Positions 1 through 38,588 of a stretch of 38,588 bases of DNA are shown one piece after another. The stretch is from the IMG/VR virus record IMGVR_UViG_3300049437_000096, positions 1 to 38,588 of that record. One strand, written 5' to 3'. The notes under the pieces are model-generated. The model was not told the origin of the DNA. It ran no database searches and saw nothing but the letters and a program-made list of their open reading frames with translations. Numbering within the stretch: the first letter of the stretch is position 1; the number at the start of each line of letters is the position of its first letter. Origin of the DNA: a virus. Taxonomy: Duplodnaviria > Caudoviricetes. The translations under genes and the position numbers were made by a program.

Positions 1-1
1 G

Positions 2-667
2 AATAGGATCATAGTTCGCAAAGCCAGGGGGAACAGCTCCGTAGTAGCCTGGGGGAACAGCTCCGTAGAAGCCAGGGAGAACAGCTCCGTAGTAGCCAGG
101 GAGAACAGCTCCGTAGTAGCCTGGGGACAGGCCTGCATCCGGATCCAGTCGGAAGCCGCTGCCATAACGCTTTGGGGCTTTGCAGTGGCTTTTCTGTTTC
201 TTAAAACTGCTAAAGCAATTCTCAAATCAAAAACTGCAACAATCATTACACCGGAGAGAAAAGAAGGCACTGACGGCTGGTTGGAAGATGAAGGGATCGA
301 GCCGGCGGACAAAGTAATTTTATTCAAGCGCGTTTCTTCCGATTACAAAACTCAGGAAGGCGAGCGATGGGAAGCTCGCTGGCCAATCGGACTTCAATTA
401 GAACATTTGGCTTGGGAGCCGACGACAAAGGAATGCGGAGGAGGAAAGTTTCACGCCTGCTCGCGGCCGTATTTCTGCGATGAGTTTCGCAATAACCTCG
501 GCGATCGTTATATCGCCATCGAGATTGAAAAGAAAGATCTATACGCCTGGCCGAATCCTCAATATCCGCACAAGATTGCATTCAGGGCAGGCAAGGTTTT
601 GTATGAGTGCGATAAGCACGGAAGAAAAATCGAACAATTAGCAGCAGCCGGCGAGTGCAAGAAATAG
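2..667 (+). CDS. 5'-truncated phage protein with NSSV(V/E)A(W/R)(G/E) octapeptide repeats and a C-terminal Cys/His domain (DUF7666-like)
   Basis: Frame 2 is open from position 2 into the 185..667 ORF: ARGNSSVVAWGNSSVEARENSSVVARENSSVVAWG. The C-terminal region has ECGGGKFHACSRP. Confidence 0.75.
   Translation, partial: NRIIVRKARGNSSVVAWGNSSVEARENSSVVARENSSVVAWGQACIRIQSEAAAITLWGFAVAFLFLKTAKAILKSKTATIITPERKEGTDGWLEDEGIEPADKVILFKRVSSDYKTQEGERWEARWPIGLQLEHLAWEPTTKECGGGKFHACSRPYFCDEFRNNLGDRYIAIEIEKKDLYAWPNPQYPHKIAFRAGKVLYECDKHGRKIEQLAAAGECKK
23..127 (+). repeat. 24-bp coding tandem repeat, 4 full copies plus a partial
   Basis: GCC(A/T)GGG(G/A)GAACAGCTCCGTAG(T/A)A at 23, 47, 71 and 95; partial copy at 119. 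Confidence 0.95.
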
Positions 668-772
668 ATTTAACGTAGTGGATCCGGAATTGATTTTTCT
701 CGAATGGCAAATCTGCAGCTTGAAGACAAAAGCAATCAGGAAGAAAATCGTCAAAACATTTGGAGGTAATGC

Positions 773-1054
773 ATGGCTGATGACTGTGTATATATTCCTA
801 TGAAAACGATTGACGTTCTGATGCGTTCGCACCTTGGCGGGACGGAATGGAGCTGTGTAGCGGCAATACTCGGCGAATCAACCAAAGCCAAATCCAAAGA
901 GGTAGCGATCTCACAAAAAGAGTTTTCGGAGCGAACTAAGAGAGATATTGAATCCATTCGAGATAGTCTAAAAACCTTGCAGCAAAAGAAAATTATCGAG
1001 CAGACCCGCGCAGCCACTTTCAATGAGCCGGCGCGATGGAGAATGCTCGTTTAA
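773..1054 (+). CDS. Small winged-HTH protein resembling the lambda O replication protein N-terminal domain
   Basis: TIDVLMRSHL..EWSCVAAI...ISQKEFSERT...IRDSLKTLQQKKII pattern; GGAGG RBS; next to the initiator gene. Confidence 0.6.
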   Translation: MADDCVYIPMKTIDVLMRSHLGGTEWSCVAAILGESTKAKSKEVAISQKEFSERTKRDIESIRDSLKTLQQKKIIEQTRAATFNEPARWRMLV

Positions 1055-1072
1055 TCTGTTGTGCGGGAGTGA

Positions 1073-1999
1073 ATGTCAAAACTTCCTTGGATGAAGCTTT
1101 GGTTTGAAGACCTCGACCGAGACTGCGGAGCTCTATCTTTAGCGGCCCGCGGCGCTTGGATGTGGATTATAGGAGACCTTTACAATAAAGGCGGCGAGCG
1201 CTCGCTTACCTTGGAGCAGTGGTCTCGTGTCATCCGATCGAGCGTCAATCAAACTGCCTCTGTTTTGTCTGAACTAATCGTATCCAATACATGCGACTCT
1301 AACATTGAAAATGTCACGCGTGACGCTCTGTCGCAAAATAGTGACGCTCTGATAGCAATTAAATGTAGACGCATTTACCGAGAGACAAAAGAGAGGCAGC
1401 AACACGCCGCAAGACAAAGCAAATACAGAAGTAAGAGCAAAGAAGCGAATCACCAATCAGGAAGCACCGAGCAGCGAACACCGAGCAGTGACGCAAAAAG
1501 TGACGCTTGCGTGACCCCTATAGAAGCAGAAGCTAAGAAGCAGAAGCATAATAAAAAGCAAGCGGCCGGCGCTAATCGCGCCGATCCGCGGTTTATTCCT
1601 TTGCGCGATTATTTCTTCGAGCAATATCAGAAAAATCGGAAAAGGAAATTTCTGCCGAGCGGAGCTGATTTCAACGGGTTGCGAGCGCTTTTGCGTGAGC
1701 ATCAGGATTTGGATATACAGTCACTGAAACAAGCGACAGATCGATTCTTCGCAAGCGACGATCCATATCACCTAAAGCAGGGCAGAGCTCTGCATTTCTT
1801 TTGCATGGAAATAAATGCTTTCCTTGTCGACGGATTAAAAACAAAAAAGAGCGGATCGCCGCCGGCGGATATGCGAGTCGGAGAAAGCACAGAGGCTTTC
1901 CAGCCTCTGACAGACGAGCAGAGAGCAGAAGTTTTGCGCCTGGAGGAAGAAGCGAAAAAACGCTGGGAAGCGCGCCGGCCGCGTAAAGGAGCGAGCTAA
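1073..1999 (+). CDS. Phage replication initiator (YdaU/DUF1376-like N-terminus)
   Basis: KLPWMKLWFEDLDRD..LSLAARGAW N-terminus, a basic RQSKYR segment, a low-complexity linker carrying internal DNA repeats, and a helical C-terminal domain. Confidence 0.75.
   Translation: MSKLPWMKLWFEDLDRDCGALSLAARGAWMWIIGDLYNKGGERSLTLEQWSRVIRSSVNQTASVLSELIVSNTCDSNIENVTRDALSQNSDALIAIKCRRIYRETKERQQHAARQSKYRSKSKEANHQSGSTEQRTPSSDAKSDACVTPIEAEAKKQKHNKKQAAGANRADPRFIPLRDYFFEQYQKNRKRKFLPSGADFNGLRALLREHQDLDIQSLKQATDRFFASDDPYHLKQGRALHFFCMEINAFLVDGLKTKKSGSPPADMRVGESTEAFQPLTDEQRAEVLRLEEEAKKRWEARRPRKGAS
1313..1563. promoter_or_regulatory. Candidate replication origin (iterons) inside the initiator gene
   Basis: GTGACGC at 1320, 1341, 1488 and 1500, GTGACCC at 1511, palindrome GTCACGCGTGAC at 1313-1324, followed by an A-rich tract at 1521-1563. 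Confidence 0.6.
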
Positions 2000-2184
2000 T
2001 GGAATTCCACGAAAAGCGGTATTACTTGCCGATCGAACTCGCAAACGAATTAAACCGCAATGTGCAAACCATTCGGCGCTGGATGCGCGAGGGATTCATA
2101 CAGGGAGTGAAAATTCGTGGCACATGGATGATTCCGAAGGATGAATATTCGCGCTTTCTAAAAACTGGAAACCCGCAAAATTGA
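1999..2184 (+). CDS. Truncated MerR-superfamily / excisionase-like HTH DNA-binding protein
   Basis: YYLPIELANELNRNVQTIRRWMREGFIQGVKIRGTWMIP is a typical HTH_17 pattern. Confidence 0.85.
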   Translation: MEFHEKRYYLPIELANELNRNVQTIRRWMREGFIQGVKIRGTWMIPKDEYSRFLKTGNPQN

Positions 2185-2255
2185 CTATGGTCCTGGACCT
2201 AGTCCTATAACGCGTTGTAACGCGTTGATCACCTATTTTCGTCGACTTATTGACA
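2181..2255 (+). promoter_or_regulatory. Candidate late promoter region with dyad and tandem repeat
   Basis: TTGACT(2181)-N19-TATAAC(2206); dyad at 2183-2204; TAACGCGTTG twice at 2208-2227; a second TTGACA at 2250. Confidence 0.5.
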
Positions 2256-2346
2256 AACAATCTGCATCAGGTGCATTTTGCCAACTGAATAACACCAATT
2301 CGAAGAAGCTAACCGGACAATCGCTCATAAAACAAACCGGACGAAC

Positions 2347-2679
2347 ATGGCAGAGCTTTGTATTCCAGACGGGTTGGGACACCCGATCATAAATCCCTTC
2401 GGTGAAGTGATTTTGATTTCGCAGTCTGCGCTGCGCGATCTTGATATAAGAGGCTATCTGCATCGTGATCAAGCATCCGGGCTGAAAGGGATGGATCCGG
2501 CGCAGTACTTGATTTTCGTCGAATCCGAGCGCGGAACCTATTTGTTTTATGAGATTGGAGAAAACTGCAGTGGGCCCAATGTTGTCACCTGTAACTGTGA
2601 CGATTGCAAAGCGCGGATTGTCGACGAAGCGGAATGTTTGATCCGCGACGTCAGAACTCGCCAGGCGGTGAACAATTGA
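2347..2679 (+). CDS. Hypothetical phage protein (CxCxxC motif)
   Basis: First ORF after the intergenic gap, co-oriented with and coupled to the next ORF. Confidence 0.55.
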   Translation: MAELCIPDGLGHPIINPFGEVILISQSALRDLDIRGYLHRDQASGLKGMDPAQYLIFVESERGTYLFYEIGENCSGPNVVTCNCDDCKARIVDEAECLIRDVRTRQAVNN

Positions 2680-2876
2680 GGCCCGAGATCGCAGCAATGG
2701 ATCCGGAAGTGCGGGAAGTATATTTGCAGGATGTGAGCAATCCTTCATATGCTCTTCAGGGAGGAAAAAGAAATGGGAGACTAAACAAAAAGCAAGCGCG
2801 TGAAAAGTGGATATGGGGACATTTCTCGAATGCTTTGAAATATGCAGTAGAGCATCCGATTTATTTAGGTAACTGA
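2676..2876 (+). CDS. Hypothetical small protein
   Basis: TTG start overlaps the previous stop (TTGA); fills the gap to terS. Confidence 0.45.
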   Translation: MRPEIAAMDPEVREVYLQDVSNPSYALQGGKRNGRLNKKQAREKWIWGHFSNALKYAVEHPIYLGN

Positions 2877-2878
2877 TC

Positions 2879-3436
2879 GTGGAAGCCGTAGAAGTTTGGA
2901 AGTGGAATAGAAAACGGGAATATGCAGCCGAGCTGCTAGCCGAATCGCTGCTGTCATACAAAGAGATCTGCGCGAAAGTCAAATGCAGCACGGTTGCTCT
3001 GCGCAACTGGAGAAACACCGAAGAATTCAAAAAACGCGTTGACGATCTCGCCGCAGAACTGCGCCTTGAGATCAGAAATAAGGGAATTGCGATTTTGGAA
3101 AATCGCGTCATGTCTTATAACGACCGATGGCAGCGAATGCAGCGGGTGATAACCGAAAGAGCTGCGGATAAACAATTCCAAGGCGTTCCTGGGGGAGAAA
3201 CCGGGCTTCTGTGTCATAAGGTCAAATCCATAGGCTCAGGAGAATTCGCGACCATGGTCGACGAATACGAAGTGGACACCGGCTTACTAAAAGAAATGCG
3301 AGAGCATGAAGAGCAGGCCGCAAAAGAACTCGGCCAATGGCAAGACAAAGGCGATTTGAAAGACGACGGCCGAATGATTGTCATCCAGTTTGCAAACCTT
3401 CCTGCTCCGCCCTGGGCGGACATGGCTCAAAAATGA
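2879..3436 (+). CDS. terS: Terminase small subunit
   Basis: N-terminal HTH (YKEICAKVKCSTVALRNWR), helical middle region, directly upstream of terL with ATGA overlap. Confidence 0.75.
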   Translation: MEAVEVWKWNRKREYAAELLAESLLSYKEICAKVKCSTVALRNWRNTEEFKKRVDDLAAELRLEIRNKGIAILENRVMSYNDRWQRMQRVITERAADKQFQGVPGGETGLLCHKVKSIGSGEFATMVDEYEVDTGLLKEMREHEEQAAKELGQWQDKGDLKDDGRMIVIQFANLPAPPWADMAQK

Positions 3437-4992
3437 GACTGCGCAATGTTATTTTGGGGATTGTTTTAATGGCGACCGCATCCGCGATGCTGCAGGCTGT
3501 AGATTTACGCTGGCCGGCGCGCAATGACGGCATTGTCGGGCCCAGCGCCAAACAGCTGCAGTTTATAAATTGCTCCGCTAAAGAGCAATTAGGAGGCGGC
3601 GCCAAACGCGGCGGGAAGGGTATTGTCGGATCGGCGAAAGCGATACTTCTTTCAGTTTTGTTTCCTGGTAATCGTGGGCTGATCGGCCGGCAGGCCTTTA
3701 CTGATTTGCGCGACTCCACGATGGTTTCCTTCTTCCAGATGTGTCCTCCGGAGTTGATCCTCGATCACAATAAAACGGAACATCGTCTTATCCTCCGGAC
3801 GCGCGATCCGAAGCGGCCGAGCGAAATTATTTACCGCGGCATCGGTGAAGATTCAACGTTGTCCAAAAAGGCCAAGGATAAACAAAAGTCCATCGAGCTT
3901 GGATGGCTATGGCTAGACGAAGCGTCTGAATGCTCTTTTGACGCCTATCGGCAGCTATTAGCTCAGCTTTGCTGGAGACTTCCTGACGGCCGCCGGCCGC
4001 CATACATGGCTATGCTGACCAGCAATCCGGAGCCGGGCTGGGTAAAGGATCGTTTCGTCGATGCTTCAAGCCAGGATTACGTTATCGATCCGACAGATCC
4101 GGCAAAAGCTGCTTTCATTCAGTTTCTTCCTCGAGATAATCCGGGATTGCCGCCAGGCTGGGAAGATGAACTCAGGAAATCAATGGATCCGGATTGGGTC
4201 CGCCGTTATTTGGATGGATCCTGGGACATCCACGAAGGGATGGTATTTACCGAGCTCAGCGAAGAAGTGCATGATTTGGATCGATATATAGATCCAAAAA
4301 ACGGGGAGCTCTGGACCAAGTTTCATTGGCAGATGCGGCACATTTCAAGTTTGGATTACGCCTCTACAGGCATTATGGCTTATGTCATGACGGGCATCGA
4401 CAGTTCGGAAAATTGTTTTGGGCTTGAATCCATTTACGAGAAAGACAAGCTCATCTCCGAGTATGCCAAGATGATTAAGCTGCTTGATTCCAGATACGGA
4501 TCCATTGATTACCGCCTGGTCGATCCAAGCACGGAAAATAAAACCCTTCAAAATCGCGAAGAAATGATTTCCGTCCAGGACGCCTACGATCGCGAGGGCA
4601 TCAACTTGCAGTCAGCAATCCGGAGCGAAATCCGGGTCGGGATTGATCTAATAAAGCAGTACTTGCATTTCAATCCGCTGCATATAAATCCGTTTACGCA
4701 GAAACTGGGATCCCCGCGGCTATGGATTAGCAAGTCGCGCAACCCGGCCGGCTGGAAGGAAATGGTCGGGCTGAAAACTGAAGTCAAGCCAAACGGAACA
4801 ATCGTTTACAAAGGGGCTGATCACTGGATCGACAATCTGCGCTATATCCTGATGAGCCGGCCGGCGGCCGCAGAGCTCAAACGAATGGATATTCAGAAAC
4901 TCCCGACGCACGATCAGATCGCAGTCAAAAGCATGGATAGATTCTTCGAAAACTGGGGCCGCGAGGACAGCGGAGAGGGGAGCTGGTTTTAA
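3433..4992 (+). CDS. terL: Terminase large subunit (start 3433, or alternatively 3469)
   Basis: Walker A GGAKRGGKG, Walker B LWLDEA, coupling motif TSNP, nuclease motifs SLDYA and DHWIDNLRY. Confidence 0.95.
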   Translation: MRLRNVILGIVLMATASAMLQAVDLRWPARNDGIVGPSAKQLQFINCSAKEQLGGGAKRGGKGIVGSAKAILLSVLFPGNRGLIGRQAFTDLRDSTMVSFFQMCPPELILDHNKTEHRLILRTRDPKRPSEIIYRGIGEDSTLSKKAKDKQKSIELGWLWLDEASECSFDAYRQLLAQLCWRLPDGRRPPYMAMLTSNPEPGWVKDRFVDASSQDYVIDPTDPAKAAFIQFLPRDNPGLPPGWEDELRKSMDPDWVRRYLDGSWDIHEGMVFTELSEEVHDLDRYIDPKNGELWTKFHWQMRHISSLDYASTGIMAYVMTGIDSSENCFGLESIYEKDKLISEYAKMIKLLDSRYGSIDYRLVDPSTENKTLQNREEMISVQDAYDREGINLQSAIRSEIRVGIDLIKQYLHFNPLHINPFTQKLGSPRLWISKSRNPAGWKEMVGLKTEVKPNGTIVYKGADHWIDNLRYILMSRPAAAELKRMDIQKLPTHDQIAVKSMDRFFENWGREDSGEGSWF

Positions 4993-6107
4993 TGAAACGT
5001 GCACTAATAATTTTCTTTTTTCTACTCGCATCAATAGGATTTTGCGCAAATCCTGGGCCCTTCAAAGGCACCAAAATTGCCGGGATCGATATCGTAACAG
5101 CATACGGAATATACTCTGCATCCTATGGCACTGCTGCTCTGGCATCTCTGAATGCTGGCTGGGCCGCGCGATTTTGTGCGCCCGATACGAGAGATGTCAA
5201 AAGCGTTCGACTTTATTGGTCTACGATAAGCGCTCCAGGAACAGTGCGAATCCAAATACAGCCGATTGATTTAGCAACGGGCAAGCCGACAGGCACGGCT
5301 TATGATGCCAATGCGACAATCGACATTACGCCCACGGCGGGCGTTCAAACTGTCACTTTCGCAACTCTACCTGCAACGGGATTGACGGCTGGCGCATGGT
5401 ACGCAGTGACGGTAATTACCACTGTTGGTGGCACCACTCAAACTCTTTTGAGTGGTTACACATCGGTTCTCGCCAATCATCCAGTGCGCGTAATGACGAC
5501 AGCAGATGCGGGAGCGACATGGACCCTGACAACATCTACAAATCCTGTGGCGAGTATAATTTTCGAAGATGACGCGGAAGACGATCTTGGGTTCATCAGC
5601 GCTTATACTTCTGGCATGACCAACATTTACGGGACCAATGCCACATCTGCTCTGTTCACCACATCAAGCTCGATAAAAATTGCAGGTATCTGGGCGCAGA
5701 TCGTATACAGTGGTGCGCCGCCTGGTGATTTCATTGCAGCTATTTATGATTCGGTCGGCAATGTTGTTTCTGGCAGTTCCTTGGCCATCGATAAGGACAT
5801 TGTCGAAGCTACAGGCAGACAAGTGGTATGGCGTTTTGCGCCTGTAATCTTGCCAGCTGGCACGTATAGGATTGTACTTTCGTCGCCAGGGTCAAATTCG
5901 AGCAATTATTGGCGCAGCATCTATCTTTCTTGTTTATCTGCCGCCCTGGTCCCTAATTTCCGCAGCTGCACAACTGCTGATCTGACCGCTAATCCAGTGG
6001 TGTGGGATGACAGTAATACGACTCGCGTGTTTTTTGGCGGGCTGATTCTAGATGATGTTGTTGCAGGCGGCGGCGCAGCTTTGAGCCGCATCAGGACGGG
6101 AATGTAA
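4992..6107 (+). CDS. Signal-peptide-bearing, T/A/G/S-rich protein with two beta-sandwich repeats (putative virion adhesin or decoration protein)
   Basis: Leader MKRALIIFFFLLASIGFC; two related units ending LTAGAWYAVTV and LPAGTYRIVL. Confidence 0.6.
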   Translation: MKRALIIFFFLLASIGFCANPGPFKGTKIAGIDIVTAYGIYSASYGTAALASLNAGWAARFCAPDTRDVKSVRLYWSTISAPGTVRIQIQPIDLATGKPTGTAYDANATIDITPTAGVQTVTFATLPATGLTAGAWYAVTVITTVGGTTQTLLSGYTSVLANHPVRVMTTADAGATWTLTTSTNPVASIIFEDDAEDDLGFISAYTSGMTNIYGTNATSALFTTSSSIKIAGIWAQIVYSGAPPGDFIAAIYDSVGNVVSGSSLAIDKDIVEATGRQVVWRFAPVILPAGTYRIVLSSPGSNSSNYWRSIYLSCLSAALVPNFRSCTTADLTANPVVWDDSNTTRVFFGGLILDDVVAGGGAALSRIRTGM

Positions 6108-6109
6108 GA

Positions 6110-6922
6110 ATGAAAAAATATTTTCTAATACTTGCTCTCATTTTCTTTTGCCTCCCCGTGTTCGCGGGCGAAAGGATCCCGCAATCGATTGCAGTCAGAG
6201 TGCCTTTAAAGGCGTATCTGTCCAGCGATCATGTCAGCGCAGCGACGGCCAAAACGATCGCGATAGTGATATCAAAAAATGGCGGCGCTTTTGGCAATCC
6301 AGCGGCCGGGGCAACAAACGCCACTGAGATTGCAAACGGTTGGTATTACGTGGATCTTGGGACAGGCGATACAGACACCTTGGGGCCCTTAATCGTGCGC
6401 GGCACATGCGCAACCTGCGACGATGTTGAGCCAAATCCTTATACGGTTGTGAATGCTAATACCGGAGGACTGGGATACCTGGACGCGGCAATCACTTCGC
6501 GCGGGACAGGGGCTGCCTTGGACGCGGCTGGAGTCCGAGGCGCGGTTGGACTTGCCGCGGCCAATATAGATACTCAGCTATCTGGCATCAGCACGAAAAC
6601 GACAAATCTTCCTTCGGATCCGGCCGATGAAAGCTTGCTGGAAGCTGCCATAGCCGCCCTAAATAATCTTTCGACAGCGCAAGTAAAGGCTCAAATCGAC
6701 GCCGCCTTAAATATGGACTCCGGGACAGAGCTGGCGGCGATCCCAGCTGCAGCGGCTGCCTTGCGTACACAAATTCAGCTGATTTATCAAAAACTCAGGA
6801 ATGAGGAAAAAGTCGATTCCAACGCAGGAACGCAGACAATATCGAATGACGCAGGGACGGTCATCGGAACGGCAAACGTTTCAGATGATGGAACGACATT
6901 CACGAAAGGCGAAATGCACTAA
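6110..6922 (+). CDS. Signal-peptide-bearing putative fibre or decoration protein (Ig-like N-domain, Ala-rich stalk)
   Basis: Leader MKKYFLILALIFFCLPVFA; ISKNGGAF..TEIANGWYYVDL domain; C-terminus VSDDGTTFTKGEM. Confidence 0.6.
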   Translation: MKKYFLILALIFFCLPVFAGERIPQSIAVRVPLKAYLSSDHVSAATAKTIAIVISKNGGAFGNPAAGATNATEIANGWYYVDLGTGDTDTLGPLIVRGTCATCDDVEPNPYTVVNANTGGLGYLDAAITSRGTGAALDAAGVRGAVGLAAANIDTQLSGISTKTTNLPSDPADESLLEAAIAALNNLSTAQVKAQIDAALNMDSGTELAAIPAAAAALRTQIQLIYQKLRNEEKVDSNAGTQTISNDAGTVIGTANVSDDGTTFTKGEMH

Positions 6923-7176
6923 TGGCAATCGACTCGAAGAAAAAGCGCGGATCCGTTATCGAGATCGTTGTGCCGTCTGGATCGATAGACGAAGAAGAGC
7001 GTCCGACCGTTGCCGGGATTTATGGTTTTAAGAGTAAATCTACGGCATCGCAAATCGCGCGGATTTCAAGTTTTAGAGTAGGCAATTCCACTGAGGTTTT
7101 TGGTAACGTCGAAAGCTCAACGAATATCAAATTTGAAGTTTGCGAATCGGTCCATATCGCCGCGGCGGTCATATGA
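6922..7176 (+). CDS. Hypothetical small structural-block protein
   Basis: Translationally coupled on both sides. Confidence 0.55.
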   Translation: MAIDSKKKRGSVIEIVVPSGSIDEEERPTVAGIYGFKSKSTASQIARISSFRVGNSTEVFGNVESSTNIKFEVCESVHIAAAVI

Positions 7177-7481
7177 TCATAAAAATGCTGAGAGGTTCTA
7201 AGCCTAGGCTGAAAATAACCCTGACTGATCCGGTTACAAAAGCTTTCGTTGATCCGACAGGCTTATCTCTTTTGATCAAGGATCCGCAACGCGGGGAGAC
7301 AACCTACACATATTTATCCGGAGCAACAATCGTGCGATCGTCTCTGGGCGAATACTATGCGGACATCGATATGAGCAGCATGAATGGCGACTGGTTGTGT
7401 CGATGGGAAGCAAGCGGAACCGGTCAGGGGGCGGCTGAAGTCACAATACGCATTTATAGCCCGTATGATGGAGTGATTTAA
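7173..7481 (+). CDS. Single Ig-like / BppU-N-like beta-sandwich protein
   Basis: ATGA start at 7173; LTDP..VDPT...GEYYADI...GDWLCRWEASG pattern. Confidence 0.6.
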   Translation: MIIKMLRGSKPRLKITLTDPVTKAFVDPTGLSLLIKDPQRGETTYTYLSGATIVRSSLGEYYADIDMSSMNGDWLCRWEASGTGQGAAEVTIRIYSPYDGVI

Positions 7482-7771
7482 TGAGCGAAAAAATAATTCA
7501 GCTGAAATGTCCGAAATGCCAATGTGAGTTCAACGTCCATGAGCCTGCGCTTCTGGCAGATTCTAATCAGCTTATTTCTCAGGTTCTTTTGGTTCCCACT
7601 TACGGCGCTGAAGAGAGAGAGTGCCCGGGCTGTGGGATTGTTTATGCGCCAAGTATCGTTAATCCTCAAATCGCCTGGCTGCCGACGGAGAAAATTATTC
7701 AGAAGGAAAGCAGGATAATCCCTGCGACGGGACCGTTGCCGATCGACTTTCGCAGCAAGGTGAAAAAGTGA
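7481..7771 (+). CDS. Zinc-ribbon protein
   Basis: CPKC and CPGC motifs; coupled ORF. Confidence 0.65.
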   Translation: MSEKIIQLKCPKCQCEFNVHEPALLADSNQLISQVLLVPTYGAEERECPGCGIVYAPSIVNPQIAWLPTEKIIQKESRIIPATGPLPIDFRSKVKK

Positions 7772-8139
7772 TTGTCAGAGCATACAATCCAAAGACGGAC
7801 GATATTTCCAATCTGGAGCATCATGCAATCGACCTCAATCGGGATTTTGTCGTAGTCGTCGAAGATCAAGCGCGATCGGCGAATCGAATCATCGGACTAC
7901 TATCATGGCGTCTTATCGGATATGCGGATCAGCTTTCGGTGGAAAAAGGAAACCCCTTGGCGCGGCGTATCGTCGAAAAGGTTGTCGATTATGCTCGAGG
8001 GACAGGCCGGGGAATGAACATCAAAGAATGCATGTTTGTTACTGACAGATCAAATGAAGCATTCCGGAAATACATGCAAGAGAATGGCGCGGATCCGCAG
8101 CACCCCGAGGAAGTTTTTTATCAATTGGAGGTTCGCTGA
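7768..8139 (+). CDS. GNAT-fold (acetyltransferase-like) phage protein
   Basis: MIVRAY..DD start, VVVVED..IIG strand, C-terminal SNEAFRKYMQENG resembling GNAT motif B; motif A is degenerate. Confidence 0.5.
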   Translation: MIVRAYNPKTDDISNLEHHAIDLNRDFVVVVEDQARSANRIIGLLSWRLIGYADQLSVEKGNPLARRIVEKVVDYARGTGRGMNIKECMFVTDRSNEAFRKYMQENGADPQHPEEVFYQLEVR

Positions 8140-8423
8140 TGTGGAACCATCTGGAAAAAAGCAGTAAAGAGGATGTCGTCAAATCCGTCATGGACGAGAA
8201 TCACAAACCTGAAGAGGAAAAGAAGGATCTTTCTTCCGGCGATTTAGCCAGGCTGGAAATAGAGCCGGCGGATAATGGCGGTTTTACCGTTACTCATCAT
8301 ATAAAACCAAAGAAAACGAAATCCAAAGACGGATTTTCGCCGAGCGAATACCAGGAGCCTAAGCGCAACGTTTTTTCCACCCATGAAGAAATGATCGCGC
8401 ATGTCGGCAAGGTAACGAAATAA
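8139..8423 (+). CDS. Hypothetical phage protein
   Basis: GGAGG RBS; coupled ORF; IEPADNGGFTVTHH. Confidence 0.65.
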   Translation: MWNHLEKSSKEDVVKSVMDENHKPEEEKKDLSSGDLARLEIEPADNGGFTVTHHIKPKKTKSKDGFSPSEYQEPKRNVFSTHEEMIAHVGKVTK

Positions 8424-8701
8424 TGACGTTCTGGAATGTTTTCTCGATTATCGCCCTGGTTCTCTTTGGATTCGGCGCCATGTTCTGGCTGGTCATGAGA
8501 ATCCACCAGGCGCGTTTTGCAGCCATGAGCCGGGAAATTAACGAGCTGCGCAGCGACAATCGAGTGCTCATGGAAGCGGTTGCGCAAAAGAGCGGATCGC
8601 CGCTTATATTTCAGCCTCCCAAAATGGAACCTGGAGAGGGCTGGTTTGATTCCGTTGAAGTAAAACCCTCTGAAGATCAAAAGCCCATAAGGCAATACTA
8701 A
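8423..8701 (+). CDS. Single-pass membrane protein with coiled coil, immediately upstream of the portal
   Basis: Hydrophobic VFSIIALVLFGFGAMFWLVM followed by a heptad segment. Confidence 0.65.
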   Translation: MTFWNVFSIIALVLFGFGAMFWLVMRIHQARFAAMSREINELRSDNRVLMEAVAQKSGSPLIFQPPKMEPGEGWFDSVEVKPSEDQKPIRQY

Positions 8702-10945
8702 ATGAAAAGCATTCTGGATCTGATCGGCTTGGGAAAATCCCAGAGCGGCGGCGAAGCTGCGCGCGGGGACATGACGAAAAAAGTCGAAGAATGGACGATG
8801 GAAAAATGGAAAGCGCTTAAAAACGCTTATGTCGTTTTCCATCAAAACACCTGGCGCTGCAGGTTATTTGCTGTTGGAGAATCTTACATCGATGTGGACC
8901 GCCAGACCAAATACTGGATTCCGGCGACTCCCAAAGATGAATGGGTTCCGCAGCCGCGATTCAATCAGTTCACGCCGGCGGTCGACGGCATGCTTGCGAA
9001 TTTCAATACCGTGCCTGAGATTGAAGCCGAGCCGCAGCCGAAAGACGATGCGCGGGCAATGGGTATTGCAGAGATAGCGAATGAGCTGTGCAGCTATGTC
9101 ATAAAAGACAATGCCCTTCGCGCTGATTACAAAAGCAAGGAAGACAGGGCCGGCCAGGCTGCAATTGATTTTGTATTGTCCGGGTGTTGTTTCACGGATG
9201 TGCACGTTCAAAGCGTCGCCGAAGGTAAGCGTCCCAAAAAAGACATGCAGAATCTGCACGGGTTCCAGTGCGTGGATTGTGATTTATATCAGACTTCGGC
9301 GGAGCCTGTCGCCAATTGCCCTCAATGCGGTAAACCCGTGACCAGCTCGCCCACCGGGCAGCTTGCGGAAGCAAAAGACGAGCAAGGCGAAACGGTGATG
9401 GAGGATGTGGTAAAAAAGCGCATCGTCATCGAAATCGCCGATCCCTTGGAAATATTTCCCCGGCCTGGGGCAAAGAACATGGCTGGGACGCCGTATTTGA
9501 TTTATGCGACCCGACTTTCTTTGGATGATATTTGGTATCGGTGGAACTACGAAGCCACGGCAGACTCGGAATATCCCGATTCATTCAACCTGATGATGGA
9601 GTACTCGCTCAATTACTACTATGTTGGATACACTCAAAATTCCAATCAAGCGAAAGACGGCGCGCTTGTTATTCAGGCCTACGCCGAGCCCAACAGGCTG
9701 AAAGATTATCCTGAGGGCTTCTACGCGGTTTGCGTCAACGGCAAGTGCATACACTATAAAACCTGGGCGGAAGAATTTCCGGAAGCCGAGCATCCGATTA
9801 CAATGGGATGCTATCAGCAGATGTCGAAGATTTTCTTTCCACGGACTCCCGCTTTCGATCTGTGCGATCTGCAGAAGTCTGACAATGAGCTCAACAGCGC
9901 AATCGAACTGCATGCAAAGGTAAGCGCAGCCGATACCCTTGTGATCGATAAGCGAGTCGCGGTGACCAAGCCGACCGGCCGCGCGGATAAAATTATTTAT
10001 GGGCAGCCTGTCAGCAGCGTACCTTTGCGTGAATCGATATTCCGCCTGCAGCACGGATCCATGGACGAAGGCATTTATTTGCAGCGCGGCCGCATCAAGG
10101 ATCAATTTCAGACAGTCTCTCATGATGTAAGCGTCTTTCACGGCGAGCAGCCGGGATCGGTTACTGCCGCGAGCGGCCTTGCATTGTTGCGCGGACAGGC
10201 GGAGCTGCAGTATGCCAAGCCGACTCAGAACTGGAACGCGCTGTGGAAAGAGACGGTCCGGAAGGCGATTAAGTGCATCCAGAAAAACTGGAGCGTAGTC
10301 GAAATAGCGGAAATTGTGGGATCGGACAAAATGACGCAGATTTCCGACTTCCTTAAAGCGGATCTTGATAAGTGTCTAAATTTTACCGCGACCATGACAG
10401 GCCTTCCCCGGACGCGCGACGAGCGCCGGCAGGAAATGATGCTGCTGTATGACAAAGGCGCGCTGGATTTGAGCGATCCGAACGTCAAGCAAAAGATATT
10501 TGAGTTATTCGGCGAAACCGGGATGCTGAAAACCTTCTCCGATGATGCGCGCCGGGCTCGCATCAATATCCGGAATATCAGAACTACCGGGCAATGCAAT
10601 CCATTCCGGCCGGATATCGACGATCCTGAAACTCACCGCGGGATCGCGCTCGAAGCCGCCAAGAGCATCGATTTCGACGCCTGGCCGCCTCAGGCCCAGG
10701 ATGCTTTATACGCCTATATCAAATCGATTCCTCCTCCGGAAGCCAAGGGAGACAAAGGCAAAGGTCCAAGCGAATCGATTTCATACAAGGATTTGCCGCC
10801 TGAGGGGAAAATGCAGATGGCGGCTCAGGCTGGGATATCTCTCAGCCCTGAATCAGTTGTTCAGCAGCACGTTGAACAAACTTCGCCTGGAGCAGCTCCG
10901 CAGGGCGCGAATCTTCCTATAGCGCCGAGCCAGGGAAGCAAATAA
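8702..10945 (+). CDS. Portal protein (large podovirus type) with zinc-ribbon insertion
   Basis: 747 aa; position between terminase and scaffold/capsid; EIADPLEIFP, GEQPGSVTAASGLALL and C-terminal SISYKDLPPEGKMQMAAQAGI; CVDC...CPQC insert. Confidence 0.85.
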   Translation: MKSILDLIGLGKSQSGGEAARGDMTKKVEEWTMEKWKALKNAYVVFHQNTWRCRLFAVGESYIDVDRQTKYWIPATPKDEWVPQPRFNQFTPAVDGMLANFNTVPEIEAEPQPKDDARAMGIAEIANELCSYVIKDNALRADYKSKEDRAGQAAIDFVLSGCCFTDVHVQSVAEGKRPKKDMQNLHGFQCVDCDLYQTSAEPVANCPQCGKPVTSSPTGQLAEAKDEQGETVMEDVVKKRIVIEIADPLEIFPRPGAKNMAGTPYLIYATRLSLDDIWYRWNYEATADSEYPDSFNLMMEYSLNYYYVGYTQNSNQAKDGALVIQAYAEPNRLKDYPEGFYAVCVNGKCIHYKTWAEEFPEAEHPITMGCYQQMSKIFFPRTPAFDLCDLQKSDNELNSAIELHAKVSAADTLVIDKRVAVTKPTGRADKIIYGQPVSSVPLRESIFRLQHGSMDEGIYLQRGRIKDQFQTVSHDVSVFHGEQPGSVTAASGLALLRGQAELQYAKPTQNWNALWKETVRKAIKCIQKNWSVVEIAEIVGSDKMTQISDFLKADLDKCLNFTATMTGLPRTRDERRQEMMLLYDKGALDLSDPNVKQKIFELFGETGMLKTFSDDARRARINIRNIRTTGQCNPFRPDIDDPETHRGIALEAAKSIDFDAWPPQAQDALYAYIKSIPPPEAKGDKGKGPSESISYKDLPPEGKMQMAAQAGISLSPESVVQQHVEQTSPGAAPQGANLPIAPSQGSK

Positions 10946-10970
10946 CGCGGTTTAATCAACAGGAGAATTT

Positions 10971-11624
10971 ATGCCTCAAATATTTGTAGGGCCGCCGTAT
11001 TGGCCGGATGGCCCCGGACCAGATCAGCGTCGGGCCGGGCGAGACGGCGACATGATGGTTTCTCAGCTGCACGGAGCTTATGCAGAGCAGAACAGACGTA
11101 GCAACCTGTTGTGCTACAACTCCGGAGCGGCCGGGATAACCATTTTGAAGTATGACAATGTGAATCCGGCGTTGGTAATATGGAATAAAAACGCGAAACG
11201 ATCTTTGGAGCTAGTGGAATGCGCTCTGAGCTGGATCGGGACGCCGGCGGTTGCGGGAAGCATTGGATTGGGTCTGATTCCCGGACCCTTGTATAATCCT
11301 GCGACGGGCGCGGCGATTTCCGCTTTCACGGAGCTGGCGAGCGTGTTGCGCATGTCCGATCTTCAGTCTGTCAATCCCGCGAATGGAAAATGCGCCACTA
11401 CGAGCACGATCGTCGCGCTCGCGGCCGCGGCCTTCTATCCGCTCTTTTCGCTGCCGGACGCACTGGCGGCGGCGTCCACTACAGTTCCATTGTTCGAACT
11501 GTGTCATCAATTCCGAGGTGATTTTTTCGTGCCTCCCGGAGCTGCTTTAGTAGTTTGCGGCAATGTCGCTCAGACTGCGGCGATGGGCTTCCGGCTTTCC
11601 TGGCTTGATAGCCTGGAAGCTTAA
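10971..11624 (+). CDS. Putative virion (head decoration or cement) protein
   Basis: AGGAG RBS; Ala/Gly-rich beta protein in the head module. Confidence 0.5.
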   Translation: MPQIFVGPPYWPDGPGPDQRRAGRDGDMMVSQLHGAYAEQNRRSNLLCYNSGAAGITILKYDNVNPALVIWNKNAKRSLELVECALSWIGTPAVAGSIGLGLIPGPLYNPATGAAISAFTELASVLRMSDLQSVNPANGKCATTSTIVALAAAAFYPLFSLPDALAAASTTVPLFELCHQFRGDFFVPPGAALVVCGNVAQTAAMGFRLSWLDSLEA

Positions 11625-11636
11625 GGAGAAATTGCT

Positions 11637-12164
11637 ATGGGAATGATGAGATTAACGCTGCAACAAACCATTACTCTCACTGCGGCGCAATGCCAGGCCA
11701 ACGGCGGCGTAATGGACAATGTCGTATCAAAGTCTTTCGGCGGAAATGCGATCAAGAAGTTGTTGGCTATACTGCGGATTGTTTCCGCTGATCGCACGAA
11801 CACAGACGAGACCTATGATTTTTACCTCACCGCCTGGAAGCTTCTCGCTAGCGGAAATTACGCGCGATGGGATCTGGTGCATTTCCCTCAGATTGCCGCC
11901 GCGGCCGCCGCGATTTACACCGCGGATGTAAAGGATATGGGGCCTTATCCCCAGAATGTCACAACCGCAGGGCCTGGAGTCGCCGCCGTAACAACGGCGA
12001 CGATGGCTGTAGTAACGGCGGGAGCCAATCAGGGCATCCGCACTCTGGGAGCCGGATTGATCCGCCATGGAAACCTGGGGGAAGGGCTGAGTTATTCTCT
12101 TGCGACCGGAGGCACTACAGCCGGTCCAATTTCGTTCGAACTGGATGTTTCGGCCTGGTTCTAA
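11637..12164 (+). CDS. Putative virion (head decoration) protein
   Basis: AAGGAG RBS; Ala/Thr/Gly-rich beta protein in the head module. Confidence 0.5.
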   Translation: MGMMRLTLQQTITLTAAQCQANGGVMDNVVSKSFGGNAIKKLLAILRIVSADRTNTDETYDFYLTAWKLLASGNYARWDLVHFPQIAAAAAAIYTADVKDMGPYPQNVTTAGPGVAAVTTATMAVVTAGANQGIRTLGAGLIRHGNLGEGLSYSLATGGTTAGPISFELDVSAWF

Positions 12165-12185
12165 AGGCTGGAGCTTAATTTAACT

Positions 12186-12222
12186 GCGCGAAACGCCTCG
12201 GAGAGATCCGGGGCGTTCGCGT
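12186..12222 (+). promoter_or_regulatory. GAGA-tetraloop hairpin upstream of the scaffold RBS
   Basis: GCGCG-A-AACGCCTCGGA-GAGA-TCCGGGGCGTT-CGCGT. Confidence 0.65.
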
Positions 12223-12239
12223 TTATAGGAGTGTGTTTC

Positions 12240-13085
12240 ATGGGAATGCCAGCAAATCCGGCCGCATCGGCTGTCAGCGAGCCTTCGGGCGCGGGAGCTT
12301 CGCCAGCTCCGTCCGGACCTTCGGCGACACCTACGCCCGCCCCGCCAGCGGGAAACAGCAGCGACGGGGGATCGCTACCCTCTGCAGCGGACAGCGCCGG
12401 AATCAAGTCGCTCCGCGAAGCTTATGAAAACCTGAAAAAAGAGCATGAGCCCTATTCCAAGCTTGGCAAGGTAGATGAAATCTCAAGCCATGTATCGATC
12501 GCGCAAAAGATTACATCGCAGGCCTTGGAGCTGGGAAAGACACTGGGATACGACGAAGCTGATATACGAAACGGCCTTGCCGCTGATCCCGAAGGAACTC
12601 TGCTTTTTCTCAGGCAGGCGGCGTCCGCCGTTCCCAACGATCCCAACAAGGCTTTAGAGCAGCTTCTGGAGAAGCGCTTAAAGCCGATCGAGGAACGGAT
12701 CAGCAAAGAAGACCAGGTTAAAGCTTCCACGGAAGCTCAGACCAGGTTTAACACCGCCTTCGACGAGGGAATTAAAACGCTGTTTAAAGACGAGAGCGTG
12801 CCTGGCGAAGAGCAGGATCTGATATATGAAGCGACCCTGGCTCTATTGAAACGGGATGGCGAAGCCATGAAGCGGCTGTACGAAGGCAAAACCTCCGACG
12901 TGCTGAAGTATATGACTCATGCCCGCGAAACATTCGACAAGTACTATCTCGCCCGATCGCAGCGCGAATCTAAGCCAGGCGACCCAAAGAAAGATGGCAA
13001 GACCGTTCCGGAGACCAAGCTCGATCTCAATGATCTGGGCAATGGAATTTTCCCGAAGACGGGGCCTCTGTCTAAGTACGCCTAG
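12240..13085 (+). CDS. Capsid scaffolding protein
   Basis: AGGAG RBS 8 nt before ATG 12240; Pro/Ala/Ser-rich N-terminus then helical and charged; directly precedes the capsid gene. Confidence 0.8.
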   Translation: MGMPANPAASAVSEPSGAGASPAPSGPSATPTPAPPAGNSSDGGSLPSAADSAGIKSLREAYENLKKEHEPYSKLGKVDEISSHVSIAQKITSQALELGKTLGYDEADIRNGLAADPEGTLLFLRQAASAVPNDPNKALEQLLEKRLKPIEERISKEDQVKASTEAQTRFNTAFDEGIKTLFKDESVPGEEQDLIYEATLALLKRDGEAMKRLYEGKTSDVLKYMTHARETFDKYYLARSQRESKPGDPKKDGKTVPETKLDLNDLGNGIFPKTGPLSKYA

Positions 13086-13098
13086 CCGCGAGGAAACA

Positions 13099-14400
13099 AT
13101 GTCTGTCGACACCACTACCTTTTTAAGCGATTTAAAAATCGTCTACGGGACGATTCAAGATCAAATCAGCCGCGAGCCCATGTTTATGAATTTATTGGGA
13201 GACGGCAGCAAACTCGGGCGCCCGATCAGCTCCATCGGCGGCGGCACCCGCGGCTATCAATTTCTTGCATTGCTTCGGCCTAACTGGAGACTGGGATTCA
13301 GGCCTGAATCCAGCACGGTCGGAGTCGGAACCGATGGCAATCAGGGGCTCAAAGAAGCAACGGTGCTCCTCAAATACGCCTATTGCCCGGAAGTCATCAC
13401 GGGCCAGGCGGAAAACCTTTCGCGTGGGGACATGAAGGCTTTCATGCAGGCCAAAGCCCTTGCGGCCAAATATGACATGAAAGATGTTCTTTCTCATTTG
13501 AACGTGATCGCGGTCGGAGCGGATCGCAATGGCCAGCTGGCGAGCGTCGCTGCGGCTCCAGCTCCTGGAGCGGGAACGTTTTATGCGGATAATGCAAGCG
13601 GCTTTCCGGGCGCGATCTACCTGCGGGTAGGAATGCCGATCGACACCTATACGGTGGGCGGCGCTGCTGCTGCCACTACTTCCAACCGGACTATTACCGC
13701 GATCAACTATGCTACGCGGCTGGTCACTCACTCGACCGATACGGCTTTAGCTGCTGAAGCCGTATGTCTCTCGGGAGAATCCTGCACTGTGGCCCAGTAT
13801 CCGACCACGATGGAAGGATTGATTTCCTTGGTCAGCGACACCGGCGCGCTTCAGGGCCTCGATCCGTCAGTTTCCGGCCAGGAATCCTGGAAATCATTCG
13901 TCAAGGATGTATCCGGCGATGATCTGTCGAGCTTCTACATGCATCTGCTTCGGCAAAAAGTAAAAAACTACTCCGGAGAAACTCCGGATCTGTTCTATTT
14001 CCCGTCGGCTCAGATCGCCCAGCTGGTCAAGTTTGCGACTCAGAATTATCGCTTCGAGACCAACAGCGGCAAAGCGATCGGAAAAAAAGCCCTCGACCTG
14101 GGATTCGACGTATTCGAATACGCGGGCCTCGCGATTATCGAGGACAAGGACGCGCGGCCGGATCGCATATTCTGCGGCGCTTCCGAAGCAATCAGCAAGT
14201 TCGAAGCCGTGCCCCTCAGCTTGGCCGATGACGAATCCGGAGTTTGGACGCGCATCATCGCGAGCACTGGAATCGTCGATGCCGTAGCTGGACTGCTTCG
14301 CAGCTATCTCAATATCGGAATCCTCAAGCGCTCCGCTTGGGGCTGTCTGAAAGGCTTGTCCGTAGACAGCGCATTCCTGGATTACCCTGTAACAGTTTAA
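13099..14400 (+). CDS. Major capsid protein (HK97-fold expected)
   Basis: GAGGA RBS; 433 aa; follows the scaffold; ends before a double hairpin; TMEGLISLVSDTGALQGLD and FEYAGLAIIEDKDA motifs. Confidence 0.85.
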   Translation: MSVDTTTFLSDLKIVYGTIQDQISREPMFMNLLGDGSKLGRPISSIGGGTRGYQFLALLRPNWRLGFRPESSTVGVGTDGNQGLKEATVLLKYAYCPEVITGQAENLSRGDMKAFMQAKALAAKYDMKDVLSHLNVIAVGADRNGQLASVAAAPAPGAGTFYADNASGFPGAIYLRVGMPIDTYTVGGAAAATTSNRTITAINYATRLVTHSTDTALAAEAVCLSGESCTVAQYPTTMEGLISLVSDTGALQGLDPSVSGQESWKSFVKDVSGDDLSSFYMHLLRQKVKNYSGETPDLFYFPSAQIAQLVKFATQNYRFETNSGKAIGKKALDLGFDVFEYAGLAIIEDKDARPDRIFCGASEAISKFEAVPLSLADDESGVWTRIIASTGIVDAVAGLLRSYLNIGILKRSAWGCLKGLSVDSAFLDYPVTV

Positions 14401-14403
14401 CCA

Positions 14404-14469
14404 GGGCGGAATTGACCTCCTTCGCCGCCCCTAACGGAGGGGAGCCGAAACGCCAGACGGCTCCCCTTT
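14404..14469 (+). terminator. Double hairpin after the capsid gene (partial terminator or mRNA-stabilising element)
   Basis: GGGCGG/CCGCCC stem at 14404-14430; 10-bp stem AGGGGAGCCG/CGGCTCCCCT at 14438-14467; short U tract. Confidence 0.6.
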
Positions 14470-14480
14470 GAGGAGTTTTA

Positions 14481-15137
14481 ATGTACGTTGACAGCGAATG
14501 CCGCAGCATGATGATTTTGGCGGAAAACCTCGACCCGGAGCAGATCGCTCCCGTGTGGCCCAGAATACGAAAAGGAATTATGGACCGCATTCAGATGTGT
14601 GAGTCCGGGCGCCTGGCGGCTCCTGGAGGGTTTGAAAAGCGTCTTAGGGAAATTGATCCGCTTCTGACTCTCCGGTGGGATTTCTGGGAAGGCTGCTATG
14701 TGGTCGATCGTTGGACGGCTTCCGAGCGATGTTATACGACCATTCTCGTTTGGAAAGATGAATTCGGCCCGAAGCATCTGGATAATTCCATGATCGAAGC
14801 TCTACATGAAGCCGACACCTGGCGTTTCCGAAATTGGCGGGAATATCTTGCCTATAAGCGCGCCAAAGCCGCCAAGCGCCGCGCCCAAATCAAACAGCAA
14901 GGCGACGAGCGCCTTAAAGCGGCCGTCGATTCACTCACCCGCGCCCGCGCGCAAAACTTCATGGAAGTCGAGCAGGCGCTACAAACCGGAGAAACCGTGG
15001 TAGCACACGGCGCAACCGAAAAAAGCCTGGAGCATATGCACTCCGGAGCCCTGCAGGCCAGGGAGCGGGGAGAATATGTCGGGCTGCCGGCGGCCAAAGT
15101 CATCAGGCCGCGATTATTCAAGAAAGGAATTCAGTAA
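14481..15137 (+). CDS. Hypothetical phage protein
   Basis: GAGGAG RBS; FEKRLREIDPLLTLRWD motif. Confidence 0.7.
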   Translation: MYVDSECRSMMILAENLDPEQIAPVWPRIRKGIMDRIQMCESGRLAAPGGFEKRLREIDPLLTLRWDFWEGCYVVDRWTASERCYTTILVWKDEFGPKHLDNSMIEALHEADTWRFRNWREYLAYKRAKAAKRRAQIKQQGDERLKAAVDSLTRARAQNFMEVEQALQTGETVVAHGATEKSLEHMHSGALQARERGEYVGLPAAKVIRPRLFKKGIQ

Positions 15138-15139
15138 TT

Positions 15140-15655
15140 ATGTGGTTGATCCATGTAGGTAAAAACACCATTTCCGACAAGCTTAACGATTATCCGCCTT
15201 TTGTTTTTCCGGCAGGCAAACCGGTCGAAGTTAAAAGCGATTTCCTTGCCAATGCGATTCTGGAGCATCGGAAGCTGGACGGGCTTGTCGAGGTTCCTAT
15301 CATCGTCGATGACAAGGGAATGAGTTTTGATCTGCCCGGAGCCAAAAAGGCTGCGCTGGAGAATTTAAAAAAAGGACGCCGCGAGCTGGTCATGCAGTAT
15401 GTCAAAACGCAGCAGGAATACCGGATATCCGTCGGCAAGCCTCCGCTCCCGCCTTCTCCCGTCGTTCAGAAAATTATTGAAGAGGAAGGAATCGACCTGG
15501 CGGCCGAGGGCATCAATTTATCCGGATCCGGATTTAAGATCGCGAATCAGGATCTTGGCGATCGCGTTGCGACGCTTGAAGAGCAGCTGGCGACGCTATT
15601 GGAACAAAACAAGCTTCTCAAAGAGCAGAATGAAATGCTCAAAGGCAAAAAATGA
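15140..15655 (+). CDS. Hypothetical phage protein with C-terminal coiled coil
   Basis: In-operon ORF with heptad repeat LEEQLATLLEQNKLL. Confidence 0.7.
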   Translation: MWLIHVGKNTISDKLNDYPPFVFPAGKPVEVKSDFLANAILEHRKLDGLVEVPIIVDDKGMSFDLPGAKKAALENLKKGRRELVMQYVKTQQEYRISVGKPPLPPSPVVQKIIEEEGIDLAAEGINLSGSGFKIANQDLGDRVATLEEQLATLLEQNKLLKEQNEMLKGKK

Positions 15656-16077
15656 GCGAGACTCTCGAAAGCCTGACCGCATCTATCGGAAGGTGGATCA
15701 GGGAAGGCACGGATGTCGACATGGTCGCGGATGCCGTGTCCGATGCTATCCAGGATTTATATCAGGGCCTTCTGGGCGTGAGCTCCGAAACATATCTCGG
15801 CCAGGAGCCGCGACGTCTTAAGGCCGGCGATGATGATACGGCCCCGATACCCTTTCAGGATTTGATGGGATGCATTCCGTTTATCCGCTATACGGCGCTC
15901 AGTCTTTTGGGCCAATCGGTTTATGAGGATGCCGCCGCGGTGGGTTGGAATGAAAGGGCGGAGAAAGCGCGCGAGCGCGTGCTGCTTGAAGCCCTCAATA
16001 AATCAGATCGTCCGGAAAGAATAGAGCCCTACGATCCATACAATCAAACCAGTTTGAACCCGAATAGAAGGCCCTGA
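15652..16077 (+). CDS. Putative head-tail adaptor
   Basis: Small helical protein directly before the nozzle gene; TLESLTASI...AVSDAIQDL pattern. Confidence 0.55.
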   Translation: MSETLESLTASIGRWIREGTDVDMVADAVSDAIQDLYQGLLGVSSETYLGQEPRRLKAGDDDTAPIPFQDLMGCIPFIRYTALSLLGQSVYEDAAAVGWNERAEKARERVLLEALNKSDRPERIEPYDPYNQTSLNPNRRP

Positions 16078-18320
16078 TGGCGCGCAACCTGAAAACCGAT
16101 ACGATCAAGCGCTTCCGCGGACTGAATTGCTGGAACACGGTCGCGCTTGTCCGTCCGGATACCGCAATTGATCTGATGAACGTAATTCCGTCCGGATCCG
16201 GAGGGCTGGAAAAACTTCGCTATCCGGTTGCGCTGGCGGCTGAAAACGGGGTTTTGCTGGGATCAGGCAATATCTTCAATTTTCAAAACGCTCTTGGAGT
16301 CCGGCAGCTGCTGGCAATATTTGGCGAGAAGCTTTATTCGTACGATCTTGCGACCTATATCGCGACGCTGCAAAACACCGACGCTTTGAATGACGACATT
16401 ATGTCGGCCGTCAATTCCAACAATATAGCCTTCATTGCCAACGGCCTCCGGATGATGAAGTGGGATGGGACAAATTTCTATAGCTGGGGAATTAATAAAC
16501 CGCAGCAGCCGACCACAGAATTTACGCCTGGCGCTCTGATTGCGGATCCGGTTGATTCGCTTGTTATGATTGCAAGTCCCTACGGCTCAGGATTCACTAA
16601 TAGAACCTATGCTGCCGTCTACACTTGGGTGGATGCAAACGGCGGAGAAACTCTTGTAAGTGCGCCGGCCAGCGTGATTTTAACCGATCAAGAAGCGGCG
16701 CACATTACCCTGCCTATGGCGTATTACAATAATTTTCCGGCGGGAGCGGTTGGCTGGAAGGTTTACATCGACATGACTTCCAGCGGCTCATTCAAGCTCT
16801 TGCAGTATTCGGCGAACGGGGTAAATGCCGCCTGGATTGCGCTGGTGGAAAGTCCCGGCTTATGGGCTGGGCTTTTGGGCGCTGCCCCTCCTATAGCCAA
16901 TACGACCGGCCAGGGCAGAACGTTTTCCAGCGGCCGCAAATATCGGGCGGCTTACGGGAGCGCATCCGGGCATGTGGGACTCGTATCTGATCCGACGCTA
17001 TTTACGGGCGTTCCCGGCGGCGGAGAAGATGTTCTGGTGCATGTGGCTAATCCCTCCGACCTGCAGTGCGATCGCATTTTCCTCTTCGCGACAGTCGATG
17101 GCGGGAACGATTACTATTTATTGCCTAACCTCGGATCCGCCGATTACTCCTGGCCGCTTGACGCCGGAGCGGTTACGACGATCACCGACGGGCTGACTGA
17201 CGCGCAACTGGATAAATCAAAAATTGCTCCGACATTGAACGCCCCGCCGCCGGTCGGAAAGTATGTTTGCGAATGGGGCGGCAGAATATATGTGTTCAAC
17301 CTGGTTGGATCCAAACAGGATATTGCATACTCGGGTTATGAACGAATATTGCTTGGGCGTCCGGAGGAATCTTTTCCGCCTAACAATCGTTTAAGGCTTG
17401 CAATCGGAGCCGACGAAATACGCGGAGGCGGCGTCATCGAAGCCGGAATCGTCGCATTTAGTAAATCCAATGAAATGTTCATGCTTCGGGGGACCGTAAC
17501 AGACAAAAGCACGGATGCTCCAGTGGAATATCTAGCGGAGCTGCAGAAGCTTCCCTGGAACACGGGCTGCGCATCACATTATTCAATTGCTCGCACTCCA
17601 TACGGGCTCGTATGGCTTGCGAGCGATAAAACAATCAAGATTTTTGACGGAACCGGAGAGCCGCGAACGCTTGCCGGCGGACTTTTGCCGATCCTGCGCA
17701 GCATTACGCCAGGCACGGAGGTAGACTGCCGCGGAGCGTTTTTCTGCTATCTCGAAAGGGAATGGTATCTGCTGCTTTGCGCCGTCGACGGCGAAACGCA
17801 AAAAAACCGCATCCTAATTGTCGATCTGGATCCGGACGCCGATGCGAATGTGGGAGCCTTTCAGTTGCAGATCGAAGCCGACGCGATGGACCTGGTGGAA
17901 GACGCAAACGGCAAAACCCGTCTTTTGATCCTGCAGGCTGGAGTGCTGCAGGAACTAACCATTTTGAGCGACACGACCGGCGGCATCAGTCTCGTCTATG
18001 CCGCAACGGAAAACAAGCTGCCGGCTCGGTGGAGAAGCGGATATTTCGCGGGCGATTCCCCGGAATGGTGGAAACTCTTTCGATTTGGCAAGCTTTTGGC
18101 GGATCGAATCGGCTTCCGCGTTCAGCTTTACCTGGTTGATGATGAGCAGTACACATTCCGGAATCCTTTGATTGTTCCCTTTAAAATGCTTTCCGAAGCC
18201 TATTTCGCGGTCAATCAAAAATCCCGGCGCATTTCCGTCGAAATACAATTTCCGGAGGACGACGTCGCGGCTAACGTACTGGAGCTCGCAATGTCCTATA
18301 TCCCGACAAGTCAGAGGTAA
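16077..18320 (+). CDS. Tail nozzle / DNA stabilisation protein (P22 gp10 / T7 gp12-like beta-propeller) with Ig-like inserts
   Basis: FRGLN N-terminus, EWGGRIYV, PEESFP, GCASHYSI..GLVWLASD; insert YAAVYTWVDANGGET. Confidence 0.75.
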   Translation: MARNLKTDTIKRFRGLNCWNTVALVRPDTAIDLMNVIPSGSGGLEKLRYPVALAAENGVLLGSGNIFNFQNALGVRQLLAIFGEKLYSYDLATYIATLQNTDALNDDIMSAVNSNNIAFIANGLRMMKWDGTNFYSWGINKPQQPTTEFTPGALIADPVDSLVMIASPYGSGFTNRTYAAVYTWVDANGGETLVSAPASVILTDQEAAHITLPMAYYNNFPAGAVGWKVYIDMTSSGSFKLLQYSANGVNAAWIALVESPGLWAGLLGAAPPIANTTGQGRTFSSGRKYRAAYGSASGHVGLVSDPTLFTGVPGGGEDVLVHVANPSDLQCDRIFLFATVDGGNDYYLLPNLGSADYSWPLDAGAVTTITDGLTDAQLDKSKIAPTLNAPPPVGKYVCEWGGRIYVFNLVGSKQDIAYSGYERILLGRPEESFPPNNRLRLAIGADEIRGGGVIEAGIVAFSKSNEMFMLRGTVTDKSTDAPVEYLAELQKLPWNTGCASHYSIARTPYGLVWLASDKTIKIFDGTGEPRTLAGGLLPILRSITPGTEVDCRGAFFCYLEREWYLLLCAVDGETQKNRILIVDLDPDADANVGAFQLQIEADAMDLVEDANGKTRLLILQAGVLQELTILSDTTGGISLVYAATENKLPARWRSGYFAGDSPEWWKLFRFGKLLADRIGFRVQLYLVDDEQYTFRNPLIVPFKMLSEAYFAVNQKSRRISVEIQFPEDDVAANVLELAMSYIPTSQR

Positions 18321-18321
18321 A

Positions 18322-18783
18322 ATGGCGGCCATACGAGAAATCCCGCTCAGCCTTGAATGGAAGTCGCTGCGCAAATGCCTGATCGAAATGCGCGAAGCTT
18401 TGCTGGCGCTTCAGAAAACTTCGGCGCCTCCTCGGCCGGTGACAAATTTCACCGCAACGGGAAAGCCCCTGGGCGTCCTTATCATGTTCACCCGCAGCGA
18501 CGCCGAGAGTTATATCGTTTATCGCTCTTCCACTCCCGAACTGCAGGCCGCCGTCCAGTTCGAGCTTCACAATACGGGCGTATGGACGGATGAACTCGGA
18601 TCCGGCGCGCTGAAGCGCTATTACTGGGTCCGGGCTAAAAGGGGCGGCAAGGAAAGCTCTATTGTAGGACCTGTTTCGGCTACAAGTCTCGCGGCTGGAG
18701 CCGCGTTCACTCCGCCGGCCGCGCCTCCCGCGGTCGATGAATACGTGCAGTCCACTGAGTACGGGTATCCCGTCGAAAGGTAA
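18322..18783 (+). CDS. Tail-associated protein with FN3-like domain
   Basis: GAGG RBS; PRPVTNFTA...YIVYRS...YYWVRAK. Confidence 0.6.
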   Translation: MAAIREIPLSLEWKSLRKCLIEMREALLALQKTSAPPRPVTNFTATGKPLGVLIMFTRSDAESYIVYRSSTPELQAAVQFELHNTGVWTDELGSGALKRYYWVRAKRGGKESSIVGPVSATSLAAGAAFTPPAAPPAVDEYVQSTEYGYPVER

Positions 18784-18787
18784 AATC

Positions 18788-19345
18788 ATGGGCAGACCGA
18801 AATCAGCTACATCGTCGACGCAGGCCTTGGCCTTGTCGGAAGACGAAAAGAAACGAAGAAACGCATCTCTCGACACTGCCGGATCGATGATCGGCAGCGC
18901 CGATGCCGCGATAAAGGATTTTTACGGCTCCGGCATGGATAACTGGAAGCGCAACCAGGTCAACACGCGCACGGCCGACACCACAAAATCTTTCAATGAC
19001 GCTCTCGCCGGATCCCGGCTTCGAGCCCGGACTGCGGGATTCGGCTATGAGCAGCCGGCGGAGCAGGCGGGCGAAACCAACATTGAAAATGCGCGCGCGG
19101 ACGCACTGGCCAAGATACCCGGCCAGGTCGAAACGGAGGCGATCCCGATTGAAATGCAGGCGATCGGGGAGGAAGGCAATCTAGCCGGCGCGGAAATGGG
19201 AATCGCCCGGACCTATGATCCGCAAAGCTATTACGGCTCGGCCGTGAATCAGGATCAGGCGGCCGCCGAGCGCAGAAAATCTCTTTGGCAGTCAATTATC
19301 GGCGGAGTGACAAGCGTTGGATCAAAACTCGTAAAACCTTTTTAG
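18788..19345 (+). CDS. Putative ejection (internal virion) protein 1
   Basis: Ala/Gly/Gln-rich helical protein; first of three genes after the tail genes. Confidence 0.6.
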   Translation: MGRPKSATSSTQALALSEDEKKRRNASLDTAGSMIGSADAAIKDFYGSGMDNWKRNQVNTRTADTTKSFNDALAGSRLRARTAGFGYEQPAEQAGETNIENARADALAKIPGQVETEAIPIEMQAIGEEGNLAGAEMGIARTYDPQSYYGSAVNQDQAAAERRKSLWQSIIGGVTSVGSKLVKPF

Positions 19346-19356
19346 GAGGATTGGCC

Positions 19357-21057
19357 ATGGAAAGTTTTTTTCGTTTCGATATGCCTGCAGGCCGGAAAAA
19401 AATAGATTGGGCACATGAAATGGCGACGGCCGGCCAGGATCCGTTCTCCCTCGAGGAGCCGGATTATTCGCGCTTTGTCAGCAACGTTCAGCCGACTCCC
19501 AAAAAGGAATTCAACATAAACGATCCTGATCAGTTTGGGAGAAAAAGAAAAACCTTTGATCTGAATCCGGAGCCGGAGGGATTTCCTCCTCCCGCAAGTG
19601 AGCCGGAGCCTATCCGGGATCCTCAAAGCCTGACGCCTATCACCTCATCGGATGTTGAAATACCGTTTGCCATGGGCGAACGGGAAAAGCCGACCAGGCT
19701 GCAGCAGCTGGAGGGCGAATACAATCGAAAGCCGTCCAATCGCGAAAGGATCTGGAATGCGATCATACCGGCGGCGAGCATGGCGGTCGCCGGGATCGCC
19801 GGCGGAGAAGCGGGATTGACCGGAGCCGGCCAGGCTATCATGCAGAATACGCAGAATGAACAGGCCATGGGGCAAGCGAGGCGGAGAAATTTGCTGGAGG
19901 AGATGGAAGCGGAGCGCAATCGCCAGGAGCGCCTGCAGGAAAGAAATCTTACGGTGGAGGCGCAAAAGGCAGGCATTGAAGCGGAGAACCAAAGATCAGC
20001 CAGTGAACTTAAGAATCGAATGGATATTGCAAAGCTTGGCCAAGCCGGCAAAGTCCAGGATTTGATCGGGCCCGACGGCAAGCTGCATAAATACCAGTTT
20101 AATGAGCAGACGGGCCGCTATGACATTGACCTGGGAATGAGCAAGCAGCCTACAGCCCGAGCCTTGCAGCTGAAAGCAGGCACAATCAACGGCCAGCCGG
20201 CTATGGCAGCCTTCGATCCGGAAACGGGACAAATATTGGACGCTCAGGGAAATGATATTTCTAAGACGTTTATACCTCATGAACTGATTCAGAAGCCGGA
20301 TAATTCAATCACTCCGTATGAGGATTTTAGGAAACAGGGTGGGACAGTGCAGCAATATTTGAGCCTGACAAATGCGCGCGCTGGTGCAAACGATGATTCT
20401 CTTGTCGACTCTATACTTTCAGATCCATTGATCTATGACGGACTGACGGCCAAAACGAAAGAGCGGATTTCTCCCGAGCTGCAAAAACGCGGCTTTACCG
20501 GATTTGGAAAACAATTGACTGATACAGCTATCAAACAGAAAACGCAAACCGAAACTGCGATCTCATCTCTGCAGGATCTTCGAAAAGTTATTGAGCAGAA
20601 TTCAGCGTACATGGGCCCGGTGGCTGGACTATCTTCATATTTACCATGGTCGGATGCTCGCAAAGCGCAGGCGACTATCGATATGGTCAAGCAGCGAGTC
20701 GGCAAGGCGCTTGAAGGCGGAGTACTGCGAAAAGAGGACGAAGAGAAGTATAAAAAAATACTTCCGACTATGCAGGATCCTCCGGAACTCGCAGCGTCGA
20801 AAATAGACGGATTGATTCAGGCCCTCCAAAATGATCTTCAAACTTTTATGAGCGGGCAGCAGCAGGCGGGAAGAAAAATTGAGGGAGCTGCTCCTATAAC
20901 CTCCCCGGCAAATGCCGGCGGAGCGAATTTAAATAAAAATAGATTTACGGTAACTCTTTCTAATGGCACTACAAAAACGTTTGATTCGAAATTCAAAGCT
21001 GATCAGTTTAAAGCTGATGCTGAAAAGCTTCTGAAAGGCGGTCGTAATGCCAAATAA
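19357..21057 (+). CDS. Putative ejection protein 2
   Basis: AGGAGG RBS; hydrophobic AASMAVAGIAGG segment; coiled coil; KALEGGVLRKEDE helical C-terminus. Confidence 0.6.
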   Translation: MESFFRFDMPAGRKKIDWAHEMATAGQDPFSLEEPDYSRFVSNVQPTPKKEFNINDPDQFGRKRKTFDLNPEPEGFPPPASEPEPIRDPQSLTPITSSDVEIPFAMGEREKPTRLQQLEGEYNRKPSNRERIWNAIIPAASMAVAGIAGGEAGLTGAGQAIMQNTQNEQAMGQARRRNLLEEMEAERNRQERLQERNLTVEAQKAGIEAENQRSASELKNRMDIAKLGQAGKVQDLIGPDGKLHKYQFNEQTGRYDIDLGMSKQPTARALQLKAGTINGQPAMAAFDPETGQILDAQGNDISKTFIPHELIQKPDNSITPYEDFRKQGGTVQQYLSLTNARAGANDDSLVDSILSDPLIYDGLTAKTKERISPELQKRGFTGFGKQLTDTAIKQKTQTETAISSLQDLRKVIEQNSAYMGPVAGLSSYLPWSDARKAQATIDMVKQRVGKALEGGVLRKEDEEKYKKILPTMQDPPELAASKIDGLIQALQNDLQTFMSGQQQAGRKIEGAAPITSPANAGGANLNKNRFTVTLSNGTTKTFDSKFKADQFKADAEKLLKGGRNAK

Positions 21058-23716
21058 AGACGCAATCGACGAACTTGCCAGAAAATATGGAGCGATCGAA
21101 GACGAAGATCCTATTGAAGCGCTAGCAAAACAGTATGGAGCGATTGATAACCAAAATATTACTCCCAAAAAATCCTTGCAGGCTGATATGGCTGCAGCTG
21201 GGCAAAAGTCGCAGCCGAATAAACGTTCTCTAGATGAAATATTGGGCAAAACTGCTAGGGCGGTGGACAATTTTATTACCGGAACAGGAAATGCTTTGGA
21301 TTCAAAGCCAGGTGAAGGCGCCATAAGGAGAGGCATAAAAGGTCCTCTTCGAACTGGATATGGTTTTGCAGCCATGCCTTGGCAAATCAGCAAGGCTGCA
21401 GCTTTGCCGCCAAAAGATCAATTGGAAGCTTCGTTGCTTATTGGACCCAACGGAGAAGCCGCTTTAGCCTCGAAACGTTTGGTAATAGATCCAATGGCGC
21501 AAGAATTTGAGAATGCCTCTGAAGCCTGGAAAAACAAGCATCCTATCGAAGCAACTCGACATGCGATTGGCGGCGTCATTCCAATGATTGGACCATACTT
21601 GAATCAATTGATCACCCGCGCCGAAAAGGGAGACTTTGCAGGTTCAATTACGGAAGGCATTACTTCTTTTTTACTGCCTAAACTCAGTAAACTAGCACCT
21701 AAAAAGCTCCCTATTTTTCCGAAAATCACAAACTACAATTCCAAAACGGCGGCTGCCGTCAATGCGGCAATGAAAGAAGGCGTTCCAGTTGATGCCGCGA
21801 CCGCAACTGGAAGTACGCCTGTAAGAGCTCTGCAGTGGATCGCCGATAAATCTTTGCCGGGTGGATTTATCGCGGATAAAGTAAAGCAGGGCGAAGCTGC
21901 AGCAGTAGCAAATTGGGGGAGAAAGCTGGCCAATAAAGTCAGGCCAGGCGCACAAATTACAATGGATCGCGCTGGAGAGTCAGTGCGTAACGCCTTGGTA
22001 GATTCTTTGATCCAAGAAGGGAATAATTTGTCCGGACAAATTCCGGGCCGCACGTACACGCCTTTGCAGGCTGGAGAATCGCTTAGAAATGCATTCAATC
22101 GTCAGATTCATAATCTGAAAGAGGAATCCGATGTGATGTACGGTAAATTTCGTGAAATTGCGAATTTGCCGGAAAACATCAAGCAAATAGGTCCAGCGGA
22201 AATAAAAAGACTGCCGGAATATGTGATGATGGAAGGAAATAAACTTCCTCTCGGCAATTTACTTCCGGAGCAAATTGCCGCACTCGAACAAAATGGAATT
22301 ATTCCTTCGGGTCCTAAGTCCTTGATCGAAATGGAGAATTTCGGAACGCCGGCGAATCCCGTTTTCGCCCAAAAGCCTAGGAATGTGGCGATTCCAGTTG
22401 ATATGAGCCCAATAAAGAAAACGCTTGAACCTATCTTCCAGCATTGGTCTCAGTGGATTCAACCGGCCGCACGGAATGCATCCCAGGGATATCAGGCTAT
22501 GAAAAGCATATTGGCTGGCCCAGACTGGATCGATGCGGCGGACGCGGAGGCCGGATTGTCGGGATTGAAATCTCTTGCGCGTGAAGCAAGAAGCCCGGAT
22601 ATGGCCAACGCCAGCCAGGGAATGGGCAAATTTTCAACTGCGCTGTTTCAAAAAGCGATTGATGAAGCTGTGGCGCAGGCGACAGAGGGGCAAAAAGCGC
22701 TTCAATACTTGCGAGCCGGACGAATGAAGCATGCCCAGAAAATGGGCATATCGGAAATAGAAAGGCGCTTAAGAGAAGAACCCGTTCAGACAATGCAGCA
22801 AATGACTTATGGCAAGGATTCTGGAATCAACTTATTAAGAAAAACGAGCCAGCTTTTCCCGGACGAAATGCCTAATATCGGGCGATCTTTAATGGAGGAT
22901 ATGCTTGCAGAGGCGACATCCGGAGGCGGATTCGATAAAGCTCAAAGTCTATTTTCGAAATGGCAAAATCTAGGACCAGAAACAAAAAAATTAATTTTCA
23001 GAGATCCATCGCTGATGGGCGAACTGGATAACTATTTTAAGCAGATCCGAGATGTTTCCGGTTTACGCAAAGAGCCTGTTCAAGTTGTGCAGCAGCTTAT
23101 CCAGTCTAATGATTCGGGTATTTCGCTTTTAAAAAATGTGCAGAAACAAGCTCCCAATGAAATGACAAAAATCGGTCGGGCATTTATTGACGACTTGATC
23201 ACTCAATCGACAGAGGCGGGCGGTTTCGATAAAGCAGACAGCCTATTTAGCAAATGGAATAAAGTTGGTCCAGAAACCAAAAAAATCATTTTTGAAGATC
23301 CCAATTATATAAAAAATTTGGATGATTTTTTTCTTTTCGCAAAAAAACGCGCTGAAAATCCGAATACCAGCGGTTCTGGTTTCACGGCAATTCAGGGCGG
23401 CCAGATGCTTTACTTTTTCCAAGATCCGACGACGGCTACCTTTATGGCAATCGGATCCGCGGCTCTGGCAAAAGCCTTGCACAGCCCTAAGGTTGTAAAA
23501 GTTTTATTGAATGGTTTGAAAGTGCCAGTGAATCAAAAACTAACTGCAGCCGTATCGGGATCAGCTTTAATGGGTGCGGTGGGGAGAGCTGCAACGCCAA
23601 TTTCCAAACTCCAATATGACATGGCCAGGCAGCAATCCTCAAAGCCTGATCGATCCGTTCCAATCCCGCCGGGCATAACCAAGCGTTACGGCCGTCCGAT
23701 TCAACCTCAACGATAA
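21047..23716 (+). CDS. Putative large ejection protein 3 with internal 98-aa tandem duplication
   Basis: 889-aa helical protein; N-terminal repeat DELARKYGA/EALAKQYGA; duplicated EPVQ...GGFDKA.SLFSKW..GPETKK.IF.DP. Confidence 0.65.
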   Translation: MPNKDAIDELARKYGAIEDEDPIEALAKQYGAIDNQNITPKKSLQADMAAAGQKSQPNKRSLDEILGKTARAVDNFITGTGNALDSKPGEGAIRRGIKGPLRTGYGFAAMPWQISKAAALPPKDQLEASLLIGPNGEAALASKRLVIDPMAQEFENASEAWKNKHPIEATRHAIGGVIPMIGPYLNQLITRAEKGDFAGSITEGITSFLLPKLSKLAPKKLPIFPKITNYNSKTAAAVNAAMKEGVPVDAATATGSTPVRALQWIADKSLPGGFIADKVKQGEAAAVANWGRKLANKVRPGAQITMDRAGESVRNALVDSLIQEGNNLSGQIPGRTYTPLQAGESLRNAFNRQIHNLKEESDVMYGKFREIANLPENIKQIGPAEIKRLPEYVMMEGNKLPLGNLLPEQIAALEQNGIIPSGPKSLIEMENFGTPANPVFAQKPRNVAIPVDMSPIKKTLEPIFQHWSQWIQPAARNASQGYQAMKSILAGPDWIDAADAEAGLSGLKSLAREARSPDMANASQGMGKFSTALFQKAIDEAVAQATEGQKALQYLRAGRMKHAQKMGISEIERRLREEPVQTMQQMTYGKDSGINLLRKTSQLFPDEMPNIGRSLMEDMLAEATSGGGFDKAQSLFSKWQNLGPETKKLIFRDPSLMGELDNYFKQIRDVSGLRKEPVQVVQQLIQSNDSGISLLKNVQKQAPNEMTKIGRAFIDDLITQSTEAGGFDKADSLFSKWNKVGPETKKIIFEDPNYIKNLDDFFLFAKKRAENPNTSGSGFTAIQGGQMLYFFQDPTTATFMAIGSAALAKALHSPKVVKVLLNGLKVPVNQKLTAAVSGSALMGAVGRAATPISKLQYDMARQQSSKPDRSVPIPPGITKRYGRPIQPQR

Positions 23717-23729
23717 AGGAGCTCCTACA

Positions 23730-25931
23730 ATGAAACGATTTCTTGGCCTGCTTTGTCTGGTCCTGGCGATAGCCTTGCCTCTTCACGCCACTTCTTTGAC
23801 CGGAACGATCAAGCGTCCGGACGGGACATCTCTTACGGGAAAGCTGCGCCTCACTTTATCGCATCCGGCGCATGACAAAGTTGCTGGGACCGTCGTCGTA
23901 CCAGCTCCAGTGACTTTCAATGTCACCTCCGGAGCGCTGCCTGGCGCGGCTGCAGTCGTCGGCAATGACTCTCTTGAGCCGACCGGCACTTATTACTGGG
24001 CAGAATATTTCACTGCGGGCGGCTCTAAGATAATGTCGAACGCCTTCTACATTACCGGCATCGCCTTCGATATCGGCGCCGCCACACCGACCACAGTGAC
24101 AACGAATAATATTAGTTACGTTCCGCCTCTTGATGCCATATCGAGCACGGATTTATCCGCCACGACCACGGGCAAAGGGGCGCAAATGGTCGGCTTCAAA
24201 CAGACTGGGACAGGAGCTATTGCTACCACTGCCGACGCTATCCTGAAAGAATTTCCGACGCTGAAAACACAGGGAGCCGCCGGCAACGGAGTGACAGACG
24301 ATTCGACGGCGCTATCAAACGCCTGCGCCGCCCATACATCTGTGATTGTAGGGCCTGGCACTTACAAAATAAATACCGATACGACCATATCGGCATGTCA
24401 GCTCGTGTTTCTGGGTGGGCAACTGTCGCCCGGAACGGGGAAAACATTAACTATTGCAGCTCCAGCCTCGATTGATGCTCAAGCATTTCAGATCTTCACC
24501 GGCGCGGGAATTGTAACATTCACGAATTATGTTGGATCGGTGCGGCCGGAATGGTGGGCTTCGAATACCACGCCGGGCACAACGGATATGACAAACGCGA
24601 TTAAAGCCGCCTATGCAGCCTGGCCGAAAGTAGCGCTGGATGGGTATTATTTGGTCACCGATACAATCACTATTAATCAGCGGTTTTCCGAAATTGGAGG
24701 AAGCGGCAATAATAAAGGCACGATTAAATTCAATCCTGTATCGGCAAAAATCCTATTCGACCTTACGGGATGCACTTACAACTCCGGTTATTTTGGGGCG
24801 AAAAATGATGTCATACGAAATTTAATTCTGACAAGTTCAAACGCCGTAAAAAAGACCGGCATTCACATTGACGATGGAAGCGAAATATTAATTGAGGGAA
24901 TCCAAACCGACAATGTTTACTGGACATCCAGCACCAATGACTCAATCGGCATTCAGACAAATGGCAGGGAATTCATTTATGTTAAAAAATGCGCCATTTG
25001 GGCCGAATACCCAATAATAATAGACAACAATACGAATTTTATTGCCCATACCGGACTCGGTCCATCCATTATCAGCGCTGATTTATTTCATTTTTCCGAC
25101 TTGAACCTGGTAACGGGCAAATCGGACGGGACGTCCGCGGGACACTACTGCATTACAGCTGCGAATGAAGCCAGCATATACAACAGCACTTTTAGCCAAA
25201 TTTTTGGCGGATTTGGAAAAGGCGTGTTTTATTTGCACAACACTGCTTCCACTGGCGGCAATTCATTGGCCGTGAAATTCGTAGATATTCGGCATGAACA
25301 GGGGGATGCGGACGCAATTAGCTGGGTGATTTATTGGTTCGATACAAGTTATTACACGCTTGGCCTGACAATCGAAAACATACATGCTTCTTTTCAGGTG
25401 CAAGGTCCCTATATTGTGGGCGTTTCCGGGCTGACCATAAAGAATTTAATATCGCTGAACAATACTGGCACGCAATACACCTTCGCCATCGACAATGTAA
25501 TGGCCGGAACGATGGAAAACGTTATAGGCAGGATTGGGGCAACCTATACATTCGGCTTCTGTTTTGCGACCGACATCCAGTACAGCGAGAACGCCAGCTA
25601 TCGCACATGGTACAAAGCCACGATTGCGCCTGCGAATGAAACCGGCTGGACCGCCCCCACGCTATCGGGCGCATGGGCGCTTCAGGAAACGGTTGGATAT
25701 CGCAAAAATTATGACGGCGAGGTCCGGCTAAAAGGAGCTGTCAAGTCTGGCTCCGGCGCTATATTCACACTGCCCGCAGGCTTTCGACCGCCGGCCGATA
25801 AATTTTTCGTAGTCCCTGGAGACACCGCCCTGGCCGTTGTTTCCGTACAAACTACCGGAGTTGTTACGCTGGTCACTGGAGCCGCGACCAGCGGCCTCTA
25901 TCTCGATTCGATCTCATTCAAAATCAACTAG
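23730..25931 (+). CDS. Tailspike / depolymerase (pectate-lyase-like beta-helix) with N-terminal signal peptide
   Basis: AAGGAG RBS; leader MKRFLGLLCLVLAIALPLHA; GAAGNGVTDDSTAL motif; N/T/I-rich beta-helix; C-terminal IFTLPAGFRP domain. Confidence 0.8.
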   Translation: MKRFLGLLCLVLAIALPLHATSLTGTIKRPDGTSLTGKLRLTLSHPAHDKVAGTVVVPAPVTFNVTSGALPGAAAVVGNDSLEPTGTYYWAEYFTAGGSKIMSNAFYITGIAFDIGAATPTTVTTNNISYVPPLDAISSTDLSATTTGKGAQMVGFKQTGTGAIATTADAILKEFPTLKTQGAAGNGVTDDSTALSNACAAHTSVIVGPGTYKINTDTTISACQLVFLGGQLSPGTGKTLTIAAPASIDAQAFQIFTGAGIVTFTNYVGSVRPEWWASNTTPGTTDMTNAIKAAYAAWPKVALDGYYLVTDTITINQRFSEIGGSGNNKGTIKFNPVSAKILFDLTGCTYNSGYFGAKNDVIRNLILTSSNAVKKTGIHIDDGSEILIEGIQTDNVYWTSSTNDSIGIQTNGREFIYVKKCAIWAEYPIIIDNNTNFIAHTGLGPSIISADLFHFSDLNLVTGKSDGTSAGHYCITAANEASIYNSTFSQIFGGFGKGVFYLHNTASTGGNSLAVKFVDIRHEQGDADAISWVIYWFDTSYYTLGLTIENIHASFQVQGPYIVGVSGLTIKNLISLNNTGTQYTFAIDNVMAGTMENVIGRIGATYTFGFCFATDIQYSENASYRTWYKATIAPANETGWTAPTLSGAWALQETVGYRKNYDGEVRLKGAVKSGSGAIFTLPAGFRPPADKFFVVPGDTALAVVSVQTTGVVTLVTGAATSGLYLDSISFKIN

Positions 25932-25940
25932 GAGCCGCCC

Positions 25941-26165
25941 ATGATACTTACTCCCGCTGAATTCTGGCCAATTTTAGCCGCTGTTGTGGTCGTCGCATTT
26001 GAAGCCGGCCGAATGTTCGAAAAAATGCTGCAAAGTAAGTTTACGTCAAAGGAAATGTGTTCGACGATCCATAAAAATCTCGAAGTGCGCCTGGATCGCA
26101 TTGAAAAAAATCTGGATAAAATCTGGAACAAGCTTGACGGCCAGAAAGTGCAAGAGGAGAGCTAA
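25941..26165 (+). CDS. Holin- or antiholin-like protein (1 TM plus coiled coil)
   Basis: AGGAG RBS; FWPILAAVVVVAF; RLDRIEKNLDKI; coupled to the endolysin gene. Confidence 0.6.
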   Translation: MILTPAEFWPILAAVVVVAFEAGRMFEKMLQSKFTSKEMCSTIHKNLEVRLDRIEKNLDKIWNKLDGQKVQEES

Positions 26166-26665
26166 TGCTTATCTCGAGAGATCTTTCTTTGGTATTTGCT
26201 CCGTTCGCCGAGCAGCTCCGGGATTTTGAAGCGCGCCTGGCTGCAGCAAAGCTGCCGTTTTATCTGTATATGGCGCTGCGCACGTTTGAAGATCAGGATG
26301 AACTGTACGCGCAGGGCCGCACAAAACCCGGCTCAATTGTCACGAACGCTCGCGGCGGCGACTCCCTGCACAATTACGGTTTGGCGGCCGACTACGTGCT
26401 TGACGGCATGCCGGCGAAGCCGGGCGTCCAGTGGAGCTGGGACACGAAATTCGACTCGAATCAGAACGGCCGATCCGGCTGGATGGACCTGGGCGCGATC
26501 GCGCGAGCCGCCGGCTTGGAGTGGGGCGGAGACTGGAAGCGTTTTCCGGACCTGCCACATGTTCAAAATCGATACGGCCTCACCCTGGCCGAAATTAAAG
26601 AACTCTATCGCAGCTGCAGGAATGATCTAAAAGCATTCTGGGCGGCTTTAAAGGAGCACGTATGA
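26165..26665 (+). CDS. Endolysin, M15 family L-Ala-D-Glu peptidase (CwlK/Ply500-like)
   Basis: RTFEDQDELYAQGRTKPG.IVTNARGGDSLHNYGLAAD, WGGDW and DLPHVQ. Confidence 0.92.
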   Translation: MLISRDLSLVFAPFAEQLRDFEARLAAAKLPFYLYMALRTFEDQDELYAQGRTKPGSIVTNARGGDSLHNYGLAADYVLDGMPAKPGVQWSWDTKFDSNQNGRSGWMDLGAIARAAGLEWGGDWKRFPDLPHVQNRYGLTLAEIKELYRSCRNDLKAFWAALKEHV

Positions 26666-26832
26666 ACTGGAATCAGCATTTGGATAAGTTCATCGCTGTT
26701 TTTGTATTTTTGATCGCAGTCGGGGTTTTCATGAAATCCGACAGTGAATTTGCAAAGGGCCTGGTCACCGGCGCCATGCTGACGATCAGCACTCTGTTGA
26801 GAGGCATAGATGCCAATGGAAAAAACCCTTAA
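26662..26832 (+). CDS. Small 2-TM holin candidate (56 aa, absent from the ORF track)
   Basis: AAGGAG RBS; ATGA overlap; translates to MNWNQHLDKFIAVFVFLIAVGVFMKSDSEFAKGLVTGAMLTISTLLRGIDANGKNP. Confidence 0.7.
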   Translation: MNWNQHLDKFIAVFVFLIAVGVFMKSDSEFAKGLVTGAMLTISTLLRGIDANGKNP

Positions 26833-27508
26833 ATGGATACTGCTCGTCGTCTCTATTTTCGCTATTGCAGAAATCGGTCTGTTGATTTGCGATCTTCGAT
26901 CGACGGTGAAAGAAGCCTCTAAAACCGTCCAGGAAGCTAGAGGCGCGATCGCGGACGTCCGGAGCTATACGGCAGAGCAAATGAAGCATCTTCGGGATCC
27001 GCGAAACGCTAAAGCGATTGACGCGGCCATTCAGACGGCGGCCATGTTTAACGCAACCGGCAGATTGATCAATCGTTCAGTCATCCCGCGAATCAATCAA
27101 AACCTGGACAATCTGTCGGAATCGACTGCCAGCCTCAATCGGCTAATCGCCAACGTTGACAAATCCGTCAATGACGAAATTGCTCCGGAGCTCGCCGGCG
27201 CGATCCAGTCTTCGGACGATTCTCTGAAAGAGCTTTCGAAAATGCTCTCAGAAGCCTCAGGACGGACGAACGCCTCTTTGGATGACATCCATCGTATTTT
27301 GTCGGATCCCGCAATGACGGCTACACTGCATGAGCTGCAGTCCATTTCCGAGCACGTCGACGGAGTCGCCGGCGAAATCGAAGAATCATCCCAGCAAATG
27401 CCTTCGATCGCCGCCAGTTTGGAGAAAATCGCCAAAACCTCCAGCAAGTATCAAAAGTTCGTTCTTCTGTCTCAAATTCTGTCCGCGATCGGGCGGACAT
27501 TCTTTTAA
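26810..27508 (+). CDS. Membrane-anchored long coiled-coil protein (i-spanin-like candidate)
   Basis: N-terminal TM WILLVVSIFAIAEIGLLIC, about 190 aa of heptads, hydrophobic C-terminus; lies in the lysis cassette. Confidence 0.55.
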   Translation: MPMEKTLKWILLVVSIFAIAEIGLLICDLRSTVKEASKTVQEARGAIADVRSYTAEQMKHLRDPRNAKAIDAAIQTAAMFNATGRLINRSVIPRINQNLDNLSESTASLNRLIANVDKSVNDEIAPELAGAIQSSDDSLKELSKMLSEASGRTNASLDDIHRILSDPAMTATLHELQSISEHVDGVAGEIEESSQQMPSIAASLEKIAKTSSKYQKFVLLSQILSAIGRTFF

Positions 27509-27539
27509 AAATCACAATTCACAATTTAAGGAGAATCTT

Positions 27540-28097
27540 ATGAGACGCATTCTAATGCTTCTTCTGGCATTGTTGTTTTTTCGTCCTTTTGTGGGACTGG
27601 CTCAAGAGCAACCCCCCATAAGTCGATTTTCAATAGATGCTTCCGCTATGGGTTTTTCTGGCGCCTCTCAATCATCAGCCGCGACCATTATTGGCGGATC
27701 TGTCGGCATGACCAAACGATTTGCGTTGGGATATCAGCAAATTCTTGTTCCGGATTTAAACGCGAACTATTATCTGGGAATTGCTACTTACACGCTGCAA
27801 CTAAAAACCCTTTTGGGTCAGAGGATCAGCGCAGCGCTGATATTCGATGCTTCAAAATTCAATGTGCGATTCTTGGGAGGCGCTGGCGTGAATCGCCAGC
27901 AGTTGAGCGAACCCTTGAATCAAAAGATCGCTGCTACATTGGGCGGAGCACTGGAATATTCAGCCAATAACACTTTATCGGTTGAAATTTTTTCAGCTCA
28001 ATGGATTCATGCCGGGATTAAGGGATTTGAAAAGGATCGGTTTGTGGTTACGCCTAACACGGCGGCGATCGCCAGCGGGCTAAAGCTGAAATTTTGA
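27540..28097 (+). CDS. Outer-membrane beta-barrel protein
   Basis: AAGGAG RBS; leader MRRILMLLLALLFFRPFVGLA; alternating amphipathic strands; C-terminal GLKLKF beta-signal. Confidence 0.7.
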   Translation: MRRILMLLLALLFFRPFVGLAQEQPPISRFSIDASAMGFSGASQSSAATIIGGSVGMTKRFALGYQQILVPDLNANYYLGIATYTLQLKTLLGQRISAALIFDASKFNVRFLGGAGVNRQQLSEPLNQKIAATLGGALEYSANNTLSVEIFSAQWIHAGIKGFEKDRFVVTPNTAAIASGLKLKF

Positions 28098-28110
28098 TCT
28101 GAAGGCATTT

Positions 28111-28146
28111 AGGGCCCGGAGCCGAAAGGCGTCCGGGCTTTTCTAT
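28111..28146 (+). terminator. Rho-independent terminator ending the late operon
   Basis: AGGGCCCGGAGCC-GAAA-GGCGTCCGGGCTTTTCTAT, between convergent genes. Confidence 0.85.
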
Positions 28147-28833
28147 TTATAGTTTATCGGAGCCAGTCTTCGTATCGGTCGATTTTTTTCCATTCATTTC
28201 ATTTCTTAAAAAATTAAGAGTATCATCAATGGACTTTTTTAATGCATCTGCAATTTCGCTTTTGTCATAACCCAATTTTTTCCCTAATAAAAACGCTTCG
28301 GTGATTCTTTCCTCCAACGATGATGGTTTTATAAGCTTTGGAAAATCAGCACGAAATGCGTTGCTGTAATTGTTGAATTTGGACTTGGTTGCCCATGTGA
28401 TCAATTTTAAATATATATTCCCTTGCTTTATTAGGGTTATTACGTAAGAGCAACTAATTCCATTGCCAATACCGGATAATTCGAATTGCAATGCGCTTTT
28501 GCCAGAAACATAAATGGTCTTAGGGTAAATGACTGTTAGTGAACCCAGATCTTCTGCTAGTTTTCCCATAGCGACCAGGGCATATTTTTCCAAATTCCAG
28601 CCTTCTCGGTCACTCATATCATCAACTCTTGCGACTATAAAAGCAGCATCTAGTTTATGTTTCAGCCTAACAATATCTTCTTCGTCTTTGTCTGGATCCA
28701 TTTTTTCCCAACCATCAGGCACGGCGATCTCAATAGAACCATCTTGGCTGCTAGCTGAATTGAAGATTTCAGTTTTTTCTTCGGCGAAAATTGGTGAAGC
28801 TAATAAAAAAAACAAGAGAGCTAATGGCTTCAT
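28147..28833 (-). CDS. Exported PsbP/DcrB-like-fold protein (moron; possible superinfection exclusion)
   Basis: Leader MKPLALLFFLLASPIFA; IEIAVPDGWEK and IYVSGKSALQFE; AT-rich; co-oriented with the repressor. Confidence 0.6.
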   Translation of the reverse strand: MKPLALLFFLLASPIFAEEKTEIFNSASSQDGSIEIAVPDGWEKMDPDKDEEDIVRLKHKLDAAFIVARVDDMSDREGWNLEKYALVAMGKLAEDLGSLTVIYPKTIYVSGKSALQFELSGIGNGISCSYVITLIKQGNIYLKLITWATKSKFNNYSNAFRADFPKLIKPSSLEERITEAFLLGKKLGYDKSEIADALKKSIDDTLNFLRNEMNGKKSTDTKTGSDKL

Positions 28834-29048
28834 TTTTTACCTATTTTTTATTGAACTCTTTTTCTTTTGTTAAATTCTAAAAATTCGACTGCCTCAAAAA
28901 CCTCAAATTCGATTTGGCTAGTTGTGGAGGCTACATGCATAAGAAATCTACAGCCACCTATTGTCCGCTTTCTAAAAATCATAAGCATGTTCTCGTTAGC
29001 CGCACTGACAATCCTGAAATAAAAAGATGCAAGCTGTGTTTAATTTGG

Positions 29049-29552
29049 CTACTTCCGCCGGCGTTGTACCGAGCTCTCTTTGGCTTCAGGGTCGATGGCG
29101 GCGGCGTCACTCATGCGGATAGCAAGATCAGCAACGTCGTAAACTTTCCGATTCACTCCTCCGGAGGCAGTTGCGTTATCGGACATGGAAATAAGATTCG
29201 AGGCAATGCCGGCGATCCAGATCTCCTTATCCGGCCGCTCGCTGGTTAATATATCCTCAAGCATTTTATGCAAATTTTTGTGTCCATGATGCGGGCAAGC
29301 AAAAGCATGTGTCGTCGGCTGCAAAACAGGCTTTTCATTAGCTAATCTTTTTTGCTCATAGATATAATCAACCGTCGTTTTTAACGCTTGAGCGATTCTT
29401 TCCAGACTTTCAGGATCATATTTCCCCGTATTTTCAATAGAACTAATCGTAGCGGGTCTCAATTTAGTCAGTTTAGATAAATCAGCCTGAGTTTTGCGAA
29501 CGTTTTCACGCAATTTTCTTACGATATCGCCAATGTGCCACTCGATAGACAT
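29049..29552 (-). CDS. CI-like repressor (XRE HTH, no S24 peptidase domain)
   Basis: IGDIVRKLRENVRKTQADLSKLTKLRPATISSIENTG; divergent from cro; ATG 29552 preferred over TTG 29591. Confidence 0.85.
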   Translation of the reverse strand: MSIEWHIGDIVRKLRENVRKTQADLSKLTKLRPATISSIENTGKYDPESLERIAQALKTTVDYIYEQKRLANEKPVLQPTTHAFACPHHGHKNLHKMLEDILTSERPDKEIWIAGIASNLISMSDNATASGGVNRKVYDVADLAIRMSDAAAIDPEAKESSVQRRRK

Positions 29553-29631
29553 AGCGTAATTATCGACATTATATAAATTCAAAGCAAACATAATTGATTG
29601 AATCTAAATGACTTATAAATAATCTAACTGC

Positions 29632-29697
29632 ATACCGAAATAAATTACGGAATTATCTTGACAATCTATTTCCGTATACCGTATATAAATACGGTAT
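29632..29697. promoter_or_regulatory. Lysis-lysogeny switch: two dyad operators and a rightward promoter
   Basis: ATACCGAAA-N4-TTACGGAAT (29632-29653) and ATACCGTAT-N4-ATACGGTAT (29676-29697); TTGACA at 29658 with TATATA/TATAAA at 29682-29689. Confidence 0.8.
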
Positions 29698-29893
29698 GAA
29701 ACAGCTTAGAAAAATCCGTGAAGATAAAAACCTCAAACAAAAACAGCTGGCGGCTTTAGCCAATGTTCGATCCGCAACAATTTGCGACATCGAAAAGGGG
29801 AGAATAAAGAATCCCCATATCGAAACATTGGAAAAGATCGCCTGCGTTCTTGGCGTTCCAGAGGCGAAAACTCTTCTCGACGACGTTGCTTAA
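29696..29893 (+). CDS. cro: Cro-like XRE HTH regulator
   Basis: LRKIREDKNLKQKQLAALANVRSATICDIEKGRIKNP; 65 aa; divergent from the repressor. Confidence 0.85.
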   Translation: MKQLRKIREDKNLKQKQLAALANVRSATICDIEKGRIKNPHIETLEKIACVLGVPEAKTLLDDVA

Positions 29894-29931
29894 TCAAACT
29901 CGGATAGCCTCCACAGGAGGTTTTTAAAACT

Positions 29932-30228
29932 ATGAACATCAATCCGGAAAACGAATCCAAAGATGAAAGGATCCCAGTCGCGGTTCCAGCTTCGATAAAA
30001 GCCTGGGTTCGCGATCGCGCGCGGCTTCTAGGGACGAATTCATCTGAACTCGTTTGCAATTGGATCATTGAAAAGCTTCGGGAGCAAGAAGGTATACGTA
30101 TATGTCCGGATAGTATACCGGAATTGCTCAAAACGATCGAAACGCTGAACGTCAAGGCCGACAAGCTTCGCAGCCAATTTGGCATGGTATACGCTGGTCT
30201 AGGAAATAGCAAAGCAAAGGTTTCATAA
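29932..30228 (+). CDS. Ribbon-helix-helix-like regulator in the cII position
   Basis: AGGAGG RBS; RIPVAVPASIKAWVRDRARLLGTNSSELV. Confidence 0.6.
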   Translation: MNINPENESKDERIPVAVPASIKAWVRDRARLLGTNSSELVCNWIIEKLREQEGIRICPDSIPELLKTIETLNVKADKLRSQFGMVYAGLGNSKAKVS

Positions 30229-30229
30229 A

Positions 30230-30361
30230 ATGAACATCATCGCTGCCCGGACAATCGAAGAAACCGGCCGCATCGTGACTTTATTCCTTGTCGACTTTTC
30301 CCGTGAACTCGGCCGCAAATCAGGAGCCGTACAAAGCAAGGAATCCAGGAGGAACGCATGA
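30230..30361 (+). CDS. Hypothetical 43-aa protein (absent from the ORF track)
   Basis: MNIIAARTIEETGRIVTLFLVDFSRELGRKSGAVQSKESRRNA; ATGA-coupled to the next ORF. Confidence 0.4.
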   Translation: MNIIAARTIEETGRIVTLFLVDFSRELGRKSGAVQSKESRRNA

Positions 30362-30531
30362 GCAGACGATTTCAATATCGCCCCAAAGGACGGATCCGCG
30401 TATCTCCCACAATCAAATGCGATCGCTGCGGATACTTTCATCGCATCCAGGAAGACTGCAAATTCTGCAAGCCTCAAAACGATTACAGAAAGGCCTGGGC
30501 AAACCTCGATGCAGAAAAGAGGAGTTTATGA
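30358..30531 (+). CDS. 57-aa zinc-finger protein (absent from the ORF track)
   Basis: AGGAGG RBS; CDRC...CKFC; ATGA overlaps at both ends. Confidence 0.65.
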   Translation: MSRRFQYRPKGRIRVSPTIKCDRCGYFHRIQEDCKFCKPQNDYRKAWANLDAEKRSL

Positions 30532-30818
30532 GCCAGCACTGGTGCATCGAATGCGGAGAGTGGGGCTGTGATTGCGACTACAAATGCGGACATGTCCGAA
30601 ACACTGCGGGCATTCCTGAGCCGGCTTGCCCGCAGTGTTTCGAAAATCAAAAGATCTATGCTCTCGCGCTGGATATTTTGAACGCTAATCCCAAGCTCAG
30701 TGTGAAAGACGCCGGCGATTACGCCGCCCGCATCCTCTGGGCGGAGTCGCGCGAAAACTTTCACGCCATGACATTCCTGCTAAACGAAGCCATTTACGGA
30801 GACCGCAATGCTGCATGA
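30528..30818 (+). CDS. Cys-rich hypothetical protein
   Basis: GAGGAG RBS; ATG 30528; CIEC, CDC and CPQC. Confidence 0.65.
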   Translation: MSQHWCIECGEWGCDCDYKCGHVRNTAGIPEPACPQCFENQKIYALALDILNANPKLSVKDAGDYAARILWAESRENFHAMTFLLNEAIYGDRNAA

Positions 30819-31014
30819 TTTTGCCAAATACTCCGAAAGCAATTTCCTTATGAGAAATCAAAGATTTTTGCCCTGGGTCACCGCTCCGGCTCGCAGATCC
30901 TTATGGAGCCGAATCCGGTGGATCCGTTGGCCGTTCTTTGTTGTCTTTGGAGCGGTCCTATTCGGGATCGCGCTGGAAATCATTTTTTTCATTTTCAGTT
31001 GGCTGGGACTATGA
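30808..31014 (+). CDS. Small membrane protein
   Basis: GGAG RBS; C-terminal hydrophobic segment. Confidence 0.6.
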   Translation: MLHDFAKYSESNFLMRNQRFLPWVTAPARRSLWSRIRWIRWPFFVVFGAVLFGIALEIIFFIFSWLGL

Positions 31015-31364
31015 ATCTTGCCGCTCTTGACCGTGAATTTTCGCTCTTCATCCGATCGCGTTCTGGCTGGACCTGCGCCAGGTGCGGCGGCGATTTTGAA
31101 GGGGCGAAAGAGCTGCTGCACTGCTCGCATTACTTCTCGCGTCATAATAAGAGTGTGAGGTTTGACCCTGACAACTGCGACGCCCTCTGCTGGCAATGCC
31201 ACGCTTATTTCGACAGTCATAAAACGGACTACGCAACATGGAAGGAAATCCGTTTGGGCTGGCAGAAATTTGCGGCGCTTCAGCAAAGGGCGTCAGGAAT
31301 CATAAAGCTGGACACGCGCCAGGTGAGAGTTTTCATCCGAAAGATGATGCATCAGGCGGCTTAA
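31011..31364 (+). CDS. ninG: NinG/Rap-like HNH recombination nuclease
   Basis: LDREFSLFIRSR..WTCARCG, HCSHYFSR, VRFDPDNCDALCWQCH. Confidence 0.85.
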   Translation: MNLAALDREFSLFIRSRSGWTCARCGGDFEGAKELLHCSHYFSRHNKSVRFDPDNCDALCWQCHAYFDSHKTDYATWKEIRLGWQKFAALQQRASGIIKLDTRQVRVFIRKMMHQAA

Positions 31365-31504
31365 CTGTTTTTGGCGCTGCCGGGCAGCGCTCGCGCAATT
31401 TCACTGTACCCAATTTAAAGGAATCTCGGCTGCTCCGCTTTATTTGCGGAGGATCGCCGTCGCCCAACGGCATCCGGGCGGAGCGGCCGGCAGAGGAGGC
31501 CTTA

Positions 31505-31621
31505 ATGGTTTACCCTGCAGCTACTTTAATATTTTTCGGCGGCATGATAACGGGCTGGATCATCATCAGCTTTTGCCTGGCCGCCGGCAGAGCAGACGAC
31601 GAATCGGAGCGCAACCGATGA
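31505..31621 (+). CDS. 38-aa membrane peptide
   Basis: GAGGAGG RBS; FFGGMITGWIIISFCLAAGRAD. Confidence 0.6.
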   Translation: MVYPAATLIFFGGMITGWIIISFCLAAGRADDESERNR

Positions 31622-31905
31622 TCCTAACCGTCGCCGATGAAGCTTTGCAAAACATCAACCGCCTGCTGCAGGCCCGCTCAGCCTGCCAGTCTATTCTCCG
31701 CGAAAAGTACTGGAGCATTGTAAAAGGGTTCAAGGATGAAATCCTCGAACTCACAAGAAAAACTTGTAAGTCTCCCATTGAAATAGCCGCCGAGCGGGTC
31801 CAGATCATGGTTGATCAGATGCTCATTCTCTACACGCTGGCCGGTTGTATCGAAGCAATCGAGGAGATTTCAAATTCCGTATACAGAAAGGCAATTAATC
31901 AATGA
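31618..31905 (+). CDS. Hypothetical protein
   Basis: ATGA-coupled at both ends. Confidence 0.6.
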   Translation: MILTVADEALQNINRLLQARSACQSILREKYWSIVKGFKDEILELTRKTCKSPIEIAAERVQIMVDQMLILYTLAGCIEAIEEISNSVYRKAINQ

Positions 31906-32471
31906 ATTTGGATTTAGTAATCGATCAGCTCCAGGCGGAATACGACAAGATCGGAGCGGCGATCGAAGCCTTGAAAAACATTAGCAATGATCCGCCGGCG
32001 ATCGCGCAGGCTCCGGAGCCCTCAAATGAGAGGACAAAACCGGAAGCAATCGTCAAAACGACCAAAACTGGGAAGCTTCCTGCAGGCGAAGCAAAAGGAA
32101 AGATCGTTCAGTTTTTGCAAAAGCATCCCAACTCGACGAAATCAGCCATGGAATTGGCTCTGGCGCTAGAGGCATGGACAATTGATTGGCATTTGCGCGA
32201 ACTGCTCAGCAAAAAGCAAGTAATAAAAACGGGCATAGGCAAGGCGGCAACCTATTCGCTGATTCCAATTACATTCCCCAGCAAAACGAGTTCTCCAGAC
32301 AAAAAATTCTTTTGCGAGCCATGCCATGCAACGTTTGTCGATCAGCAGCATTTAGAAGAGCACATCAAATTGCGCCATTCCAATGAGCAAAAATTTCCAT
32401 GCGATGAATGCGATAAGAATTTTGCTACAGAGGGAGATCTCACCGCGCACAAGTTGAGGAGGCATCCATGA
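31902..32471 (+). CDS. Coiled coil plus winged HTH plus two tandem C2H2 zinc fingers
   Basis: KIVQFLQKHP...WHLRELLSKKQV..TG.GKAATYSL winged HTH; two copies of F-x-C-x2-C-x3-F-x5-L-x2-H-x4-H. Confidence 0.8.
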   Translation: MNLDLVIDQLQAEYDKIGAAIEALKNISNDPPAIAQAPEPSNERTKPEAIVKTTKTGKLPAGEAKGKIVQFLQKHPNSTKSAMELALALEAWTIDWHLRELLSKKQVIKTGIGKAATYSLIPITFPSKTSSPDKKFFCEPCHATFVDQQHLEEHIKLRHSNEQKFPCDECDKNFATEGDLTAHKLRRHP

Positions 32472-34084
32472 CAGACTACCAGGTGCAGATGATACCGCTC
32501 GATCAGCTTCACGAATCTCCAGACAACACGCGCCGGCGCTACAATGAAAAGAAAATGCTGGAACTGGTCGAGAGCGTTCGAAGCAACGGCGTTTTAGTCC
32601 CTTTGATAGTGAGAGAGATGCATGATGGCGATGATGTGGTTTTGGGTTATGAAATCATTGCAGGCTCCCGCCGTTTCAGAGCCGCGCAGGCTGCGGAAAA
32701 GGAAAAAATTCCCGCCGTCATTCGAGATGTAACAGATGAAGAAGCTCTCGAAATAAACATTTACGAAAACGACCAGCGCGAAGATGTTCATCCTCTTGAG
32801 CAGGCGGCCGGATACCAGAAGCTGCTGCAGCGGCCAGGATATGACATGGCCGCTCTTTGCGCGAAATTTTCGCGATCGGAAACATTTTTTTACAAGCGGC
32901 TGCAGCTGCTTAAAATGATTCAATCGGCTCAGGATAGATTTTTGGAAGATGAGATTACTCTCGGCCATGCGGAGGCAATTGCAAGACTGCAGCCTAAAGA
33001 TCAAATTGAAGCTCTTAAGCAGTGTTTTGACATCCGATGGATCAACGGCAAAAATGTCCCTGTCCTTTGCAGCGTCAAGGAAATCGAATCCTGGATTCAG
33101 CGCGAAATACTTTTAGATCTTCATGCGGCGCCATTTTCCAAAACAGATGACATTATAGAAAAAGCTTGTCCTTGCGTCACTTGTCACAAGCGCACCGGAT
33201 TCACTCCGGCGCTTTTCGATGATATTGCCAAGAAAGACACCTGCACGGATCCCAGCTGTTATCACGCAAAGCTGCAAAAACATATCGAGCTGAAAAAGGC
33301 GGAAGCTCAGGAATCAGAAGAGAAGCTGCTCAACCTTGCGACCAGGTCTTGGACCAGCGGAAACGAAGATAAAAAGATTCCTGATTTGCTTTTGCTGGAC
33401 AAATGGCGCGAAGTCAAAAAGAAAGACAAATGCGAGTTTGTGAAAAAGGGCATTGTCGTCGCCGGCGACCGCGATTTGGGCAAAGTACTGCAGGTATGCA
33501 CGAATACAAAATGTAAAACTCATTTCGGCAATGCAATAACTTACAATGTCGATCCCAAAGAAAAAGAGCGACTGCGCAAAGAAAAGCTTCAAAAGCAGCT
33601 TGCAAAAATAGTAAATGATCGCGTCCTCAGTGAAGTTATCGCGAGAGTGCCGCGCGATTTTGACAGAAGTGATTTTGAATTGATCGCCGGCATCCTTGCT
33701 TCCAGGCACAACGACGAAGCCTTAAAGCCTATATGCGATCGTTATAATTGGGGACCTGGGAAAAATGATTGGGGACAAACAGCCTGGGAACCGTCAGTCA
33801 TAGCGAATTTATCTCTTTTGAGCGATCACGAACTTTTAAAGATGATTATAGAGCTTTGTCTGCTCATTCGCCCAGTGCAACTTGACAGCGATGTGAAGCG
33901 TCTCCACTCGGCCGCCGATCGCTACGGCGTAGACGTCAAAGCCGTAGAAAAAGCGGTTTCTTTCGAATTCAATAAAAAGTCAAAACCGGCCGAATCTGAA
34001 ACGAAAGCAAAAAAATCCGAGACGAAAGCGCCCAAACCTGAGACGAAAACGAAAAAGCGTGCAACGAAGAAGGTTAAAAAGTGA
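32468..34084 (+). CDS. parB: Large ParB/Spo0J-domain protein with Cys-rich C-terminal region
   Basis: LVESVRSNGVLVPLIVR, YEIIAGSRRFRAA, ENDQREDVHPLEQA, an HTH, and CVTCHKRTG...CTDPSCY. Confidence 0.9.
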   Translation: MTDYQVQMIPLDQLHESPDNTRRRYNEKKMLELVESVRSNGVLVPLIVREMHDGDDVVLGYEIIAGSRRFRAAQAAEKEKIPAVIRDVTDEEALEINIYENDQREDVHPLEQAAGYQKLLQRPGYDMAALCAKFSRSETFFYKRLQLLKMIQSAQDRFLEDEITLGHAEAIARLQPKDQIEALKQCFDIRWINGKNVPVLCSVKEIESWIQREILLDLHAAPFSKTDDIIEKACPCVTCHKRTGFTPALFDDIAKKDTCTDPSCYHAKLQKHIELKKAEAQESEEKLLNLATRSWTSGNEDKKIPDLLLLDKWREVKKKDKCEFVKKGIVVAGDRDLGKVLQVCTNTKCKTHFGNAITYNVDPKEKERLRKEKLQKQLAKIVNDRVLSEVIARVPRDFDRSDFELIAGILASRHNDEALKPICDRYNWGPGKNDWGQTAWEPSVIANLSLLSDHELLKMIIELCLLIRPVQLDSDVKRLHSAADRYGVDVKAVEKAVSFEFNKKSKPAESETKAKKSETKAPKPETKTKKRATKKVKK

Positions 34085-34377
34085 ACGTTCAAGAACTCGG
34101 CCAGCTGATCGATGTAGTGAAGTTTCTTCGGTCCCACAATATCGACTCAGAGCCGGCGCGCATTCTGGAAAGGGAAGTCTGTTATCAGATGCTTCTTCTT
34201 TGCCCTTATAAGAGCGGCTGCTCTCAAGATGTTTTATATCCCGGTGTTCCGAAAGAAGTAGTGCAAGCCGTCATTGTGGGAATACTGCAGGGCCGGCCGC
34301 GCGACACTGGCCTGGCTCCGATTTTACAAAATTCAACGATATGGAGGTCTTGGGAGCGGCAGGCCGGATTAACTTAA
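34081..34377 (+). CDS. Hypothetical protein
   Basis: GTGA-coupled to parB. Confidence 0.45.
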   Translation: MNVQELGQLIDVVKFLRSHNIDSEPARILEREVCYQMLLLCPYKSGCSQDVLYPGVPKEVVQAVIVGILQGRPRDTGLAPILQNSTIWRSWERQAGLT

Positions 34378-34445
34378 TTCGACGATTGACGCGGACGTGA
34401 AAAGCCGGCCGCCTGCATGGTGTAGGGCCGCTCCCACGGTAAAAC

Positions 34446-34748
34446 ATGACTTTATCAAAGCTGCTTTTAGAGGCACTTATCGACGAACCAGACGATGAAT
34501 TCTTCGGCCTGGATCCGGACTGGCTGCCGGAGGATCTCGACCGCTCCGATGTGATGATGTGCGAGGCCTGCGCCTGCACAGAATACGACGCTTGCATTGT
34601 CGAAGGACGGCCATGCTCCTGGAGCGAATATTTTCTCATGCGCGGCCGTTTTGTTTGTTCGACATGCGAAACCAAAATGATCGCTCTCGGCATAAACCTG
34701 GACGCTATAAAGATTTTGCAATCCAGAAATTTTGCGAGGCCCTCATGA
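34446..34748 (+). CDS. Cys-rich zinc-binding phage protein
   Basis: CEACACTEYDAC....CSW...VCSTC. Confidence 0.65.
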   Translation: MTLSKLLLEALIDEPDDEFFGLDPDWLPEDLDRSDVMMCEACACTEYDACIVEGRPCSWSEYFLMRGRFVCSTCETKMIALGINLDAIKILQSRNFARPS

Positions 34749-35224
34749 CAAGCCTATACGAAGTTTTTGAAGGCTCAGACGGAGCAAAAACCAAAGCTCT
34801 TTATGAAAAGCTGGAGGCGATCGGCGCCGTCGGCAAGCTCGCCTTAAATCTTTTCCGGGCCCAGAAATGCAGCAGCAGGGCAAAAGTTTATCATGGCGGT
34901 CCTCAGGGCGGAGGCAGCTTTCGAGCCATGGCATACGATCGCAAAACTTACAGCATCCGCCAGCTCAACAGCATTCTGCTGCAATATGGACATGAACTCC
35001 GGATCCCTTGGGGCTGGGCCCGAGATCTGAATCAACCGGATGTTCCTTATGTGCTTTATATCGATCTTCCTCAGGGCCAGGTGAGCTTTCATTCCAAAGA
35101 ACGCCTATCAGGCCCTGAATATTTAAAAGGCTGGGACGGCTCCAGAAAGAGTGCGGAGCGGATCCTGGCCTTCTGTTCGACAATTCTCGAAAAAAACGAA
35201 AAGCGAAATCTCACTTTATTTTAG
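34745..35224 (+). CDS. Hypothetical phage protein (LPQGQVSFH...WDG; WDGH-domain-like)
   Basis: GAGG RBS; ATGA overlap; conserved-looking C-terminal motif. Confidence 0.6.
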   Translation: MTSLYEVFEGSDGAKTKALYEKLEAIGAVGKLALNLFRAQKCSSRAKVYHGGPQGGGSFRAMAYDRKTYSIRQLNSILLQYGHELRIPWGWARDLNQPDVPYVLYIDLPQGQVSFHSKERLSGPEYLKGWDGSRKSAERILAFCSTILEKNEKRNLTLF

Positions 35225-35233
35225 GAGAAACGT

Positions 35234-35479
35234 ATGTCGATGTCTCAATTTACAAGTGATGATTTCATCAGAACAATCAAAATCGCCTTGCAGCAAGCGC
35301 TGTTTGATGTAATGGAGGCTGAAATCGAAAAGGCTGTCGAGGAATTCCGCAAGCAGGCCAAAACTCGCATAGCTCAGGCCGCTGTGCAAATAGCCGGAGT
35401 TACAAGATTAGGCATGTCGAATTTTGGTCCGGAAATTATCATTACATTAAGCTTGCCAAAGGCCAAGGAGGGCAATTGA
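35234..35479 (+). CDS. Hypothetical protein
   Basis: AGGAG RBS. Confidence 0.6.
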   Translation: MSMSQFTSDDFIRTIKIALQQALFDVMEAEIEKAVEEFRKQAKTRIAQAAVQIAGVTRLGMSNFGPEIIITLSLPKAKEGN

Positions 35480-35718
35480 TTAAATTCAACGGGCTTTTTC
35501 GAGGCGTTCCAACGCTTGGTTTGGCATTAAGCGAGGAAAATATACAACGCCTCAAAAAAGGCGAGCCGATCCATATAGACGTCCGGGAAATGGATTTTCC
35601 CTATGATTTACAGATACTTCTTTTCGCCGGCGAAACCGAGGAATCCATCGTTGCAGATTTTAAAGCTAATGGAATCATAACGGAAAACACTCCAATGCAC
35701 ACTTTTAGTGAGCACTAG
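35476..35718 (+). CDS. Hypothetical protein
   Basis: AAGGAGG RBS; TTG start overlapping the previous stop. Confidence 0.6.
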   Translation: MIKFNGLFRGVPTLGLALSEENIQRLKKGEPIHIDVREMDFPYDLQILLFAGETEESIVADFKANGIITENTPMHTFSEH

Positions 35719-36028
35719 GGAAAAAAGCATGACCGACCTACACGTCCCCGATCCAAACGTTTTCGATTACAAAGAAATCCCGGCCGCGATTGCGCAGCTC
35801 TCCGGACTATGCACTCAGCTGGCGATGCGTCTTATCACCGAAGGCCGCAATCCGGAGGAAGTCGAGGAAGATATTCTCCTGACTCCGGACGAAGCGGCCG
35901 TACTTCTGCATCATTCCAAATCCTGGGTTTATCAGCACGTCAAGAAGCTTCCTTTCACCAAACACATAGGCGTTAAGCTGCTTTTTAGCAAAAAAGGGCT
36001 TATGGCCTGGCAGGCCAGACAAAAATAG
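35708..36028 (+). CDS. xis: Excisionase-like HTH protein (start may be ATG 35729)
   Basis: LLTPDEAAVLLHHSKSWVYQ...KLLFSKKGLMAW; directly upstream of int. Confidence 0.8.
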   Translation: MSTREKSMTDLHVPDPNVFDYKEIPAAIAQLSGLCTQLAMRLITEGRNPEEVEEDILLTPDEAAVLLHHSKSWVYQHVKKLPFTKHIGVKLLFSKKGLMAWQARQK

Positions 36029-36058
36029 GGTTTATGATGCTCGCCGAAAGGAGGCCAT

Positions 36059-37213
36059 ATGGCCAAACGAAAAAAGGAGGAGATTGTCGCCGGCCGCGTG
36101 TATAAGCGCAAGCGCCGGAATCCCGACGATCCGAATCAGTTCATTGAGTCAAAATGCTGGTGGATCCAGTTTTATCATCATCGGCAGATTCGGAAACCGA
36201 CAAAGACTGAAAACAGAGCCGAGGCGATCCGGATTCTGAATCATCATCTGGACCTCGCGCATGCAGGCAAGATTTTGCCTTTGGACGCCGAGCGGATGAA
36301 ATTCGTGGATCTGACGAACATGATCGTACGCGACTATAAAAGGAACGAACGGCGATCGCTCGACCGGGCAGAGGACGCCATCGAGCATCTGTCGCGTTAT
36401 TTCGGCTCTGTCAGGCCGAGCAACATCGACACGCCGGCGATCGAGGATTATATCGATTACCGCAAAGAGGTCGAACACGCTGCGAGCGCTACCGTAAAAT
36501 ATGAAACCTCGATTCTCAAACGAGGCTTTCGCCTGGCGCGAAACATTCTGGTCAGAACTCCGGAATTCCCCGTCATAAAGACAGCCAACATTCGGAAAGG
36601 CTTTTTCGAGGAGCACGAATTCAGAACCTTTTTAGAGTGTTTCGAAGAGGATCTGCAGCCGCTGCTTAAATTCGCCTACATAACGGGCTGGAGGATGTCC
36701 TCCGAGATCTTTTTACTGCAGTGGTCGCAGGTGGATTTTTCAGTTGGGGAAGTCAGGCTGGAGCCTGGCACAACCAAAACGGACGAAGGCCGGACATTCC
36801 CTTTCAAAGTAGTCCGCGAGCTGGAGGAGCTTTTAAAGGCTCAGAAGGCAAAAACGGACCAGCTCCGAAGGGAACTCAATCAAATCATTCCATGGGTGTT
36901 TCATCGCCAGGGCCGGAAAATAGGCGACATTCGCGGCGCCTGGTCGGCAGCTTTGGAAAAATCAAAAATCGCAAAGAAGATCCCTCATGATTTCAGGAGA
37001 ACGGCCGTCCGCAATCTGGAGCGCGCCGGAGTCCCTAGAGGGGTTGCAATGAAGCTTGTAGGCCACAAAACGGAATCTATCTATCAAAGATACGCCATTG
37101 TGGCTCAATCGGACCTGGTTGACGGCCTGAAACGTCTGGCTGTTTACCGGGAGAACTTAAATCAGGAGCCAAAAGTGGTTCCAATCCATAAGGAGGAAGC
37201 AATTGGAGGATAA
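36059..37213 (+). CDS. int: Tyrosine integrase
   Basis: AAAGGAGG RBS; catalytic motifs TGWR, TKT, HDFRR, VGH and QRY. Confidence 0.97.
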   Translation: MAKRKKEEIVAGRVYKRKRRNPDDPNQFIESKCWWIQFYHHRQIRKPTKTENRAEAIRILNHHLDLAHAGKILPLDAERMKFVDLTNMIVRDYKRNERRSLDRAEDAIEHLSRYFGSVRPSNIDTPAIEDYIDYRKEVEHAASATVKYETSILKRGFRLARNILVRTPEFPVIKTANIRKGFFEEHEFRTFLECFEEDLQPLLKFAYITGWRMSSEIFLLQWSQVDFSVGEVRLEPGTTKTDEGRTFPFKVVRELEELLKAQKAKTDQLRRELNQIIPWVFHRQGRKIGDIRGAWSAALEKSKIAKKIPHDFRRTAVRNLERAGVPRGVAMKLVGHKTESIYQRYAIVAQSDLVDGLKRLAVYRENLNQEPKVVPIHKEEAIGG

Positions 37214-37574
37214 AATTCGCAACCAAACAGAAGAGAGTCAAAAAGTATTTCTCAGCGGCATAGGAGAACTCCGAAGGTCAATGTCGGGACCAGATTGCGT
37301 TGGAACGACCGCCGCTAGGCCCTCTGTCGATCTAACTCGCGCAACAATGGTAACTCCGCCTGTCAAGGATGAGATCCGGGATCTGTTTGAATACCATCCA
37401 TGGGACAAAGATCAGGAGATTGCCGGGCTTTCTGTCCGGCTGGCTTTGGAGTCGGCATATCAGACAATCGTCGAGCGGGTTCCTCCCGGGCAAACACGAA
37501 CAAAAGCCCTGGACAAGCTGGTCGAAGTTCGCATGGATTGCAACGCGGCTATAACGTTTAAAGGCCGCTTTTGA
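37203..37574 (+). CDS. Acb2/Tad1-like (DUF7681-like) helical hairpin; candidate anti-defence nucleotide sponge
   Basis: AGGAGG RBS before TTG; FEYHP..Q....VR...A..I...VP.GQTRTKALDKLVEVRMDCNAAI. Confidence 0.7.
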   Translation: MEDKIRNQTEESQKVFLSGIGELRRSMSGPDCVGTTAARPSVDLTRATMVTPPVKDEIRDLFEYHPWDKDQEIAGLSVRLALESAYQTIVERVPPGQTRTKALDKLVEVRMDCNAAITFKGRF

Positions 37575-37597
37575 TCTAATTTCGTATCGGCTCGCTT

Positions 37598-37686
37598 TTG
37601 TCCCTTGCTTGTCCCTTAATCCGGCTGATGAGGGGTGAAAAAGCCTGATACCTGAAAAAGCAGCAAATCAAGGCAAGTCGTTGAAA
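37598..37686. promoter_or_regulatory. att arm: candidate Int arm-type, Xis and IHF sites
   Basis: TTGTCCCTT twice (37598, 37609); TGAAAAAGC twice (37636, 37653); IHF-like TTTCAACGACTTG on the minus strand at 37674-37686. Confidence 0.6.
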
Positions 37687-37735
37687 CGGTCAGGTTTATT
37701 CTAACTGCCGTCAATTGGTAAAAAAGCAGGCTAGT

Positions 37736-37792
37736 ACTCAAAATCCTGCGGCCCTTGCGGCCATGAGGGTTCGACCCCCTCCTTCGGCACCA
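37736..37792 (+). other. att core: 3' fragment of tRNA-Leu(CAA), not a complete tRNA
   Basis: ACTCAAAATCCTG anticodon arm 3' part, long variable arm CGGCCCTTGCGGCCAT, T-arm GAGGGTTCGACCCCCTC, CTTCGGC-ACCA; no D-arm or 5' acceptor strand upstream. Confidence 0.92.
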
Positions 37793-37809
37793 GCCCAATC
37801 CCAACCTAA

Positions 37810-38588
37810 TTAAGATGCTCCCAGCGCCGGGGCTGCGACTCCACGTTCGCTAATGCCGCGGATCCAGTAATCGGGGCTGTGAATAAAATTCAGAAATATT
37901 ACGACCAAAGCAATCGCCGCCTGCAGCATTAATCCTTTATCGCAATATAGGGCGTCCAGATGCTTGTTGCGGATGTGCGAATCAGGATGGGCGAAGTTCT
38001 GCATGAACAGTCCATCCAGTGAATGCCTGCTGCTGGGCGATGTGATTTGAGTCATACCGCCTTCTTGAGAATAACGCAGCACCTCCATAAAAAGCGCACG
38101 TTGCCGCTCGATGTCGATTTCATGATAAGCCATGATGTGCAGGGCAATTCGCTGCGATTCCTGCATGCTGGCCAGAGAAAGAGCCTCAAAAAGCTTGGAT
38201 GCCGCGGTGTCGCCCGGAGCCGCTCGCTTTTCACGAATTAATGAGAGCAGGACGGCGTTCTTGAACAATTGATACAGCCGTTCCGCGCCGTTGAGCGGAG
38301 GCGTGATCGGATGCTCATAGGGCGGTTTGTAGCCGGCCCCGGATGGTGGAAATAAGATCTGAAAAATTATCTGGAAGAAGTCCACTTCCTGGAGGAAGTC
38401 GTCTACGACAATATGCATGTCAAGAGTGTTGTCCAGGCGGTCAGCCAGCTTAATTCGAACCAATTCAGGAATTTGCGCCGCTCGGTCCAACAGGCGGCCC
38501 ACATAATGGAAATAGGATTCTGGTTTTCTCAGAGCCAAAAATACCAACCGCTCCAAAAGGCGCCATTCAGATGCGGGGTCAATTCTCT
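37810..38588 (-). CDS. Host gene, 5'-truncated; HD-domain-like (RelA/SpoT hydrolase-type motif)
   Basis: IKLADRLDNTLDM motif; frame remains open to the window end; lies outside att. Confidence 0.6.
   Translation of the reverse strand, partial: RIDPASEWRLLERLVFLALRKPESYFHYVGRLLDRAAQIPELVRIKLADRLDNTLDMHIVVDDFLQEVDFFQIIFQILFPPSGAGYKPPYEHPITPPLNGAERLYQLFKNAVLLSLIREKRAAPGDTAASKLFEALSLASMQESQRIALHIMAYHEIDIERQRALFMEVLRYSQEGGMTQITSPSSRHSLDGLFMQNFAHPDSHIRNKHLDALYCDKGLMLQAAIALVVIFLNFIHSPDYWIRGISERGVAAPALGAS

What the first reader, a model, noticed from the sequence alone, without database searches (positions are those of the whole stretch)
4992..6922. Two secreted-type virion-like proteins between terminase and portal: possible export-dependent virion maturation system
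Seen: both late-operon ORFs are tightly coupled to their upstream genes, so their starts are well constrained, and both begin with textbook Sec leaders (MKRALIIFFFLLASIGFC, MKKYFLILALIFFCLPVFA). Their mature parts look like fibre or decoration proteins. The tailspike shows the same feature. Established: tailed phages assemble in the cytoplasm and their structural proteins lack signal peptides. Inference: adhesins are folded or stored in the periplasm and dock on particles at lysis, or they are displayed on the lysogen surface. This is the strongest candidate for an undescribed system in the window.
Basis: partly seen in the sequence, partly recalled or inferred. Interest (0 to 1): 0.85.

Follow-up and report, generated by a model that had tools for sequence, protein, structure and literature searches.

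The report
Phage fibre tip carrying export signals
Two neighbouring late genes of an uncultured short-tailed prophage begin with bacterial secretion-type leaders that most of their relatives lack; they likely encode the outer tip and stalk of a virion fibre that would be made outside the cytoplasm and join the particle only when the cell bursts, and the phage's DNA-packaging enzyme has a similar, unexplained leader.

Summary
The leaders are add-ons: 1 of 16 A homologues and 3 of 119 B homologues have one, and leaderless relatives start where the leader would be cut. A is predicted as a two-domain lectin-like tip. B is an Ig-like domain, a stalk and a docking end. With leaderless C and D they likely form a plug-and-socket virion appendage. 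Leaders come genome-wide: 9 of 11 clade members put them on appendage genes, and the 2 without form one clade. Portal, scaffold and nozzle never carry one. Cultured phage phi18:3 has three MS-detected virion proteins with such leaders, so the premise that tailed-phage structural proteins lack them is wrong. Best model (0.6, inferred): A, B and the spike are exported, cut by signal peptidase I and dock at lysis. The terminase leader is unexplained; a second start codon is possible. This scan found the same trait before on other DNA. Ten paper searches found no description of the route. Verdict: a new variant, not a two-gene system.

The parts
3433..4992 (+). Large terminase (519 aa) with a 22-residue Sec-type leader (3433-3498) and in-frame internal Met13 (3469) and Met19 (3487)
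   Evidence: PHROG 2, E 5e-26; ATG overlaps the TerS stop; leader shared with P0139 only, 1 of 119 homologues by the heuristic; Met13 has an SD-like site
4992..6107 (+). Protein A: leader (4992-5045, cut predicted after Cys18 or Ala19), two predicted jelly-roll/lectin-like domains, short C-terminal tag (about 6066-6104); likely receptor-binding tip
   Evidence: Model pLDDT 82.7; VIA Z 14.5 (rmsd 2.4, 142 aligned) to phi812 baseplate, 13.7 PBCV-1, 12.4 Cwp84 lectin domain, 12.1 Bxb1 tail tip, 11.2 cyanophage A4 capsid; tag census
6110..6922 (+). Protein B: leader (6110-6166, V-F-A then Gly20), Ig-like domain (residues 20-120), helical stalk, conserved C-terminal docking domain (6680-6919)
   Evidence: Model pLDDT 85.9; generic Ig-like hits Z 6-8, including 80alpha baseplate chain at Z 6.9; phage tail and BppU-domain models; Atlas clusters 86-94% viral
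6922..7176 (+). Protein C (84 aa), leaderless; its conserved first ~36 residues are the likely partner of B's C-terminal domain
   Evidence: C-family gene follows the B-type C-terminus in 40 of 49 loci; weak complex score 0.47 versus best control 0.00
7173..7481 (+). Protein D (102 aa), leaderless; likely base of the chain (role inferred from position)
   Evidence: 34% homologue closes the accessory block of leaderless relative G001; no Pfam, PHROG or NCBIfam hit
23730..25931 (+). Tailspike/fibre (733 aa) with a 20-residue leader (23730-23789) in front of the conserved N-terminal domain
   Evidence: PHROG minor tail protein; sister spike matches tailspike PHROGs; leaderless orthologues in G001 align from window residue 21
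8702..10945 (+). Portal, leaderless (context: core virion)
   Evidence: PHROG 156; no leader in 10 relatives
13099..14400 (+). Major capsid protein, leaderless here; three relatives have ~40-residue hydrophobic extensions
   Evidence: PHROG 14242
25941..28097 (+). Lysis block: small membrane proteins, M15 endolysin, inner-spanin-like protein, and an exported barrel-like protein (27540-28097); implies a two-membrane host with a periplasm (inferred)

Best explanation
A and B carry secretion-type leaders and likely form the lectin-like tip and the stalk of a modular virion appendage (A-B-C-D) that would be exported through Sec, cut by signal peptidase I, folded in the periplasm, and would dock on the cytoplasm-built particle once lysis opens the inner membrane. 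Shown: the leaders, their absence from most homologues, the match between the leader end and the start of leaderless homologues, the gene-order rules of the chain, and the genome-wide concordance. Predicted: the folds and a weak B-C contact. Inferred: export, cleavage, periplasmic folding, virion location and timing. A's C-terminal tag would bind B's Ig domain. B's C-terminal domain would bind leaderless C, so the join crosses a compartment boundary. The tailspike would take the same route. The terminase cannot package DNA after export. It most likely works as a shorter form started at Met13, or with the leader left uncut as a tether; this step is a guess.
For: (1) Leader ends match the starts of leaderless homologues in three proteins: B Gly20, A Ala19, tailspike Thr21. 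(2) Leader state is concordant within genomes: 12 of 15 hand-picked appendage genes flagged in G002-G006 (the other 3 look leader-like by eye) versus 0 of 12 in G001 and L121. On the portal tree 9 of 11 rows are leader-positive and the 2 negatives form one clade, 100/100. Spike orthologues have a leader in the window, G002, G004 and G005, and none in either G001 copy. (3) Marks of real export in relatives: Gln right after the predicted cut in 11 of 13 accessory genes of G003-G006, read by eye; signal peptidase I and glutaminyl cyclase act on the periplasmic face (PMC5837995, passages). Two or more Cys in the last 70 residues of B-type proteins in 3 of 4 leader-bearing versus 0 of 45 leaderless; CxxC in B's Ig domain in 3 of 4 versus 4 of the 85 leaderless rows (of 116) where the segment was found. 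(4) Folds and families are virion-like, and the genes sit coupled inside the late operon with no promoter excess (5 found, 6.8 expected). (5) Chain rules: the upstream gene ends in the tag in 13 of 16 B loci versus 23 of 188 control genes (pattern made after seeing the data); a C-family gene follows in 40 of 49; B(191-270)x3 plus C(1-45) scores 0.47, best control 0.00, runs agree in at least 58% of contacts, partner pLDDT at least 56; the mark was reached by 116 of 157 solved and 2 of 215 mismatched pairs, but at 0.60 or under by only 18 of the solved and by both mismatches, so this is weak. (6) C is leaderless in 4 of 5 leader-bearing B contexts (window, L143, L158, L186; leader in L155). (7) Precedent: phi18:3 gp085-087, annotated as structural by MS/MS, have leaders with Gln+1, while 8 other MS-annotated proteins translated have none.
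Against: The terminase has the same kind of leader, kept in the sister phage (62% identical), and three relatives have hydrophobic extensions on the capsid protein. Both proteins must act in the cytoplasm, so a leader in this clade does not by itself prove export. The window's A, B and spike have only 0.8% Cys, like the leaderless set (0.8%) and unlike leader-bearing relatives (2.1%); mature A has an odd number (3); none has Gln+1. Leaderless orthologues exist in a close relative with a lipoprotein in its lysis block (G001), so export is not required for these folds. The Cys and Gln counts are on related, hand-picked rows and are not independent. No SignalP run, no virion proteomics, and the host is unidentified.
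Confidence: 0.6

Rival explanations
1. The leaders tether late proteins to the cytoplasmic face of the inner membrane, or are removed there, so that fibres, terminase and in some relatives the capsid protein assemble at the membrane without being exported.
For: One mechanism would cover TerL and the capsid extensions of G002, G005 and G006. Window A, B and spike show no Cys enrichment.
Against: Basic n-regions and A-x-A ends predict N-in insertion and export (established Sec biology). Gln+1 and leader-linked Cys pairs in relatives point to the periplasm. Portal, scaffold and nozzle have no leader in any relative checked. No phage protease was identified.
Confidence: 0.17
2. A and B are exported accessory proteins that stay with the cell (surface display, receptor masking, decoy or exclusion), like Lom, Bor or Cor, and never join the virion.
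For: A and B are absent from the sister phage G002, and the B family from 5 of 5 clade records searched, so they are optional. PMC10367356 (passages) reads similar leader-bearing phage genes as host-surface modifiers.
Against: No lipobox, membrane anchor or barrel end in A or B. They are coupled inside the late operon with no promoter excess. Most homologues are leaderless phage proteins in the same chain. The tailspike has the same leader.
Confidence: 0.13
3. The leaders are passengers: enough precursor escapes export during late infection, or starts downstream, and the fibre assembles in the cytoplasm as in leaderless relatives; export merely removes leaky or excess protein.
For: Leaderless orthologues exist. 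TerL has an in-frame Met13 with an SD-like site (-5.5 kcal/mol; 11.5% of 78 internal ATGs reach -5 or lower) that gives a normal-length N-terminus.
Against: A has no alternative ATG, GTG or TTG start in its first 22 codons; B and the spike each have one non-ATG codon inside the leader. A's leader persists on two long sister branches with unrelated sequences. Leader state is concordant across unrelated genes.
Confidence: 0.1

Closest known systems
Cellulophaga phage phi18:3 gp085-gp087 (GenBank KC821620.1, Pachyviridae)
   Same: Adjacent tail/fibre-type proteins of a tailed phage, annotated as structural from MS/MS, each with a Sec-type leader, while 8 other structural proteins translated have none.
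   Different: No homology to A or B was found (B's Ig domain and the spike N-terminus had no match in the phage collection). They have Gln+1; the window's do not. The record does not mention the leaders or an assembly route.
Chained phage fibres and upper-baseplate proteins (80alpha/TP901-1 BppU type; T4 gp34-gp38, recalled)
   Same: Ig-like domain plus helical stalk (weak structural hits); head-to-tail docking of successive gene products; swappable lectin-like tip.
   Different: Those are leaderless and assemble in the cytoplasm (established knowledge). The A-B-C-D families have no Pfam or PHROG match.
Porphyromonas gingivalis Nixviridae signal-peptide proteins (PMC10367356, passages read)
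   Same: Signal peptides on phage late genes, including capsid proteins and unknown Gln-rule genes.
   Different: The authors attribute capsid leaders to prohead-protease cleavage and the unknown genes to host-surface modification; the passages read give no virion-docking model and no terminase leader.
Filamentous phage (Ff) pIII and pVIII (recalled)
   Same: Virion proteins made with leaders cut by host signal peptidase I.
   Different: They stay membrane-anchored and assemble during extrusion without lysis. A and B have no anchor and belong to a portal/terminase phage with a lysis block.
Lambdoid Lom, Bor, Cor
   Same: Exported proteins encoded among late genes.
   Different: They are outer-membrane barrels or lipoproteins, not virion parts. 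A and B lack both features.

Membership tests
Sec/signal peptidase I substrates | Basic n-region, uncharged hydrophobic h-region, small residues at -3 and -1 | tested here: met
   Sequence and own heuristic with nulls; SignalP not available
Sec/signal peptidase I substrates | Leader is separable from the folded protein at the predicted cut | tested here: met
   Leaderless homologues start at the cut; A model residues 1-18 below pLDDT 50
Sec/signal peptidase I substrates | SecA/SecY-dependent export and LepB cleavage in vivo | not testable with these tools
   Needs fractionation and N-terminal proteomics
Lipoproteins (signal peptidase II; Bor/Cor type) | Lipobox [LVI][ASTVI][GAS]C (motif recalled) | tested here: not met
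   A has I-G-F-C, B has I-F-F-C; neither fits
Lom/Ail outer-membrane barrels | Transmembrane beta-barrel fold | tested here: not met
   Models give jelly-roll (A) and Ig plus helices (B)
Tailed-phage accessory fibre / receptor-binding proteins | Virion-type folds (lectin-like tip, Ig adaptor, stalk) | tested here: met
   predicted models only
Tailed-phage accessory fibre / receptor-binding proteins | Encoded in the structural operon of tailed phages | tested here: met
Tailed-phage accessory fibre / receptor-binding proteins | Present in the virion and binds a host receptor | not testable with these tools
   Uncultured phage; shown only for the analogous phi18:3 proteins by record annotation
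BppU upper-baseplate proteins | Sequence or clear structural match to BppU | tested here: inconclusive
   No Pfam hit; Z 6.9 with rmsd 10.6 to the 80alpha chain; weak Foldseek hits to BppU-domain models
Ff-type membrane-assembled virion proteins | Membrane anchor retained after leader cleavage | tested here: not met
   No transmembrane segment seen in mature A or B; phage has terminase, portal and endolysin

The most novel reading that the evidence does not exclude
A widespread group of tailed phages builds its particle in two compartments. Outer fibres and tailspikes are made in the periplasm and snap onto leaderless adaptors at lysis. The same signal-peptide route is turned on the DNA-packaging nuclease itself, either tethering the motor to the inner membrane or exporting most of it while a second start supplies the working form. 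Lineages switch the whole set of leaders on or off together.
Probability: 0.35. Interest if true: 0.88.

Novelty: new variant of a known kind. Interest (0 to 1): 0.66.

Why it matters
Tailed-phage particles are taught to be finished in the cytoplasm. A periplasmic step would let fibres gain disulfides or other envelope modifications and would keep adhesins apart from capsids until lysis. It would change how receptor-binding proteins of environmental phages are annotated and expressed, since exported late genes are usually filed as host-modifying extras. This window adds natural pairs with and without the leader for the same proteins, a predicted join between an exported and a non-exported part, and a leader on a terminase. 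A cultured phage (phi18:3) makes the central claim directly testable.

Tried and rejected
Pfam and PHROG gave nothing for A, B, C or D; NCBIfam gave only an E 0.036 match over B's leader. PDB sequence searches with the spike N-terminus and B C-terminus found nothing significant. tblastn of B's Ig domain and the spike N-terminus found no named phage; the portal found one at 21%. A single-protein TerL scan of viral contigs was empty; the alignment worked. RNA run X14 gave six short contigs scattered over the region, which says nothing on expression. No attL/attR pair or tRNA was found. Independent origins of B's leader are not shown: 3 changes on the tree but one clade not rejected, p-AU 0.43, 34 of 120 rows used. 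A's two leader-bearing rows are sisters (84/89), so one gain. The upstream gene of L143 could not be resolved. The spike-profile scan returned only the four records already held. Seven further B loci all had leaderless B. Lipoprotein and barrel readings of A and B were rejected. Ten paper searches found no description of exported tailed-phage fibres or a terminase signal peptide; the library lacks most subscription journals, and I did not open the supplements of PMC10367356, which may bear on this.
Full report
Setting. The window is a whole 38.6-kb contig holding a temperate short-tailed phage: small and large terminase, portal, scaffold, major capsid protein, nozzle, tailspike, M15 endolysin, repressor pair and integrase, then one probable host gene. 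It occurs in bioreactor metagenomes; 4 of 15 listed runs hold half or more of the words, one being the possible source. The host is unresolved between Deltaproteobacteria/Thermodesulfobacteriota and Acidobacteriota. The lysis block implies a two-membrane cell (inference).

Observation. A (4992-6107) and B (6110-6922) begin as quoted and are coupled to their upstream genes. Contigs from three other DNA runs show no differing letters where they cover the region. My heuristic, which is not SignalP, strongly flags six of 53 called genes: TerL, A, B, tailspike, a barrel-like lysis gene and one gene near the repressor. It flags 0 of 155 internal-Met starts and 0 of 4933 pseudo-starts.

The leaders are add-ons. 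One of 16 A homologues and 3 of the 119 listed B homologues (502 hits in all) have a leader. Database start calls could hide a few, but in the fetched loci the leaderless starts sit directly on the upstream stop. The leaderless forms begin where the leader would be cut: B's Gly20, A's Ala19 and the spike's Thr21 line up with residue 2 of their relatives. A's two leader-bearing members are sisters on long branches with unrelated leader sequences (84/89). For B the tree needs 3 changes but one origin is not rejected (p-AU 0.43; 34 of 120 rows).

What the proteins are. A is predicted as two jelly-roll domains. The best structural matches are the phi812 baseplate (Z 14.5, rmsd 2.4, 142 aligned), a PBCV-1 capsid chain, the Cwp84 lectin-like domain, the Bxb1 tail tip and a cyanophage A4 capsid chain. 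A full-length match exists in an uncultured phage (TM 0.63). B is an Ig-like domain, a helical stalk and a small C-terminal beta domain. Its structural hits are generic Ig folds with weak BppU-type matches, and its look-alike clusters are 86-94% viral.

The genes follow chain rules. In 13 of 16 loci with a gene adjacent upstream of B, that gene, mostly of unrelated sequence, ends in a short tag like A's, against 23 of 188 control genes. I made the pattern after seeing the data. Only 2 of 16 A homologues match it, so the tag tracks the downstream partner and not the body. A scan for B's C-terminal motif gave 61 loci; 56 had it at the end of a called gene and 49 were non-duplicate. A C-family gene follows in 40 of 49. 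Folding three B C-termini with C(1-45) gave weak support: 0.47 against a best control of 0.00, at least 58% contact agreement, partner pLDDT at least 56. The mark was reached by 116 of 157 solved and 2 of 215 mismatched pairs, but at 0.60 or under by only 18 solved pairs and by both mismatches. I read A-B-C-D as tip, stalk, linker and base of a virion appendage (inferred; the attachment site on the particle is unknown).

A genome-wide trait. Relatives sharing terminase and portal carry different accessory genes in the head module. The sister phage lacks A-D altogether, and the B family was absent from 5 of 5 records searched. In G002-G006, 12 of 15 hand-picked appendage genes are flagged and the other three look leader-like by eye; in G001 and L121, 0 of 12. 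On the portal tree 9 of 11 rows are leader-positive and the two negatives form one clade. Spike orthologues follow the genome: leader in the window, G002, G004 and G005, none in either G001 copy. Outside this clade, 4 of 49 B-type genes have leaders. The gene upstream has one in three of them (L155, L158, L186; L143 unresolved), whereas 0 of 166 neighbouring genes in the other loci do. C stays leaderless in 4 of 5 leader-bearing contexts. Portal, scaffold and nozzle had no leader wherever they were found in 10 relatives. In 68 more distant terminase loci only 3 of 520 genes were flagged.

Signs of real export. In G003-G006 a Gln follows the predicted cut in 11 of 13 accessory genes, read by eye; signal peptidase I and glutaminyl cyclase work on the periplasmic face in Bacteroidota (PMC5837995, passages). 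Two or more Cys in the last 70 residues occur in 3 of 4 leader-bearing and 0 of 45 leaderless B-type proteins, though those three may share one origin. A CxxC in B's Ig domain occurs in 3 of 4 against 4 of 85. Cys density averages 2.1% against 0.8%. Against: the window's own A, B and spike have 0.8% Cys, mature A has three, and none has Gln+1.

Precedent. Following a lead from earlier scan notes, I checked Cellulophaga phage phi18:3. Its gp085-087 are annotated as structural from MS/MS and all three have leaders with Gln+1. Eight other MS-annotated proteins that I translated have none; gp123 and genes before position 28000 were not examined.

The terminase puzzle. By the heuristic only the window's TerL and its sister (62% identical) of 120 rows have a leader; they are a sister pair nested among leaderless enzymes, and two other terminases have separate hydrophobic N-termini. 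The two leaders are both 22 residues with different sequences, which suggests selection on the peptide. Both hold an in-frame Met (13 or 14) that would give a normal-length N-terminus, with SD-like sites of -5.5 and -4.5 kcal/mol; 11.5% of 78 internal ATGs reach -5 or lower, so this is suggestive only. Three relatives also have roughly 40-residue hydrophobic extensions on the capsid protein. These cases keep the membrane-tether rival alive.

Mechanism. Most likely (0.6) A, B and the spike are exported by Sec, cut by signal peptidase I, fold in the periplasm and dock on leaderless partners when the inner membrane opens at lysis. Leaders, cut-site concordance, chain rules and genome-wide concordance are shown; folds and the B-C contact are predicted; export, location and timing are inferred. 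Rivals: membrane tether without export (0.17), cell-associated accessory proteins (0.13), passenger leaders (0.10).

Literature and novelty. Ten searches found no account of exported tailed-phage fibres or of a terminase signal peptide. I read passages only of PMC10367356 (signal peptides on capsid and unknown genes of P. gingivalis phages), PMC5723332, bioRxiv 10.64898/2026.10.24.761521, PMC12309495, PMC4936722, PMC3765740 and PMC5837995; no supplements. Statements on Ff, T4, Lom and Bor are recalled, apart from passages on Lom and Cor. This scan has reported export leaders on phage fibres many times on other DNA, and Tat-type leaders on a terminase; those notes are unchecked and are not counted as support. 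I class this as a new variant of a known kind, phage accessory fibres with an undescribed assembly route, at interest 0.66.

Noticed in passing
window 3433-3498: The large terminase starts with a 22-residue Sec-type leader, kept with a different sequence in the sister phage (L019 4775), with an internal Met that could give a cytoplasmic form.
   Followed up: partly
L019 12172-12290; L116 18073-18200; L119 2681-2810: Major capsid proteins of three relatives have ~40-residue hydrophobic N-terminal extensions that the window's capsid protein lacks.
   Followed up: partly
window 26810-28097: The lysis block ends with an inner-spanin-like coiled-coil protein followed by a Sec-leader, barrel-like protein ending in Phe, where a lipoprotein outer spanin would be expected; no family match passes a cut-off.
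   Followed up: no
window 21-140: Tandem 24-nt repeats at the contig's left end, in frame with and upstream of the ORF at 185-667; probably an 8-residue coding repeat.
   Followed up: no
window 28147-28833 (-): Low-GC, leader-bearing gene on the opposite strand next to the repressor; a candidate lysogen-expressed exported protein (exclusion or conversion).
   Followed up: no
window 10971-12164: Two conserved unknown genes (217 and 175 aa) between portal and scaffold, leaderless, shared with the closest relatives; possible capsid cement or decoration proteins.
   Followed up: no
L109 10398-19561 (G001): A leaderless relative has a ~9-kb block of accessory genes between terminase and portal, ending in a homologue of D.
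   Followed up: partly
window 31902-32471: Early gene with two C2H2-type zinc fingers at its C-terminus.
   Followed up: no
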